Shown here: piece after piece, positions 1 to 64,000 of the stretch
How the letters are laid out: every line of letters begins with the position of its first letter
Position numbering within the stretch: position 1 is the first letter of the stretch
Source of the DNA: Deltaproteobacteria bacterium
Lineage (GTDB): Bacteria; Desulfobacterota; WTBG01; JAGOGO01
Assembly: GCA_017996625.1 (NCBI GenBank)
Contig: JAGOGO010000001.1
Coordinates: 2,336-66,335, forward strand
Direction: 5' to 3'
DNA length: 64,000 bases
Program-made: the position numbers and the translations under genes
The notes under the pieces: generated by a model
Told to the model about the DNA's origin: nothing
Databases searched by the model: none
What the model saw: the letters and a program-made list of their open reading frames with translations, nothing else

Positions 1-1
1 T

Positions 2-1468
2 ATTCGTGACTGGTGCATTTCCCGGCAGATCTGGTGGGGGCACCGGATTCCGGCTTGGTACTGTAGAACCTGCGGGGAGCTTCTCGTAGCGCGGGAAGAT
101 CCGCAGATCTGCAAGAGTTGCGGCAGCAGCGATCTTTTCCAAGAGTCTGATGTCCTTGATACCTGGTTCAGCTCATCACTGTGGCCTTTTTCCACCTTGG
201 GGTGGCCGATCCGTACCAAAGAACTGGAACGATTCTATCCTACATCAGTGCTTGTCACGGGGTTCGATATTCTTTTTTTCTGGGTCGCCCGTATGATGAT
301 GATGGGGCTCAAGTTTATGGGCGATGTTCCTTTCCGCGATGTGTATATCCACGCTCTTGTCCGCGACTCCAAGGGACAGAAGATGAGCAAGTCGCTGGGG
401 AATGTCATTGACCCGCTGGTTATGATCGACAAGTATGGTGCCGATGCATTTCGCTTCACGCTGGCTGCCCTGGCTGCGCAAGGAAGGGACATCAAGCTTT
501 CTGAAGACATCATTGCCGGCTACCAGCATTTCGCCAACAAACTCTGGAACGCTTCCCGATTCGTATTGCTTAATTTGGATGACTACGATCCTGATCGGGT
601 TCCGCCCTACAGTGCGTATCCTTTGGCTGCCCAATGGATTCTTAGTCGCGCTAACCGCCTTATCAAGACCGTGCGCGCTGCGTTGGACAGCTTCAAATTT
701 AATGAGGCCGCCTCCGCACTGTATCAGTTTACCTGGCATGAATTCTGTGATTGGTATGTCGAACTCAGTAAAGTGGACCTCGGGGTCCCAGGAACTGACG
801 AGACAACGCGCCGAGCTACGCAGTGTGTGCTGGTGGATGTGCTCAACATTCTCCTTAAGCTTCTGCATCCGTTCATGCCTTTTGTTACTGAAGAGATTTG
901 GCAGAAGCTGCCAGGAAATCAGGGCAGCATCATGATTTCTGAGTTTCCCAAGGTGGACAGCAAGTTTCTCAATACCAAAGCTGAAGAAGATCTCGATCTT
1001 GTGAAGGAGATTATTTATAATATTAGAAACATCCGAGGAGAAATGAATATTCCCCCTTCCCAGAAGGCGGATGTGATCCTCGTGTGCAGCAGCAGTCAAG
1101 GCACGCAGCTTGCTAGACAGCAGCGGTATCTTATTCCATTGGCTTTTCTGAAGAGCCTTGCCTTTTTGTCAGGAAAAGAACGGCCAAAGGCAGCGGCTAC
1201 TGCAATTATCAAGGGGGTGGAAATCTACATTCCCTTGGCAGGCTTGATCAATTTCGGCGAAGAAGAAAGCCGTATTAAGAAAGAAATCGCTAAGGTAGAG
1301 AAAGATCTCTTGTTTGTCAGCAAGAAACTATCTAATGAGGATTTTCTTCTCAAGGCTCCCCAGGACATTGTGGAAAAAGAGCGACAGCGTCGCCAGGAAC
1401 TCATTGATAAACAGAACAAACTGAACACCGGTCTGAATCGTCTGATCTCTTTACGGGATGAACGGTAA
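2..1468 (+). CDS. valS: valyl-tRNA synthetase, C-terminal ~490 aa (5' end lies upstream of window)
   Basis: Open frame runs from the window edge in the same frame as ORF 197..1468. KMSKS signature (KMSKSLGNVIDP), ValRS editing/anticodon-binding region and C-terminal coiled-coil (KKEIAKVEKDLLFVSKKLSNEDF). Confidence 0.9.
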   Translation: MRDWCISRQIWWGHRIPAWYCRTCGELLVAREDPQICKSCGSSDLFQESDVLDTWFSSSLWPFSTLGWPIRTKELERFYPTSVLVTGFDILFFWVARMMMMGLKFMGDVPFRDVYIHALVRDSKGQKMSKSLGNVIDPLVMIDKYGADAFRFTLAALAAQGRDIKLSEDIIAGYQHFANKLWNASRFVLLNLDDYDPDRVPPYSAYPLAAQWILSRANRLIKTVRAALDSFKFNEAASALYQFTWHEFCDWYVELSKVDLGVPGTDETTRRATQCVLVDVLNILLKLLHPFMPFVTEEIWQKLPGNQGSIMISEFPKVDSKFLNTKAEEDLDLVKEIIYNIRNIRGEMNIPPSQKADVILVCSSSQGTQLARQQRYLIPLAFLKSLAFLSGKERPKAAATAIIKGVEIYIPLAGLINFGEEESRIKKEIAKVEKDLLFVSKKLSNEDFLLKAPQDIVEKERQRRQELIDKQNKLNTGLNRLISLRDER

Positions 1469-2295
1469 TGATTGATAGCACTGATGCACTCATTAGTCTT
1501 GCCCTATGGGAGGATATCGGCCATCGAGACGTAACGACCGACATTCTTATTGATGAATGCGCCATCGGCAGCGCTACGATCCTAGCCAAGGAGAACTTTC
1601 TGCTTGCCGGGCTCGAGGTTTTCACTCGGGTTTTTTACCACGTCGACAAACGGGTTGCGGTGCAGGCGATACTTCAGGACGGTGATGAAGTTGCCGCCGG
1701 GTCAACTGTCGCTCGAGTGACAGGACCGGTGCGGGCACTGCTCAGTGGAGAACGTACCGCACTCAATTTTTTGCAGAGACTTTCCGGGGTAGCTACGTTA
1801 GTTCGTCAGGTGACCGACAGTGTTCGGCAGTATCCGGCTCGTATTGTGGATACTCGCAAGACCACCCCTGGCTGGCGACAGCTTGAAAAGGATGCCGTTC
1901 GAATCGGAGGAGCGCGCAACCATCGTTGCGGGCTCTACGATGGAGTTCTCATTAAGGATAATCACATCCGGGCTGCAGGTGACATCACCACGGCAGTATC
2001 GCGGGCACGTGAACAGGCCCCTTTTACTCTGAAGATAGAAGTCGAGGTTGAAAGCCTTGCACAGCTTGAAGAGGCGCTGGCCAGCCGGGCTGATATCATC
2101 ATGCTGGACAATATGAGTCTCGATGACATGCGAGAAGCTGTAAAACGGGTAAACGGCCGCGCAATTATTGAAGCGTCTGGCGGCATAACGCCGGAAAACG
2201 TGGAAGACGTGGCCCGCACCGGTGTGGATGTGATTTCTATGGGAATGCTCACCAGCGCTCCCCGGGCAGTTGACATCAGTATGGAACTGGATTAA
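1468..2295 (+). CDS. nadC: nicotinate-nucleotide pyrophosphorylase (quinolinate phosphoribosyltransferase)
   Basis: 275 aa. Motifs typical of NadC: GERTALNFLQRLSGVAT, VDTRKTTPGWR, DGVLIKDNH, DIIMLDNM. Start overlaps the valS stop (ATGA). Confidence 0.85.
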   Translation: MIDSTDALISLALWEDIGHRDVTTDILIDECAIGSATILAKENFLLAGLEVFTRVFYHVDKRVAVQAILQDGDEVAAGSTVARVTGPVRALLSGERTALNFLQRLSGVATLVRQVTDSVRQYPARIVDTRKTTPGWRQLEKDAVRIGGARNHRCGLYDGVLIKDNHIRAAGDITTAVSRAREQAPFTLKIEVEVESLAQLEEALASRADIIMLDNMSLDDMREAVKRVNGRAIIEASGGITPENVEDVARTGVDVISMGMLTSAPRAVDISMELD

Positions 2296-2342
2296 CGGCC
2301 GGCTCATAGCGAATCAATCTCATTCAGCAAAGCAGGTATAGT

Positions 2343-3119
2343 ATGCTTCTTGCAATTGATATCGGAAATACCAACATTGTTATGGGTGTGTTTTCGGAAG
2401 AGACGCTTGTCAATGACTGGCGGATCGTTACTGCGCCGAGCAAGACAGAAGACGAATACGGAATTATAGTATATAACCTTTATCGCTCAGCAAACCTTGA
2501 CCTGAAGCAGACAGACGGGATAATTATATCGAGCGTTGTTCCGCCGATCATGAACACAATGGAGCGGCTCTGTGCCAGGTATTTTCATATTAACCCGCTG
2601 ATTGTAGGCCCGGGGCTCAAGACCGGTATGCCGATTCGCTACGATAATCCTCATGAAGTAGGAGCCGATCGAATCGTTAATGCGGTAGCTGCATACGATG
2701 CGTTCAAGAGCAGCCTTATTGTGGTGGATTTCGGGACCGCCACCACCTTTGATTGTGTTTCTCCTCAGGGCGAATACATGGGCGGTGCGATCGCTCCCGG
2801 AATTGGGATTTCCAGTGAGGCTCTCTTTAAAGCTGCTTCCAAGCTTCCACGGATCGAGCTGGTGAAGCCTGAATCGATTATTGGAAAGAACACGGTGACC
2901 AGTTTGCAGGCTGGAATCGTGTATGGTTACATTGCCATGGTGGATGGCATTGTGGAAAAAATCAAGAAACAGGTGAAAACAAATCCCAAGGTCGTTGCCA
3001 CTGGAGGACTAGCCACCTTTATTGCCGCAGAGTCCAAGTGCATCGATGAAGTCGATCCAATGCTCACGTTGAAGGGTCTTCGGATCATTTACGAAAAGAA
3101 TGTTAAGTATCGGGTTTAA
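2343..3119 (+). CDS. coaX: type III pantothenate kinase
   Basis: 258 aa. N-terminal [17 protein letters not shown] (actin-like ATPase fold), central [11 protein letters not shown] and DFGTATTFD motifs of CoaX/Bvg accessory factor family. Confidence 0.85.
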
Positions 3120-3267
3120 CGCCCGGATTGGGAGCAGTTGTTGAAATCGCGATTTGCGATTCGATACTGACGATATCAGAATGCAATTCTGAGCGTTTTT
3201 GTGGGATCATCACTGTTTGCGGTTGGATTGTTGCGAATTCGTCACCTTTCATCAAGCGAGGGCAACC

Positions 3268-3765
3268 GTGAAGCTCACACCCTTAGACATTCAGCAGCAG
3301 CGATTTTCGGTTAAGTTCAGGGGCTATGATATTCAGGAGGTGGATTCGTTTCTTGAGACAGTGGCTTCGGATGTTGAAGAGTATACTCAGAAGATCGATC
3401 GGCTCAATGAAGAAGTAGAACGAAAAAACGAGCGGATCTGGGAATATCAGAACATGGAAAAGACTCTCAAAGAAACCCTGATGATGGCCCAGACGACTTC
3501 GGAGGAAGTAAAGAAAAATGCCCAGCGGGCTGCTGATGATATGAGGCAGCATGCCCAGCGGGAGACGGAAACCATGCTCGCCGAAGCAAAACAGCAGTCA
3601 GCGAAAATAATGGAAGAGACCAATCTGCATCTGGCAAAGGTGCTTGCTGAGATCAGCGATCTTAAGGGAAAGAAAATTGTTATGGAGCAAGAGCTTCGAG
3701 CTTTTTTGGAGAAGCACCTCAGGCTCCTGGAAGAGACGGAGCGGACCAGCAGGACCGGTGAGTGA
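3268..3765 (+). CDS. DivIVA domain-containing cell-division protein
   Basis: Start set at in-frame GTG giving the canonical DivIVA N-terminus (V)KLTPLDIQQQRFSVKFRGYDIQEVDSFLE; rest is coiled-coil. The longer ORF from 3199 is a probable N-terminal over-extension. Confidence 0.75.
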   Translation: MKLTPLDIQQQRFSVKFRGYDIQEVDSFLETVASDVEEYTQKIDRLNEEVERKNERIWEYQNMEKTLKETLMMAQTTSEEVKKNAQRAADDMRQHAQRETETMLAEAKQQSAKIMEETNLHLAKVLAEISDLKGKKIVMEQELRAFLEKHLRLLEETERTSRTGE

Positions 3766-3775
3766 CCTGTCGGAT

Positions 3776-3936
3776 AGTGAAAAGTGAAGAGTGAAAAAAG
3801 TTCACCGTTGACCGAAAAACCAAAGGCTGGAGACGATCCCTTGTCGTCGACAAAAAAGATCTAATCCAGTCGGTCAACGGACAACGGTGAACAGTGAACG
3901 TACCCGTCACTTTTCCTTCCTACTCCTTACTGCTTT
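3776..3936. repeat. intergenic palindromic element, family member A (purine arm, inner 14-bp inverted repeat, pyrimidine arm)
   Basis: AGTGAAAAGTGAAGAGTGAAAAAAG, then TTCACCGTTGACCG ... CGGTCAACGG-ACAA-CGGTGAACAGTGAACG, then CACTTTTCCTTCCTACTCCTTACTGCTTT. Sits between the divIVA stop and the DUF167 start. Confidence 0.5.
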
Positions 3937-4005
3937 ATGCGTCCCTGCGCGAGAAAGAGTAGAGGTAATCGGGTGTCGGCCCTTACTCGACAAACAGGTA
4001 CCGCA

Positions 4006-4299
4006 ATGATTCAGGTGCGTGAAGACAAGACCGGCATCCTTTTTTGGATTACAGTAAAACCCCGGTCGAAGAAAAACGGTGTTATTATTGCCCACGATGA
4101 TACCGTTATCGTGCAGGTTACTGCAGCACCGGTAGAAGGAAAAGCGAATGAAGCGTGCTGTAAGGTCTTGGCCCAGGTGTTGGGAATAAGCAAGTCAAGC
4201 ATTTCCATTCGTACCGGCGAGACCTCAACAAAGAAACTGGTTCATTGCCGGAACATCTTTGCTGAGGAAGTCCGGTTGCGGCTCGATAGCAAAAAGTAA
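4006..4299 (+). CDS. DUF167 (YggU-like) family protein
   Basis: 97 aa from internal ATG (typical YggU length). ILFWITVKPRSKKNGVI...VTAAPVEGKANEA...LAQVLGISKSSISIRTGETSTKKLV matches the DUF167 signature. The upstream part of ORF 3937 overlaps a repeat element. Confidence 0.7.
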   Translation: MIQVREDKTGILFWITVKPRSKKNGVIIAHDDTVIVQVTAAPVEGKANEACCKVLAQVLGISKSSISIRTGETSTKKLVHCRNIFAEEVRLRLDSKK

Positions 4300-4405
4300 G
4301 AAGTTAAAAGTAAGAAGTAAAGAATATAGCGTAAGAAGTCATCAGACGATGAGCCATTTTCTATCCATTAACTCCTCACTTTTCACTCCTTACTTCTTAC
4401 TGTTA
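4294..4405. repeat. intergenic palindromic element, family member B
   Basis: AGTAAGAAGTTAAAAGTAAGAAGTAAAG ... ACTCCTCACTTTTCACTCCTTACTTCTTACTGTT. AGTAAGAAGTAA pairs with TTACTTCTTACT. Between DUF167 and mutM. Confidence 0.5.
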
Positions 4406-4413
4406 AGTGATTC

Positions 4414-5259
4414 ATGCCCGAGCTTCCAGAAGTCGAAACGATTAAGAGGGACCTAGCACCGCAGGTGGCGGGGAAAACGATTACCGCGGTAGAATTCCCT
4501 CCCGATCCTCGTTGCCGAATCCTGCGACGATTCTGCGCCTCGAAGGCCCTTTTTCAGAAGGAGCTTCAAGGCGTCCAAATCCTAAGTCTGCGGCGACGAG
4601 CAAAGTACCTCGTTTTCGATCTTATTCCAGCCGGCAGTCTGATTATGCATCTCGGCATGTCCGGTCAGATTCTCTTGCGTCCCTCAGGTACACCGCCCGA
4701 TCCTTATGTTCGCGCCATCGTATATCTCGATGATGAACACGAGATCCGGTTTTCCGACCCTCGCAAATTCGGCGAAATTCTCTTTTCACGTCCTCCACAG
4801 TGGAATCCGCCGGTGAATTTGGATTCCTTGGGGCCGGAGCCTTTGGAAGGCGAATGCACCATTTCTTATCTGACTGCAGTCCTAAAAAAATCTCACCGAC
4901 CGATCAAAACAGTTCTTATGGATCAGCAGATCATTGCTGGAATCGGAAACATATATAGCGACGAATCCTTATTTGCGGCGGCACTGCATCCCTGTCGTGA
5001 GGCGTGCTCACTGAGCCGAGAGGAGATTGCCCGGCTTCATCGAGCCCTACGTCATATTCTGCGCAAGGCGATCAAATACCGGGGTACTACTGCGCGAGAC
5101 CAGCGTTATCGCGACGGTCTCGGCAGGGCCGGAGAATTTCAGAACAGTCTTCAGGTATACCAGCGTTTCGGCCAGAAATGCCGAAGATGTAGTGCACAAA
5201 TAACAGCTCTTCGGATTGCCGGAAGAACCGCCTCGTTCTGCCCAAGGTGCCAGAAGTAG
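4414..5259 (+). CDS. mutM: formamidopyrimidine-DNA glycosylase (Fpg/MutM)
   Basis: N-terminal MPELPEVETIKRDL (catalytic Pro2/Glu3), H2TH region, C-terminal CxxC...CPRCQ zinc finger. Confidence 0.9.
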   Translation: MPELPEVETIKRDLAPQVAGKTITAVEFPPDPRCRILRRFCASKALFQKELQGVQILSLRRRAKYLVFDLIPAGSLIMHLGMSGQILLRPSGTPPDPYVRAIVYLDDEHEIRFSDPRKFGEILFSRPPQWNPPVNLDSLGPEPLEGECTISYLTAVLKKSHRPIKTVLMDQQIIAGIGNIYSDESLFAAALHPCREACSLSREEIARLHRALRHILRKAIKYRGTTARDQRYRDGLGRAGEFQNSLQVYQRFGQKCRRCSAQITALRIAGRTASFCPRCQK

Positions 5260-5405
5260 TGATAATTCCTCTAATTGCTATTACTACTATCCTGTGATAG
5301 ATTTAAACGATGGAAAATCGAATCATCAGGGTCCTCACCTGTCTACAGACTATGAAGAGTGATTTCGTGCCGGCAGGGAATATGGACTCATGGTGAGTAC
5401 TTCAC

Positions 5406-5855
5406 ATGAAGTACTGTGATATCTGTTGTCAGATCTCAGAACCTATCTCTTGCGGGGAGACGATATGCATGAGCAAGATTATAGAAATCGAAGACCGCAT
5501 TGAGTCGGAAAAACGCAAAAAAACTATAGCAGAAAAAAGACGGGCCATTGCTCCCTTGATTCATTTTCTACAGTGTTCATGCTGCAGAATGAAGTGTTGG
5601 CGTTGCGGTTCACAAGTAGAGCTGGCATCTCCGGGCGTGTCATCACCTGACATTCCGTTCAGCTTCTGTCCCACGTGTCGAGAAGAGTTTTTGGAGTACC
5701 AACGTTCCCAGCAGGAGCCGCTGCAGACAACAACTCCTTGGCACAATCCTGAATGGGAAGCCATGTGGGAAAAATGGATCGAGTATCAGGACGCGGTACG
5801 CACGTTTCATCGCTCTCAGGAGGTCCGGGACCTTTTTGCTGACTTGCGATGTTAA
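5406..5855 (+). CDS. hypothetical cysteine-rich (zinc-ribbon-like) protein
   Basis: ORF with CSCCRMKCWRC...CPTC cysteine clusters and a W/E-rich tail. No family recognised. True start may be the internal ATG (MSKIIEIEDRIE, around 5469). Confidence 0.35.
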   Translation: MKYCDICCQISEPISCGETICMSKIIEIEDRIESEKRKKTIAEKRRAIAPLIHFLQCSCCRMKCWRCGSQVELASPGVSSPDIPFSFCPTCREEFLEYQRSQQEPLQTTTPWHNPEWEAMWEKWIEYQDAVRTFHRSQEVRDLFADLRC

Positions 5856-6159
5856 TGCATTCCACCTTGCTCCATTTACAGGTGTAATTGGGCAACAAAA
5901 GACCTGAACCAGTTTAATAGTGACCGCAAGGAGCAGCAGACGGTATTGCTCGTCGAACCTCTGCCAGCTTAATGCATACTGTAACTCGATCTGCCAAGCA
6001 CTTAATATCTTTTGTATATTGGAAAAAGGTGCGGTCAAATATCACTTCGGCCTGCCGATGCCTTTTCGGAGTGATGAAAACCGTTTGTTTGCTCTCTTAA
6101 CGAATTTTTCACCATGCGCGTATCATGCAAGCTCATGATCCTGGAGAGAAAGCGCTTCT

Positions 6160-6363
6160 ATGGAAAAGGTCTTCATTTACAACGATCTCCTCGGCTTAAA
6201 GGGCACGTCCGGCATTCTTCATGAGGTAAACAGCAAAGGATATTACGTGACCGTTATCAGGATCAAGGAAAAGCGCCACCGGGTTCTGCTTCCGGTTCAG
6301 TCCACTGTAATCATTTACAGCGAACCGATCGTGGAAGTCGAGAATGCTCTCGATCTTGAATAG
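6160..6363 (+). CDS. hypothetical small protein (67 aa)
   Basis: Compact ORF in an otherwise empty gap immediately upstream of the rhodanese gene. No recognisable motif. Confidence 0.25.
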   Translation: MEKVFIYNDLLGLKGTSGILHEVNSKGYYVTVIRIKEKRHRVLLPVQSTVIIYSEPIVEVENALDLE

Positions 6364-6446
6364 AACGATGCTAGTCTGGAGCTGATCCTGGCGGTATGCG
6401 AGGCTCTCTGTGCCGGCGCATCTGAGCTGTTTCTCGCTCACGACGT

Positions 6447-6941
6447 TTGTGGAAGATAACTATGGTGAAACAGAAGGTTGTCGAAGCGCTTGTAATTCTA
6501 CTTGTTTCTGCAGTGCTTGCCATTTTTGCCAATGAACTGAGGTCTGACAGTCTTCCAGTGATTCGGGAAAAGGTTGCTACGTCTGCTGGCAATGATACGG
6601 CTATGGCGCCGACGATTTCGCTGGAGGCGTTTCTCGAAGTTAGCAAACACCCTGGAGTACTGATTCTCGACGTCCGGGCTGAAGAGGATTTTCAGGAAGC
6701 CCATATTCCCGGGGCACAGAGTCTTCCGTCAGAAAGTTCGGAAGAACAGACTGCTTCGGTTCTGCTCGACGTGGGGTATGATCAGGAAATAGTGGTTTAC
6801 TGCTCTGGCAGCGACTGCGAAGCAGCCGAGGATGTTGCCGTCTCACTTTGTGATCGTGGATATAGCGCGGTACGAGTGTTTTCCGGCGGGTGGGAAGAAT
6901 GGATCAACAGCAATCTTCCCATCGAATCTGAAGTGGAATAA
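6447..6941 (+). CDS. rhodanese-like domain protein with N-terminal membrane anchor
   Basis: Hydrophobic N-terminus (LVILLVSAVLAIFA). Rhodanese fold motifs LILDVRAEEDFQEAHIPGA and the active-site loop VVYCSGSDCEAA, with C-terminal GGWEEW. Confidence 0.75.
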   Translation: MWKITMVKQKVVEALVILLVSAVLAIFANELRSDSLPVIREKVATSAGNDTAMAPTISLEAFLEVSKHPGVLILDVRAEEDFQEAHIPGAQSLPSESSEEQTASVLLDVGYDQEIVVYCSGSDCEAAEDVAVSLCDRGYSAVRVFSGGWEEWINSNLPIESEVE

Positions 6942-6944
6942 CAG

Positions 6945-7012
6945 GCGGCAGCTGCAACAAACGAGCATGGAGCACGGAGCAGTGGAGCAGTGGAGCAAAG
7001 AGCAATCAATTG
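6945..7012. repeat. possible purine-rich family member (GGAGCA/GTGGAGCA repeats) after rhodanese stop
   Basis: GGAGCACGGAGCAGTGGAGCAGTGGAGCAAAGAGCAATCAATTGAGAATCAAG. Overlaps the annotated N-terminus of the MauE/DoxX ORF, so either coding or element. Confidence 0.25.
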
Positions 7013-7527
7013 AGAATCAAGATCGACGTAGGGATGCTTTTTTGAGCACCGTAAGTACGTTTGCCAAGAAGATTTTCACCCATCCCATTACCGCTGTGGT
7101 CGGAAGGCTGGTGCTTGGCAGTATCTTTGTGTATGCCGGCTGGGACAAGATTAATGATCCAGAAGCCTTTGCCGAGGCAATACACAACTATCGCATTCTG
7201 CCTGTAGCATCGATTAATCTCGTTGCCATTGTGCTTCCTTGGATAGAGCTGGTTTGCGGAGCACTACTCGTGGCAGGAGTGTTTACCGGTGGAAGCAGTT
7301 TGCTCATAGCGGCGCTTCTCGGGAGTTTTCTGCTTGCTCTGATATCAGCGTTGGTTCGAGGGCTTGATATCAGCTGTGGCTGCTTCTCCGGCCGGAGCAA
7401 AGATCCTATCACCATCTGGTACTTGCTGCGAGATGGGACGCTTCTTTTGTTTTCCCTGCAGATCCTATTTTTTGATCAATGCCGGTATAGCCTTGCTCGA
7501 CTGCGAAAGAAGCGCTCGGCAGTCTGA
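6967..7527 (+). CDS. MauE/DoxX family membrane protein
   Basis: Multi-pass hydrophobic protein (VGRLVLGSIFVYAGWDKINDPEAF...NLVAIVLPWIELVCGALL) with a C-terminal CGCFSG motif. Such proteins commonly partner rhodanese. Start chosen at internal ATG to avoid overlapping the rhodanese gene, but may lie further downstream (a TTG). Confidence 0.6.
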   Translation: MEHGAVEQWSKEQSIENQDRRRDAFLSTVSTFAKKIFTHPITAVVGRLVLGSIFVYAGWDKINDPEAFAEAIHNYRILPVASINLVAIVLPWIELVCGALLVAGVFTGGSSLLIAALLGSFLLALISALVRGLDISCGCFSGRSKDPITIWYLLRDGTLLLFSLQILFFDQCRYSLARLRKKRSAV

Positions 7528-7528
7528 A

Positions 7529-8602
7529 TTATGCTGCACCGGCACTATCTTGAAGGCGTTTTGATACTTCTTGTAACAGTTCCATAACCTGTTGCGAGAC
7601 TTCCAGCGCCAGAGAGCCAGTGCCGCAGCTGGGGGTGATTAACGACTGCCGAAGAATCATCTCTCTGGCGATACCCTTTTTCGCAAGTTCATCCACGTAC
7701 GTATTCCATCGTTGTACGAGCGAAGCGGCTGTTTCTTTCCTCACATCATCAGGATTCGCAGTGGGAACCAGCCCCCAGGCGAGAACGTTGCCCTGAGCGA
7801 GGAACTCCTTAATTGCATCAGCATAGAGAATGAGCTTCCCGAAGAAGCTGTATGCATCAAAGTTGAGGATATCACACCCACTTCGCATAAGCATTGCCCA
7901 GTCAGTATTCTCACAGCAGTGAATACCAGCTAATCCTCCGTCAGCATGAATGACCTCGATGATTTCTAAAAGATCGTTTTTTACATCATCCTCCGAAATG
8001 CCCAGAAATGCGGTTGATCCATAGGCAGCCAGGCTGGGTTCATCAATGAAAATAATGACGGGGACTCCTAGAAATCGAAACTGATGGATCTGCCAGCGCG
8101 CCTTGAGAGCAAGCGTTTTTACCACTACTTCACGCAGCCGGTTATCGTAATAGGCACTCCTCCCGTCCTGATCCTTGAGGGAGGTACCTAACGACACCGG
8201 ACCGCTGATTTGACCTTTTACGGCGGTCAGAGGAGCTGCCTTCTGCTTCAGTACTTCGAGCAGAGCGGGAATGCCCTGGGAGCAGGCGGCCGATATGCCG
8301 AAGCGGCTGTTGAATGGCAGGGTTTCCAACTCCAGAGCTTGAAGATAGTCTTCATAAAATCCCAGCAGTTCGGAATCAAAGCCAGGTGACCGTGTGTCAA
8401 AAAACAACTTTTCATTTTGATATACCAGGCCAGGTATGCCTTCATTATACTGAGAGGTCATCCCTTCCTCTGGAAAGGCCGGTAGCTGAGGCCAAACGGG
8501 GATGCGAGGAATGGTCTTCATGATAAGTCGAACGGCATCGCCAGCATTCCGGTGAGGAAAGCTGCCGATGGCAGTAGCTTCGCAGCAGGCAGGAATATTC
8601 AT
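7529..8602 (-). CDS. cobalamin-independent methionine synthase (MetE) C-terminal-domain-like methyltransferase
   Basis: 357 aa. Putative zinc-ligand pattern H-C-x-E (GIHCCENTDW) plus a late Cys (TPSCGTG) resembles MetE/UroD-fold methyltransferases. Assignment by motif only. Confidence 0.55.
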   Translation of the reverse strand: MNIPACCEATAIGSFPHRNAGDAVRLIMKTIPRIPVWPQLPAFPEEGMTSQYNEGIPGLVYQNEKLFFDTRSPGFDSELLGFYEDYLQALELETLPFNSRFGISAACSQGIPALLEVLKQKAAPLTAVKGQISGPVSLGTSLKDQDGRSAYYDNRLREVVVKTLALKARWQIHQFRFLGVPVIIFIDEPSLAAYGSTAFLGISEDDVKNDLLEIIEVIHADGGLAGIHCCENTDWAMLMRSGCDILNFDAYSFFGKLILYADAIKEFLAQGNVLAWGLVPTANPDDVRKETAASLVQRWNTYVDELAKKGIAREMILRQSLITPSCGTGSLALEVSQQVMELLQEVSKRLQDSAGAA

Positions 8603-8607
8603 GACTT

Positions 8608-10443
8608 TTACTCCACAGTTACGCTTTTTGCCAGGTTTCGTGGCTGGTCGACATCAGTACCTCGAAGGACTGCTACATGATAGGCAAAGAGCTGTAAAGG
8701 AATCGTGAGCAAAACCGGAGTGAGATAGAGATTGTTTGCCGGTACCGTAACGAGGTCATCTACCTTCATTTTGAGATGAGCATCCTGAAAGGACGTGATC
8801 GCAATTACTTTACCTTCTCGAGCTCTTATCTCCTCAATGTTGCCCAACATTTTTTCATAGGTGCTGTTGTGACTCAGCAAGACGACAGACGGAGTCCGCT
8901 CATCGATGAGAGCAATAGGTCCATGTTTCATTTCTCCGGCCGGGTAGCCTTCAGCATGAATATAGGATATTTCTTTAAGCTTTAGAGCTCCTTCCAGGGC
9001 GATAGGATAGTTGATTCCTCTCCCGAGAAAGAGAAAATCGTGGTATGGCACATAGTGTTTGGCAATCTCTCTGATCTTGCGTTCTTGCTGCAGAACATGT
9101 TCAGCTTGTACTGGCAGTTTGATAAGGTCATCGATAAGCTTTCCAGCAGCTTCGGCAGAGAGCGTTTTTCGCGCCAGTCCCCAGTATAAGGCGAACAGAT
9201 AGAGAACGACAAGCTGGGTGGTAAAAGCCTTGGTTGAAGCAACACCGATTTCCGGCCCGGCACGCGTATAGAGAACATCATCGGATTCTCGTGCCACGCT
9301 TGAATCAATGACATTACAGATCGAAACAATCCGGGCTCCTTTTTTCTTGGCTTCGCGTAAGGCGGCCAAGGTATCGGCAGTCTCCCCTGACTGCGAGATA
9401 CAGATCATGAGCGTTCGATCATTAACCAGTGGATTTCGGTATCGGAATTCCGAACCGAGATCGACATCAACAGGAGTACCGCAGAGATCCTCGATCATAT
9501 ATTTTCCTGCCAAGCCGGCATGCCAGGAAGTTCCGCACGCCACAATGCCCAGCCGCTCGACCCGCTCAACGACTTCGGAAGGGAGACGAATCTGCTCAGC
9601 CACAGCTGCGACACTATTTCCGTCAACTCTCCCGCGGATCGTATCGGTGATAGCCCGCGGTTGCTCAAAGATTTCCTTGAGCATGAAGTGCTTATAGCCT
9701 TCTTTCTCAGCCATGATGGGATCCCAGGAAATGATCTTGGGCTCTCGGCTGACCACTTCACCATCCAGCTTCATCAGGACTGGCAACTGCTTGTTTGATA
9801 AAACAGCCAGTTCACCATCCTCCAGAAAAATCATGGTACGGGTGTAACTCAAGATAGCCGGAATATCAGAGGCTGCGAAATACTCACCCTCTCCCAGGCC
9901 GACGATCATCGGGCTTTCTTTGCGGCCGGTGATCAGCTGGTCCGGACAGCCTTCGCATATTACTGCTACAGCAAAAGAGCCCTTCAGGGTGCGAAGAGCA
10001 TTCCTTGTTGCAGTCGTAAAGTCATTGTTGTCGTTGAGCTCCTGTTCGATCAGGTGGGCAATGACTTCAGTATCGGTTTCAGAGGAGAAAACATGTCCTT
10101 TTCTTTCCAGCTTCTCTTTCAGGGTCACATAATTTTCAATAATCCCGTTATGCACCACCGCTATGGATCCATAGACGTGCGGATGCGCGTTGCGCTCTGA
10201 TGGGCGGCCGTGCGTAGCCCAGCGCGTGTGTCCGATGCCAATGGATCCATCGATGCTGCTGGCACTGGTCAGTTTTTCCTCCAGGACGCGAATTTTCCCT
10301 TCGGTGCGCACGACGGAGATTTTGTCTTCACAGAACGAGGCAATGCCAGCAGAATCGTATCCCCGGTATTCGAGTCTCCGCAGTCCTTCCAGCAGTATCT
10401 CCTGAACCCGGCGGTTGCCTACGTATCCCACGATACCGCACAT
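8608..10443 (-). CDS. glmS: glutamine--fructose-6-phosphate aminotransferase (isomerizing)
   Basis: 611 aa. N-terminal MCGIVGYVG (Cys2 glutaminase nucleophile), two SIS domains, C-terminal ...KSVTVE. Confidence 0.95.
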   Translation of the reverse strand: MCGIVGYVGNRRVQEILLEGLRRLEYRGYDSAGIASFCEDKISVVRTEGKIRVLEEKLTSASSIDGSIGIGHTRWATHGRPSERNAHPHVYGSIAVVHNGIIENYVTLKEKLERKGHVFSSETDTEVIAHLIEQELNDNNDFTTATRNALRTLKGSFAVAVICEGCPDQLITGRKESPMIVGLGEGEYFAASDIPAILSYTRTMIFLEDGELAVLSNKQLPVLMKLDGEVVSREPKIISWDPIMAEKEGYKHFMLKEIFEQPRAITDTIRGRVDGNSVAAVAEQIRLPSEVVERVERLGIVACGTSWHAGLAGKYMIEDLCGTPVDVDLGSEFRYRNPLVNDRTLMICISQSGETADTLAALREAKKKGARIVSICNVIDSSVARESDDVLYTRAGPEIGVASTKAFTTQLVVLYLFALYWGLARKTLSAEAAGKLIDDLIKLPVQAEHVLQQERKIREIAKHYVPYHDFLFLGRGINYPIALEGALKLKEISYIHAEGYPAGEMKHGPIALIDERTPSVVLLSHNSTYEKMLGNIEEIRAREGKVIAITSFQDAHLKMKVDDLVTVPANNLYLTPVLLTIPLQLFAYHVAVLRGTDVDQPRNLAKSVTVE

Positions 10444-11831
10444 TATCGCTTCCCCTTTCGTCCCTTCAATATGGTTGCCATGCTATCCAGGTTGATTTGC
10501 TTGGATCGCTCTAAGGCGAGTGCTTCCGATGGTACGTTCTTAGTGATCGTAGATCCGGCGCCAATAATAGCACCCTTTCCGATCTGAACCGGAGCGACCA
10601 GCGCAGTATTGCTTCCGATGAACACGTCATCTTCAATGATGGTTGGATGCTTGGCAAAGCCATCGTAATTGCAGGTTATGGTTCCAGCACCCACATTGAC
10701 ATCGCTTCCAATAGTGCTGTCGCCCAGGTATGTGAGATGAGACGCCTTGGAACCTTTTCCGATGCGGGATTTTTTCACTTCGACAAAATTTCCGATCTTT
10801 GCTTCTTCCCCAATCTCAGTTCCGGGGCGAAGGTGAGCAAACGGTCCGATAGCAGCCTTATCCCGTACGATGCTTTCATGAACCACGGAACACCACTTTA
10901 TCAGCACATTCGATCCGATCGTGCTGTTCACGATGTGGCAACCGGCTCCAATGGTGCAGCCTGAACCGATGGTGCTGTTTCCTTCGATAAAGGTGTTAGG
11001 GTATACAATCGTATCCTGGCCGATGCGGACATCGTTGTCGATGTGAGTGGCTCCGGGATCAATGATTGTAACGCCTTGAAGCATCAGAGTCTCAAGGATC
11101 TCGATCCGTTTTAAACGGTCGGCCTGAGCAAGCTCGATCCGGGTGTTGACGCCCATGACCTCGTATTCGTTAGATACTGGTATCCCTTCGACCGTGCGCT
11201 TCTGTGCCCGAGCTATATCAACTGTGTCGGTGAGGTAGTATTCATTTTGGGCATTCTGCTGAGCAAGGAGGTTAAGAGCTTCGAGAAGGAACAACCCATC
11301 GAAGCAGTAAATGCCTGAGTTGATTTCGGAGACTCTCTTTTCCTCAGCAGAAGCATCCCGCTCTTCAATAATCCGCCTGATAGCACCATGTTCGTCTCGA
11401 ATGATGCGGCCATAACCGGTAGGATTGCTTTTGACTGTGGTCAGCACCGTGACCGCATTTTCTTTCTTTTGATGCGTTTCCACCAGCAACGCTAACGTTT
11501 TTGTCTGAATAAGCGGCACATCGCCACAGAGGAGGAGGATATCGCCGGAAAATCCGGTTAGAGCCTGCCGGGCACACATCACCGCATGTCCGGTGCCCAG
11601 CTGCTCGGGCTGAGAAACGATAACCAGATCGGGATCAGGAAAAGCCTCTCGCACTGCGTTTTCCTGATGGCCTAATACGAGAATTATTTTCTGGGAATCT
11701 ATTTGGCGCGCTGCCACCAGTGGATACTGCAGCATCGGTTTCCCGGCGACCCGATGCAGCACCTTGACTACTGAAGATTTCATCCGTGTCCCCTGGCCTG
11801 CAGCCAGAATAACGGTGGCGAGTTCTTTCAT
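10443..11831 (-). CDS. glmU: bifunctional UDP-N-acetylglucosamine pyrophosphorylase / glucosamine-1-phosphate N-acetyltransferase
   Basis: 462 aa. N-terminal VILAAGQGTRMKS nucleotidyltransferase motif, C-terminal left-handed beta-helix hexapeptide repeats. glmU-glmS are translationally coupled (ATGA). Confidence 0.95.
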   Translation of the reverse strand: MKELATVILAAGQGTRMKSSVVKVLHRVAGKPMLQYPLVAARQIDSQKIILVLGHQENAVREAFPDPDLVIVSQPEQLGTGHAVMCARQALTGFSGDILLLCGDVPLIQTKTLALLVETHQKKENAVTVLTTVKSNPTGYGRIIRDEHGAIRRIIEERDASAEEKRVSEINSGIYCFDGLFLLEALNLLAQQNAQNEYYLTDTVDIARAQKRTVEGIPVSNEYEVMGVNTRIELAQADRLKRIEILETLMLQGVTIIDPGATHIDNDVRIGQDTIVYPNTFIEGNSTIGSGCTIGAGCHIVNSTIGSNVLIKWCSVVHESIVRDKAAIGPFAHLRPGTEIGEEAKIGNFVEVKKSRIGKGSKASHLTYLGDSTIGSDVNVGAGTITCNYDGFAKHPTIIEDDVFIGSNTALVAPVQIGKGAIIGAGSTITKNVPSEALALERSKQINLDSMATILKGRKGKR

Positions 11832-12172
11832 GATTACCCTGCTTGCCTTATGGGTTCAGGCTGTACATGTGTTTCTCTGTCGTGATTATGATACCTCATA
11901 GTGGCTGTAGGATACCAGAAAGGCTCTCAGAAATACATCAAAAAGCTCGCTCGTAGTAGACCCCTCGGCGGATTGCCTTGTGTCGGGGAGCTTTCAGAAC
12001 GCATGGAAAGATCCTCACGAGGCGATATGGATTCATTCGATTGAGACTGGTTTTATCCGCGGACATGCTGTGAAGGCAGATTTGTCCTTGACATATACCG
12101 CCCCGTGTGATTACTCTATAAAGTCACTAACCAAACGATTTTTCTTATGAAATTGCTTTTTGGAGTTCGCCC

Positions 12173-14848
12173 ATGACCCCCATGGTTCGACAGTATGCTG
12201 CTATCAAGCAGCGCTATCCGGATGCGGTTCTCTTTTTTCGCCTCGGCGATTTCTACGAGATGTTTTTCGAAGACGCTGAGAGGGCATCACGGATTCTTGA
12301 TATTGTTCTTACCTCCCGCGAAGGAGGAAATGGGAACCGCATTCCCATGTGCGGCGTTCCCTATCATGCTGCTCAGGGATACATCACTCGCCTCACGAGA
12401 GAAGGACTTAAGGTGGCGATCTGTGAGCAGGTTGAGGATCCTAAGGCCGCTCGCGGTATCGTGAAACGAGAAGTGATTCGCATCATCACACCTGGCACCA
12501 ATATTCTTGATGAAGCTGATGAATCACAGGAAGAAAACTTTATTGTTGGTATGGTTCAAGAGCAGGGGATCGTCGGGCTTGCTCACCTTAATATGGGAAC
12601 CGGAACGTTTCGCGTAACCGAGCTGGGGTCTCGTGAAGATGTGTTGGGAGAGCTGGCACGCATCAAGCCGACCGAATGTGTGATCCCGGAAAAAATGGCC
12701 CAGTCACCCCACCTCCGGCCATTTCTCGATCGAGAACTCAAGGCAGTCGTCAACACCTATGAGCCATGGGTATTTTCTCTTGAGTATGCGGGTCGTGTAA
12801 TTAAGGAGCAGTTTAAAATTGCTTCCATGCAGGGCCTGGGGCTTGATGAGTATCCGATTGGCGCAATCGCCGCTGGCGCTGTGATTCATTACCTCCGGGA
12901 TAATATGCATGTTTCTCTGGACCATGTGCGGCCGCCTGCGATTTACTCCTCCAGCGAATACATGGTGCTCGACCGCAAGACGCTGCGCAATCTGGAGATC
13001 ATCACGACCACCAGCGGTGAAAAGGGAGATACCACGCTGCTAAAGGTGCTGAACCGGACGGTTACCCCGCTCGGTGGCCGACTGCTGCGGCAGTGGATCC
13101 GGCAGCCGCTCATTGCCGCGAATCTTATCAACGATCGGCTTGATGCAGTCGAGGAGTTTTTTCGTGAACGCAGTCTCATGTTCAAGCTGCGGGAAGCACT
13201 ACGTTTCATCCGAGATCTGGAACGAATTCTCGGTCGACTCGGGTGCAATCTTGGATCAGCCCGGGACCTAGTAGCGTTAAAAGACTCTCTCAAGCAGGTG
13301 CCACAGATGTATGAGCTTCTCTCACCCTGTGCGTCTACTCTGTTAGTGTACCAGCGCAGCCACTTGCATCACCTTGATATCCTTACTGAGGCTATTGAGG
13401 CGGCTATTGTGGATACTCCTCCACTTGGAACCAAAGAGGGAGGCATGATTCGGCGAGGATACCATGCGGAACTCGATGAACTCTATCGTATTGCCCATCA
13501 CGGCAAGGAATGGCTGGCTCAACTGCAGCAGCAGGAAGTCACCCGAACGGGCATAAAGTCACTCAAGATCCGCTATAATAAGGTCTTCGGATATTACATT
13601 GAAATCACGAAAGCGAACCTTGGCCAGGTTCCGGATTATTACATTCGGCGGCAGACGCTGGTCAACGCCGAACGTTTTGTCACTCCTGAGCTCAAAGAGT
13701 ACGAAGAACGAATTCTCGGTGCCGAGGAACGATCCTGCCAGATTGAACTGGAAATTTTTGAAGATCTTAGGAGCCGGGTCCTGCAGCAGAGTCGGGAAAT
13801 TCAGGAATTAGCTGAGTCACTTGCCGTAATCGACATTTTGGCAACCTTCGCGTATCTGGCACAGCAGTATCGATATGTTCGACCGACAATTGATGATAGC
13901 TCCGCAATATCCATTACTGGCGGACGACATCCGGTTGTTGAACACGTACTGGAGGAGGGACGATTCGTAGAAAATGACACCTTTGTCAATTGCGATGATC
14001 AGCAGCTGCTGGTCATTACCGGTCCGAACATGGCAGGCAAGTCGACGTACCTGCGGCAAGTTGCATTGCTCGTGCTTATGGCCCAGAGTGGAAGCTTTGT
14101 TCCTGCCGAGGCCGCACGCTTCGGGGTAGTAGACAAGATATTCACTCGCATCGGTGCTTCAGATAACCTCGCGCGAGGAGAAAGCACTTTTATGGTGGAA
14201 ATGATCGAGACCGCGCACATTTTGAACAATGCAACTGCTCGAAGTCTGATAATTCTGGATGAGATCGGGCGAGGGACCTCAACCTTTGACGGAGTGAGTA
14301 TCGCTTGGGCAGTATGCGAACACCTGTGCCGGCAATCGGGTCCGCGGCCGAAAACCCTCTTCGCCACCCATTACCATGAACTAACCGCCTTGGAAGAGAA
14401 CCTGTCAGGAGTGAAAAACTATACGATAATGGTAAAGGAGTACGAAGACGAAGTGGTTTTTATCCGTAAAATCATGCCGGGCAGCGCCGATCGCAGTTAT
14501 GGTATCCATGTTGGGAAAATGGCTGGATTGCCGGCAGAGGTCGTGGTACGGGCCGAGGCCATTCTCCGTGAACTCGAATCCGGGCCGGCAAAGGTTGGGC
14601 TCGTGAAGGTCCGGCAGCTGCTTCCTGATGCTGCGTTCTCATCGGCTTCAGCAGAAGTTTCTCCTGCAGGCGAGCGCAGCATGCAAACAAGAACCAGGCT
14701 GGAGCGCCAGCTGCCCTTTCTCCAGAGCCTTCCGCAGGACCATCCTGTTGTTAGGGAACTGATCGAGCTTGACATAAATGCCTTGACGCCCCTCCAAGCG
14801 CTCAATCAGCTCAACAAGCTGCAGATAATGGCGCAGAAAAAGGAGTGA
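12173..14848 (+). CDS. mutS: DNA mismatch repair protein MutS
   Basis: 891 aa. N-terminal mismatch-binding motif TPMVRQYAAIKQRYPDAVLFFRLGDFYEMFFEDA, Walker A GPNMAGKSTYLRQ, and DEIGRGTSTFDG. Confidence 0.95.
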   Translation: MTPMVRQYAAIKQRYPDAVLFFRLGDFYEMFFEDAERASRILDIVLTSREGGNGNRIPMCGVPYHAAQGYITRLTREGLKVAICEQVEDPKAARGIVKREVIRIITPGTNILDEADESQEENFIVGMVQEQGIVGLAHLNMGTGTFRVTELGSREDVLGELARIKPTECVIPEKMAQSPHLRPFLDRELKAVVNTYEPWVFSLEYAGRVIKEQFKIASMQGLGLDEYPIGAIAAGAVIHYLRDNMHVSLDHVRPPAIYSSSEYMVLDRKTLRNLEIITTTSGEKGDTTLLKVLNRTVTPLGGRLLRQWIRQPLIAANLINDRLDAVEEFFRERSLMFKLREALRFIRDLERILGRLGCNLGSARDLVALKDSLKQVPQMYELLSPCASTLLVYQRSHLHHLDILTEAIEAAIVDTPPLGTKEGGMIRRGYHAELDELYRIAHHGKEWLAQLQQQEVTRTGIKSLKIRYNKVFGYYIEITKANLGQVPDYYIRRQTLVNAERFVTPELKEYEERILGAEERSCQIELEIFEDLRSRVLQQSREIQELAESLAVIDILATFAYLAQQYRYVRPTIDDSSAISITGGRHPVVEHVLEEGRFVENDTFVNCDDQQLLVITGPNMAGKSTYLRQVALLVLMAQSGSFVPAEAARFGVVDKIFTRIGASDNLARGESTFMVEMIETAHILNNATARSLIILDEIGRGTSTFDGVSIAWAVCEHLCRQSGPRPKTLFATHYHELTALEENLSGVKNYTIMVKEYEDEVVFIRKIMPGSADRSYGIHVGKMAGLPAEVVVRAEAILRELESGPAKVGLVKVRQLLPDAAFSSASAEVSPAGERSMQTRTRLERQLPFLQSLPQDHPVVRELIELDINALTPLQALNQLNKLQIMAQKKE

Positions 14849-15062
14849 GAAGTAAGAAGAAGACGCCCTCGTTGCCAGCTCACGCTTATGCGTCATTCGT
14901 GTTGAATCCCTGTTGCGTGACAAACACGCTAGACGTTCGCGGCGGGGACGCCGCTCCCACAAGGCAGTGAAAAGTGAAATGCAAGAAGTACAAAGGCGAG
15001 GGGTGAGTCGTGTCTTCTCGTTCTTACTCCTCACTCTTGACTCCTTACTCCTTACTGTTTCA
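14849..15062. repeat. intergenic palindromic element, family member C (two purine arms, one long pyrimidine arm) in mutS-mutL spacer
   Basis: GAGAAGTAAGAAGAAGACG ... CAGTGAAAAGTGAAATGCAAGAAGTACAAAGG ... CGTGTCTTCTCGTTCTTACTCCTCACTCTTGACTCCTTACTCCTTACTGTTT. Confidence 0.5.
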
Positions 15063-15088
15063 TCGTCCGGGCGAGATAAGGACTTAGT

Positions 15089-16903
15089 ATGGGTACCATC
15101 AAAATTCTATCCGATAGCATTATAAATAAAATTGCCGCCGGCGAGGTGGTGGAGCGTCCGGCATCGGTGGTCAAGGAGCTGATAGAAAACAGCCTTGATG
15201 CCCAGGCAACCGCTCTTATGATTACAGTCAAACATGGCGGCAAAGAGCTTATACGCGTTGCTGATAACGGCTGTGGCATGAGCCGGGAAGATGCTTGTCT
15301 TAGCCTCAAACGGCACGCTACCAGCAAAATTGAATCAGTAGAGGATATTTTCCGGGTTGGCAGCTTCGGATTTCGTGGGGAAGCGTTACCGAGCATCGCT
15401 GCTGTTTCGCGTCTGACGCTTCTCACCCGGGAACAGAGCTCAGCAGCCGGAACTGAGATTGTTGTTGCAGGGGGTGCGGTGGAGTCGGTTCGCGATGCAG
15501 GAACAGCGATAGGTACGGCGGTGGAAGCGCGTGATCTTTTTTTCAATACACCGGCCCGGCAGAAGTTTCTCCGCAGTGAACGCTCCGAGTTTCTGGCTAT
15601 CGCTGACGTAGTGACGACATTCGCAAGCGGTAACCCTGAGGTGTCGTTCAAGCTTGTTCACGATACCCGGGCCACTCTTGATTGTTCAGCAGCGATCAGT
15701 TTAAGAGAGCGTATTGCGTCGCTGCATGGCGAAGAGATTGTGGCCGCCCTGATTCCGGTTGCCGGAGAATCGCAGGAAATCAAGATCTCCGGGTTTGTTA
15801 CCAGTCCCACTGTAAGTCGAGTGAATCGCACCGGGCAGTATCTTTTTATAAATCGTCGGCCTATCAAAAGCCCTGCCCTGGGTTTCGCTCTTCAGCAAGG
15901 GTGTGAAGGCCTGCTTCCGCAAAACCGGCATTGCATGGCTTTTCTTTTTTTTGAGATCGTACCATCGCGAGTTGATGTTAATGTGCATCCAAATAAGACC
16001 GAGGTGCGAGTGGCTAACGAGCGGGAGGTGCATAAGCTCCTTGTGGATACAATTCGTGCTGCGCTTCATTCACAATGGGGTTATCCGGCAGGAAAAGTGG
16101 CTGTTTTGAGTAATACGGTTCCGCTGGCTGCTTCTCGTCTGAAGCATGCGGGTTTTCAGTATAGCACTGTTGAAGACCAAGCCGATCTACCAGCGATTCA
16201 CCAGCCACTGTCTTTAGCATATAGCGGAGAAAAGACGACCCAGCAGCCAGAGAGCGTTTCTCTCCGGAGTGTGCCAGGTGATCGTGAATTGTCGTTTTTA
16301 TTTCCTGGCCGAAAAGGAGAAACGGCAACGCCCGCTGTACTAGGACAGTATCAGGCTTCTTACATCATCGCCGAATATGGCGCAAAGCTCCTGATTGTTG
16401 ATCAGCATGCCGCGCATGAGCGGATTATGTATGAGGACGTCCTTAGCTTGTTTGAAAGCGGACCCAAGACTTCGGAGCGTTTGCTTATTGCCGCGACTAT
16501 TTCGCTTGACTACCGAGAACAGGAAGCACTCGTGGAATATCTTCCGCTTCTCGAACAAATTGGTTTCGGAGTAAACGATCTCGGCCGCAATACTTACAGC
16601 ATTGATGCAGTGCCGGCTCTGTTGAAGAGGGAAGACTCAAGACAGCTGATTCTTGATATCGTCCATCAGGCACTGGAGGGATCCGGCGCGTACGCTGTTG
16701 ACGATCGAAAGAAGGCGTTGGCAGCCGCAATTGCTTGTAAGACCAAATCGTTGAAAGCTTCCTCGCGGTTACAGCCTGAAGCGATGCAGCATCTGGTAGA
16801 GCGCCTCTTTCAGACTCGCCAGCCTTTTTTCTGCCCTCATGGCCGGCCCACCTGTATTACCTTCACTAGAGAGGAATTAGAAAAACGATTTGGACGAAAG
16901 TAG
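15089..16903 (+). CDS. mutL: DNA mismatch repair endonuclease MutL
   Basis: 604 aa. GHKL ATPase N-terminus (AAGEVVERPASVVKELIENSLDA) and the C-terminal DQHAAHERIMYE metal-binding endonuclease motif. Confidence 0.95.
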   Translation: MGTIKILSDSIINKIAAGEVVERPASVVKELIENSLDAQATALMITVKHGGKELIRVADNGCGMSREDACLSLKRHATSKIESVEDIFRVGSFGFRGEALPSIAAVSRLTLLTREQSSAAGTEIVVAGGAVESVRDAGTAIGTAVEARDLFFNTPARQKFLRSERSEFLAIADVVTTFASGNPEVSFKLVHDTRATLDCSAAISLRERIASLHGEEIVAALIPVAGESQEIKISGFVTSPTVSRVNRTGQYLFINRRPIKSPALGFALQQGCEGLLPQNRHCMAFLFFEIVPSRVDVNVHPNKTEVRVANEREVHKLLVDTIRAALHSQWGYPAGKVAVLSNTVPLAASRLKHAGFQYSTVEDQADLPAIHQPLSLAYSGEKTTQQPESVSLRSVPGDRELSFLFPGRKGETATPAVLGQYQASYIIAEYGAKLLIVDQHAAHERIMYEDVLSLFESGPKTSERLLIAATISLDYREQEALVEYLPLLEQIGFGVNDLGRNTYSIDAVPALLKREDSRQLILDIVHQALEGSGAYAVDDRKKALAAAIACKTKSLKASSRLQPEAMQHLVERLFQTRQPFFCPHGRPTCITFTREELEKRFGRK

Positions 16904-17056
16904 ATTGTGCCTCCGGGCGGTCTCTCTCTTTTGGGAAACACTGTTGAAAGAGACTGGCTGATCTGATATAGAAAGAAATACCCAAAAAGATCTCGCTCGT
17001 TGGCTAAGCGAACCTGCTGTGGATCCATTTTTCTCTGCATGAATACGGAAATAGCT

Positions 17057-18010
17057 ATGATCAGGACCACGACTCGGAATAGAGGAAGCTGTTTGATACT
17101 TGGAGGATGCGGATTCATCGGATCGCATGTGGCTGAAGGATTGCTAGAGGCCGGCTATCATGTGCGAGTTTTTGACAAAATTAACGTAAGTACCCGGAAT
17201 ATCGATCACCTGATCAGCGAGATTGATCTCCGAGAAGGCGACTTTACTGATGAGGAAGCTGTCGGCTCAGCGCTTCAGAAGATCGACTATCTCTATCACT
17301 TTGTCGGCACCACTCTTCCGAAGACATCCACCGATAATCCAGTCTACGATGTCGAAAGTAATGTGGTGGGCACTCTCAAGCTGCTGGATCGGGCTGCACG
17401 GGAACAGGTGAAGAAAGTCATCTTTTGCTCATCGGGTGGAACGGTGTACGGTATTCCCCAGACCATACCGATACCCGAGGATCATTCGACTAATCCCACC
17501 TGCTCCTACGGCATTTCCAAGCTCACCATTGAAAAATATCTGGAGCTTTACTACCGTACCAGAGGGCTCCACTATCTATGCTTTCGTTTATCGAATCCTT
17601 ACGGTGAGCGTCAGAATGTGCATTCCATTCAAGGAGCAATAGCAGTGTTCCTCGGGCTGGTAAAGGATGAAAAGCCACTGGTGATCTGGGGAAGAGGGGA
17701 AACGACTCGCGACTACATCTATGTCAGAGATATCGTGCCTATATTCGTCAAGGCCGTGGATGTCAATCCGCCGTGGAGGGTCCTCAATCTCGGCAGTGGA
17801 CAAGGGACAACGCTGAATGAGTTGGTTGCTCTTATTAAAGATGTCACTCGTCGAAAGATTGCTGTTTGCCACACAGAAGAGCGAACAATTGATGTACCGG
17901 TGAATGTGCTGGATATATCCCGGATACGGCAAGCTTTTGACTTCACTCCCCAAACCTCTCTAGCTGAGGGCATTCTGCGTACCTGGGAATGGCTCCTTCA
18001 GTTTTCTTGA
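17057..18010 (+). CDS. NAD-dependent epimerase/dehydratase family protein (UDP-sugar 4-epimerase-like)
   Basis: Rossmann motif ILGGCGFIGSHVAEGL near the N-terminus. Catalytic YxxxK appears as YGISK. Start chosen at internal ATG, since the ORF from 17000 adds a Cys-rich leader that is unlikely to be real. Confidence 0.8.
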   Translation: MIRTTTRNRGSCLILGGCGFIGSHVAEGLLEAGYHVRVFDKINVSTRNIDHLISEIDLREGDFTDEEAVGSALQKIDYLYHFVGTTLPKTSTDNPVYDVESNVVGTLKLLDRAAREQVKKVIFCSSGGTVYGIPQTIPIPEDHSTNPTCSYGISKLTIEKYLELYYRTRGLHYLCFRLSNPYGERQNVHSIQGAIAVFLGLVKDEKPLVIWGRGETTRDYIYVRDIVPIFVKAVDVNPPWRVLNLGSGQGTTLNELVALIKDVTRRKIAVCHTEERTIDVPVNVLDISRIRQAFDFTPQTSLAEGILRTWEWLLQFS

Positions 18011-18013
18011 TCA

Positions 18014-18997
18014 ATGGCTCCTCGTGTTACTATTGTCATCGTTACTTGGAATAGCGAGCAATATATAGCACGCTGCCTTGCCGGCGTCAAAGCACAACGA
18101 TATACCGATTCAGAACTGATCATCGTCGATAACGGTTCCGGTGACAACACGCGTGCTTTGGTAAAGGAACACGCCCCTCAAGCACAGCTCATCAGCAACA
18201 AGAATAACGTTGGCTTCACGAAAGCGAGCAACCAGGGAATCTTGGCTTCCCGCGGTGAATTTATTTTCAGCCTTAATCCGGATGTCTTCCTGGAGCCGGA
18301 CTTTCTGAATGAACTCGTTGACCTCCTTTCCTCTAGTAAAGGATATGGCGCTGTGGGGGGAAAGCTGCTTCTCTATCGAGAGGGACAAGTTCCTGATGTT
18401 ATCGATTCTACCGGCCTCTTCACGAACCGGGGACTGCGAGCGGTGGATCGAGGAAATCGGGAGATCGACCGCGGCCAGCACGATACATCAGGGCCGGTGT
18501 TTGCATTGTGCGGCGCGGCAGTGCTGTTTCGCCGGGAAGCCCTGGAGCGTATTAAGATAGCAGATGAGTTTTTTGATGAGGAGTTTTTTGCCTATTATGA
18601 TGATCTCGACGTGGGATGGCGACTGCAACTCGCCGGATACGACATCGGGTATACCCCTCTCGCGCGAGCTTATCACGTGCGTGGCGGAAGCGGTCTGGGT
18701 GATACATTTTTTCGTAAGATTCCTGCAATGCAGCGCATCACTATGCGCAATCGATACCTGGTACTGATCAAAAACCTTTCGGTAGTTAATGCTGTTCTTT
18801 TTGCTCCGGCGTTGCTGCTGGTCGAGGCAGGGATAGTCGCATATACTGTTTTTCGGGCTCCGCATCTCTGGCGCGCTTACTGGGACGTACTCACGCGGTT
18901 GCCGGCTATGTACCGCAAGCGGCGCATTATCCAGTCGGAGCGGGTTCGCGATAGCAGATACATTCGCCGCTGGATTTCTACAACACGGTACGGGTGA
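18014..18997 (+). CDS. glycosyltransferase family 2 protein
   Basis: VTIVIVTWNSEQYIARCL...LIIVDNGSGDNT and the DxD-type region YYDDLD. C-terminal membrane-associated segment. Confidence 0.85.
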   Translation: MAPRVTIVIVTWNSEQYIARCLAGVKAQRYTDSELIIVDNGSGDNTRALVKEHAPQAQLISNKNNVGFTKASNQGILASRGEFIFSLNPDVFLEPDFLNELVDLLSSSKGYGAVGGKLLLYREGQVPDVIDSTGLFTNRGLRAVDRGNREIDRGQHDTSGPVFALCGAAVLFRREALERIKIADEFFDEEFFAYYDDLDVGWRLQLAGYDIGYTPLARAYHVRGGSGLGDTFFRKIPAMQRITMRNRYLVLIKNLSVVNAVLFAPALLLVEAGIVAYTVFRAPHLWRAYWDVLTRLPAMYRKRRIIQSERVRDSRYIRRWISTTRYG

Positions 18998-19003
18998 GTT
19001 TTT

Positions 19004-20194
19004 ATGAAGCCTTTGAAGGTGCTCGAAATAACCCAGTCTTCCGGGGGTGGTGTCCAGAAGTATGTGGTTCAGCTTTGCCAGCACCTGAACCGAAGCCGGT
19101 TTTCAGTAACTGGCTGCTGTGCCGTGCAGTCGCTGAGAGACGCCGAGAATGGTGATGTTCCTTTTCCCCTGGCGTTTGCGGAAGCAAAGGTACCGTATTT
19201 CATGGTGCCAATGGAACGTTCGATTAGCCCTCTGAAGGACCTTTTGGCTCTGGGCACGATATATCGAGAAATCAGAAATCGACACTTTGATATCGTGCAT
19301 GCCCATAGCTCGAAGGCAGGGGTGCTGGCCCGCATTGCCTCCCGCTGGACAAGGGTGCCGGTGGTTATTTATTCTCCTCATGCGTTTTCTTTTGCTGCTC
19401 CCGGATGGGGGAAAGAACAGCATATGTATATTATTTTTGAGCGAATTGCAGCTCGGTTCGGGGATATCATCATTGCCGATTCCCAGGGAGAAAGAGATCT
19501 GGCAATCGGTCATCGGATTGCTGATCCTGAAAATATAACCGTTATCTCTCCAGGAGTTCCTCTCGAAGACTATAAACCCCGGATGGCCGAAGAGCACAAG
19601 ATTCAACTCAGGGCTTCTCTGGGTATTAATCCGGACAGTGCGGTTATTATTTTTGTCGGCCGTCTGGCCACGCAGAAGGATCCAGTAACCTTCATTCAGG
19701 CCGCCGAGCATCTGGTAGCCGACATGCCTCAAGTTACCTTTTTGCTGGTGGGTGATGGTCCTTTGGCTGAGCAGTGCATTTATTTAATTCAGCAGGGACC
19801 ATTACATGATAGAATGAAGTTACTAGGGTGGCGTCGGGATTATCGAGATCTGCTTGCTCTTAGCGACATTGCTGTGGTTTCATCTCTTTTTGAGGGGCTA
19901 CCGTTTATTCTTTTGGAAGCTATGGCCCTTAGTATACCAGTCATCGCCACCGCTGTTGCCGGCAATCAGGACGTTGTCGTACACGAGAAAAACGGTCTTT
20001 TAGTCTCTCCAGAGGCACCGCTGGAAATAGCTGAACGATGCTGTTGGCTTCTACAGCATCCTGATCGGGCTAAGCACCTGAGCACTGCCGCCCGTCGCAC
20101 GGTAGAAAAGCGGTTCAGCATGGATACGATGCTTTCATTGACCGAACAGTTGTATATCAGCATGTATCAGAAAAAGAGTCTGCATCATGGTTGA
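19004..20194 (+). CDS. glycosyltransferase family 4 (GT-B) protein
   Basis: Motifs typical of GT4: EGLPFILLEAMALSIPVIAT, DIVHAHSSKAG, FVGRLATQKD. Confidence 0.85.
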   Translation: MKPLKVLEITQSSGGGVQKYVVQLCQHLNRSRFSVTGCCAVQSLRDAENGDVPFPLAFAEAKVPYFMVPMERSISPLKDLLALGTIYREIRNRHFDIVHAHSSKAGVLARIASRWTRVPVVIYSPHAFSFAAPGWGKEQHMYIIFERIAARFGDIIIADSQGERDLAIGHRIADPENITVISPGVPLEDYKPRMAEEHKIQLRASLGINPDSAVIIFVGRLATQKDPVTFIQAAEHLVADMPQVTFLLVGDGPLAEQCIYLIQQGPLHDRMKLLGWRRDYRDLLALSDIAVVSSLFEGLPFILLEAMALSIPVIATAVAGNQDVVVHEKNGLLVSPEAPLEIAERCCWLLQHPDRAKHLSTAARRTVEKRFSMDTMLSLTEQLYISMYQKKSLHHG

Positions 20195-20252
20195 CGGCAT
20201 TAGCAATCCCGCCTGCGGCGTGACTGGAGCTTTTTACTCCGCCGTATGATGT

Positions 20253-21677
20253 TTGCTTTTTATGGGGCCATTAATGGTTAAGAGGCACAGTCAGGTTTTC
20301 TTAACAATGCTTTTTGTCGGGGATATGGTGATTGTCGCTGGCAGCTGGCTGGCAGCCTACTATCTTCGATTTTATGTCGACTTCATTCCTATCTATAAAG
20401 AAATTCCACCCTTTCGAATATATTTTTCAGTCACATTCTATGCTGCTTTGATCTGGGCGATAACCTTCAGGGCTTTTGGCCTGTATAGTCCTATGCGCAC
20501 AGTGTCCAAGCTCGTAGAATCAACACGAATCGTAAAGGCATCGCTAGTTGCGTTTCTTGTTTTTATGGCAGTAGTCTTTTACCTTCGTGAATACAAATAC
20601 TCGCGCGGCGTACTTATTTATTTTTGGATCGTGAGCACCGTGGGACTGGTTTTTGCCCGCGGCACCATGCGCACAATCCTCCGCTTCTTCCGGAGGAAGG
20701 GGTATAACCTGCGCTTTATCTTGATTATTGGGGCTGGGGAACTTGGAAGGAGGCTTCTGCGTAGTATCAAAGCGCACCCGGAACTCGGTATGCGGGTGGT
20801 GGGATTCCTCACTCGACATCAGAAGAAGCTGAGGACCAGAATTGACGGAGTTCCTGTTCTCGGTGTGTATGAGGATGTACAGAATATCATCCGATCTCAG
20901 CCGATCGATCAGGTGTTCCTCGCTCTGCCTTTGGAAGAACACGCCCGATTGCGTGAGGTGATGCGAAGGATCGACAATGAAATTGTCGACGTGAAGATCA
21001 TTCCGGATATCTTTGAATACATGACCCTGGGTGCAGGGATCGCAGAACTCGATAACATGCCGATTATCAGTCTTCGCGATTCACCGCTTTACGGCTGGAA
21101 CCGTATCCTGAAGCGAGTATTCGATGTTGTGTTGTCACTTCTTCTGCTCATACTGCTTTCTCCCCTTATGGCAGGCATTGCCTGCCTGATCAAGCTCACC
21201 TCTCCCGGACCGATTTTTTTTCGCCAGGAGCGAATGGGCTTGGACGGGAAGCTTTTTACGATGCTTAAGTTTCGAACTATGGTCGAACATGCCGAGAAAG
21301 AAACCGGTCCGGTTTGGGCGAGCGCAAACGACGGTCGCCGCACGTGGATTGGAGCTTTTCTGAGAAAAACCAGTCTTGATGAACTTCCTCAATTCTTTAA
21401 CGTCTTAAAGGGTAACATGAGCATTGTTGGCCCCCGCCCGGAACGAGCTTTTTTTATTAATCAATTTAAAGAGATTGTTCCTCATTATATGCTCCGCCAT
21501 AAGATCAAGGCCGGTATAACCGGTTGGGCCCAGATAAATGGTTGGCGGGGAAACACATCGATCGAGAAGAGAATAGAGCACGATATTTATTATATTGAAA
21601 ACTGGTCTCTTCTTTTTGACGTGAAAATTATTGTGCTGACTCTTTGGAAGGGTATGCTGAGCAAGCACGCCTACTAG
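20253..21677 (+). CDS. polyprenyl-phosphate sugar phosphotransferase (WbaP/exopolysaccharide priming transferase family)
   Basis: N-terminal TM helices, central Rossmann-like region, C-terminal bacterial sugar transferase domain (KRVFDVVLSLLLLILLSPLM...PGPIFFRQERMGLDGKLFTMLKFRTM...LDELPQFFNVLKGNMSIVGPRPE). Confidence 0.9.
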   Translation: MLFMGPLMVKRHSQVFLTMLFVGDMVIVAGSWLAAYYLRFYVDFIPIYKEIPPFRIYFSVTFYAALIWAITFRAFGLYSPMRTVSKLVESTRIVKASLVAFLVFMAVVFYLREYKYSRGVLIYFWIVSTVGLVFARGTMRTILRFFRRKGYNLRFILIIGAGELGRRLLRSIKAHPELGMRVVGFLTRHQKKLRTRIDGVPVLGVYEDVQNIIRSQPIDQVFLALPLEEHARLREVMRRIDNEIVDVKIIPDIFEYMTLGAGIAELDNMPIISLRDSPLYGWNRILKRVFDVVLSLLLLILLSPLMAGIACLIKLTSPGPIFFRQERMGLDGKLFTMLKFRTMVEHAEKETGPVWASANDGRRTWIGAFLRKTSLDELPQFFNVLKGNMSIVGPRPERAFFINQFKEIVPHYMLRHKIKAGITGWAQINGWRGNTSIEKRIEHDIYYIENWSLLFDVKIIVLTLWKGMLSKHAY

Positions 21678-22499
21678 ACACGATACACTCCGCTTCTCAT
21701 TCAAATGCATGACAGAATGTCTCACGCTTGTATGATGCTCTCTGTTAATTTGAACAACACAGAAGCCTGAAAGAGTGTTATTCAGTTTTGCCGCTCTTCT
21801 TGAATGCCTCACAGTTTCTTTCAAGAACGAAACGTAGTGTCAAGCCTTATGCAAGATTAGAAAAATATTAGCTAAATTTGAGATCTTAGCGTTGTGCTAA
21901 GGTGGACGGAAATACTCGACTTGATCTGGAGGAAGATAAAGGCTGACCGGAATGTTTTACTCTGGCGTGATTGGATCCAAAAAAGGGGTGAGACGGGTAT
22001 ATCACATTGTTTTTGTGGTGAGTTTAAGACCCAAGGGGAGTATGGAGTGAATGATATACCCGTCGTACCCTAATAAAGAGGAGGAGATTATCCGCATCCA
22101 TCAGCAATTGCAAATATTGTACCAGCTTCAGCATGGTACGTATTCAACAAGAAGGACTTGTTCATTTTTGGCTGTTCGTTTCTAATTGAAGAGAAAATCG
22201 AGACATATTGTCTCAGCAAGGCAAGTTAGGGTGTAAATGTGTCACATAAATCCTCGGTGCTATTCATTCGACAACAAAGTTTTGCTTGAAGAAAGCATGC
22301 TTGTGTGAAAATATAGCAAAAAAAATTTGCACATTCATAAAATACTGTTAAGGTGTTGGTAAGCAATACGTTCTGTTTGCAGATATCGCCTTGTCCTGGA
22401 GAAAATTTCAGTAACAAATGTATTGCTGTTAGAAGTGGTAAGAATATTTATAAGACGTATTGTGGCTTTGGCCGGGAGAGAAAGAAGGAAAGATGACGC

Positions 22500-23813
22500 A
22501 TGCATAAGCTCTTTCTATGGACGCTGCTGATTTTCTGTGCTTTGGTTTTTGTGGTCGTAACAGTTGGAGATAATGAGTCATATGCTCCGGCTCCTCAGCT
22601 CACTGAATCCGAAAATTTCATTCTCGAAGGAGCCAAAGTACTTGAGCGCGGCCTGATTGAAAAGGAAGAAGTTGCAGCAGAGTGTCCTTCCACGAATACC
22701 GTGTGCGGAATTGTGCAATCAGGGCAGTCATTCTATTCGATAATGTGCGATCAGGGATTCTCTCCTCTTGCAGTTCATCACTACATTGATGCATTCAAGG
22801 AGGTGTTAAACTGCGGAAAACTTTCTACGGGAGATGAATATCGAATCGTAACTGATGACACTGACAATCTGGTCAGTTGTACCATTATCAGGGGCCCGGT
22901 TGACGTCTTCACCCTGTGCCATAATGGAGAGAATTTGGTTGCCTCAAAAGAGGCTATTGCTCTCGAGCAGAGGGTTGTACAGGTTCAAGGGACGATTAAG
23001 GACTCGGTATTCGGTGCAGTTCTGGATGCCGGAGAAAGAGAACAGCTTGCTATTAAGCTGGCGGATATCTTTGCCTGGGATATTGACTTTCGCCACGATC
23101 TCCATAGGGATGATAAGTTCACGATCATACTTGAAAAATACTATAAAGATGATGAGCTTGTCTGTTATGGTAATATCTTGGCGGTTGAGTTTAAGACTCA
23201 GCAAAGGGTTCACCGAGCAATTTTTTTCCGGAACGTCGACGGCCACGAAGATTACTACACGCCTGAAGGCTATTCCATACGCCGTTGTTTTCTGCGATCA
23301 CCGTTGCGCTTTACGAGGATAAGCTCGGGCTATTCTAAGCAGCGTTTTCATCCTATCCTCAAGACGTATCGGCCTCACCTTGGAGTTGACTTTGCGGCTC
23401 CGACTGGAACTCCCGTATGGGCAGTGGCCGATGGAGTGGTAACCTTCAAGGGGTGGAAGAGTGGCAATGGGAATACGGTCACCATTCGCCATCCAGGTGG
23501 ATATGAAACCATGTACAACCATCTTTCCCGTTACGGAAAGAACATCAGCCGAGGCACGTCCGTCCGGCAGAAGGATATTATCGGCTATGTTGGTACTACT
23601 GGCTTATCGACCGGGCCCCATCTCGATTACCGGATGAAAAAGAATGGTGTTTTCATTAATCCTCTCCAGGAAAAATTTCCATTTGGCATGCCTATTCCGG
23701 AAGGCAGCAGACAGGTATTTCTGCAGTTATCGAAGCAGATGATCGCCTGCCTCGAATCTGACAAGATTCCTTCGTCGGTAATGATGGCTGAGGCACGATC
23801 AGACCAGGAATAA
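22500..23813 (+). CDS. M23 family metallopeptidase with N-terminal membrane anchor
   Basis: N-terminal TM helix. C-terminal LytM/M23 motifs HLGVDFAAPTGTPVWAVADGVV...GNTVTIRHPGGYETMYNHL...GYVGTTGLSTGPHLDYR. Confidence 0.85.
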   Translation: MHKLFLWTLLIFCALVFVVVTVGDNESYAPAPQLTESENFILEGAKVLERGLIEKEEVAAECPSTNTVCGIVQSGQSFYSIMCDQGFSPLAVHHYIDAFKEVLNCGKLSTGDEYRIVTDDTDNLVSCTIIRGPVDVFTLCHNGENLVASKEAIALEQRVVQVQGTIKDSVFGAVLDAGEREQLAIKLADIFAWDIDFRHDLHRDDKFTIILEKYYKDDELVCYGNILAVEFKTQQRVHRAIFFRNVDGHEDYYTPEGYSIRRCFLRSPLRFTRISSGYSKQRFHPILKTYRPHLGVDFAAPTGTPVWAVADGVVTFKGWKSGNGNTVTIRHPGGYETMYNHLSRYGKNISRGTSVRQKDIIGYVGTTGLSTGPHLDYRMKKNGVFINPLQEKFPFGMPIPEGSRQVFLQLSKQMIACLESDKIPSSVMMAEARSDQE

Positions 23814-23872
23814 CCCGGATTACTATGCTGCTTTCAGCAAATGCGGGCAGCATTTTGATAGGTTAAAAACGA

Positions 23873-24322
23873 GTGCGTGTCGTTATCCAGCGTGTAAAGG
23901 AAGCCGAGGTGGTGGTCAGTGGTGAACTGATTAGTCATGTTGATCATGGCCTTCTTGTCCTTCTCGGCGTGAGCTCCGAAGACGACTACGAAGATGTCGA
24001 TCTTCTTGTAGACAAAATTGTTAACTTGCGGATTTTCGAAGATCAGGAAGGAAAACTGAACCATTCTCTGCTCGACGTGAAGGGGGAAATGCTGGTGGTT
24101 TCACAATTTACGCTCCTCGCAGCATGCAAGAAGGGTAGACGTCCTTCTTTTACCGCTGCTGCCGCTCCCGAACAGGCAAATGATCTCTATCAGCGTTTCA
24201 TTGCCGGGGTTCGGAGCCGAGGATTGCGCGTGGAAACCGGCCGGTTTCAGGCAAGCATGGATGTTCGCCTCATTAACTATGGTCCGGTAACCATTCTCCT
24301 GGATACGAGGAAGGATTTGTGA
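23873..24322 (+). CDS. dtd: D-aminoacyl-tRNA deacylase
   Basis: 149 aa, GTG start. (M)RVVIQRVKEAEVVV...GLLVLLGV...SQFTLLA and C-terminal GPVT match the Dtd family. Confidence 0.9.
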   Translation: MRVVIQRVKEAEVVVSGELISHVDHGLLVLLGVSSEDDYEDVDLLVDKIVNLRIFEDQEGKLNHSLLDVKGEMLVVSQFTLLAACKKGRRPSFTAAAAPEQANDLYQRFIAGVRSRGLRVETGRFQASMDVRLINYGPVTILLDTRKDL

Positions 24323-24326
24323 AGCC

Positions 24327-24926
24327 ATGACCGGTGTTATCCTGTCCGGCGGTGCAAGCAAACGCATGGGCCGCAACAAGGCTTTTATCGAGATCGAAGG
24401 TGAAAGAATCATCGATCGTACGGTTCGTGTTTTCAATGATCTTTTTGATGAAGTGATGATTGTATCCAATGCTCCTCTCGAATACGCGTACCTGGGAGTT
24501 CGCGTGGTCACTGATCTTCTGCCACACCGAGGTTCCCTGGGCGGCCTTTATACTGGTCTGTACCTCTCTTCGTCTTCCAAAGCATTTTTTGTCAGTTGCG
24601 ACATGCCTTTTCTAAACAAGAAGGTAATCTCATATTTCATCAGCAGAGCCGAAGGCGTTGATCTGGTAGTCTATCACTGCCAGAGTTACTGGGAACCCCT
24701 TCATGCCGTGTATTCCCAAAGCTTTCTCAAACCGTTTGAGCGGCTTCTCCAGCATGGTGAGCTAAAGATCGTTGAAGCGTACAAGCACATGAAGATACGC
24801 GAAGTGAAGAAAGCAGAAATCCAGCCATTTGATCCTGACCTGCATTCCTTGACAAATATCAATACCCCTGCGGACCTGCAGAAAATTTGCTCGCTTACCC
24901 GTACGGAATCACCATCTTTGGAGTAA
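24327..24926 (+). CDS. mobA: molybdenum cofactor guanylyltransferase
   Basis: 199 aa. N-terminal GVILSGGASKRMGRNKAFIE, and GPL-type loop. Confidence 0.8.
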   Translation: MTGVILSGGASKRMGRNKAFIEIEGERIIDRTVRVFNDLFDEVMIVSNAPLEYAYLGVRVVTDLLPHRGSLGGLYTGLYLSSSSKAFFVSCDMPFLNKKVISYFISRAEGVDLVVYHCQSYWEPLHAVYSQSFLKPFERLLQHGELKIVEAYKHMKIREVKKAEIQPFDPDLHSLTNINTPADLQKICSLTRTESPSLE

Positions 24927-25007
24927 GAATCGTCTTTCTTGCTGATTCGATGTAAAAGTCGGTGTCGTCTCACAGTTGTTGCCTCTAACAAAAATAGCGG
25001 CTGAACG

Positions 25008-25033
25008 GAGCGGGCACAGAACCCCGCTTTTCT
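25008..25033 (+). terminator. probable intrinsic terminator after mobA
   Basis: GAGCGGG-CACAGAA-CCCCGCTTTTCT: short GC stem plus T-run. Confidence 0.35.
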
Positions 25034-25075
25034 GAGCCTGACGTCTTGCGTTGGAAACAAGGAAGTCATAAGTCA

Positions 25076-26461
25076 ATGAAACGTTACTTTTTCATCGGTA
25101 TTGGCGGCAGCGGCATGAGTGCCCTTGCCCAGTTGAGCCGCAAGCAGGGGGCAACGGTGAGCGGTTCGGATCGAAATTATGACTGTGGTGTTGATCCCGA
25201 GTTGTTTGGCCGCCTTTGCCATCAAGGCATTAGCCTTTTTCCCCAGGATGGAAGCGGAATCACCGAAGCCCTGGATGAGGTGGTGGTTTCAGCAGCAGTG
25301 GAAGAGGGAAATCCGGATCTGAGGAGGGCTGCCGAACTGGGTCTGCCGGTTTCTTCTCGCAGCCACTTCCTGGCCAGGATCTTCAATCAGTCTCGAGGAA
25401 TTGCAGTAGCTGGCAGTAGCGGCAAATCGACAATTACTGCTATGGCAGCGCGTATTATGGATGCTGCCGGACTTGATCCCACCGTGATTAATGGAGCGGT
25501 TATCCCTGAATATCGTACAACCGGAAATGTGGGTAATCTGAAGCTTGGTAATTCTGACTATCTGTTGATAGAAACAGATGAGAGTGATGGGTCCGTGGCG
25601 CAGTATCATTCCGAGGTCGGTATCTTGGCAAACATTTCTAAAGATCATAAGCCCTTATGTGAACTGAAGGAAATATTCTCTGCATTTTTAAAAAATATAA
25701 AGTCGGCAGCTGTCGTCAACATGGACTGTCCTTATGTCCGAGAACTCTGTTCTCGATTCCCTGACGTCAATATGGTATCCTTTGCACTGGAGCACGAAAG
25801 CAACATTCATCCGGCATCCATTACCCGGACCGCGCAGGGTTCTTCGTTCAGAATAGAAGATGTTGAGTTTCGTCTTTCTGTACCTGGGCTGCACAATGTG
25901 GCTAACGCCCTAGCGGCGATCGCACTGGGAAGACAGTTGGGTATTTCTCTGACAAGTATGAGTCAGGCGCTCAGTTCATTTCGTGGCGTGGCCAGACGTC
26001 TGGAGCGAGTAGGTTGTGCAGGTGGTATAACCGTGTTCGACGACTTTGCTCATAATCCGGCAAAAATAGCTGCTTCTCTGAGTGCCTTGAGGAACGAGGA
26101 TAATCGCATTATCCTGCTTTATCAGCCCCATGGCTATGGACCGACGCGGTTTTTTAAGGATGAATTGGTGGAAACTTTCAACAATTACTTGACTTCATCT
26201 GATTATCTCATATTATTAAATATTTACTATGCAGGTGGGACAGCGGAAGCATCCATTTCTTCGACTGAAATTCTCAGTGCTATTCACAAACCTCACGCTG
26301 AAGTAATTCAAGATCGGCAGCAGGTGCCAGTTCGGGTGCTGGAAATTGCACAGCCTGGGGACGTTGTCATCGTAATGGGAGCCCGGGACCCTACGTTAAG
26401 CAATTTGGCGCGCTTGCTGGTTACGATGTTTGAAGAGGAAAAGCCTTCGTGCTGTTTATAA
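25076..26461 (+). CDS. Mur ligase family protein (MurC/Mpl-like UDP-N-acetylmuramate ligase)
   Basis: N-terminal dinucleotide-type fold FIGIGGSGMSALA...VSGSD, ATP-binding GIAVAGSSGKSTITAM, and Mur ligase central/C-terminal domains. Lies outside any dcw cluster, so Mpl (recycling ligase) is as likely as MurC. Confidence 0.65.
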   Translation: MKRYFFIGIGGSGMSALAQLSRKQGATVSGSDRNYDCGVDPELFGRLCHQGISLFPQDGSGITEALDEVVVSAAVEEGNPDLRRAAELGLPVSSRSHFLARIFNQSRGIAVAGSSGKSTITAMAARIMDAAGLDPTVINGAVIPEYRTTGNVGNLKLGNSDYLLIETDESDGSVAQYHSEVGILANISKDHKPLCELKEIFSAFLKNIKSAAVVNMDCPYVRELCSRFPDVNMVSFALEHESNIHPASITRTAQGSSFRIEDVEFRLSVPGLHNVANALAAIALGRQLGISLTSMSQALSSFRGVARRLERVGCAGGITVFDDFAHNPAKIAASLSALRNEDNRIILLYQPHGYGPTRFFKDELVETFNNYLTSSDYLILLNIYYAGGTAEASISSTEILSAIHKPHAEVIQDRQQVPVRVLEIAQPGDVVIVMGARDPTLSNLARLLVTMFEEEKPSCCL

Positions 26462-26506
26462 CTTTTATCTTAAGGAACCACTACCTAACTGAGAGGAGAT
26501 ACAACA

Positions 26507-26995
26507 GTGAACAGCTACGATGACGAAGAACGGGAACGCCCGTCGTGGAGCGAGATAGACAAACGCAAGGACCAAAGCAGACACGTTTCTGCGGAGCGAG
26601 CTCAACCAAAAAAATCCCGTTTGCACACGTGGGCTGCCAGGCAGTATCGTAAGGAGCTAGAGCGCTTGTGGATGGGGAAGAAGGGAACCGAGGAATGCCG
26701 AAAAGCTTTGGGTGAGATCCACAAGCGACATGGAACTCCGAAATTTCACACGACGGTCAAAGCCTTTATCAAGGAGTATGGACTCCCCGATGATTGGGAA
26801 ACTCTTTTTCTTTTGCTGGATTATCGTGATGTCGATACGGTACGGGAAGTAATGGAAAAGCTAAAAGACCTCTATCCGGAGAAGGGTCTGACCGAGATGC
26901 AAGGTTTTAGAGCCAAATTGGATATCATGGCGAGCACTGCAGGCAATGAAAAGTTGCGAGAGTCGGCACGAACGGTATTGATTGAGCTTCAGTAG
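26507..26995 (+). CDS. hypothetical protein (charged, 162 aa)
   Basis: GTG-initiated ORF with a K/R/E-rich N-terminal half and no recognisable domain. Convergent with the PxxKW-type gene. Confidence 0.35.
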   Translation: MNSYDDEERERPSWSEIDKRKDQSRHVSAERAQPKKSRLHTWAARQYRKELERLWMGKKGTEECRKALGEIHKRHGTPKFHTTVKAFIKEYGLPDDWETLFLLLDYRDVDTVREVMEKLKDLYPEKGLTEMQGFRAKLDIMASTAGNEKLRESARTVLIELQ

Positions 26996-27095
26996 CGAAA
27001 AGGGGGAAACGACCTAAAAGTGCAAGAAGGGGTGAACGGCTGGCAACGAGAAGGAATCGGATTAGCCGCCGCCCACCCGGAGGCATGAGCCAAGA
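26996..27095. repeat. intergenic element, family member (AAAAGTGCAAGAAGGGGTGAACGG) in convergent gap
   Basis: Shares TGCAAGAAG...GGGGTGA with member C, and the GGTGAAC core with A and E. Confidence 0.4.
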
Positions 27096-27101
27096 GAGTC
27101 A

Positions 27102-27353
27102 CTACATTTTACCTGCTGCCTTACGTTTGGAAGCCTTGAGAGCATTGAGAGCTTTCTTCTGCGTTGTATCTTCCTTTTTCACGTGAGTAGCAAAGTTGCA
27201 CGAACCATTCTTCCACTTTAATTGTGGCTCAGCGTAAATCGAACAGAATTTTCCGGTTTCATATTCCACAATCCGTGTGCAACCTTCGCATTCTGCTGTT
27301 ACGGTATAGCATTTGCCGCCATTATAGCCACATCCGGTTTTTTTCATAAACAT
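27102..27353 (-). CDS. PxxKW-type small cysteine-rich protein
   Basis: 84 aa from internal ATG (MFMKKTGCGYNGGKCYTVTAECEGCTRIVEYETGKFCSIYAEPQLKWKNGSCNFATHV...). Six spaced Cys and the P-x-x-K-W motif match the small family NCBI annotates as PxxKW family cysteine-rich protein. Plausible AAGG ribosome-binding site upstream of this ATG. Confidence 0.55.
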   Translation of the reverse strand: MFMKKTGCGYNGGKCYTVTAECEGCTRIVEYETGKFCSIYAEPQLKWKNGSCNFATHVKKEDTTQKKALNALKASKRKAAGKM

Positions 27354-27808
27354 GCAGTCAACGCCTTTTTTCAGTGTCTGACAGAGCACGAGAACCACCG
27401 CCTTTCTTCAATCTTACTGACCCTTGTTCAGCGATACATGAATGATGATGTTGAAAGATAAAAGACAACCCGACTATCAGCGACTAAGATATCGGGTTCG
27501 GTCGACATAATAAATGATCAATTATTATACACTTGTGTAATTTTGTCAAGAAAAAAAGAAAACTATTTTCCTCCCGGTGTACTGTTCTTTAGAAAAAGAT
27601 GCTTTGTTTTTCTGGTCGGATAATAATCTGTTTGCTCTATGTTTATGGTATTAACAGAGGTTAAGGTGTGGGTTTCGTCTCTTGCGACAGATTTTGCTTG
27701 GTGTGTTGCATTGAGAGGGAGATTACGGTAAAAAAGGAAACTAGCCTTTCAGAAATGCATGATCAGCCTGACGGAGTACGTATTACTGAAGGACTGAAGA
27801 CATGAGTT

Positions 27809-28885
27809 TTGGTCAGAAACACCGGTACGCATGGTTTTTCCTTTATTCCATCACTGACTTATTTACGTCCATCACTGAGAATTCCTGTAAAGAAGAATGC
27901 TTTGAAAAATCTTATTCGACGACTTGGTGATACCATCCTGGACGGGAAATCCCTCGGATTTTCCGAGGCAGTTTCGCTGTTAGCGGTCAATCAGTGCGAT
28001 CTCGTCGATCTTTTTGCTGCAGCTAATCGCGTGCGGCACCAGTTTCTTGGTGATCAAATTGAGTTCTGTACTATTATAAATGCCAAGTCCGGTCGTTGCT
28101 CTGAAGACTGCCGGTTTTGTGCTCAGTCCGCTCATTATACGGGAACGTGTGAGACGTATGCTATGCTCCCGGTCGAGGATATGCTTGCAGCCGCACTCGA
28201 TGCCAGCCGCCGCAAGGTTCAACGGTTCAGTATTGTAACGAGCGGAAGAACTCTTTCCCGTAAAGATCTAAAAACTGTTTGCACCGCTTCCGAGCGGATT
28301 CGAGAAAAAACACCTATGCTGGTCGATTGTTCCCTCGGATTTCTCTCTGCTGATCAGGCAAAGGCGTTAAAAGAAGCAGGCATAGATCGTTACCATCATA
28401 ATCTCGAGACTGCAGCAAGCTTTTTTGAGAAAGTCTGCACGACCCATACCTTCAGTGAAAAGCTGGCCACTATCAGCCGAGTCAAAGAAGCCGGTATGAG
28501 TATATGTTGCGGGGGCATTATGGGCCTCGGAGAAACTCCGGAACAGTGGCTAGAGCTTGTGTTTCAGTTGAGAGACCTGGAAGTGGATTGCATCCCCGTC
28601 AATATCCTGAATGCACGTCCTGGAACACCGCTCGAACAGGAAACACCACGTCCGCCTCACGCGGTACTAAAGATGCTTGCCATTACCAGGCTTATCGTTC
28701 CTCGTGCTGAGATTCGGCTTGCCGGAGGACGGGAAGTGAACCTGCGTGACCTCCAGAGTGCAGCTTTTTTGGCTGGGGTATCGGGAATGATCGTTGGGGG
28801 GTATTTGACGACACCTGGTCGCAGTATTGAAGAAGACAATCAATTAATCCGAGATCTAGGGCTTATCAGGGTACAAGACGGATGA
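27809..28885 (+). CDS. bioB: biotin synthase
   Basis: Radical SAM CxxxCxxC (CSEDCRFCAQS), YHHNLET, and GGIMGLGET motifs of BioB. 5' end uncertain: no in-frame ATG near the expected N-terminus; a TTG near 27899 (…KNLIRRLGD) is a plausible start. Confidence 0.8.
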   Translation: MVRNTGTHGFSFIPSLTYLRPSLRIPVKKNALKNLIRRLGDTILDGKSLGFSEAVSLLAVNQCDLVDLFAAANRVRHQFLGDQIEFCTIINAKSGRCSEDCRFCAQSAHYTGTCETYAMLPVEDMLAAALDASRRKVQRFSIVTSGRTLSRKDLKTVCTASERIREKTPMLVDCSLGFLSADQAKALKEAGIDRYHHNLETAASFFEKVCTTHTFSEKLATISRVKEAGMSICCGGIMGLGETPEQWLELVFQLRDLEVDCIPVNILNARPGTPLEQETPRPPHAVLKMLAITRLIVPRAEIRLAGGREVNLRDLQSAAFLAGVSGMIVGGYLTTPGRSIEEDNQLIRDLGLIRVQDG

Positions 28886-28901
28886 AAGAGAAGGTGGTGC
28901 T

Positions 28902-29588
28902 ATGAGAGTAGTATCTATCGAAGCAACAACCCTAGATGATGCCTGGCATCAGGCAGTATATAATCTTTTTGATCATGGATATAAGTATACTATCGATAGC
29001 GGAAGCTATGCCGGGAGCCAGCGAATTGAGTTTGATTTCGTGGTCATTCGGATCAAGAATCCGGCGGATGAGCCGCGACTTCCCAGAATTCCGGAGCAGC
29101 TTCGTATCCCCCCGCCGGTAAGTGATGATTATGTGGTGAATTATTTCAACGACTACATCATGGGTGGCAACAAAGCGAAAGGTGAGGATTATACGTATGG
29201 CGAGCGACTGACGAAAGCGCCTCGATCTGATGGAACCTTCTTTAGTCAAATCGAAGAAGCAATCCGACGATTCCGAACGGAGGGATTTGGTACTAATCAG
29301 ATTATTCTTCAAGTAGGGCAACCTTCGGACCTCTTATTGAATGATCCGCCCTGCCTGCGCCACATTGACCTGCGCATCCGGGATAGCATGCTCCACTTTT
29401 TTCCCTACTTCCGTTCCTGGGATCTATGGGGAGGGTTTCCCGCCAATCTGGCTGCGCTTCAGCTTCTCAAAGAATATATGGCCATGGAAATCGGCGTGGC
29501 TGACGGTGAAATCGTTGCTGCCTCCAAGGGTCTCCATATCTATAAGCATGTTGAGGAGCTGGCTAAACTGCGATTTGGAAAGCCCTAG
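28902..29588 (+). CDS. thymidylate synthase-like protein (short, archaeal-type ThyA fold)
   Basis: 228 aa. C-terminal half aligns to the ThyA catalytic core: NDPPCLRH (PPC active-site Cys), YFRSWDLWGGFPANLAALQLL (compare [21 protein letters not shown]), GEIVAASKGLHIYKHV (compare GDFVWTGGDTHLYSNH). Confidence 0.55.
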   Translation: MRVVSIEATTLDDAWHQAVYNLFDHGYKYTIDSGSYAGSQRIEFDFVVIRIKNPADEPRLPRIPEQLRIPPPVSDDYVVNYFNDYIMGGNKAKGEDYTYGERLTKAPRSDGTFFSQIEEAIRRFRTEGFGTNQIILQVGQPSDLLLNDPPCLRHIDLRIRDSMLHFFPYFRSWDLWGGFPANLAALQLLKEYMAMEIGVADGEIVAASKGLHIYKHVEELAKLRFGKP

Positions 29589-29660
29589 AATAGTGCGGTC
29601 ATAGCTGCTTCTCGCAATTCCTTTCTCTTATCAATCACCTATGATAACACCAGCCTGGAG

Positions 29661-30461
29661 GTGGTGATGAAACATAAAGACACCTTTACCTCGAAGCAAT
29701 CGTTTTTTTCCGGACTCACCTGCTCCGATGTCCAGCACCTCATCGAAAGACTGCCCTTTACCGTGATTGTGCTCAATGCTCACGGACAGGTGGTATATGT
29801 TAACGAGTGGGGAGAGAAGGTCTATCAGTGCACATTTGACGATATTCACCATCGTCCCCTCGCTGATATCCTGTTTGTGTCTGATCCGGACATCCTTGCC
29901 AATGCGCTTGCAGTAGCCTACAAAGGAAAAGTGGTTTTCAACGTACGGTGGCAGGAGGAGCAGTATTATGAGGGACGAGTGTTTTGGCGCGAGGCAACCT
30001 TCATTCCGTTTTTCGCTGAAACAGGAGACATTGAATATGTGATGGTGACTGTCAACGATATTACCGAGCACGTGCGATCGCAGAAAATGCTCATCAAGAG
30101 CCAGGAACAGTACCGAAGGATCTTTGAGTGCGCACCTGTTGCCATAGTGATTCTCGAGCGCGGTATCATTCGTGGCTCTAATCCAGCATGGGAGCTTCTT
30201 AGCGGATACTCACAAGAAGATCTTCTGGGAACCCGCGTCGAACGGATTGTGTCAGAGGAACATACCTCTGGCATTAGCTGGGTAGAAAAGCTGGAAACAG
30301 CGATTGATAAGGCGCAAGCAGGAGAAGTGCAGTCACTAACGATGTCTTGGAAGACAAACAGTGGTGACATTATAAGCACTTGTATAACAATTGGCTCGAC
30401 CAGCAGCAGCGGTAGCATCACTCCAGGCGCGCTAGTGGAAGTAATCATTCAAGAAGTTTAA
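29661..30461 (+). CDS. PAS domain-containing protein (two PAS folds, no output domain)
   Basis: Two PAS-like repeats (LPFTVIVLNAHGQVVYVNEWGEKVY... and YRRIFECAPVAIVILERGIIRGSNPAWELLSGYSQEDLLG). No kinase, GGDEF or HTH domain follows. Confidence 0.65.
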   Translation: MVMKHKDTFTSKQSFFSGLTCSDVQHLIERLPFTVIVLNAHGQVVYVNEWGEKVYQCTFDDIHHRPLADILFVSDPDILANALAVAYKGKVVFNVRWQEEQYYEGRVFWREATFIPFFAETGDIEYVMVTVNDITEHVRSQKMLIKSQEQYRRIFECAPVAIVILERGIIRGSNPAWELLSGYSQEDLLGTRVERIVSEEHTSGISWVEKLETAIDKAQAGEVQSLTMSWKTNSGDIISTCITIGSTSSSGSITPGALVEVIIQEV

Positions 30462-30722
30462 AAACAACCCTCTTAACCTAAAATTAAGAGAAAAAAGAAG
30501 GAAAAACCAGCTTTCAGAAGCTTGCGTCCGCTGATTGGATGTGAAAATTTTGTTCATAACTCACCTAAGAGATTAAAAGGTCGTTTTTTTTCTAAAGGGT
30601 CCTATCCTCCTTGGCTGATGAGAAAATGCCGTGAATTGCTGATAAATAGTGTTAGTTTTTGCAAGCTTATATGTTCGGTAGCGCTTTTTACATTCCTTCG
30701 GCAAAACGATCAAAAACAGCGG

Positions 30723-30753
30723 TTGACAGCATACCTTGGTCCTCGTTTATTAT
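30723..30753 (+). promoter_or_regulatory. sigma70-like promoter upstream of dnaA
   Basis: TTGACA, 17 bp spacer, TTTATT (TATTAT offset by 2), about 55 nt upstream of the dnaA ATG. AGGAGAG ribosome-binding site at -10 from the ATG. Confidence 0.5.
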
Positions 30754-30806
30754 CCTTCTAAGCCGAGAGAAACCCACCACCACATTTTAGAGCAGGAAGG
30801 AGAGAG

Positions 30807-32153
30807 ATGGAGCCACAACTCTTGAGGCAGTTTGAAGATCTTGTCAAAAAGAATATCGGCGTAACATCTTATAATCGTTGGTTTTCCCAAATCAAGCCCG
30901 AACGGATTGATGACCGAAAAGCAGTTCTTGCATGCCCTAATACGTTTGTTCTCGATTGGGTCAAACTTCATTACTATCCAATCATTGTGAAGACAATCCG
31001 AGAGTTGTTGGGAGAAACGGTGGCGGTGGAGCTCCTGGTGAAGGAATGTCCTTACGATGAAAACGGTGCAAGGATCAACACCCAGCAGCAGCGCTCACTT
31101 CCGGGAACAGAAAACTATTTGAATTGCCTGCCATTTGTAAATCAGGGATATTCATTCAGCAATTTCGTTGTCGGCCCGAGTAATCACCTGGCCTATGCTT
31201 CGGCCCTGGCGATAACCGAACCCGATTTCAGGCGTTACAATCCCTTTTTCATATACTCATCCGAGGGGCTCGGGAAGACTCATCTTTCAAGCGCCATGGG
31301 AGTGAAGATTTTCAATCACAATGCTGATGTCAAAATCTTCTATACAACCGCCGAGTGGTTCACCCATGAAATGATCCAGGCCCTACGAAAAAATCGGATC
31401 CTGGAATTCAAAGAAAGGTATCGGAAACACTGTGACGTTCTTTTTATCGAGGATATCCAATTTCTTCAGAAGAAAGAAAAAACCCAGGAAGAAATCTTTT
31501 ACACGCTGAATGCGCTGATTCAGATGGGAAAGCAGGTAGTGCTTACTGCGAATGCCAATCCCCGGGAGCTCAGCGACTTGAAATCTAATCTGAAATCGCA
31601 AATGGGAAGCGGGCTGGTAGTAGATATTCGGCAGCCCGATTACGAAACCAGGCGCGAAATTATTACCAAGAAATGTACTGAGGAGAAGGTTGAAATCTCA
31701 GATGATGCTGCCGATTTTATCGCCCGATCGATAACAAGCAACATTCGGGACTTGAAGAGTGCCTTGATCCATGTAATTGCCACTTCATCTCTGCTTGGCC
31801 AAGATATCACCATGGATGTGGTAAAGGAGAGTTTGAAGGGTTTTATAGAAAAGGCCAAAGTGATCGGTATCAATGAAATAAACAGCTTTATCGCCCAATA
31901 CTTCAAGATTTCGTTGGATCAGCTTCGCTCCAAATCCCGCAGTAGGACTGTTACCTATCCCCGGCAGATGTCATATTATTTTTGTCGGAAATATACCAAC
32001 AGTACATTGGCGGAAATCGGGAAGTGCTTCAACCGGAATCACTCATCAGTGGTACGGGCTCTGAATAAGTTCGAATCGAGCCTGCGCACTAATCGCAGTA
32101 TCCGTGACGCTGTCGACTTTTTGACCGAGAAGTTCGAAAAGAGCTATTTGTAG
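30807..32153 (+). CDS. dnaA: chromosomal replication initiator protein DnaA
   Basis: 448 aa. Domain I, AAA+ Walker A (SSEGLGKTHL), and Walker B (FIEDIQF) motifs. C-terminal DnaA-box-binding helix-turn-helix region (RSRTVTYPRQMSYYFCRKYTNSTLAEIGKCFNRNHSSV). Confidence 0.95.
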   Translation: MEPQLLRQFEDLVKKNIGVTSYNRWFSQIKPERIDDRKAVLACPNTFVLDWVKLHYYPIIVKTIRELLGETVAVELLVKECPYDENGARINTQQQRSLPGTENYLNCLPFVNQGYSFSNFVVGPSNHLAYASALAITEPDFRRYNPFFIYSSEGLGKTHLSSAMGVKIFNHNADVKIFYTTAEWFTHEMIQALRKNRILEFKERYRKHCDVLFIEDIQFLQKKEKTQEEIFYTLNALIQMGKQVVLTANANPRELSDLKSNLKSQMGSGLVVDIRQPDYETRREIITKKCTEEKVEISDDAADFIARSITSNIRDLKSALIHVIATSSLLGQDITMDVVKESLKGFIEKAKVIGINEINSFIAQYFKISLDQLRSKSRSRTVTYPRQMSYYFCRKYTNSTLAEIGKCFNRNHSSVVRALNKFESSLRTNRSIRDAVDFLTEKFEKSYL

Positions 32154-32159
32154 GTGGCT

Positions 32160-32255
32160 TGGAGAATGGAGAAAGGGAAAAATGGAGAATAGTGAATTTT
32201 TCCTTTGTTGTCCTTAAGCCCAGAACTATTTAACCATTTTCCCATTCTGCCACTT
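32160..32255. repeat. intergenic palindromic element, family member D, immediately after dnaA stop
   Basis: GGAGAATGGAGAAAGGGAAAAATGGAGAATAGTGAA ... CCATTTTCCCATTCTGCCAC. Same GGAGAATGG / CCATTCTCC arms as member E in inverse order. Confidence 0.5.
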
Positions 32256-32317
32256 AAGGAATATTCCACCTTTTCAGTACCCCAGCTTTTCTTTTACCGC
32301 GTGAAACCGCAGCAAGT

Positions 32318-33655
32318 TCATTTCCCGGAATGGTCTTTCTGCCGCCTCCTGCGGTCCAGTTCTCTTTTTATTTCCCGCTCCCAACCGCGATCAACAGGAC
32401 GATAATACCTCCGCCCTGCCAATTTTGAGGGAAGATGCTCCTGCTCCACCTGCGCTTCTGGAAAATTGTGAGCGTATTGGTAGTCCTTACCGTATCCGAG
32501 TTCTTTCATCAGCTTGGTTGGTGCATTGCGAAGGTGAAAAGGGACTGGCAAGGCGCCTTGTTCTCGGGCATCTCTTCGTGCTTCGCTAAAGGCCAGGTAT
32601 ACTGCGTTACTTTTTGGTGCACAAGCCAGGTATACGGCTGCTTGTGCAAGAGAGAGCTCACCCTCGGGAGAACCGAGGAATTGATAAGCCTGATAGGCAG
32701 CGAGAGCAATTTGAAGAGCCTGAGAATCGGCATTGCCGATATCTTCCGAAGCAAAGCGGACCATACGCCGGGCAAGGTAGAGAGGGTCCTCGCCAGCTTC
32801 AATCATCCGTGCCAGCCAGTACAGAGCAGCATCCGGGTCGCTGTCGCGCAAGCTCTTGTGCAGCGCTGAAATAAGATTATAGTGTTCCTCCCCTTTCTTG
32901 TCATAGAGCAGCGCCTTGCGCTGAAGGGAAGCGATGATATCTTCTGGCGCAATCTTGCGAATGGTATCAGGTCCTGGGGGTGTGCTGAGAACGACCAGCT
33001 CAAGAGTATTCAGAGCGGTGCGGGCGTCGCCGTCAGAGAAGTGGACGATTGTGTCCAGAGCCTCCGGGCTCATGGTGACCGGCAGCGACCCTAAGCCGCG
33101 TTCCGGGTCTTTTAGCGCATTTTGCACGATCTGCTGTATTGCTTCATCGCTTAGTTGGTTGAGCGTGAAGACCCTGCTTCGGGAAAGCAGCGGTGCAATA
33201 ACTTCAAAGGATGGATTTTCTGTCGTGGCACCAATGAGAATTACGGTGCCGTTTTCAATGTGAGGAAGAAAAGCGTCCTGCTGTGCCTTGTTGAAGCGAT
33301 GAATCTCATCAACAAAAAGGATGGTGCGTTTCTTGTGAAATGTCCACTGCCGCTTTGCATCAGCAATAACTTCCTTTAGTTCTTTGAGTCCCGAGGTAAC
33401 GGCGCTGAAGGCAACAAAGAACTCGCCGGACTCACGGGCGATGAGGTGAGCGAGGGTAGTCTTACCTGATCCTGGAGGACCCCAGAGGACCATGGAAGGG
33501 ATATTTTTTGTATGTATGGCTTGGCGGAGAACCCGTCCTTCGCCAAGGAGATGCTCCTGTCCAATGAATTCATCGAGAGTTCGTGGCCGCATCCGGTCAG
33601 CTAGAGGAGCTGTCACGTTCTCCTTTGTCTGAGGCGGTGTTGAAAAAAGATCCAT
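32318..33655 (-). CDS. rarA: replication-associated recombination protein A (MgsA/RarA AAA+ ATPase)
   Basis: 445 aa. LWGPPGSGKTTLAHLIA Walker A and ILFVDEIHRFNKAQQDAFL Walker B/sensor motifs. C-terminal MgsA helical domain. Confidence 0.9.
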   Translation of the reverse strand: MDLFSTPPQTKENVTAPLADRMRPRTLDEFIGQEHLLGEGRVLRQAIHTKNIPSMVLWGPPGSGKTTLAHLIARESGEFFVAFSAVTSGLKELKEVIADAKRQWTFHKKRTILFVDEIHRFNKAQQDAFLPHIENGTVILIGATTENPSFEVIAPLLSRSRVFTLNQLSDEAIQQIVQNALKDPERGLGSLPVTMSPEALDTIVHFSDGDARTALNTLELVVLSTPPGPDTIRKIAPEDIIASLQRKALLYDKKGEEHYNLISALHKSLRDSDPDAALYWLARMIEAGEDPLYLARRMVRFASEDIGNADSQALQIALAAYQAYQFLGSPEGELSLAQAAVYLACAPKSNAVYLAFSEARRDAREQGALPVPFHLRNAPTKLMKELGYGKDYQYAHNFPEAQVEQEHLPSKLAGRRYYRPVDRGWEREIKRELDRRRRQKDHSGK

Positions 33656-33831
33656 AGGTGCTGGCGAGATAAAGGTGGATGTTTTTCATCAGCTTAACGA
33701 CCAGGCTACCGTATTGTCAAGACAAAACCCCAAATCCACCGCCTCAAACATGATTGCTGTTGTGAGCCGGATGGTTAGCTACTGTCCCTGATCACCAGGA
33801 AAGTACGAGAGGCAAGGCGCCAAGGAGCGAT

Positions 33832-33910
33832 CCCGCGAAGCGGGTTACCCGTCAGCTCTTCTGGCCCGCGAAGCGGGTTACCCGTCAGCTCTTCTGGCCC
33901 GCGAAGCGGG
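33832..33910. repeat. 33-bp tandem repeat, 2.4 copies, each with a CCCGC-GAA-GCGGG hairpin
   Basis: CCCGCGAAGCGGGTTACCCGTCAGCTCTTCTGG x2, then CCCGCGAAGCGGG. Lies in the rarA / iorA divergent intergenic region. Confidence 0.8.
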
Positions 33911-33960
33911 ACAACCCAGCAGATCATGTTTTGATGGTGATTCGGGGGAATGCAGCCTGG

Positions 33961-33989
33961 TTGACAGGGACTATGCTTTGCACTATGAT
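33961..33989 (+). promoter_or_regulatory. sigma70-like promoter upstream of iorA
   Basis: TTGACA, 17 bp (GGGACTATGCTTTGCAC), TATGAT. AAGGAG ribosome-binding site 7 nt before the ATG at 34071. Confidence 0.55.
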
Positions 33990-34070
33990 TGCTGATCGCT
34001 GTCTTAAACTTCTTGCAATCCTCTTTCCCAGTATTCTGACATGTCTTAGTTCTATTCTTAAGGAGCATCA

Positions 34071-35903
34071 ATGAAACGAGTGCTTTCTGGAAATGAGGCA
34101 ATCGCCCGGGGTGCCTACGAAGCTGGCGTGTCTTTTGCGACTGGATATCCGGGAACACCAAGTACGGAGATCCTCGAAAATCTGATACGCTTCGACCGGA
34201 TTACGGTGGAATGGTCTCCAAACGAAAAAGTGGCGCTGGAAGTCGGCAGCGGTGCATCTCTTGGCGGGGCACGAACTCTGGTGACCATGAAACATGTGGG
34301 ACTCAATGTTGCTGCCGATCCGCTTCTCACGCTTCCCTATATTGGGGTCCGAGGCGGTCTCGTGCTTGTGACCGCAGATGACCCGGATATGCACAGCTCA
34401 CAAAACGAACAAGACAACCGCGCCTATGCCTCGTTTGCCAAGGTGCCGCTTTTGGAGCCAAGTGACAGTCAGGAAGCCAAGGACCTTGTTAAGACAGCAT
34501 TTGATCTGAGCGAAAAATTCGATACGCTGGTAATGCTGCGTACAACCACGCGCATTGCCCATTCTGATTCGGTTGTTTCCCTCGGGCAGGTGCGCCGGCC
34601 CAAAGTCTCTCTGCGGATCAGTAAAGACGTTGCGAAGTACGTTATGGTTCCGGCTTTTGCCCGCAGGCGGCATCCTCTGATTGAAAAGAGAATGGGAAAC
34701 CTAGCTGCCCTTGCCGAAATATCTTCTCTGAACCGGATCGAGTGGGGCTCGAAGGATGTAGGAATGATAACCAGCGGAATCAGCTATCAGTACGTCAAAG
34801 AAGTCTATCCTAATTTCTCAGTGCTAAAGCTGGGCATGACCCATCCCTTGCCTGATCGAATGATCAGTCAGTTTGCAGCACGGGTAAAGAAATTGTATGT
34901 GGTTGAAGAGCTGGAGCCGTATCTGGAAGATCACATCCGTAGTTTAGGCGTTGTGGTACACGGGAAATCCCGTTTGCCGCGCTGCGGAGAGCTGAATCCG
35001 GACATCGTCGAACAAGGACTGAGCGCCAAGAAAGTAAAACTCCGCAAAACGGATGTCGCTGTGTCCTCGGTTCCGGCTCGACCGCCGAATCTCTGTGCTG
35101 GTTGTCCTCACCGGGGCGTTTTTTACAGCCTGAATCGATTGAACGTCTTTGTCACCGGCGATATCGGGTGTTACACCCTGGCACATATGCCTCCGCTCAA
35201 TTCCCTGGATACGGCACTATGCATGGGAGCTGGCATCGGCCAAGCTCATGGCATCGAGCGGGCTCTCGGACCTGATGCTCAGGGGAAGGTTGTCGCAGTT
35301 ATAGGCGATTCAACCTTCCTGCATTCCGGTATCACCGGATTAATGAACATGGCATACAATCGGGGGAAAGGAACGGTGGTGCTCTTGGACAACCGTTTTA
35401 CCGCCATGACCGGAGGACAGGAGCATCCGGGAACCGGATTTACAATGGCCGGAGAACCGACATTTCGGGTAGACTATATGCATCTCGGAGAAGCTTTAGG
35501 AGTACGACATATACGGACAATCAATCCGTATAATCTTCAGAAGACCTATTCCGTATTAAAAGAAGAAGCCAGTCGGCCGGAACTTTCTCTCGTGATTTCC
35601 GAGGCTCCATGCATACTGAATCGCCGGGAGTATACACCTTTTACTGATCGGTTTGAAATTGATCAGGAGCAGTGCATCGGCTGCGGAACCTGCATTCGGC
35701 TGGGATGCCCAGCCCTCGGTTGGAATGCAGAAGCTGCTTCCAGGGCCACTGGAGACGGCACCGCGACACGAAAAAAACGCAAAGGATTTGCCTCCCTCGA
35801 TCCTCTGCTTTGCATTGGCTGCGGTATGTGTCAGCAGGTATGTAAAACGAAAGCGATTAGCAAAGTCGCAGAGCAGGGGGTTAAAGAAGACCTCAGTGGT
35901 TAA
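34071..35903 (+). CDS. iorA: indolepyruvate:ferredoxin oxidoreductase alpha subunit-like TPP enzyme
   Basis: 610 aa. N-terminal VLSGNEAIARGAYEAGVSFATGYPGTPSTEI (POR/IOR domain), TPP-binding region, and two C-terminal 4Fe-4S ferredoxin motifs (CIGCGTCIRLGCP, CIGCGMCQQVC). No iorB follows. Confidence 0.7.
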   Translation: MKRVLSGNEAIARGAYEAGVSFATGYPGTPSTEILENLIRFDRITVEWSPNEKVALEVGSGASLGGARTLVTMKHVGLNVAADPLLTLPYIGVRGGLVLVTADDPDMHSSQNEQDNRAYASFAKVPLLEPSDSQEAKDLVKTAFDLSEKFDTLVMLRTTTRIAHSDSVVSLGQVRRPKVSLRISKDVAKYVMVPAFARRRHPLIEKRMGNLAALAEISSLNRIEWGSKDVGMITSGISYQYVKEVYPNFSVLKLGMTHPLPDRMISQFAARVKKLYVVEELEPYLEDHIRSLGVVVHGKSRLPRCGELNPDIVEQGLSAKKVKLRKTDVAVSSVPARPPNLCAGCPHRGVFYSLNRLNVFVTGDIGCYTLAHMPPLNSLDTALCMGAGIGQAHGIERALGPDAQGKVVAVIGDSTFLHSGITGLMNMAYNRGKGTVVLLDNRFTAMTGGQEHPGTGFTMAGEPTFRVDYMHLGEALGVRHIRTINPYNLQKTYSVLKEEASRPELSLVISEAPCILNRREYTPFTDRFEIDQEQCIGCGTCIRLGCPALGWNAEAASRATGDGTATRKKRKGFASLDPLLCIGCGMCQQVCKTKAISKVAEQGVKEDLSG

Positions 35904-36168
35904 GGGTTCAAAGTGGAGCATTAAGCGAAAGCCTCTGGGCGGCTTCGGTCCCCGGTAGATCGCAGAAGAAACTCTTCTTTAGCTGTGATTCCTCACTTCG
36001 TTCGGTGGATAAAGAGCTGAGGCGCAGCCCGCCTAGCCGGCAATGACGGACTGTCGTGAAGTTTCATACGAGGAGTAAAGGAATCCGTTCTCAGCAGGAC
36101 ACTTTATAAGACTCTGGCGACACACGAGCCTCCCAAGAGCCTGCAAGCATAGGATTTCGGTACCGTTC

Positions 36169-37182
36169 ATGACGTATGATCAAACAGATAAAGATTTCAT
36201 ACCGGGCTATCAGCGCCTGCGGCGATCCGGGGAGCTTGCCGAACGGATTCGCCAGGCGTACGAGCGGCTTTCCTGCTGCACACTCTGTCCCCGACAGTGC
36301 CGGGTTAATCGGTATCACGGTGAGCGAGGCTATTGCGGAGCTGGTGACTGTGTGAAAATAGCACGCTTCCTCCCTCACTTTGGTGAGGAGCCGCCCTTGA
36401 TCGGAATGCAAGGGGCCGGAACCATCTTCTTCTCGCACTGTAGTCTGAAATGCTGTTACTGTCAGAATTATCAGATTAGTCATCAGAGCTTGGGGCAGGA
36501 AACAACGGTCGTTGCTCTTGCACGGATCATGTGTGAGCTTCAGGAACAAGGGTGCGCCAATATTGATCTGGTAACTCCGACTCAGTATCTTCCTTTTATT
36601 TTGGATGCGGTTCGCCTCGCGGCAGAGAATGGCCTGATTATCCCTCTGGTATATAACAGCAGCGGGTATGAATCCCTGGAGACACTGCATCTTCTCGACG
36701 ACATCGTGGATATTTTTCTTCCTGATTGGAAATACAGCACCTCAGATCTGGCTGAGGAGTTCTCTCATGCTCCGGACTATCCTTCGGTATGTGAGGAGGC
36801 GGTGCGGGAAATGTACTATCAGGTGGGAGATCTTGTTGAAGACCCAAACGGACTAGCCCGCAGGGGGCTGATTGTTCGACATCTTGTCCTTCCCGGTTCT
36901 CTTGATAACACTGAACGTATCCTCAGGCGGATTGCTGAGCTGTTTCCAGACAGCATCCGAGTGAGTCTCATGTCGCAGTATGTGCCTTGCTATCAGAGTG
37001 AATTGCACCCGGGTCTCGATCGTCCTCTCACTGAAAGCGAGTACGGACGAGCCCGGGAAGTTCTGGAGGAGTGTGGTCTGGCTGAATGCTGGATCCAGGA
37101 GTTAGAAAGCCGTTGCCTTTTTTTGCCTGATTTTACCAAAGAGGATCCCTTTGGGGATACAAGTTCACGGGTCGAAGGTTAG
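36169..37182 (+). CDS. radical SAM protein, PflX-like (pyruvate formate-lyase activase homolog, COG1313 type)
   Basis: N-terminal auxiliary CxLCPRQC...GERGYCG motif followed by the radical SAM CSLKCCYCQN cluster. Confidence 0.7.
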   Translation: MTYDQTDKDFIPGYQRLRRSGELAERIRQAYERLSCCTLCPRQCRVNRYHGERGYCGAGDCVKIARFLPHFGEEPPLIGMQGAGTIFFSHCSLKCCYCQNYQISHQSLGQETTVVALARIMCELQEQGCANIDLVTPTQYLPFILDAVRLAAENGLIIPLVYNSSGYESLETLHLLDDIVDIFLPDWKYSTSDLAEEFSHAPDYPSVCEEAVREMYYQVGDLVEDPNGLARRGLIVRHLVLPGSLDNTERILRRIAELFPDSIRVSLMSQYVPCYQSELHPGLDRPLTESEYGRAREVLEECGLAECWIQELESRCLFLPDFTKEDPFGDTSSRVEG

Positions 37183-37189
37183 CAGGAAC

Positions 37190-37435
37190 TCGGAGCGGGA
37201 AAGATACTGGAATAATGGATGACCTCTTGAAGTGAGCGAGGATCGCGGAAGAAAATCCTAAATGCGAATCTCTCAGCACTAAACAAATTCCAAATCCAAA
37301 GGCTCTAAGGTCCTAAACCAAACGAATTCTCCCATTCTCCATTTTTCCAATCTCCCACCATTCCGCTCCTCAGTCGGTGAACGGTGAACGGACAACGGTG
37401 AACGCGTAAGCCTCTAAGCGGTGAACACGCGGCAG
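37190..37435. repeat. intergenic palindromic element, family member E, plus 4x GGTGAAC direct-repeat array
   Basis: GGAGCGGGAAAGATACTGGAATAATGGATG ... CCCATTCTCCATTTTTCCAATCTCCCACCATTCCGCTCC, then CGGTGAACGGTGAACGGACAACGGTGAACGCGTAAGCCTCTAAGCGGTGAACACGC. The 17-mer AACGGACAACGGTGAAC is identical to 3876-3892. Confidence 0.55.
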
Positions 37436-37593
37436 ATAACCGCAGTATCACGGCCGTGGAGAAACCTCTTGACTTGGTTCGGAAATGAGATAGAGTTTCT
37501 GTTTGATCCTGAGAACGGGTATCGCCCATTCATCAAAGCAGCGTCTGTGTGTCAAGCGGGTGAGCGAAATCAAAGAGAATCACACTGCGTTCC

Positions 37594-38265
37594 ATGGTAC
37601 AAAAGAAACCCAGAGGAGCTTTGAAGCTTGCATATAGCAAGAAGTCTGCGCAAGGGGATCGGTTTCGGAGATCACGATCTCGCATTCTTGCACTGCTTGC
37701 TTTCGTTGCTCTGGCTGCGATTACGGCACTTTCATTGTATATTGTTAAGAACCCCATCTGGGTGGCAGGCTCTGGTTGTACCACAACGTATATTCCCTCG
37801 TCGATTCATTCTCCGGAGGGTTCCTCGATACAACTAAAAAGTGCCAGTGTAACGCTTTTCTTTTCCGATCCAGACAGTGGTCTGTTAATCCGTGAAAAGC
37901 GCTCAATTGTCTGGAATCCTGCAGATCTGAAGAGTCAGGTTCGAGCTATTCTTTATGACCTGCAGAAAGGATCGAAACAGAACCTGCTCAATCCGATGCC
38001 GGCTCTTGCACAAGTACGCGATATCTCTTTCCAGGGCGATATGGCGGTCCTGGATTTCAGCAGAGAATTACGGGATCATCATCCCGGAGGAAGTCTTGCT
38101 GAAATGCATACCATTTATGCTATTGTCAATTCTGTGACCTTGAACATCGCATCCGTCAAAAAAGTTCAGATCCTCATTGAAGGCAAGACTGTGGAAACAT
38201 TGAAAGGGCACATTGACTGCCGTTCACCATTGGCTCCAAACTTTTCCCTTATCAAAGCGAGTTAG
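37594..38265 (+). CDS. GerMN domain-containing (sporulation/germination-like) membrane-anchored protein
   Basis: Basic N-terminus plus TM helix ([21 protein letters not shown]), then a region matching the GerMN fold ([18 protein letters not shown]...VRAILYDL...[33 protein letters not shown]...[11 protein letters not shown]). Confidence 0.5.
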
Positions 38266-38267
38266 CA

Positions 38268-40307
38268 GTGGCCAAGAAGAGCCGTTTGGACAGAATCCGC
38301 AACATTGGTATCATCGCCCATATCGATGCCGGCAAGACTACGGTGACCGAGCGAATTCTTTTCTATACCGGAAGGATTCATAAGATGGGCGAGGTACATG
38401 ATGGACAGGCAGCTATGGACTACCTCATTCAGGAGCAGGAACGAGGCATCACCATCACTTCAGCAGCGACCACGTGCGTGTGGCAAGGCACGGACATCCA
38501 TCTGATTGATACACCCGGGCACGTGGACTTCACGATTGAGGTGGAGCGGTCTCTGAGAGTTCTGGATGGCGCGGTCGTCGTGTTCTGCGCAGTGGGAGGC
38601 GTGGAACCTCAATCGGAGACGGTATGGCACCAGGCAGACAGGTATCGGGTTCCGCGGCTGGCATTCATCAACAAGATGGACCGTATTGGATCGGATTTTC
38701 GCGGCGTCATCCAGCAGATGAAAGACAAGTTGGGTGCCCGGCCGCTCGTTCTTCAGCTGCCGCTGGGATCTGAATCAGACTTCAAAGGAGTTATTGACCT
38801 TATTGCCAATCAGGCGCTGGTTTGGGATGACGATACGCTTGGTGTGTCTTTTACTTCCATGCCGATACCAGAAGCGTATCGTGATGAGGCAGCTGAGTAT
38901 CGCGACCGTCTTATGGAGACACTCGCCGAAGGTGATGACCTTCTTTTAGAAAAGTACCTTTCCGGGGCAGAGATTACTGCCGATGAGGCTCACCAGGCAG
39001 TGCGAAGCCTCACCCTGAGTTATGCGGTAACACCGGTTCTTTGTGGATCAGCATTGCGGAATAAGGGTATTCAACCAGTGCTGGATGCTGTTGTCCGATA
39101 TCTTCCGTCACCGCAGGATGTGCCCGCAGTGATGGGCATTAATCCCCGAACCAATGACAAGGAGGAGAGACTCAGCAGCGATGATGCTCCGCTAACTGCA
39201 TTCGCCTTTAAGGTTCTGACCGATGAGGAAAAGCGAAAGCTAGTGTTTCTACGTATTTATTCTGGCGTGATCCAGGCTGAAACTGCTGTCTACAATGCTT
39301 CCAAGAACAAAACCGAGCGACTGGCCCGCCTGTTTCGAATGTATTCTAATAAGCGGGAGCGATTACCTGAGGCTCGCGCGGGAGACATTGTCGCTGCCGT
39401 GGGCCTCAAGGATACAATTACCGGTGATACCCTCTGTGATCCTCAACATCCAATTCTTCTCGAGCCCCTTGATTCTTACCGCCCGGTGATGTCTGTCGCT
39501 ATAGAGCCGAAGACCCGCAGTGACATGGAAAAGCTGGAGGGCGCGTTAAACAAGCTGGTGGATGAAGATCCGACGTTTACCGTCAAGCATGATGAAGACT
39601 CTGATCAGACTATTATTTCAGGCATGGGAGAGCTGCATCTGGATGTGCTGGTTACCAGGCTGCTGCAAGATTTCAATATCAACGTTAACGTGGGCAAGCC
39701 CCAGGTCGTGTATCGTGAGACGATCACGAGATCTGTTGAACACGAAGCAACCTTTGACCGGGAAATCGGGGGAACGCGCAACTACGGTAACGTACGGGTT
39801 AGGCTTGAGGCTCTGAAACGCGGAAGCGGCGTTGAATATGCAAATACGCTGGCAGAAGGTAGTCTCCCTGCGAATATCCTCAGTGCCATCGAAATGGGAA
39901 TCCATGAAAGGCTTCTATCCGGCGTGGCGGCTGGTTATCCGGTTGTCGATGTGAAGATCAGTCTGATCAATGCCCTGCTCCAGGATAGTGCCTCTACTGA
40001 ACTAGCCTATAAGATTGCCGCATCAATGGCGGTAAAAGAAGGATGCGAAAAAGCCGGCCCGGTTCTCCTTGAGCCGATTATGGCCCTTGATGTCGTAGTA
40101 CCGGAGGAATTCATGGGCGAGGTTATCGGTGATCTCAATGCGCGGCGAGGCAGACTTGGCAATATTACACCTAAAGGAAAGGTATCGGTGATCAAGGCAA
40201 TGGTACCGCTCAAAGAAACCTTCGGTTATTCCACGAGCCTGCGATCAGCCAGCCAGGGCCGCGGCACATTTACCATGCAGTTTTCTCATTACGACCAGGC
40301 GGGATAG
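38268..40307 (+). CDS. elongation factor G paralog (EF-G2-like translational GTPase)
   Basis: 679 aa, GTG start 3 nt after the upstream stop. G domain [21 protein letters not shown], and EF-G domains II-V. Shorter and more divergent than canonical FusA, and not in a str operon (rpsL-rpsG-fusA-tuf). Confidence 0.85.
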
Positions 40308-40309
40308 GG

Positions 40310-40365
40310 ATTAGTTAAGTGGAGAATTGGTCAAATAGTGAATTGGTAGAATGATTGAGTTGCAT
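40310..40365. repeat. purine-rich family member after the EF-G paralog stop
   Basis: AGTTAAGTGGAGAATTGGTCAAATAGTGAATTGGTAGAATGATTGAG (AGTGGAGAA / AGTGAATTGG units). Confidence 0.35.
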
Positions 40366-40505
40366 GGTGAAAAGGCCACCAGACATTCATGACCAGGGTA
40401 CCTGTTCCTTCTTAAACAAGAACCACTTAACGATTCAACCAATTCCGGACTCACCGTGCTCCGCGCTCTCTGTCTCTAAATCCCCGGACCACTTCCTCGA
40501 TCAGC

Positions 40506-41792
40506 TCACTCCACCAGCGCCTGTTTCAATACTTCTGCAAGGTGCTTCACTGCTTGCTGCTTATTCATGGCATGAAAACCATCCTGAAACTGCATCAGAC
40601 ATCCCATGCACGAGGTAACCACCGTATCTATACCTGCCTCTTCAATCGATCGTACTCGCCTGCGGAAGATCTGCAAGGATAGATCATAATGACTCACGTC
40701 AAAGCTGCCTCCGGAGCCACAGCAAAGGTTTTCCTGGCCGGTCTCAACGAATTCCGCTCCTCGTATTGCACGGAGCAGCTCTCGCGGTTGCATGATGATG
40801 CCCTGCGCCCGCCGCAGGTGGCAGGGATCATGGAAAGTAAAACGAACCTGTTCTTCGGCCTGAAAATTCTTCATCGCAGGCAAACCCGCGTCCACAAGAA
40901 GTTCGGATAGATCCTTTACTCGCTGAGAAAACGCTAAGGCCTTCTGCCTTGAACTTTTGTCCTCAAACAATGCAGGATACTGCTTGAGGTGAGCACTGCA
41001 GGAAGAGCAGAATGCAACTATCGGGACAGATTCTTCTCCTGCGAAGGCGTCGATTGTTCGTCTGGCGATCTGGCGGGCGGCTTCGATCTCCCCTGCTCCT
41101 GATGCCATTAGTCCACAGCAGCTTTGTTCCGGAGGGATTACAACCGGAATACCGAGGTGTTCCAGCAGAGCCAGGGCAGCTTCGGCAATACCGGGAAGTA
41201 TATAGTTTGCAACACAGCCGATAAAGAGCAGCGCTCCCGGGTGATGTGGTTGAGATCGTTTTCGCCGGACATCGAGAAAAGACTGCTGTGCCAGAGCTGG
41301 AATAATCCGCGCCGATTTTTCTCTTCCTCTGGGCAGGCGATAGTAGAGGCCGCTTTCAAGCGGAACCTTTTTCAAAAGCAGCGGCTCAAGTGCTTTTCCC
41401 GCTTGATAGAGCCGGTCAAGCCGCTGCGGAAAGGGCAGAATGCGTGATAGAAAGGTTTTATACGCTAAAGCTGAATTCCTTCGAGAGGTGAATATGGTGC
41501 GGGCCTTGCGGATAAGCTCGTATGCTGGCACCATATTCGGACAGATTTCCGTGCAGGCGCCACAAAGGAGGCAGCATGATAAGATATCGTTTATGTTTGC
41601 TTCTGATAACGACCCGGAGGCGGCAGCCTCAATGAGAGCGATCTTGCCCCGGGCGGTTTGCGGTTCGCGTCCGGTTTCTCGATAAATCGGACAGACGCTC
41701 AGGCAACGACCACACTTGACGCACGCGGCGGCTTCGCTGGCCAAGCTATCGACGGATTCGATAGTGAGGTTGTGATTGGGTTTCCCTTCCAT
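40506..41792 (-). CDS. Fe-S oxidoreductase, GlcF/HdrD-like (two 4Fe-4S ferredoxin motifs plus CCG domains)
   Basis: CVKCGRCLSVCPIY and CCLLCGACTEICP ferredoxin motifs. C-terminal cysteine-rich CCG domains (CCGSGG). Confidence 0.8.
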   Translation of the reverse strand: MEGKPNHNLTIESVDSLASEAAACVKCGRCLSVCPIYRETGREPQTARGKIALIEAAASGSLSEANINDILSCCLLCGACTEICPNMVPAYELIRKARTIFTSRRNSALAYKTFLSRILPFPQRLDRLYQAGKALEPLLLKKVPLESGLYYRLPRGREKSARIIPALAQQSFLDVRRKRSQPHHPGALLFIGCVANYILPGIAEAALALLEHLGIPVVIPPEQSCCGLMASGAGEIEAARQIARRTIDAFAGEESVPIVAFCSSCSAHLKQYPALFEDKSSRQKALAFSQRVKDLSELLVDAGLPAMKNFQAEEQVRFTFHDPCHLRRAQGIIMQPRELLRAIRGAEFVETGQENLCCGSGGSFDVSHYDLSLQIFRRRVRSIEEAGIDTVVTSCMGCLMQFQDGFHAMNKQQAVKHLAEVLKQALVE

Positions 41793-41798
41793 TAGCGG

Positions 41799-43196
41799 TC
41801 AGTATTCTTCAGCCGGATTTCCGTAAAAGATTTTCCCGGGATTGAGAATGTCATTGGGATCAAAAGCTCGTTTGATTCTCTTCATTAAAGCAATTTCAGT
41901 ATCGGTAAGCTCCATCCCAAGATAGGCTGCTTTCGTGATCCCGATGCCGTGCTCGCCGGAAATGGTTCCTCCCAATTCAATGACTGTTTGAAAAAGCTCT
42001 TTTACTACTCTTTCAGCTTTCTCTGGTTCGCCTTTTCGCGATTTGTCATACATGACATTCACATGCAGATTCCCGTCACCGGCATGGCCAAAGCTGATAA
42101 CCGGGAGCTGAAATTTCTTTTTGATCTGTTCCAGCCGGTGGAACAAGTCCGGGATTCGACTGCGCGGAACCACGATATCCTCATTGATCTTAGTTAGCTT
42201 GAGCTGCATCAGCGCTGGAGAGATGGCCTGCCGAATCTGCCAGAGCGTTTCGGCCTCCTGATCCGTTTGCGCTTGTTTAATGTAAAACGCTTCCCGGTTT
42301 CTGCACAATTCTTCTATCCTGTCAGTCTGTTTTTTCATCGTCAGAGGATCGCCATCCAGTTCGATGAGCAGGACGGCCTCAGTACCGGCTGGCAGGTTCA
42401 ATGGTCGATACGTGCTGACGCAACGGATTGAAGCCTGGTCGATCAGCTCAAGTTTTGCGGGGATAATACCGCTTCGAATGATATCGGATACCGTATGCGA
42501 ACAGGCTTCGATGCTGCTGAAAGCGGCTATGAGCGTACGCGTGGCTTCCGGCTTGGGGATGAGGCGAACGTATATTTTTGTAATAATTCCCAGAGTCCCT
42601 TCAGATCCTACAATAAGACGGGTGATGTCATATCCTACCACCCCTTTCATGGTACGCACACCGGTGGTGATTATTTCACCGGTCGGCAAGACCACTTCCA
42701 GGCCAGTTACATAATCGCGAGTGACTCCGTATTTCAGGCCGTGTGGACCGCCGGCATTCTCAGCTGCGTTACCTCCCAAGCTCGAAAAGGCCAGACTTGA
42801 AGGATCCGGGGGATAAAAAAGTCCACGTTTTTTTACTTCATTCTGAAAATCCCCACAGAGCACACCTGGTTCAACGATCGCGGTGAGATTGTCGGCGTCA
42901 ATTTCCACAATGCGGTTCAAGCGAGTAGTCACCAGGACAACGCCACTGAGGATGGCCAAGGCGCCACCGGTAAATCCGCTTCCTGCGCCCCGGGGAATCA
43001 CGGCAAACTGCATCCTGTTTGCAAGCCGGAGAATCTCGGCTATCTCTTGAGCGGTCCCGGGAAACACAACTGCATCGGGAAGAAATTTCCGGTTTACTGC
43101 GTCATAGGAATAGCAGACCAGAGATTCGGAATCAGTGAGGACGTTTTCTTTGCCCACAATTTTCATGAGCAGATAGATGGCGTTCTTCTTTAGCAA
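41799..43196 (-). CDS. FAD-linked oxidase, GlcD / D-lactate dehydrogenase family
   Basis: 465 aa. FAD-binding PCMH domain (VIPRGAGSGFTGGA) and C-terminal FAD-oxidase domain. Directly upstream of, and co-directional with, the GlcF-like gene. Confidence 0.85.
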   Translation of the reverse strand: MLKKNAIYLLMKIVGKENVLTDSESLVCYSYDAVNRKFLPDAVVFPGTAQEIAEILRLANRMQFAVIPRGAGSGFTGGALAILSGVVLVTTRLNRIVEIDADNLTAIVEPGVLCGDFQNEVKKRGLFYPPDPSSLAFSSLGGNAAENAGGPHGLKYGVTRDYVTGLEVVLPTGEIITTGVRTMKGVVGYDITRLIVGSEGTLGIITKIYVRLIPKPEATRTLIAAFSSIEACSHTVSDIIRSGIIPAKLELIDQASIRCVSTYRPLNLPAGTEAVLLIELDGDPLTMKKQTDRIEELCRNREAFYIKQAQTDQEAETLWQIRQAISPALMQLKLTKINEDIVVPRSRIPDLFHRLEQIKKKFQLPVISFGHAGDGNLHVNVMYDKSRKGEPEKAERVVKELFQTVIELGGTISGEHGIGITKAAYLGMELTDTEIALMKRIKRAFDPNDILNPGKIFYGNPAEEY

Positions 43197-43397
43197 CGAT
43201 GATGCTCCCTTCGGGTAGTACTACTGGTAAGTGACACTGTTTGTCCAGGGCAGCGTCGATCCGCCATACGGATTAACGAGAAGCCGACTCGGTGTTGTCG
43301 CCAGAGTGCGAGAATCGCGTTGTTGTGCCGCGAACGTGCGTTCCATGTATGCCAAAAGATAATAGCATTACGCTGGAAAGGATGAAAGGTCAAGGAT

Positions 43398-43547
43398 CTA
43401 GGGACTGTATGATAATGCCCTAATGGGTTAAAAATAGATCGAGGGAATGCACCAATTGGTGATTATCAGCATGACATTCCTTGGACTATTTCTCCTCGGC
43501 TTTATCAGAATGTGCCTTCATGACCTATTGTCATACAGTCCCTAGAC
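43398..43547. repeat. pair of 19-bp inverted repeats 112 bp apart (CTAGGGACTGTATGATAAT / ATTGTCATACAGTCCCTAG)
   Basis: 18/19 match in inverted orientation. The internal segment carries TTATCAG / CATGAC sub-repeats. Lies in the divergent region between the glcD-like gene and the membrane-protein gene. Confidence 0.6.
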
Positions 43548-43631
43548 TTTGGTGATCATGCCCTTGAAAAACAAGACACAACTGGATAGAGTAGTTTTGT
43601 TGGACTGTTCAAGAAAGGGCGTGAATCCGGA

Positions 43632-44801
43632 ATGATGAACCATAGTACACTCTCACCTCTGTCATCCAGTCAGCGAAGCAGACGACCGTGGGCCTGGGCT
43701 CAATTGGCAACCGGCCTCCTGCTGGCCGTTGTTTCAGGAATCCTTCTTTTCCAAAGGGTGGAACCTTTTGCGTCCGAGTTCTACCTCTTTATCTGGTGGT
43801 CCTATATTATTGCTATCGATGCAGTCACTTATCTCATTCAAAACAACTCGCTTATTATCAGCAGGACCAGAGAATTCCTGATCATGCTGCCCTGGTCGGT
43901 TGCGTTCTGGCTGCTATTTGAGATGGTGAACCTGCGCCTAGATAACTGGCACTACATCAATGTCGCCAGCAACATCTGGGTCCGCTGGCCGGGCTATTTT
44001 CTCGCCTATGCCACAGTGCTTCCGGGTATTTTTGAGACCGCAGAAGTGCTTGGTTGCCTCGGATTGTATCACAGGGTGCGGTGCCGGCAGCGGGTGATCG
44101 CTCCAGTGCGGTTTTTTGCGTTCTATGGGACCGGAATTCTTTTTCTTGCTTTGAGCCTGGCAGCTCCCCGCTTCTGCTTTCCCCTGATCTGGCTGGCGTT
44201 CATTTTTCTGCTGGAACCGCTAAACTATACACATGGCGGCTTATCGTTGCTGCGCGACTGGGAGTTGGGGAAGCCGAAAAATCTGCTGCTTCTGCTCACT
44301 GCGGGACTTGTCTGCGGAGGGCTATGGGAGCTCTGGAACTTCTGGGCCGGCGCTAAATGGATCTACACGGTTCCATTCTTCGACGAACTCAAGATTTTTG
44401 AAATGCCGCTTGCGGGGTTTCTCGGATTTCCTCCCTTTGCGGTTGAGTGCTACGTGATGTACAATTTTATTTCGCTCTTCCGTGGGAAGAGAACCTGGTT
44501 GAAAGACAATCCACCTCAAACCTCATACCGACGGTTATCCCCTCGCGTGACGCTCAGTGTTGCGGCTGTAATGATACTTTTCTTCGCTATCGGCTTCCAG
44601 GTTCTTGACCGTCATACGGTGAAATCGTTTGCTCTGCGGCCAACCCTGAGCACCAGCAAGACACCATCTGCCGTGTTGTCCCGCGAAACGGGAATCATCG
44701 TCACGAACTCGGTGCCTTGCATCGTATGTTTTGCCGATGCCCAGGCTAACCAGTTTTGGTTGGAAAGCCGGAAAGTGCTTGCAAACAACACTCGTTGGTG
44801 A
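43632..44801 (+). CDS. hypothetical integral membrane protein
   Basis: 389 aa with 8-10 predicted hydrophobic helices and W/F-rich loops. No family recognised. Confidence 0.45.
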   Translation: MMNHSTLSPLSSSQRSRRPWAWAQLATGLLLAVVSGILLFQRVEPFASEFYLFIWWSYIIAIDAVTYLIQNNSLIISRTREFLIMLPWSVAFWLLFEMVNLRLDNWHYINVASNIWVRWPGYFLAYATVLPGIFETAEVLGCLGLYHRVRCRQRVIAPVRFFAFYGTGILFLALSLAAPRFCFPLIWLAFIFLLEPLNYTHGGLSLLRDWELGKPKNLLLLLTAGLVCGGLWELWNFWAGAKWIYTVPFFDELKIFEMPLAGFLGFPPFAVECYVMYNFISLFRGKRTWLKDNPPQTSYRRLSPRVTLSVAAVMILFFAIGFQVLDRHTVKSFALRPTLSTSKTPSAVLSRETGIIVTNSVPCIVCFADAQANQFWLESRKVLANNTRW

Positions 44802-44872
44802 TAAAAAAACCTTTTCTTAGACGGCTGAGAACGAGCCTTTATTCTTATTGAATTGACGGAACTGATGCACCC

Positions 44873-45703
44873 ATGATTAGCGCAGAGAAAGTTACAGAAC
44901 TGGAGGGCGTTGCTCGCGATTTACGCGGTGATATTCTGAGGATGCTCACGAAAGCCTGTTCGGGTCACACTGGCGGATCCCTTTCAGCAGTGGAGATCCT
45001 TACCGCACTCTACTTTCATACGCTTCGGCACGATCCGAAGAATCCTTCCTGGCCGGATCGCGACCGGTTTGTTCTGTCCAAAGGGCACGGAGCTCCCGTT
45101 CTCTATGCGGCTCTTGCCCGTTGCGGCTACTTTGACCGGGCTGTTCTCACTACACTGCGGGAACTGGGAAGCATCCTGCAGGGCCATCCAGATATGAAGT
45201 CTACTCCTGGTGTGGATATATCCACTGGATCCCTTGGTCAAGGACTCTCCCTAGCCAATGGCATGGCTCTGGCGCTACGCCTGGACAATCGGCCATCCCG
45301 GGTCTACGCTGTGCTGGGAGATGGAGAAATTCAGGAAGGACAAGTCTGGGAAGCCGCCATGGCTGCTGCTCATTACCGCCTGGATAATCTGTGTGCCATT
45401 ATTGACAATAACGGACTCCAGATAGACGGACCGGTAGAAAAGATCATGAGCCTGGGCTCGATTGCCGATAAGTGGGCTTCTTTCGGATGGAAGGTGTTCT
45501 GTGTGGACGGCCACAGTTTTCCGGATCTTATCGGTGCGCTGGATCAGACTAAGTCGGTCAAAGAGCAGCCGTCGGTCATTGTCGCCAGGACGCTCAAAGG
45601 TAAGGGGTGCTCCTTTTGTGAAGGCAAAGTAGAATACCATGGCGTAGCTCCCTCAGCTGAGGAGCTGGAATGTGCCCTGAAGGAGCTTGGCTGTGAGTGC
45701 TAA
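44873..45703 (+). CDS. transketolase, N-terminal (TPP-binding) subunit
   Basis: 276 aa. SGHTGGSLSAVEILTALYF, and TPP motif GDGEIQEGQVWEA. Confidence 0.9.
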   Translation: MISAEKVTELEGVARDLRGDILRMLTKACSGHTGGSLSAVEILTALYFHTLRHDPKNPSWPDRDRFVLSKGHGAPVLYAALARCGYFDRAVLTTLRELGSILQGHPDMKSTPGVDISTGSLGQGLSLANGMALALRLDNRPSRVYAVLGDGEIQEGQVWEAAMAAAHYRLDNLCAIIDNNGLQIDGPVEKIMSLGSIADKWASFGWKVFCVDGHSFPDLIGALDQTKSVKEQPSVIVARTLKGKGCSFCEGKVEYHGVAPSAEELECALKELGCEC

Positions 45704-45764
45704 CAGGGTGTTGAAAAAAATACGCCGCCGACAGCGGGCTCTTTCAACAGCTTGCTAAAGGAAG

Positions 45765-46748
45765 GTGATCGTTTTGTCAAACCTAACAGACCTGCGCGAG
45801 GCTTACGGAAAAACACTTGCTCAACTTGGCGAGGAGAACGAAAACATTGTGGTCCTTGATGCGGACCTTTCGGGATCCACCAAGACGAGTGTTTTTGGGA
45901 AGAAATTTCCTCATCGTTTTTTCAATATGGGAGTAGCCGAGCAGAACATGATCAGTACTGCTGCCGGGTTGGCAGCTGCGGGCAAAATTGCGTTTGCCAG
46001 CACTTTCGCCGTGTTCGCCTCTGGACGAGCCTGGGAACAGATACGATACAGCGTTGCCTACAATCGCCTCAACGTAAAAATCGTGGCCAGCCACGGCGGC
46101 ATCACCGTAGGCCCTGACGGAGGATCACACCAGTGTGCGGAAGATATCGCCATCATGAGGGTTCTTCCCTCGATGCGGGTGATTGTTCCCGGCGATGGAA
46201 TCGAGATGAGAGAGGTCATCAAGGCGGTCGCCGAGATTCCCGGACCATTCTATGTACGTGGATCCCGAGTGAAGTTTCCCGCTCTCGTGGGGGAAAATTA
46301 CCGCTTTCAGCTGGGAAAAGGAGTCGTGCTGCGCGACGGTCGAGATGTAACTTTGATTGGGACCGGATTGATGGTGTCAAAATGTCTGGAGGCTGCCGAG
46401 GTCTTGGACCAGGAAGGGATTTCAACTCGAGTGGTAAACATGTCTACAATCAAACCTCTCGATGAAGAACTGGTGATTGATTGCGCGGCGCAGACGCAAG
46501 GTATCGTCACTGCTGAAGAGCACTCCATTATCGGAGGGCTGGGAAGTGCAGTGGCTGAAGTCCTCGGTGAAAAGCTTCCTGCTCCACTCGTGCGGATCGG
46601 TGTCCGGGACTCCTTTGGGCACTCAGGAACGGCTGACGAATTACTCGATCTTTTTGGGCTGTCATCCCGGAGTATCGTCATGGCGGCAAAGCAGACCCTG
46701 GGGATGCACCGAGGCGAACGCACCATGATGACTATGGCAATGCGCTGA
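45765..46748 (+). CDS. transketolase, C-terminal (pyrimidine-binding) subunit
   Basis: 327 aa. Pyr domain (FNMGVAEQNMISTAAGLA) and C-terminal transketolase domain. Adjacent to the N-terminal subunit. Confidence 0.9.
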   Translation: MIVLSNLTDLREAYGKTLAQLGEENENIVVLDADLSGSTKTSVFGKKFPHRFFNMGVAEQNMISTAAGLAAAGKIAFASTFAVFASGRAWEQIRYSVAYNRLNVKIVASHGGITVGPDGGSHQCAEDIAIMRVLPSMRVIVPGDGIEMREVIKAVAEIPGPFYVRGSRVKFPALVGENYRFQLGKGVVLRDGRDVTLIGTGLMVSKCLEAAEVLDQEGISTRVVNMSTIKPLDEELVIDCAAQTQGIVTAEEHSIIGGLGSAVAEVLGEKLPAPLVRIGVRDSFGHSGTADELLDLFGLSSRSIVMAAKQTLGMHRGERTMMTMAMR

Positions 46749-47081
46749 CCACTCAGTTGGTGACGCTTGTACCTCTAGAAACGCCACGTGCTTGCACCTG
46801 CCGCCAGTATCTGCTTTTCTCAATATTGTTGTCCGCTTGTTTTGCTCAGGATCTTGTTCCACGGCTCGAATCATGATGTTCTCCTCTTCTCCAGCATAGG
46901 AGATTTCCACCAGTATAAGTCGGTATGATTCCCTCACCGACAGCCGGCTGTTATCTGCTCCTGTTGAAATATGGTATAGTGAAAGCAGCTGCGGACTCGC
47001 AGGATATTGATCTGTAGATACTATCAACACAGCATTCTCAAAGAGAGTTCCCGCTGGAACAACGTTTCAAAAAAGCATGCC

Positions 47082-47795
47082 ATGATTCAGTTGTACAATG
47101 TCGACAAAACGTATTCCTCCCGGTACCCGGCGCTCAGTGACATCAATCTGGATATCGGTAAGGGAGAATTCGTTCTGATTGTCGGGCCAAGCGGAGCTGG
47201 GAAGACGACGCTTCTCAAGCTAATGTTTCTCTCAGAAATGCCTTCCCGCGGGCGCGTTGTGATCAATGGAATGGACACCCGGAAGATCACTGGACCGCAG
47301 ATTTCACTCCTGCGCCGCAAAATCGGATTTGTGTTCCAAGACTTCAAGCTGCTCCCTCACCGATCGGTATATGACAATGTTGCAATAAGCCTGGAAGTGC
47401 TGATGATGAAAAGGAGGCTGGTCAAACGCCGCGTTCAACAGGTTCTCAAGCACGTGGGCCTTCTGAATCGTGCTGATGCCATACCGCTGATCCTATCGGG
47501 AGGGGAACAGCAGCGGGTGGCCATTGCCCGGGCTGTGGTCAAGGATCCATTGATTTTACTGGCTGATGAGCCTACGGGAAATCTGGATCTGGATATCACC
47601 AGAGACATTATGAAGCTTTTCAAGATCATTAATTCCTGGGGAACCACGATTGTAATAGCGACCCATAACAAGGCGCTCCTTGAGTACCGTCCGACCAAAG
47701 TGATCGCCCTTAAGAAAGGGGCTATTCAGGAAGTGTTTGTTTCCAGCAGGATGGCGAACTCGGAGGATACCAGTCTTCCATCCGGTGGTGAGTAA
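47082..47795 (+). CDS. ftsE: cell division ATP-binding protein FtsE
   Basis: Start at internal ATG ([11 protein letters not shown]). Walker [13 protein letters not shown] signature [14 protein letters not shown], Walker [13 protein letters not shown]. Confidence 0.9.
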
Positions 47796-47797
47796 CC

Positions 47798-48700
47798 GTG
47801 GCATTTAGATACCTTTTCTACTTTATCGGGAAAGCCCTACAGAACAGCAGGCACTTTCTGCTTATCAATCTCATTACCGTAGGGATCATCAGCCTCTCGC
47901 TTGTGGTCGTAAGTGTGTTCCTGATAGTGTTCTTAAATCTTCGTACCTACCTGGATACCTGGCGAGGTCAGATTCAAATCAGCGCATACTTGGCTGACGA
48001 TGCCCTGGATCCAACGTCGTTGTCCTCGTTAGGGGACTCGCTCCTGAATTTTCCTGAGGTGAAGAACATCACTATCATCTCCAAAGATGATGCCCTTCAG
48101 TTTTTGAAGCGTAGCTTCCCTCATCAGGCTATTGCCCTCGAAAGCATGCAGAAGAATCCCCTTCCGGCCTCCATTGACATTCAGCTTAATGAGAGCTACG
48201 ATAATTTAAATACAATTAAGGAACTTGCCGAAAGGATCCGGAACCTCTCAGGTGTTGAAGAAGTCGAATATGGTGCTGCATGGCTGGAAGGGTATGCACA
48301 AATGCTCGACTTCTTCGTGATGGCAGCGTTTGTTGTCGGAGCAGTGGTCATTTTAGCCACCGTATTTATTATCTCCAATACAATCCGCCTCACAATATAT
48401 GCCCGCAAGGAAGAAATCGAAGTCCTGCGCTTTGTCGGAGCTGCTAATTCCTTTATCAGAGTACCTTTCTATGTTGAGGGAATTCTTCAGGGTCTAGCCG
48501 GCAGCCTGATTGCTTTGGCACTGGTTTATGGCTGTTTCTGCCTTTTCACGAATTGGATTAGTCAGTCTTCTCCTTTTCCTGTTCACCTCATGCAATTCTC
48601 TTTCCTTTCGTCTTCGTATCTGCTGCTGGTCATTGTGGGAGGAATGCTGACTGGTTTGCTGGGAAGCTGGTGTTCACTGGGGAGATATTTACGCATGTAG
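47798..48700 (+). CDS. ftsX: cell division permease FtsX
   Basis: 300 aa, GTG start 3 nt after the ftsE stop. One TM helix, periplasmic loop, then three C-terminal TM helices typical of FtsX. Confidence 0.9.
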   Translation: MAFRYLFYFIGKALQNSRHFLLINLITVGIISLSLVVVSVFLIVFLNLRTYLDTWRGQIQISAYLADDALDPTSLSSLGDSLLNFPEVKNITIISKDDALQFLKRSFPHQAIALESMQKNPLPASIDIQLNESYDNLNTIKELAERIRNLSGVEEVEYGAAWLEGYAQMLDFFVMAAFVVGAVVILATVFIISNTIRLTIYARKEEIEVLRFVGAANSFIRVPFYVEGILQGLAGSLIALALVYGCFCLFTNWISQSSPFPVHLMQFSFLSSSYLLLVIVGGMLTGLLGSWCSLGRYLRM

Positions 48701-48797
48701 CAGATGGTTGAAGAGGCAGCCGAGTGTTATTGTGGGGAACGCGTCCGGATTCATTAGGAAAGCAGGCTGACCGTCCGGCAGCCGCCATCAGGTTACT

Positions 48798-49982
48798 ATG
48801 CAGTATCCCGTTTGTTTGTTTTTCTCATTTACTTTCCTTCTCGTTACGCAGCTGATCGTTCCCTGCTGGAGTGGGGAGGATAAGACAGCTGATACCGCCA
48901 CTCGTCTGGGCCGGGGAAAAAGTGAGCTGCAGGGCTTACAGAAGAAGCTTCGCAGCGAGCAAGCTCAGCTTAAGGAGTCCCGGGTAAAAGAAAAAAAAGT
49001 CGTCTCGGAACTAAACCGCATCGAAAAAGAACTGGTGCAAAAGGAGCAATCACTTCGCACCTACGAGCAGCAGGCAAAGAAGAAGAAATCACAGATTGAC
49101 CTGCTTGCTATTCGCTTGCGCGACCTGCAAATGAGGGTGAAAGAGGATGAGAATACCCTGTCTCTCGCTGCCCGAGCACTTTATCAACTGAGCCGTACCA
49201 CCATGGCCAGGGTGTTCTTCTCGGGGTCAAGCTTTTCTGACGCGGTTCGCCAGCACACGTACCTGACAAAGGTTATTGATTATAATGCTGGTTGTGTTGA
49301 TCATTATACGCATGTCCTGAAAGAGATCGAGCGTGATCGACAGATGTTGAAGGAAGATAGCTCAAAGCTTGCTGTCCTGGCTGATGAGGTTCGCTCGACG
49401 CAGGAAGAGATTCTGCGACACAAACAAGGCAAAGCCACTCTGTTGGCGAAGGTGAAGTCTGAAAAAGAAGCTCACGCCAGTGCAATTCGGGAACTCGAGA
49501 AAGCTTCCCGGCAGCTTCAGGCGCTGATTGATCGGCTGGAAAAGAGTGGATCGATCTCAGTGCCTTCAAGCACAAAAGGTTTCGCCTCTGGCAAAAGGAA
49601 ATTCAATTTTCCGGTTGATGGTGATATCATAACTTACTTTGGAAAACAGGAAGACAAAGACTTTTCTACCATTTCCTTCAATAATGGGATCGAAATCAGG
49701 GCTCCCCAGGGCAGTCCAATCAAGGCAATTTTCTCAGGAGCCGTCATTTATGCAAACTGGTTTAAAGGATACGGCAATCTGCTTATCATTGACCACGGAG
49801 CAGGCTACTATTCCCTTTCTGGTCATGCATCATCACTTGCCAAGAAGGTCGGCGAAACAGTAAAAGAAGGAGATACCATAGGGTATGTTGGGGATACGGG
49901 ATCACTCAAGGGTGCTAATCTTTATTTTGAAATCAGGCACCAAGGCAAGCCGCTCAATCCCCTCGACTGGCTCAAACATTAA
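48798..49982 (+). CDS. murein hydrolase activator EnvC-like (coiled-coil plus M23/LytM domain)
   Basis: Signal/TM, long coiled-coil (LQKKLRSEQAQLKE...), C-terminal degenerate M23 domain (GIEIRAPQGSPIKAIFSGAVIYANWFKGYGNLLIIDHGAGYYSLSGH). Directly follows ftsEX. Confidence 0.8.
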   Translation: MQYPVCLFFSFTFLLVTQLIVPCWSGEDKTADTATRLGRGKSELQGLQKKLRSEQAQLKESRVKEKKVVSELNRIEKELVQKEQSLRTYEQQAKKKKSQIDLLAIRLRDLQMRVKEDENTLSLAARALYQLSRTTMARVFFSGSSFSDAVRQHTYLTKVIDYNAGCVDHYTHVLKEIERDRQMLKEDSSKLAVLADEVRSTQEEILRHKQGKATLLAKVKSEKEAHASAIRELEKASRQLQALIDRLEKSGSISVPSSTKGFASGKRKFNFPVDGDIITYFGKQEDKDFSTISFNNGIEIRAPQGSPIKAIFSGAVIYANWFKGYGNLLIIDHGAGYYSLSGHASSLAKKVGETVKEGDTIGYVGDTGSLKGANLYFEIRHQGKPLNPLDWLKH

Positions 49983-50025
49983 ATAACAGTATCAGCAATC
50001 TTTTTGTAGAACAAGGAGCTCAAGC

Positions 50026-51441
50026 GTGAACGAACGAAAACAGCAATCGTCCTGGATTCTCTTGATCGCCGTTTTTCTTCTCGGTTTCCTACTTAACGAG
50101 TACAGCGGATCGCTCGTATCAGCGGTTACCGACAAGAGCTATGAGAATCTCAAGGTTTTTAGCGACGTTCTGTATATTATTCAGAAAGACTATGTCGAAG
50201 AAACAAAAGTCGATGACCTGGTTGAAGGGGCGATCAAAGGAATGCTGAACATGCTTGATCCCCACTCCGCGTATATGCCTCCGGACATGTATCAGGAGAT
50301 GCAGGTTGAGACTAAAGGGAGTTTTGGTGGACTCGGCATAGAACTCACGGTAAAGGACGGTACGCTTACCGTTGTGGCACCGATTGAAGATACCCCTGCT
50401 TTCCGTGCAGGCATTAAGGCCGGAGATCAGATCGTCAAAATTGAAGGTTCATCGACTAAGGACATGACGATTATGGATGCAGTCAAGAAACTGCGCGGGA
50501 AAAAAGGTACGACGGTGACGATATCAATCATACGTGAGGGTTTGACTGAGCCGAAAGATATCAAGATTACCCGGGACACCATTGAAATCAAGAGCGTGAA
50601 GTCGAAGATTATTGATGAGCGCATCGGATATATTCGTATAACTCAGTTTCAGGAACACACCGCCAGAGACTTCAGCGAGGCACTGAAAGGTTTCGAACAG
50701 CAGGTGGCGAAGCCGATAGGCCTCATTCTTGATCTGCGTAACAATCCTGGAGGCCTCCTCGAACAGGCAGTTGAGGTGAGCGATGAATTCGTTGATTCTG
50801 GGCTTATTGTATACACTGAAGGCCGAACCCCCGACCAGCGGATGGAGTTCCGCGCGCGGCCAAATGACAAAAAGCGCGATTATCCGATCATCGTTTTGGT
50901 TAATGCTGGAACCGCCAGCGGTTCGGAGATTGTAGCCGGAGCACTACAGGATGACGAACTGGCGTTGATTATGGGAACTACTACCTTTGGGAAAGGTTCA
51001 GTTCAGACGGTGATACCACTAGAGAACGGGGCTGGTATGCGGCTGACAACAGCCAAGTATTTTACTCCCAAGGGACGACTTATTCACGCCAAAGGGATTG
51101 AGCCGGACATCGTTGTCGAAGACAGCATCGAGCAGATTGCGAAGGATATGCCGGGAGTGCGGTTTATAAGGGAAAAAGATCTGCAGGGAGAAAAAGATGA
51201 GGAAGCTACTTCTGATCAGAAAAGCAAAGAGGGTGTGAACAATGAGCCGGCAAAAGAAGGAACAAATGATCGGAATAGTGATAAGCCTGCTGGATCGACG
51301 CTGTCTCCGGAATCGCAGAAAAAAGAAGACGGTCCGGACAGTGATCCGCCATTGGATCGTGCAGTCGAACTGCTGAAAAGCTGGAAAGTCTTTCGGCAGA
51401 TCGGGAATGGCTCCACAACCAAGATCGATAAGGCATTGTGA
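50026..51441 (+). CDS. ctpA: carboxyl-terminal processing protease (S41 family)
   Basis: GTG start. PDZ domain (GLGIELTVKDGTLTVVAPIEDTPAFRAGIKAGDQIVKIEG), catalytic motifs S41 (LDLRNNPGGLL, GTASGSEIVAGALQD, TFGKGSVQ). Long E/K/D-rich C-terminal extension. Confidence 0.9.
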   Translation: MNERKQQSSWILLIAVFLLGFLLNEYSGSLVSAVTDKSYENLKVFSDVLYIIQKDYVEETKVDDLVEGAIKGMLNMLDPHSAYMPPDMYQEMQVETKGSFGGLGIELTVKDGTLTVVAPIEDTPAFRAGIKAGDQIVKIEGSSTKDMTIMDAVKKLRGKKGTTVTISIIREGLTEPKDIKITRDTIEIKSVKSKIIDERIGYIRITQFQEHTARDFSEALKGFEQQVAKPIGLILDLRNNPGGLLEQAVEVSDEFVDSGLIVYTEGRTPDQRMEFRARPNDKKRDYPIIVLVNAGTASGSEIVAGALQDDELALIMGTTTFGKGSVQTVIPLENGAGMRLTTAKYFTPKGRLIHAKGIEPDIVVEDSIEQIAKDMPGVRFIREKDLQGEKDEEATSDQKSKEGVNNEPAKEGTNDRNSDKPAGSTLSPESQKKEDGPDSDPPLDRAVELLKSWKVFRQIGNGSTTKIDKAL

Positions 51442-51451
51442 GGTATATGCG

Positions 51452-51805
51452 ATGAACCCTCAAATTGTGTATGTGATTGTTGCCAGCCTTGGCGGGATCG
51501 GCATAATAGTCCTCCTGGTGTTTCTCATACCGGTGCTTGTCCAGGTGCGGAAGACCGCTCAGCAATTCGAGGTGACTGCTGCGACATTAGAAAAGGTACT
51601 CGATCAGGATTTTAGAGAATTGCTTGATCAGGGTGAGAAAGTTTTACAGGAATTGGAAGACTTGCCGCCATGGGTAAAAGATAAACTTGCCCGCTTTCCG
51701 AGCGAACGCGTTTTACCGGCTATGCCTCTCGTAGGCGGCTCGCTGGGAAGGACGCTGTTTCTTTGGGCGCTTCGGGGAGGTTGGCAGCTTTTTAAGAAAA
51801 AATAA
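51452..51805 (+). CDS. DUF948 domain membrane protein
   Basis: Start at internal ATG. One TM helix (IVYVIVASLGGIGIIVLLVFLIPVLV) followed by a QVRKTAQQFEVTAATLEKVLD helical region typical of DUF948. Confidence 0.55.
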   Translation: MNPQIVYVIVASLGGIGIIVLLVFLIPVLVQVRKTAQQFEVTAATLEKVLDQDFRELLDQGEKVLQELEDLPPWVKDKLARFPSERVLPAMPLVGGSLGRTLFLWALRGGWQLFKKK

Positions 51806-51859
51806 CACAAGGAATAATCTTGCGCTATATTAAGTACTTCAATGAAAGGGGGTGCGGTT

Positions 51860-52183
51860 ATGAGTGACAATCGTTCTGGATTCGGCTTTGCGGCATTGGC
51901 GTTGTCGTTTATCAGCGGTGGAATCGTGGGGGCTGCTTTGGGAGTGCTTTTTGCACCTCGAAGCGGGCTGGAGACCCGAGAGATGATCAAGGAACAGGCG
52001 GATGAAGCATGTGTCCGGATCCGGGATGCTGCTGATACGATCATAGAGCGCGCAGAGGAACTGGCTGCCACCGGTCGGGGGAAATGGGGTGATGCTCGCG
52101 AGGTTGTGCATGCCTCAGTCGAACGGGTAAAAGACAGCCTGAACAAGAAAATCGAAGAGGCTGCGGAAATTGACAAGCCGTGA
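51860..52183 (+). CDS. YtxH-like domain protein
   Basis: Start at internal ATG (MSDNRSGF) behind an AAAGGGGG ribosome-binding site. N-terminal hydrophobic segment GFGFAALALSFISGGIVGAALGVLFAP, followed by a charged helical tail. Confidence 0.55.
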   Translation: MSDNRSGFGFAALALSFISGGIVGAALGVLFAPRSGLETREMIKEQADEACVRIRDAADTIIERAEELAATGRGKWGDAREVVHASVERVKDSLNKKIEEAAEIDKP

Positions 52184-52249
52184 CCGAAGAGGCCACTCTT
52201 GAATCGTCCGGTGCTGAACGGAGGCACTGCATTAAGGGAATGTTCTGCT

Positions 52250-52279
52250 AAATAGGCGCCTTGGCGCCTATTTTTTTTG
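52250..52279 (+). terminator. rho-independent terminator after ytxH-like gene
   Basis: AAATAGGCGCC-TTG-GCGCCTATTTTTTTTT: perfect 8-9 bp GC-rich stem followed by a T8 run. Confidence 0.8.
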
Positions 52280-52435
52280 ACCTACCCCCTATGATATACT
52301 ACCAGTAGGTGGTGTGACCTGCTCTCTCCTTTCTTCAGTCAACGGGGTTGTATGGGATCTCCCCGCGTATCCAATCTCTTTGCAATCCCGCAGTAGTCAT
52401 ACTCTACTCCACCAACAAGATGCTATTCGCAGAGC

Positions 52436-53479
52436 ATGCTCGATATGAATCGTTGGAGGTGCGCTTGTATGGAAAAGCTCAGCAGGTCAATTGACATCAT
52501 GATCTGGATATCTTTAGTGATGTTCTTATCGCTTATATGTCTTGAGGAAAATCACGCTCAGGGAGGCGATTTGCCCGGTGATGGTGATATTGCCGGCTAT
52601 AATGCTGTTATCGGTACTAGCGGAGAAGGCGCTAGTGCACATAGTGCATCGTACTATGCCATCATAGCTGGCATCGCTGACTATCCTGGCTCTCTTAATG
52701 ATCTTGAATACACGGATGATGATGCCCTCGATATGCGAGATGCTCTGCTGCAGTATTCGAACTGGAATCCGTCCCATATCCAGCTCCTTCTGGATGGTTC
52801 GGCATCAGTGCAAGGGATTTACGACGCAATACAGAACGTGGCTGAGATCATGACTCGTAATGATATTCTACTCTTTTACTTCTCAGGACATGGCACTAAT
52901 AAGACCGATAAAGCTCCACTTGATGAAGTTGATGGGAAAGACGAGTACCTGTGCGCTTATGATGACGGCATTAGTGATGATCAGCTCAGCGCTTGGCTTG
53001 GAACACTTGATACAAGTCATGTGGTTGTCATGCTGGACACCTGTTTCAGCGGTGGACAGATCGAAGACGATGGGGGTGCTCGCTCGCGCACTTTTCCGGG
53101 TACGTTGGAAACTATACTTCGTGGTGACGGTTTTGCCGCCGATTTTCAGGTGCCTCGGCAAGGGGCAAAAGATTTTGAAGAAGATGACGGCTATATTGTT
53201 CTCACTGCCTGCGACGACAATCAGCTTTCTATGGAATTGTCGTCGCTGGGCAATGGCCTGTTCACCTATTTAACCCTCATGGTATTTGACAAGAATTGCG
53301 GCAGCGGCCTCGATCAGTCGCTTTCCGCCGAAGATATCGGCAAGCGGACGCTATGGGCCTTCTGGGCGATGTATGCAGCCAATCCTTCGCTCTACTCATA
53401 TTTAGGTCAGATGCCTCAATTTCTCGATGGGTACCCGGTGGGTTCTCCCACCAGTGCCGAGCTGCCACTATGTTACTAG
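52436..53479 (+). CDS. caspase-family (peptidase C14) protein with N-terminal signal/anchor
   Basis: His-Gly (LLFYFSGHGTNK) and Cys (VVVMLDTCFSGG) catalytic dyad in canonical C14 spacing, IAGIADYPG P20-like start, signal-like N-terminus (IMIWISLVMFLSLICL; alternative start MEKLSRS around 52469). Confidence 0.7.
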   Translation: MLDMNRWRCACMEKLSRSIDIMIWISLVMFLSLICLEENHAQGGDLPGDGDIAGYNAVIGTSGEGASAHSASYYAIIAGIADYPGSLNDLEYTDDDALDMRDALLQYSNWNPSHIQLLLDGSASVQGIYDAIQNVAEIMTRNDILLFYFSGHGTNKTDKAPLDEVDGKDEYLCAYDDGISDDQLSAWLGTLDTSHVVVMLDTCFSGGQIEDDGGARSRTFPGTLETILRGDGFAADFQVPRQGAKDFEEDDGYIVLTACDDNQLSMELSSLGNGLFTYLTLMVFDKNCGSGLDQSLSAEDIGKRTLWAFWAMYAANPSLYSYLGQMPQFLDGYPVGSPTSAELPLCY

Positions 53480-53889
53480 AAATCAACTTCTTACGTATGG
53501 AGTGATGCCAAGCATCCCTTAACAGACGGTCGGAGAGTGAAACCGCTACTACTCTCGGGCCGTTTTTTATTTGCACGCATTATTCTTTACTGCACTTTGT
53601 CGGTTGACAATGATATTATTTACTTGAACTCTTGTGATTTTTTCGTTACGTTTTACTATCTTCGTACACAGCCTCAGGAGGTGCGATTGCTTCTCAGGAA
53701 GCTGGTTTTCTGTAAATGATGCTTGCAGCTTTCCAAGTTTTTGTTTATAAAAACTATTTTAGATATCTTCGGGAGAAAGAAGTCATCAGGCGGTAAGAGT
53801 CGTGCTTGTGTGAACGGTAAAGAATGTTGTGTCACCGGCAGTAATCACTGTAGAAGCTTAACGTGAGTATAAACCGAAAGGCAGGAACC

Positions 53890-54174
53890 ATGGTTAAATC
53901 AGAACTCATAGAAAAGTTGGCAGAAAGCAGTAACATCAGCAAGTCCTTGGCTGAAACAGTGGTCAATATCATTTTTGACAGTATGGTGGAAGAGCTGAAG
54001 CGGGGAAAACCGATAGAGATCAGAGGCTTCGGGAGCTTCCGGGTGCGGAATTATAGTGGCTACACCGGAAGGAATCCTCGAACCGGAGATAAAGTGGACG
54101 TTGATGCCAAGAAGCTTCCATTTTTTCGAGCCGGAAAAGAGTTGCGTGATCGTCTTAATGATCAGGCAGGTTGA
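53890..54174 (+). CDS. HU/IHF family DNA-binding protein
   Basis: Start at internal ATG (MVKSELIEKLAE...). Typical HU/IHF-beta motifs: IEIRGFGSFRVRNY, RNPRTGDKVDV, and KKLPFFRAGKELR. Confidence 0.85.
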   Translation: MVKSELIEKLAESSNISKSLAETVVNIIFDSMVEELKRGKPIEIRGFGSFRVRNYSGYTGRNPRTGDKVDVDAKKLPFFRAGKELRDRLNDQAG

Positions 54175-54305
54175 TGCCCCGGCAGCTATGCGGCTGCCAC
54201 GAGCATCACGGCTTTTGAGGATAGTGCACGAAGGATATCATCGGCTCAGTGGTAGCCGCCATACCAAGGTTGATGCGCAGGTGCAATGCTTGCCGATGAG
54301 GTTTG

Positions 54306-55730
54306 CTATGCCTCCCGTTCGGTAACAGTATGGATTGCCGCAAAAGTGATTTCCAGAGCACGGCGGAGTTCTGATTCGGTAATGCTTAAGGGAGGCATAA
54401 GAACAATGACATCGCCGAGTGGTCGAATGGCAAGGCCGTTCTTCCGGGCTTCCCTGATCACTCGCCGCCCGACGTTCGCCTCGACTGGATAGGGTTCTTT
54501 TGTAGTCCGATCACGGACCAGCTCAATGCCCACCATAAATCCTTTCTGACGCACCTCACCGACGTGTTTGAGCTCTTCCAAGGAATGAAGTAGTTGTGAG
54601 AGCACCATGATTTTTCCCTGAAGACAGCCGAGCGTATTCTCTTGTTCAAAAACATCGAGGCTAGCCAGCGCAGCGGCACAAGCCACTGGATTGCCGGTAT
54701 AGGTATGGCCGTGGAAAAAGGTTTTCTGCTTGTGGTATTCACCAAGAAATGCGCAATAGACTTCATTGGTGGCAAGTGTTGCGGCAAGGGGAAGGTACCC
54801 GCCCGTTATTCCCTTTCCCATGGTCATGATATCCGGGGAAACACCTTCATGCTCGCAGGCAAACATTCGCCCGGTGCGGCCAAATCCTGTCGCTACTTCA
54901 TCAGCAATAAGCAGGACTTCATAGCGGTCACATACCTCGCGGGCTCTTCGGAGATATCCATCAGGAAAAACAATCATTCCAGCAGCACCCTGCACTAAGG
55001 GCTCGACGATGAAGGCAGCGAGCTTCTCATGGTGAGCGGCGATAGCGCGTTCCATCTCATCAAAGCATTCTTTCTTGCATGTCTTGGGCTCAAGCGAAAG
55101 AGCACAGTGGTAGCAGTAAGGAGAAGGAACACGAATGTGCTCGGTGAGAAGAGGTCGGTAGATCTTGTGAAAGAGCTCAATGCCGCCAACACTTACTGCA
55201 CCCAGGGTGTCTCCGTGGTAAGAATTCTCCAAGAATGCGAAAGTGGTTTTTTGCGGCCGCGGATCGCTGCGTTGCTGCCAGTACTGAAAGGCAATCTTCA
55301 ACCCGATTTCCACAGCAGCGGAGCCGCATTCTGAATAGAAGACTTTAGCAAGTCCTGGCGGGCTGATCTGTACCAGACGCTCGGCAAGGTGAATGGCCGG
55401 TATGTTGCTCGGGCCGAGAAGCGTGGTGTGGGCGATTTTTTGTACCTGATCAATAATAGCGCCGGTTATTACCGGATGCTGGTGGCCGTGGACTGTCACC
55501 CAGAGTGAGGAGACTCCGTCGAGATAGCGGTTGCCATGCACATCGATGAGATAACTGCCTTTGCCTTCCGCAATGATGAGCGGTTCTTCCCGATCATACT
55601 CGAACATTTGAGTAAAAGGATGCCAGAGGTATTCCCTGTCGCAAGTTGCGAGGTTGTGCAAATACTCCTCATCGGAGTATGACTGCGTAAGAAAGGACTG
55701 TCGACTAGTTCTCATCGGATTCTCTTTCAC
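54306..55730 (-). CDS. bioA: adenosylmethionine-8-amino-7-oxononanoate aminotransferase
   Basis: 474 aa. Class III PLP aminotransferase with PLP Lys in TMGKGITGG, and CAFLGEYHKQKTFFHGHTYTGNP. Immediately downstream of bioF on the same strand. Confidence 0.85.
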   Translation of the reverse strand: MKENPMRTSRQSFLTQSYSDEEYLHNLATCDREYLWHPFTQMFEYDREEPLIIAEGKGSYLIDVHGNRYLDGVSSLWVTVHGHQHPVITGAIIDQVQKIAHTTLLGPSNIPAIHLAERLVQISPPGLAKVFYSECGSAAVEIGLKIAFQYWQQRSDPRPQKTTFAFLENSYHGDTLGAVSVGGIELFHKIYRPLLTEHIRVPSPYCYHCALSLEPKTCKKECFDEMERAIAAHHEKLAAFIVEPLVQGAAGMIVFPDGYLRRAREVCDRYEVLLIADEVATGFGRTGRMFACEHEGVSPDIMTMGKGITGGYLPLAATLATNEVYCAFLGEYHKQKTFFHGHTYTGNPVACAAALASLDVFEQENTLGCLQGKIMVLSQLLHSLEELKHVGEVRQKGFMVGIELVRDRTTKEPYPVEANVGRRVIREARKNGLAIRPLGDVIVLMPPLSITESELRRALEITFAAIHTVTEREA

Positions 55731-55743
55731 AAGATGGCTGAAG

Positions 55744-56937
55744 TTAAATAATGTTGAATGCCTTTCCTGCCTTTTCTATTACGTCCAGTGCGTAGTGCAG
55801 GTCTTCCCAGGTATGCGTGGCGATAAGAGAGATTCGTAAGCGGGATAGTCCTTCCGCCACTGTAGGAGGACGAATCCCATGAGCGTTGATTCCTTGTTCA
55901 AAAAGGCGCCGGGAGAATTGAACTGTTTTTGCTGCATCCCCGATAACAAGGGGGATAATCGGTGTTTCGCTCTCCAGGGTATTGAAGCCTGCCTCGACAA
56001 GTCGCTTTCTGAAAAAGTGAGTCATGTCCCAGAGCCTATTCCGCAAGTCGGAAGCCTGCTCCGCCAGTTCGAGAGCGGCATAGTTCACGGACAACACTGC
56101 TGGAGGAAGACCGGTGGTATACATGAGATTACGACTCTTGTTGATAAGATAGTCGATCAGGGTACGACTTCCGGCAATGTATCCGCCGAGACTTCCGAGA
56201 GCTTTGCTGAAGGTACCCATATGAATATGGATGTCTTCCTTCATGTGAAAATGTTCGGCGGTGCCGCTCCCCCGCTTCCCCAGCACGCCAGTAGCATGTG
56301 CTTCATCCACCATGATCCAGCAGCCGTAATGCCGAGCGAGTTCGCTCAATTCTGCAAGCGGTGCAATCGTACCGTCCATACTGAAAACCCCGTCAGTGAT
56401 GATCAGCCGATTTCGCCCTGCCGGACTCGTCCGGATTCTTTTTTCCAGCACATCCAGATTTCGATGAGGGTAGATTATGATGGCAGCGCCGCTGAGCCGG
56501 CAGCCATCGACAATGCTGGCATGATTCAGCTCATCACTGAATATAATGTCCTCAGGACCGGCTAGTGCTGTAATCACTCCGAGATTGGCCTGATAGCCGG
56601 TGGGAAAAACGAGAGCCGCTTCAGTCTCCTTGAAACGCATCAAGCGTTCCTCGAGTTTTTGATAGAGGCTGCAGTTTCCTGCGATCAGACGAGAGGCGCC
56701 GACTCCTACGCCGTACTGCTCGAGAGCATTCGCTGCTGCCTGTCTGAGTACAGGATGATTGGCAAAGCCCAGATAGTTATTGGATGAAAATTGAATGAGC
56801 CTGCGGCCGTCAGCCATAACCACTGCATCAGCAGCAGAGTCAAGGCTTCGCAAGGAACGATACAAGCCTTTTTCTCTGATCTGTTCAAGCTGCGTCTGCA
56901 AGTATGTGTTCAGATCCGTCTTCAAGACATTCCCCAT
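55744..56937 (-). CDS. bioF: 8-amino-7-oxononanoate synthase
   Basis: Start at internal ATG (MGNVLKTDL), 397 aa. The N-terminal Cys-rich extension of ORF ...57072 is not expected for BioF. LIQFSSNNYLGFANHP motif, and PLP Lys in the GTFSKALGSLGG region. Confidence 0.85.
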   Translation of the reverse strand: MGNVLKTDLNTYLQTQLEQIREKGLYRSLRSLDSAADAVVMADGRRLIQFSSNNYLGFANHPVLRQAAANALEQYGVGVGASRLIAGNCSLYQKLEERLMRFKETEAALVFPTGYQANLGVITALAGPEDIIFSDELNHASIVDGCRLSGAAIIIYPHRNLDVLEKRIRTSPAGRNRLIITDGVFSMDGTIAPLAELSELARHYGCWIMVDEAHATGVLGKRGSGTAEHFHMKEDIHIHMGTFSKALGSLGGYIAGSRTLIDYLINKSRNLMYTTGLPPAVLSVNYAALELAEQASDLRNRLWDMTHFFRKRLVEAGFNTLESETPIIPLVIGDAAKTVQFSRRLFEQGINAHGIRPPTVAEGLSRLRISLIATHTWEDLHYALDVIEKAGKAFNII

Positions 56938-57255
56938 CAGGAACAGTATGATTGTAATACACCGTGCGTGGCTGTCGCATAGCAGGCCCGGCCGGCAGCC
57001 GACAAACATCCGGCGACTAGTCGGGAGCGTGCAAAGGCATCTATAGATTGCACCATGGCAGCAAAAAGTCAACGACTAAAAGAAACGTGGTTGACAATTA
57101 AAATATGATATATAGGTCCGATAAGACCCGGACGGCCTATACTACACCTGCTGACAGAAAAAAATCTGTTGATTTTTAAGGCGCTAGAATTTACTTTGTA
57201 GAAGTGCGCCTCAATCCAAGGATGTTTAGCTTCGTAAACTCAAAGGAGGTGTCTG

Positions 57256-57987
57256 GTGATCCCAAGCAGCCTTTCGAGAAAATTCAGAGAAAACTTCCTT
57301 GATCCGTGGCAGGAACATCTCCATGCCGAAAAAGCAGGAAAGACTCCGTTAAGCATTGCAGTGATAAACCAGAAAGGAGGCGTCGGCAAGACAACTATTG
57401 CCATCAATTTGGCTGCAGCAATTGCTCAGCATGGTAAAGATGTGCTGCTCGTCGACGGCGATCCTCAGGAATCTGTGAAGCTCTGGCATCAATCGGTTAC
57501 TGTGGAGCAGCCGTTCAGCGTTCTCGCTATTGCAGAATCAGATCGATTCAAAGGGGTTCCTGGATTTGACGAGAAGCGCCTGCACATTGTCATTGATTGC
57601 CCTCCCACCTTAAACAGAATATCTCAGCTGGCTCTCGAGGAAATCAGACTGGTGCTGATTCCCGTTACGCCATCGCCACTTGATCTCTGGAGCAGCCAAG
57701 GGACGGTAGATATGGTGCGTGAGGCGCAGCAGGAAAACCCGCAGCTCAAAGCCCGGTTCATCATTTCTCGGAAGATCGTTCAGACTACCCTGGGGGAATC
57801 GATTCGTGAAGCTCTAAGTCGATATGATATTCCTGTCCTCGAGACAGAGATTACCCAACGCGTATCTCTGGCGAAGGCGTTGATGGCAGGCAAGAACATT
57901 TTTCAGTTCGCACCCCAGAGTGAATCAGCGTTTGAATTCGAGGACCTGTATGCGGAAGTGAGCCGCCTGCGCTGGCACAAGCAGTAG
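57256..57987 (+). CDS. ParA/MinD-family P-loop ATPase (orphan, no ParB adjacent)
   Basis: Deviant Walker A NQKGGVGKTTIAINLAAA, and DGDPQES/DCPP motifs. GTG start, so the N-terminal 30 aa are uncertain. Confidence 0.75.
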   Translation: MIPSSLSRKFRENFLDPWQEHLHAEKAGKTPLSIAVINQKGGVGKTTIAINLAAAIAQHGKDVLLVDGDPQESVKLWHQSVTVEQPFSVLAIAESDRFKGVPGFDEKRLHIVIDCPPTLNRISQLALEEIRLVLIPVTPSPLDLWSSQGTVDMVREAQQENPQLKARFIISRKIVQTTLGESIREALSRYDIPVLETEITQRVSLAKALMAGKNIFQFAPQSESAFEFEDLYAEVSRLRWHKQ

Positions 57988-58089
57988 CAACGCGAGCATC
58001 TTGCCTGTGCAAGCCGGGAGCGTACAGAAGGTTTTCCTCCAAGCAGGTATGCGGAAGTCATTTGACAGCAGCCTTCTTCATTGTGACGT

Positions 58090-58192
58090 TTGTCATGTCG
58101 AGTGCTTTCCAGTGTCATTTCGAGCGTAGCGAGAAATCTCTCTTCTCCTGAGATTTCTCAGTCGTCCCGCGTGAATACTTCGAAACGACACT
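58090..58192. other. nested hairpin structure in convergent gap (ParA-like / cyclase)
   Basis: Inner perfect 10-bp stem GAGAAATCTC-(9 nt)-GAGATTTCTC. Outer arms TGTCATTTCGAG / CTTCGAAACGACA. Direct repeat TGTCATGTCGAG / TGTCATTTCGAG upstream. Confidence 0.45.
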
Positions 58193-58312
58193 CTCCTGCC
58201 GACCTTCGGAAATAATACTGCCTCTGCGCCACAGTTCTTTCGGATACCTGCCTAGAAGGCATTCCATTTGAAGCTAATGGCGATTCAGCCATGTTTCAGC
58301 GTATCCTGCCTT

Positions 58313-60580
58313 TCATTTTGTTTTGCACGTGAATATACCATCCCAATTTTCCGGCACCGATGTTTGCCGGCACGCTTGGCATCGGGAGAGGTAAACACGC
58401 GCCGGCTGGTCGTGCGGATTTATTTCCAATACCTGCCGAAACGAGTCTTCTGCCTGTCTCCATTCCTGATTGCGATAGAAACTAAGTCCCTGATGAAAGC
58501 GCCGCACCATCCGGCAAACACGTTCAGGCATATCGAGGTATCCCATCAGTTCGTAGATCCGGAGCGGAAGCTTTTTCCCAGTAACCAGCACGTCATCGAG
58601 TTCTCGACAGGAAAAATGATTTTTTACCTGCTCATAGGTATATTCACTGATAATGATGTGTGTGCCATACAGCTTGTTTAGTCCTTCCAGCCGAGAGCCG
58701 AGGTTGACCGCGTCACCTAGTACGGTATAGTCGAAACGCAGTGCCGAACCCATGTTGCCCACTGCCATTATGCCAGTGTTGATACCAATCCCGATATCGA
58801 ACGAAAGGCTTCCTTCGGCTGCCCACTTTCCCTGAAGCATATGGAGCTTCGTGACCATGTCGAGTGCTGCACGACAGCATCGGAGCGCGTGATCATGCTG
58901 CTCAATCGGAGCACCAAAGATAGCCATGATTGCGTCGCCGATATACTTATCCAGTGTTCCCTCCTGTTGAAAAATGATTCTGGTCATAGCGGTGAAATAG
59001 TCGTTCAGCAGCCGCACCAGTTCGTCGGGAGAAAGCTGTTCCGAGATGGTCGTGAAGCCCCGAATATCCGCAAAGAGTACGCTCAACTCTTTTTTTTCGC
59101 CGCCGAGCTGCAGTTTTTCCGGGTGTCTGAGCATCTCTGCCACTACGGTTGGTGGAACATATACACTGAAGGTATCGCGAATCTTTGCTTTCTCTCGCTC
59201 TTCAGTGCGGTAGCAAAAGAGGGTTATTCCGGTGTATACCGAAGCAATGGTCATCATCGGATAGACAAGATTGAGCCAGATGCGGAGCGTATGAAAAATA
59301 ATGTGATCAAGAAAAAGGTACAGCGCTATAAATGCACCTGTCCCCAGTATGCCGTAGAGTGCGCGAATACGAGGCAGAATAAGCGAGTACGCCAGCCCCA
59401 GAATGATGATTATTCCGTATTCGATTAGCGAACACCAGGCTGGACGGCGGAGGAAGTCTCCCTGCAGGACAGTGTCAATGATGGTGGCGTGGATTTCCGG
59501 CCCAGGAAAAACACCGTCCAAGGGAGTCGAACACCAGTCGGTGATTCCTTTTGCAGTGGCCCCAATAATAACCATCTTATCTTGAAACGTTTGCGGATCA
59601 ATTCGCTGGTTGATTACATCCGCGCATGAGTATGAAGGAAAGGTGCGGCTTGGCCCGCGATAGTGTACCAGCATGAAACCATTTTCATCAGTAGGAATCT
59701 CTTGGCCTCTGATCCAGACCCCGCGGATGCCCTGTTCCTCGATCGTGAGGATCGGCTCTTCGCCAAAGTAGCGATGCAGCATCCGGAGAGCGAGAGGAGG
59801 AAAGAATTCGCCTCCGCATATCATTACGAGTGGAACCTGACGGACGACGCCGTCGGTGTCGGGACAGATGTTGAAGTAGCCTGAACCCTGGGCAGCGGCG
59901 CAGAAGTATGAGAGATTGGCTTCGGCAGCATAGGCTTCAGGAAAACGTATCTTTGTGGCGGCAGAAGAACCGTACTTTACAGCATACGCTGATCCAATAA
60001 CGCTTTCGAAGTTCAGATGCTGTCGTCCCGGAGCAATATGTCGCGCCTCCTGAGCGTCGGTGTGAAAAAAATATCCCAGAATCACCCGCCCTGATCGAGC
60101 GATGCTTTCAGCCAGCACGTGATCTGTATCAGCTTTTTCTTGTATCTGTTTCAGATATGTCGCAAGAGCAGCATTCTTCACAGCTAGTTTGCCGATTTCC
60201 TGCCGGATCGCTTGTACCTGCTGCACAATGCTGTTTTCATCCGGTTCGGAAAAAACGATATCAAACCCGACAACCCCGGCTCCGTAGCTGCTCAGGATGC
60301 TGATCAATTCGGCAATGCGGTTGCGCGGCCACGGCCAGCGGCCTATCTCATCCACACTCTTTTCATCAATGGCTACTATAACAACTCGGTCGAGAGGCTT
60401 GGTTTTCGCTTGTGTTCTCAGACGCAGATCGTAGAGATTTCTTTCGAACTGATCCAAGAAACCAATTTGCAGAAAACGTACCATGAGGCAGCAGATCGTT
60501 ATGATGATCCCAATTCGAAAAGGGGTAACTGTCGGCAGGTGGCTGACGATGAAGCGTCTTGAGAGCCTAAACGAGCGCAT
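58313..60580 (-). CDS. CHASE2 sensor domain-containing class III adenylate/guanylate cyclase with C-terminal TPR
   Basis: 755 aa. N-terminal TM plus CHASE2 periplasmic domain, TM cluster, cyclase homology domain (LSVLFADIRGFTTISEQL...YIGDAIMAIFGAP), C-terminal TPR-like segment. Confidence 0.85.
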   Translation of the reverse strand: MRSFRLSRRFIVSHLPTVTPFRIGIIITICCLMVRFLQIGFLDQFERNLYDLRLRTQAKTKPLDRVVIVAIDEKSVDEIGRWPWPRNRIAELISILSSYGAGVVGFDIVFSEPDENSIVQQVQAIRQEIGKLAVKNAALATYLKQIQEKADTDHVLAESIARSGRVILGYFFHTDAQEARHIAPGRQHLNFESVIGSAYAVKYGSSAATKIRFPEAYAAEANLSYFCAAAQGSGYFNICPDTDGVVRQVPLVMICGGEFFPPLALRMLHRYFGEEPILTIEEQGIRGVWIRGQEIPTDENGFMLVHYRGPSRTFPSYSCADVINQRIDPQTFQDKMVIIGATAKGITDWCSTPLDGVFPGPEIHATIIDTVLQGDFLRRPAWCSLIEYGIIIILGLAYSLILPRIRALYGILGTGAFIALYLFLDHIIFHTLRIWLNLVYPMMTIASVYTGITLFCYRTEEREKAKIRDTFSVYVPPTVVAEMLRHPEKLQLGGEKKELSVLFADIRGFTTISEQLSPDELVRLLNDYFTAMTRIIFQQEGTLDKYIGDAIMAIFGAPIEQHDHALRCCRAALDMVTKLHMLQGKWAAEGSLSFDIGIGINTGIMAVGNMGSALRFDYTVLGDAVNLGSRLEGLNKLYGTHIIISEYTYEQVKNHFSCRELDDVLVTGKKLPLRIYELMGYLDMPERVCRMVRRFHQGLSFYRNQEWRQAEDSFRQVLEINPHDQPARVYLSRCQACRQTSVPENWDGIFTCKTK

Positions 60581-60768
60581 GTGGAAGTTTCTCCGAAGGG
60601 CCAGAAGTCAATTGTAGATCGACGGCAACGGTATTTTCAGGCTTCGACCGAACCAGGAGGTGATGCAATAAGGGATGAGAGAGCTGGTGCGTTCCTCCCT
60701 CCCTGCAATTTGCTCGTGCGGATCGCAGTCCTCCGAGGTCGATACTGAGCCGCAACGGAAAAAGTACA

Positions 60769-62895
60769 CTACTTGCAAGCCGCACGGGAAAACCATCCGG
60801 CATCAGTGTTGGCAGGAGCTTCGATTTCGCCGGGCATAAACATCCGGGCAGGAATAAGGAGCTCCACGGTCTGATCGCTCACGTTCTGTATCCAATATCC
60901 TCTCCATGGCTCCAGAAGATCTGAAGGAACATAGGTGTTGTTTTCATATTTCCAGAGCACCGGAGTAGTCCAGATATTCTGCGGTGCGGTCACAAGTGTT
61001 GTGAATGCTCCATTGCGTACCCATACTTCACGCCAGGCAACCGGAAAAGGGAAAGGGCATCCGATCTGGACATATCCTGGGGGGATAGAGAGAACGAAAT
61101 TCTTTTCCATGCTTACAGGAAAGCCGTTTGCGCTCAGGGGCGTGTCCCAGGTGGTAATAAGCCAATACCCTATGTCAGGAGTGACGTCAGGGACATCGGG
61201 ATATTCATGGTACGCTGTATCCTTTGGTGAATACCAGAAAAGCCTCCAACGTGAAGGATCATATGGTCCTAGTTCATCCTTCAGCACCGCCACCGGATCA
61301 GGGTTGGAAGGATACAGCGGGAAGGAAATCATATCGTATACCATGTCAGGAAAAGGCGTGGGGGTCATGCAACATACTTCGCCCTGAGCATCAGTAACAA
61401 ATCCGAAAACCGGATAGGCTGCTGCACCATATACGTTACGGGCAACTACCGTCCAAAAATAGCATTGATAAGGAGCAAGAAATATTTCCTCCGGCCGGGG
61501 TCCAGAGCTTGCGTCGACACAGAAGAGTGGCTCGTTGAGATCACGTATGGTATGCTCGACAGAAGCAAGAAGAGGATCGCGACTTACATAGAGATCGTAG
61601 AGAGTAGCGTTTTGTGCAGCTGGCCATGAGAAACAGAGGTCATCAGGGCCTATTCCGACAGCCCCCTGTCCCGGATAGAGCTGTTGTGCGGGCAAGGGAT
61701 CGGGAATCAGGGGCAATGAGGGGTAAACGAAAACGGTAGCCGTTTCCTGGTCCATCAGAGATCCGTCACTCACTTCAAAGGTGATGAAATGGGATCCGAC
61801 CTGTTCCAAGTGAGGAGTCCATTGGAATACGGCACTTTCAGCAGAAAAGGATGCCCCGGATGGAAGGCTTTCGGCTCGAAACATTAGTGGATCCATATCC
61901 GGATCTGTGGCGGTGACCGAAAAACTGAGCGTGGCGCTTGACATGATCCGGTGATTTCCTATTGGGTTAAGCATCGGAGGTTGATTGAGATTATTCACGG
62001 TGATGGTAGTTGATGCATAGGCCATGCTTGTACCATCCGAAACGAAAAAAGCTGCCTCATAGGTTCCGGCCTGATCAAACGTTGGCGTCCATGAAAACAG
62101 AGGCGGTGTCGTGAATGTATCGAATGAAGCGCCGGTAGGCAGACTTGTAGCTCCATAGGTGAGAGGATCGCTGTCCGGATCCTGGCCGACAACTGGTATC
62201 GTCAGCAGCACAGTCTCGGTAGCCTGGTAGTGTTCAGCCATGGTAAGGAGTGGCGGATGGTTTACGTTGACAACCGTGACGGTCATGGTCTTGGAAGCAA
62301 CTGCATCTCCGTCGCTGACCACAAAAGTGATGATGTAGGTGCCGGCTTGAGCGTATGTGGGTGTCCAGGAAAACGTCTGACCAACGAACGTTGCGCCCTC
62401 AGGAAGATTAGACGCCGAGAAATGCAGGATGTCTCCGTCGGCGTCAGAAGCGGAAATGGTACGGCGGATTCTCTCGTTTTCATTCACTGTGCAGCTGCCA
62501 AGGGAATCTATGGCGGGTGGTGTGTTTGCGCTGAAATATGCCATAACCGAATAAACGCCATCCACCAGCAGCGTTGCCGGATTGGAGGTGGAATTCAGGC
62601 TGCCGCTCCAGTGACTGAACCGTTGCCCCGATTCTGGATAAGCCCTGAGCGTGACCGACGTTGGTGAAACAAATGCTTCATTGCAGTCTCCCGGACAGGC
62701 AATATACATGCCCGTGTCCCGAACCGAACCGGACCCGGAAATGTTTACGGAAAGATCATAGAGAAATCCGTACACCTCTGTGGGCACAAGAGGGAAGAAA
62801 CCTGTCAAAATGAAAACGGAGAGTAAAACGAGGTTTTTTGAGGTCGGTTTGTCGATTTGCACTTCCGGGCCTCCTTCGAGAAAACAGTTGTTCAC
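60769..62895 (-). CDS. secreted protein with tandem Ig-like (He_PIG / cadherin-like) repeats
   Basis: 708 aa. Signal peptide (LVLLSVFILTGFFPLVP), then at least three repeats of a ~95-aa module (DADGDILHFSASNLPEGATF...FSWTPT; DPDSDPLTYGATSLPTGASF...FSWTPT; DPDMDPLMFRAESLPSGASF...FQWTP). C-terminal W/Y-rich beta-rich domain ending in CK. Confidence 0.6.
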   Translation of the reverse strand: MNNCFLEGGPEVQIDKPTSKNLVLLSVFILTGFFPLVPTEVYGFLYDLSVNISGSGSVRDTGMYIACPGDCNEAFVSPTSVTLRAYPESGQRFSHWSGSLNSTSNPATLLVDGVYSVMAYFSANTPPAIDSLGSCTVNENERIRRTISASDADGDILHFSASNLPEGATFVGQTFSWTPTYAQAGTYIITFVVSDGDAVASKTMTVTVVNVNHPPLLTMAEHYQATETVLLTIPVVGQDPDSDPLTYGATSLPTGASFDTFTTPPLFSWTPTFDQAGTYEAAFFVSDGTSMAYASTTITVNNLNQPPMLNPIGNHRIMSSATLSFSVTATDPDMDPLMFRAESLPSGASFSAESAVFQWTPHLEQVGSHFITFEVSDGSLMDQETATVFVYPSLPLIPDPLPAQQLYPGQGAVGIGPDDLCFSWPAAQNATLYDLYVSRDPLLASVEHTIRDLNEPLFCVDASSGPRPEEIFLAPYQCYFWTVVARNVYGAAAYPVFGFVTDAQGEVCCMTPTPFPDMVYDMISFPLYPSNPDPVAVLKDELGPYDPSRWRLFWYSPKDTAYHEYPDVPDVTPDIGYWLITTWDTPLSANGFPVSMEKNFVLSIPPGYVQIGCPFPFPVAWREVWVRNGAFTTLVTAPQNIWTTPVLWKYENNTYVPSDLLEPWRGYWIQNVSDQTVELLIPARMFMPGEIEAPANTDAGWFSRAACK

Positions 62896-63069
62896 TCGCG
62901 GGAAAGAGATATATGCTCAGGCTGAATAAATTTCCGCTGAGTGACGTCAACTCACGCTAATCTGAGAAGCCAAACGATTCTCAAGTCAGATACAGCTGGG
63001 TACGATGAACAGCCGGCGGTTCTTTTTGTATAAGTCGGCATAACGTGCTTTATCTTTAGTGAAAAAGCT

Positions 63070-64000
63070 ATGCTGGAACATGACGGAATACCGAAAAACT
63101 TTGTGCGAATTACCAGCAATGGTTTCTATCTGCCGGAACTTGACGGGCTGCGTTTTCTTGCCATTGCCTCGGTTTTTCTGTTCCACGTGTACGCCTACCT
63201 CACAGCGCACCAGAACATTTTTTCTGGTACCGCTGCGGAGTATGATCTGCTCCAGCGTTTTTTGAGAAATGGAGGTGCCGGAGTCCCCCTCTTCTTCGTT
63301 ATCAGCGGCTTTACTATTTCTCTGCCGTTTGCGTCTCATAGCATCTGCAGAACCTCGCCGCCAGACCTCACCTATTACTTCTGTCGCCGCCTGACCCGTA
63401 TCGAAGCCCCCTATGCCCTTTGCATGGTGATATTTGCCAGCGTTCTAGCGCTGACGGGAACCTATCCCATGGTGGAGGTTCTGCATCGAATGGGCGCAGG
63501 CCTGCTGTATTTGAACAGCGTGCTCTATGGTGGAAGCATGAGTATTATCAATGAAGTGGTGTGGTCGCTGGAAGTGGAAGTCCAATTCTATGTCCTGGCA
63601 CCGGTTCTCTGCATGAGTTTCGCTCTCGGACGGATGCTCAGGAGAGGATTGTTTATCGGAGCTATGCTGGTTGCGGCGCTTCTACAGTGCTGCAGCAGCA
63701 CATGGGTTTTTAGCCCGCTTACGGTTGTGGGAAATCTCCAGTACTTTGCTGCCGGTTTGTTGATTGCCGATTTGTATCTCACTCGAGGGGCGCCAGGTAC
63801 GAGCAGGCAGAAGCTGATCATTGACGGTGTTGGCTGTGCTGTAATTCCCCTCATTTTCTATTTTGGATGGAAGACTCCAACATCAAGATTCCTGACACCG
63901 TTTCTGATGGTCTTGCTGTGCTACGGGGTTCTTAGAGGTGTTGTGCTTCGCCGGCTCTTTTCTTTCTCCTGGATAGTCCTGGTTGGAAGCATGTGCTATT
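63070..64000 (+). CDS. acyltransferase family 3 membrane protein (3' end beyond window)
   Basis: ATG at 63070. FYLPELDGLRFLAIASVFLFHVY and GGAGVPLFFVISGF motifs of OafA-type acyltransferases. Open to the window end (frame 63070). Confidence 0.7.
   Translation, partial: MLEHDGIPKNFVRITSNGFYLPELDGLRFLAIASVFLFHVYAYLTAHQNIFSGTAAEYDLLQRFLRNGGAGVPLFFVISGFTISLPFASHSICRTSPPDLTYYFCRRLTRIEAPYALCMVIFASVLALTGTYPMVEVLHRMGAGLLYLNSVLYGGSMSIINEVVWSLEVEVQFYVLAPVLCMSFALGRMLRRGLFIGAMLVAALLQCCSSTWVFSPLTVVGNLQYFAAGLLIADLYLTRGAPGTSRQKLIIDGVGCAVIPLIFYFGWKTPTSRFLTPFLMVLLCYGVLRGVVLRRLFSFSWIVLVGSMCY

Follow-up and report, generated by a model that had tools for sequence, protein, structure and literature searches.

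Prokaryotic proteins in which an N-terminal transmembrane (TM) helix or signal peptide precedes a metacaspase domain have already been catalogued (Asplund-Samuelsson et al. 2012, PMC3501461). The protein described here (the 'window protein', the window being the whole 64,000-nucleotide stretch of DNA that was analysed) has the same architecture, a TM or signal-peptide segment with a single Peptidase_C14 domain, and shows no difference in kind. No biochemical characterisation was found in the literature searched, either for that architecture or for the subfamily of exported prokaryotic metacaspase-like proteases. The best structural match is GSU0716 of Geobacter sulfurreducens (PDB 3bij), a structural-genomics protein from a related phylum that forms a compact bacterial single chain of p20 and p10-like halves (Foldseek E = 1.4e-15, TM-score 0.64-0.66 on the target, ∼22% identity; profile match 2.7e-24). 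Eukaryotic metacaspases (AtMC4, 6w8s; AtMC9, 8a53; Yca1, 4f6o; TbMCA2, 4af8) have in common with the window protein, at 15-19% identity, the dyad context SGHG...D-x-C-x-SGG, an acidic loop after the His (DE.DG.DE), an invariant DD pair, the S1 Asp residues and a similar p10 motif. Unlike them, the window protein contains neither the Pro/Zn-finger prodomain of type I nor the long linker of type II, is predicted to be exported rather than cytosolic, and belongs to a family in which the fourth Ca2+-ligand position is unconserved and an EF-hand-like loop lies inside the p10-like half.

Orthocaspases are prokaryotic C14 proteins with p20 only, defined by the missing p10 domain (PMC6426788). The Microcystis aeruginosa orthocaspase MaOC1 (Klemencic et al. 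2015, as cited in PMC6426788) is a prokaryotic C14 protein with which the window protein might be expected to have Arg-type P1 specificity and autoprocessing in common; orthocaspases by definition have no p10, whereas the window protein has a p10-equivalent half. The 'orthocaspase' label is therefore doubtful for the window protein, although the p10 HMM of the defining paper uses a 30-bit cutoff and its HMM-score criterion might still bin the protein as an orthocaspase (PMC6426788). Gingipains (C25) and clostripain (C11) are secreted clan CD Arg/Lys proteases, similar to the window protein in its predicted export and predicted basic P1 preference; they belong to other MEROPS families, and Pfam and PDB searches gave no C25 or C11 match to the window protein. 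Gingipains carry T9SS-type C-terminal domains, as do some of its relatives.

We favour the reading, at a probability of about 0.7, that the window protein is an exported, standalone metacaspase-like protease that acts outside the cytoplasm, is expressed from its own promoter, and is linked neither to its neighbours nor to defence. The features of the locus are as follows (L001 and L088 are two related loci).

51452..51805, + strand: DUF948-like small membrane protein, 117 aa (Pfam DUF948 28.7 bits, below the cutoff of 37.2; exact NCBI product 'DUF948 domain-containing protein')
51860..52183, + strand: YtxH-family small membrane protein, 107 aa, last gene of the upstream cluster (Pfam YtxH 57.8 bits, cutoff 37.5; exact product 'YtxH domain-containing protein')
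52250..52281, + strand: intrinsic terminator with a 10-bp stem, 4-nt loop and T-run (terminator scan); closes the upstream operon
52292..52300, + strand: putative extended -10 element TGATATACT of the protease gene, read from the sequence (TGGTATACT in L001 and L088)
52323..52365, + strand: CTCTCCTTTCTTCAGTCAACGGGGTTGTATGGGATCTCCCC, a 5' leader block conserved across three loci that may be a cis-regulatory or an anti-Shine-Dalgarno element (three-locus comparison)
52455..52459, + strand: Shine-Dalgarno GGAGG, 9 nt before the ATG at 52469, kept in L001 and L088
52469..53479, + strand: protease coding sequence (caspase-fold, C14, metacaspase-like), 336 aa plus stop (open reading frame, Pfam Peptidase_C14, exact NCBI product, PDB profile search)
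52469..52558, + strand: predicted signal peptide or signal anchor MEKLSRSIDIMIWISLVMFLSLICLEENHA, with putative cleavage after NHA (hydrophobicity, homolog comparison)
52559..52645, + strand: Gly/Asp/Ser-rich disordered spacer between export signal and catalytic domain (pLDDT < 50 at residues 42-67; unconserved in the alignment)
52646..53065, + strand: p20-like catalytic half (family alignment, AtMC4 HMMER alignment, high pLDDT)
53066..53128, + strand: disordered inter-subunit linker with Arg218 at 53087-53089 (pLDDT < 50 at residues 211-231)
53129..53440, + strand: p10-like half with the TACDDNQLSME motif and an EF-hand-like loop at 53300-53335 (Pfam, AlphaFold, Foldseek)
53441..53476, + strand: short C-terminal tail ending ELPLCY (alignment columns 340-347)

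Gene boundaries and transcription signals

The open reading frame of the protease runs over 52436..53479 (+ strand) and encodes at most the 347 aa given in the first-pass annotation. While the frame itself stands, ATG 52469 is the likely start and would give a protein of 336 rather than 347 aa, since GGAGG (52455-52459) is located 9 nt upstream and the 336-aa form is found in NCBI, JGI and ENA. The 347-aa form had no exact match among the database proteins searched. In NCBI the exact 336-aa product is named 'caspase family protein' and comes from a Thermodesulfobacteriota MAG. A scan of representative-genome contigs with the protease gave a best match of only 43% identity, indicating that it has no close relative among the representative genomes scanned. 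The GC content across the gene (0.465-0.505) is the same as that of its flanks; recent horizontal acquisition, which we also considered, is unsupported by any compositional anomaly.

A strong terminator and an extended -10 element near position 52290 had both been proposed upstream of the gene, and both were recovered. The terminator scan placed a 10-bp hairpin and T-run at 52250-52273, and the same hairpin and T-run are kept in L001 and L088. The -10 element TGATATACT is located at 52292-52300 and is conserved in the three related loci in the form TG(G/A)TATACT; it was missed by a two-hexamer promoter scan, which did not list it and found no -35 element at proper spacing. On these computed signals, with a predicted extended -10 that closely follows the upstream operon's terminator, the protease gene is its own transcription unit.

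The leader block that follows is near-identical in the three loci, whose proteins share only 53% identity. RNAalifold pairs an invariant UCUCC with the GGAGG Shine-Dalgarno in 3/3 loci, without covariation. The fold energy of the leader was no better than that of shuffled sequences (z = -0.18), and a scan of the whole window at Rfam gathering thresholds, leader included, gave no match; no tRNA genes were detected when the window was scanned for them. A metagenome scan for TATACT-N(18-30)-TCTCCYTTCTTCAGT returned 21 matches, which we attribute to chance because no match codes for a homolog of C14 or S41 and identity does not extend past 17-18 nt.

Fold, catalytic residues and export

The proposal that the gene encodes a C14 caspase-like protease with an intact catalytic dyad was borne out. 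Pfam Peptidase_C14 (PF00656) matched residues 74-288 over profile positions 3-195 of 233 (66.8 bits, E = 3e-18, cutoff 21.4), and no other Pfam domain was found besides this one and a single N-terminal hydrophobic helix; in the profile searches that had been called for, C14 matched with unmutated catalytic residues and CHAT did not. A PDB profile search matched only metacaspases and GSU0716 (AtMC4 at 4e-28, Yca1, AtMC9 and TbMCA2). The computed AlphaFold model (mean pLDDT 77.8) is of high confidence at residues ∼68-210 and 250-335, and its top Foldseek matches (3bij, AtMC9, AtMC4, and fungal and trypanosome metacaspases) cover whole chains over ∼300 aligned columns, with probability 1.00 for GSU0716, metacaspases, MALT1 and caspase-9. 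We conclude that the protein is a single-domain cysteine endopeptidase of the caspase/hemoglobinase fold, in MEROPS family C14 and its metacaspase-like branch.

The first-pass annotation had described a ∼130-aa C-terminal extension without a recognisable fold. This description does not hold: the Pfam match reaches residue 288, and AlphaFold and Foldseek identify the region as the p10-like half. When a profile of residues 226-347 was searched against PDB and Pfam as a candidate separate domain, only EF-hand-loop similarity and weak C14 matches were returned, and the candidate was rejected on the structure. Type I-like metacaspases are recognised by a p10 that follows p20 at a distance of under 66 aa and has a conserved Cys/Asp motif. 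Here the p10-like half adjoins p20 structurally across a linker of ∼20-40 aa and its TACDDNQLSME motif resembles SGCxDxQTSAD; C-terminal halves on their own match Pfam C14 weakly (4/21 members, best E = 6.8e-4). The family profile of this region also matches EF-hand proteins. In the window protein alone the EF-hand-like loop is degenerate, with G289, G291 and D300 where 28/29 sequences have D, N/D and E. The penultimate Cys of the C-terminal tail is common to the six closest homologs only.

Both catalytic motifs are intact, FSGHG containing His152 (52889-52891) and DTCFSGG containing Cys203 (53042-53044), and these two residues would form the catalytic dyad. In the family alignment the His is present in 28/30 sequences and the Cys in 29/30, while FSGxG, D201 and G206 are invariant; Asp96 is kept in 29/29 and Asp201 in 30/30. 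Asp96 aligns with the Asp of the C-V-N-D stretch of AtMC4 in the HMMER alignment, and Asp201 is positioned two residues before the catalytic Cys. The pair would probably be the equivalents of Asp95 and Asp211 of TbMCA2. Those are the reported acidic residues of the TbMCA2 S1 pocket (PMC4357240). From the computed residues we infer that Asp96 and Asp201 would form an acidic S1 pocket typical of metacaspases, which should direct cleavage after Arg or Lys. The low-confidence linker contains a K/R at position 218 that is basic in 28/28 aligned sequences and is followed by x-[LF]-P-G-T, making Arg218 a candidate autoprocessing site; the protease would probably be made as a zymogen.

The allosteric Ca2+ site of TbMCA2 comprises four Asp residues (D173, D189, D190 and D220). 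The window protein has an acidic loop (D158-E170) as well as the invariant pair D181/D182, and the position of the fourth ligand, seven residues after the catalytic Cys, is occupied by Glu210 (Lys in most relatives). Because this position is Glu and the EF-hand-like loop is degenerate, Ca2+ dependence is not predictable for this protein.

The hydrophobic, export-type N-terminus that had been reported was likewise evident, with a Kyte-Doolittle mean of 2.83 over 12 residues, a hydrophobic core of 16-18 residues, K and R in the n-region, and the sequence NHA|QG after the core. A hydrophobic N-terminal segment is found in 143/173 family members, and the closest homologs have NQA or AQA after the core. 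Since the core is long and an Asn occupies the -3 position, an uncleaved anchor appears as plausible as a cleaved signal. A lipoprotein reading was rejected, as Cys35 has no lipobox (Ile at -1, Ser at -3) and is unconserved in the closest homologs. We infer from the computed N-terminus that the segment would direct Sec-dependent translocation over the cytoplasmic membrane. The site of catalysis would then be periplasmic or extracellular, with the catalytic domain either cut free near NHA|QG or held by the uncleaved anchor and a flexible spacer of ∼30 residues.

Neighbouring genes and alternative explanations

DUF948- and YtxH-like genes upstream had been part of the original description, which also raised the conservation of DUF948-YtxH-C14 across genomes. 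The YtxH assignment is secure at 57.8 bits, while that of DUF948 is upheld by the NCBI product name with a Pfam score below cutoff. The two come last in a conserved ftsEX-M23-S41 cluster, and DUF948 homologs come after S41 in L001, L089, L111, L112 and L113. A presence/absence matrix of eight related loci contained all four combinations: DUF948, YtxH and C14 occur together in one relative only (L001), C14 without the pair in L088, and the pair without C14 in L089, L111, L112 and L113, while L087, a close relative whose S41 is 71% identical, has none of the three. Because the genes occur apart in relatives, we rejected the adjacency as a functional module; the protease gene appears functionally independent of DUF948 and YtxH, and represents a monocistronic add-on in a small subclade.

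The genes of the three closest C14 homologs all come right after the ftsEX-M23-S41 cluster, which makes a link to envelope remodelling conceivable. The protease might be coupled to the upstream envelope cluster (ftsE-ftsX-M23/EnvC-like-S41/CtpA-like-DUF948-YtxH) as a periplasmic enzyme acting on hydrolase regulators or small membrane proteins: in the window as in L001 and L088 its gene directly follows the S41 cluster, the products of that cluster are all envelope proteins, and the protease too is predicted to be exported. We nevertheless regard such coupling as unlikely, given that a terminator and promoter boundary separates the protease gene from the cluster, that L087 is without C14, and that the four relatives with the pair but no C14 keep the cluster as well. 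Distant C14 homologs (39-48% identity) have unrelated neighbours, and the three syntenic cases are mutual closest relatives, for which common descent suffices.

Caspase-fold proteases are frequent in conflict or programmed-death systems (CRISPR type III, CBASS, gasdermin, EACC1), and the first-pass annotation had hinted at such a role. A conflict or cell-death effector with a partner encoded elsewhere would be consistent with a match to the generic 'caspase' model of PADLOC (1.8e-16) and with the EACC1-associated caspase model (NF047832) being the best NCBIfam match, but the former spans only profile positions 3-158 of 453, corresponding to the shared catalytic core, the latter reaches 61.3 bits where its cutoff is 140, and Pfam gave no CHAT match in the window protein. 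The export signal would carry the domain out of the cytoplasm, and extracellular domains occur in relatives. The domain survey also indicated that the window is core-chromosome housekeeping DNA (EF-G, transketolase, FtsEX, HU, BioA/BioF, DnaA and Mur ligase); no neighbour is conserved among the homologs, and no defence genes were found in the window or beside the homologs examined. Domain searches of the window agreed with the earlier observation that no sensor or effector gene is adjacent to the protease. The PADLOC, NCBIfam and Pfam results, together with the domain survey and homolog neighbourhoods, largely refute the conflict-system reading, and we consider its probability close to negligible. 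It is also very improbable that the protein is a non-catalytic pseudo-protease or binding module: Tyr/Ser pseudo-orthocaspases have been described (PMC6426788) and the EF-hand-like loop is degenerate here, but His152, Cys203, Gly151/153, Asp96 and Asp201 are all intact.

For the exported, standalone protease that we favour, the job would be to process or degrade proteins of the envelope or the environment by extracytoplasmic proteolysis, rather than to serve intracellular suicide or defence signalling. The gene encodes an ordinary, already annotated, probably exported caspase-fold cysteine protease whose neighbours do not identify its substrate.

Implications for the exported metacaspase-like family

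At E <= 1e-30 the subfamily numbers 4,467 cluster representatives, and extracellular domains are fused to most of its members. It occurs in Dehalococcoidia, Planctomycetota, Desulfobacterota and ANME-1/Alkanophaga archaea. Domains fused to relatives of the window protein include PPC, Laminin_G_3, FlgD_ig/CHU_C (T9SS), CARDB, PKD, fn3, FG-GAP, Big_9, Calx-beta and dockerin. The window protein adds a member from an uncultured Thermodesulfobacteriota lineage to this known architecture. A more speculative proposal, and in our estimate quite an improbable one, is that it is a minimal, single-domain representative of the large exported metacaspase-like subfamily and that the leader UCUCC, by sequestering the Shine-Dalgarno sequence, may control its expression. 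If true, the protein would be a tractable model for extracellular caspase-fold enzymes in anaerobic sediment communities, and the leader possibly a new translational control element.

For the window protein, these results remove the reading of a bacterial caspase as an agent of death or defence, and reassign its supposed separate C-terminal domain to the caspase fold as the other half. Uncultured anaerobes are rich in exported caspase-fold proteases, and a small standalone enzyme would offer a convenient entry point to their biochemistry.

The protease gene and its start site

The open reading frame at 52436–53479 (+) is real and codes for the motifs FSGHG (His152) and DTCFSGG (Cys203). The first-pass annotation had read it as a 347-aa protein; the coding frame holds, and a 336-aa form beginning at ATG 52469 appears to be a better choice than one beginning at 52436. 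We prefer this start because GGAGG lies 9 nt upstream of it and because the exact 336-aa product, named "caspase family protein [Thermodesulfobacteriota bacterium]", is present in NCBI, JGI, ENA and Logan; the collection in which it was found lacks a 347-aa form. Residue numbers used here are those of the 347-aa form, and subtracting 11 gives those of the 336-aa form. The gene, from an uncultured Thermodesulfobacteriota bacterium, has the same GC content as its flanks. It is ordinary, monocistronic and annotated before now, and its product is predicted to be an exported, metacaspase-like cysteine protease.

51452–51805: DUF948-like gene, 117 aa (NCBI name "DUF948 domain-containing protein"; Pfam 28.7 bits, under the cutoff of 37.2)
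51860–52183: YtxH gene, 107 aa (Pfam 57.8 bits)
52250–52273: terminator hairpin, with a T-run
52292–52300: extended −10 element
52455–52459: GGAGG
52469–53479 (+): protease gene (caspase fold, Peptidase_C14)
53300–53335: EF-hand-like loop (residues 289–300), canonical D-x-N/D-x-D/N-G-...-E in 28/29 aligned relatives

Caspase fold and catalytic residues

The C-terminal part of the protein, previously described as lacking a recognisable fold, is instead the p10-like half of the same caspase domain, as indicated by the extent of the Pfam match, the AlphaFold model and whole-chain alignment by Foldseek. Pfam Peptidase_C14 matches residues 74–288 (profile positions 3–195 of 233, 3e-18). A PDB search with a profile of 30 family members returned metacaspases and GSU0716 and nothing else (AtMC4, 4e-28; GSU0716, 2.7e-24; then Yca1, AtMC9 and TbMCA2). 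The AlphaFold model, built from the 30-member family alignment (mean pLDDT 77.8), is of high confidence at residues ∼68–210 and 250–335 and of low confidence at residues 42–67 and 211–231. Its best Foldseek matches are GSU0716 (3bij), AtMC9, AtMC4 and the Candida, yeast and trypanosome metacaspases, followed by MALT1 and caspase-9, with ∼300 aligned columns and entire target chains covered.

The p10-like half holds the sequence TACDDNQLSME (similar to the metacaspase p10 motif SGCxDxQTSAD), a helix (NGLFTY), an EF-hand-like loop and a Q-x-P-Q strand. Across the family the consensus of the loop is D-x-N-x-N-G-E-L-S-A-E-E, and the family profile matches calcium-binding proteins. Only in the window protein, among 29 aligned sequences, are loop positions 1, 3 and 12 Gly, Gly and Asp (G289, G291 and D300) rather than D, N/D and E, which points to a site that is probably non-functional. 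The six closest family members (the window protein, ELPLCY at 53462–53476, and homologs P0002–P0006) end in an (E/S)-L-(P/T)-x-C-x tail; the Cys position is Gly in more distant relatives, which often run on into FlgD_ig/T9SS-type domains.

In the family alignment His152 is found in 28/30 relatives and Cys203 in 29/30. The two exceptions have lost catalytic residues (homolog P0016, His to Asp; homolog P0015, Tyr/Ser, substitutions of the kind described for pseudo-variants (PMC6426788)). Asp201, two residues ahead of the catalytic Cys, is invariant (30/30), as is Asp96 (29/29), which aligns with the Asp of the C-V-N-D stretch of AtMC4. Asp96 and Asp201 would be the equivalents of Asp95 and Asp211 of TbMCA2. 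On this mapping, Arg/Lys specificity at P1 is a reasonable prediction for the window protein, Asp95 and Asp211 being the reported S1 residues of TbMCA2 (PMC4357240). The loop following the catalytic His (D158, P161, D163, E164, D166, D169 and E170), together with the invariant D181/D182, matches the acidic loop of metacaspases; at Cys+7, a Ca2+ ligand in TbMCA2, the window protein has Glu and most relatives have Lys. Position 218, in the disordered linker, is Lys/Arg in all 28 of 28 aligned sequences and is followed by x-[LF]-P-G-T, making it the clearest candidate for a self-cleavage site that would activate the enzyme.

Predicted export and family architecture

The 336-aa protein begins with MEKLSRSIDIMIWISLVMFLSLICLEENHA, followed across the proposed cleavage site by QGG. 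Basic residues precede a hydrophobic core of 16–18 residues (Kyte-Doolittle mean 2.83) and a small residue at −1, a site where NQA or AQA is found in the closest homologs. A comparable hydrophobic segment is present in 143 of the 173 family members examined, the exceptions being mostly 5′-truncated gene calls. Given the long core and the Asn at −3, the segment would be compatible with either a cleaved signal or an uncleaved anchor.

With a threshold of E ≤ 1e-30, an exhaustive HMM search returned 4,467 cluster representatives. The best family matches are mostly long, multidomain proteins carrying PPC, Laminin_G_3, FlgD_ig/CHU_C (type IX secretion tails), LVIVD, fn3, CARDB, NHL, PKD, FG-GAP and Big_9 domains; Calx-beta and dockerin domains came from the first search. 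The family appears to be exported or surface-located, with the window protein representing the catalytic domain alone. This architecture is already known: an N-terminal helix or signal peptide joined to a metacaspase domain was catalogued in 2012 for 46 of 671 surveyed prokaryotic metacaspase sequences (PMC3501461), and the window protein is a member of that type.

Genomic neighbourhood and distribution

Relatives of the locus were reached via the adjacent S41 protease. In all eight loci tkt-ftsE-ftsX-M23-S41 lies upstream, as far as contigs extend.

Genes following S41 in the window and related loci, with S41 identity.
Window: 100%; DUF948, YtxH and C14 present; next HU-bioA-bioF
L001: 73%; DUF948, YtxH and C14 present; next HU-bioA-bioF
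L088: 70%; DUF948 and YtxH absent; C14 present, immediately after S41
L087: 71%; DUF948, YtxH and C14 absent; HU immediately after S41, no remnant
L112: 66%; DUF948 and YtxH present, C14 absent; next, other genes
L089: 65%; DUF948 and YtxH present, C14 absent; next, other genes
L111: 64%; DUF948 and YtxH present, C14 absent; next, other genes
L113: 60%; DUF948 and YtxH present, C14 absent; next, other genes

Among these relatives, the DUF948-YtxH-C14 neighbourhood of the window recurs only in L001. From this pattern of presence and absence we conclude that, in this lineage, the ftsEX-M23-S41 cluster usually ends with DUF948-YtxH, and that C14, carried by three close relatives, is a separate addition; the protease gene is not linked to DUF948/YtxH. 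The latter are the last two genes of the (tkt)-ftsE-ftsX-M23-S41 cluster in 6/8 Thermodesulfobacteriota loci (window 47007–52183; L001, L089, L111, L112 and L113), which suggests that their products share a function with the FtsEX/EnvC/CtpA-type envelope machinery.

The terminator and extended −10 promoter reported ahead of the protease gene are both present, the former recovered by a terminator scan and the latter as TGATATACT, kept as TGGTATACT in two related loci. A two-hexamer promoter scan of the region does not report the −10 at 52292–52300, because no −35 lies at the proper spacing. Both elements (−10 consensus TG(G/A)TATACT) are near-identical in the window, L001 and L088, as is a leader block of ∼45 nt, CTCTCCYTTCTTCAGTCAACGRGGTTGTATGGGATCTCCC, which starts CTCTCCYTTCTTCAGT. 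This non-coding DNA (52250–52365; L001 5330–5430; L088 1990–2090) is more conserved than the protein, the three proteins being 53% identical. In 3/3 loci RNAalifold places an invariant UCUCC opposite the GGAGG Shine-Dalgarno, a pairing that suggests a possible anti-Shine-Dalgarno switch but offers no covariation to test. The stability of the leader is not out of the ordinary, no Rfam family matches it, and a metagenome scan with its motif gave chance matches only.

Elsewhere the window encodes core housekeeping functions (EF-G, glycolate-oxidase-like subunits, transketolase, HU, BioA/BioF, ParA-like ATPase, DnaA, MgsA, BioB and Mur ligase); given the DnaA gene, at 30807–32153 (+), the chromosomal replication origin may be close to the window. 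The region upstream of HU (53700–53800; ATGCTTGCA.CTT.TCAAGTTTTTGTTTATAAAAGGATTTTTAG), probably the HU promoter/operator, shows strong conservation across the window, L001 and L087, the last without C14. A 755-aa CHASE2-adenylate/guanylate cyclase sensor protein (58313–60580 (−)) neighbours a 708-aa protein with He_PIG/Big_9/cadherin-like Ig domains (60769–62895 (−)). At E ≤ 1e-5, no Pfam family matches the two sizeable ORFs at 43632–44801 (+) (389 aa) and 36169–37182 (+) (337 aa).

A role in conflict or programmed death, as first hinted at for the protease, finds no support in profile searches, predicted export or homolog neighbourhoods. The EACC1-type caspase model of NCBIfam scored 61 bits, below its cutoff of 140, a PADLOC defence match covered the shared catalytic core only (158/453 positions), and the Pfam search of the window protein gave no CHAT match. 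The domain is predicted to be exported and its homologs have no conserved partner gene; those at 39–48% identity have unrelated neighbours in L002, L003, L004 and L006. The protease gene is not linked to any conflict system.

The relatives that a scan of representative genomes turned up share ≤43% identity and come from Dehalococcoidia, Pirellulales, Anaerolineae and ANME-1/Alkanophaga archaea. Relatives at ∼38–40% identity in archaea (Alkanophagales/Alkanophaga and ANME-1), Dehalococcoidia and Planctomycetota (loci L004, L005, L015, L019 and L020) imply that this putatively exported protease would have spread horizontally, across domains, among anaerobic sediment or hydrothermal organisms.
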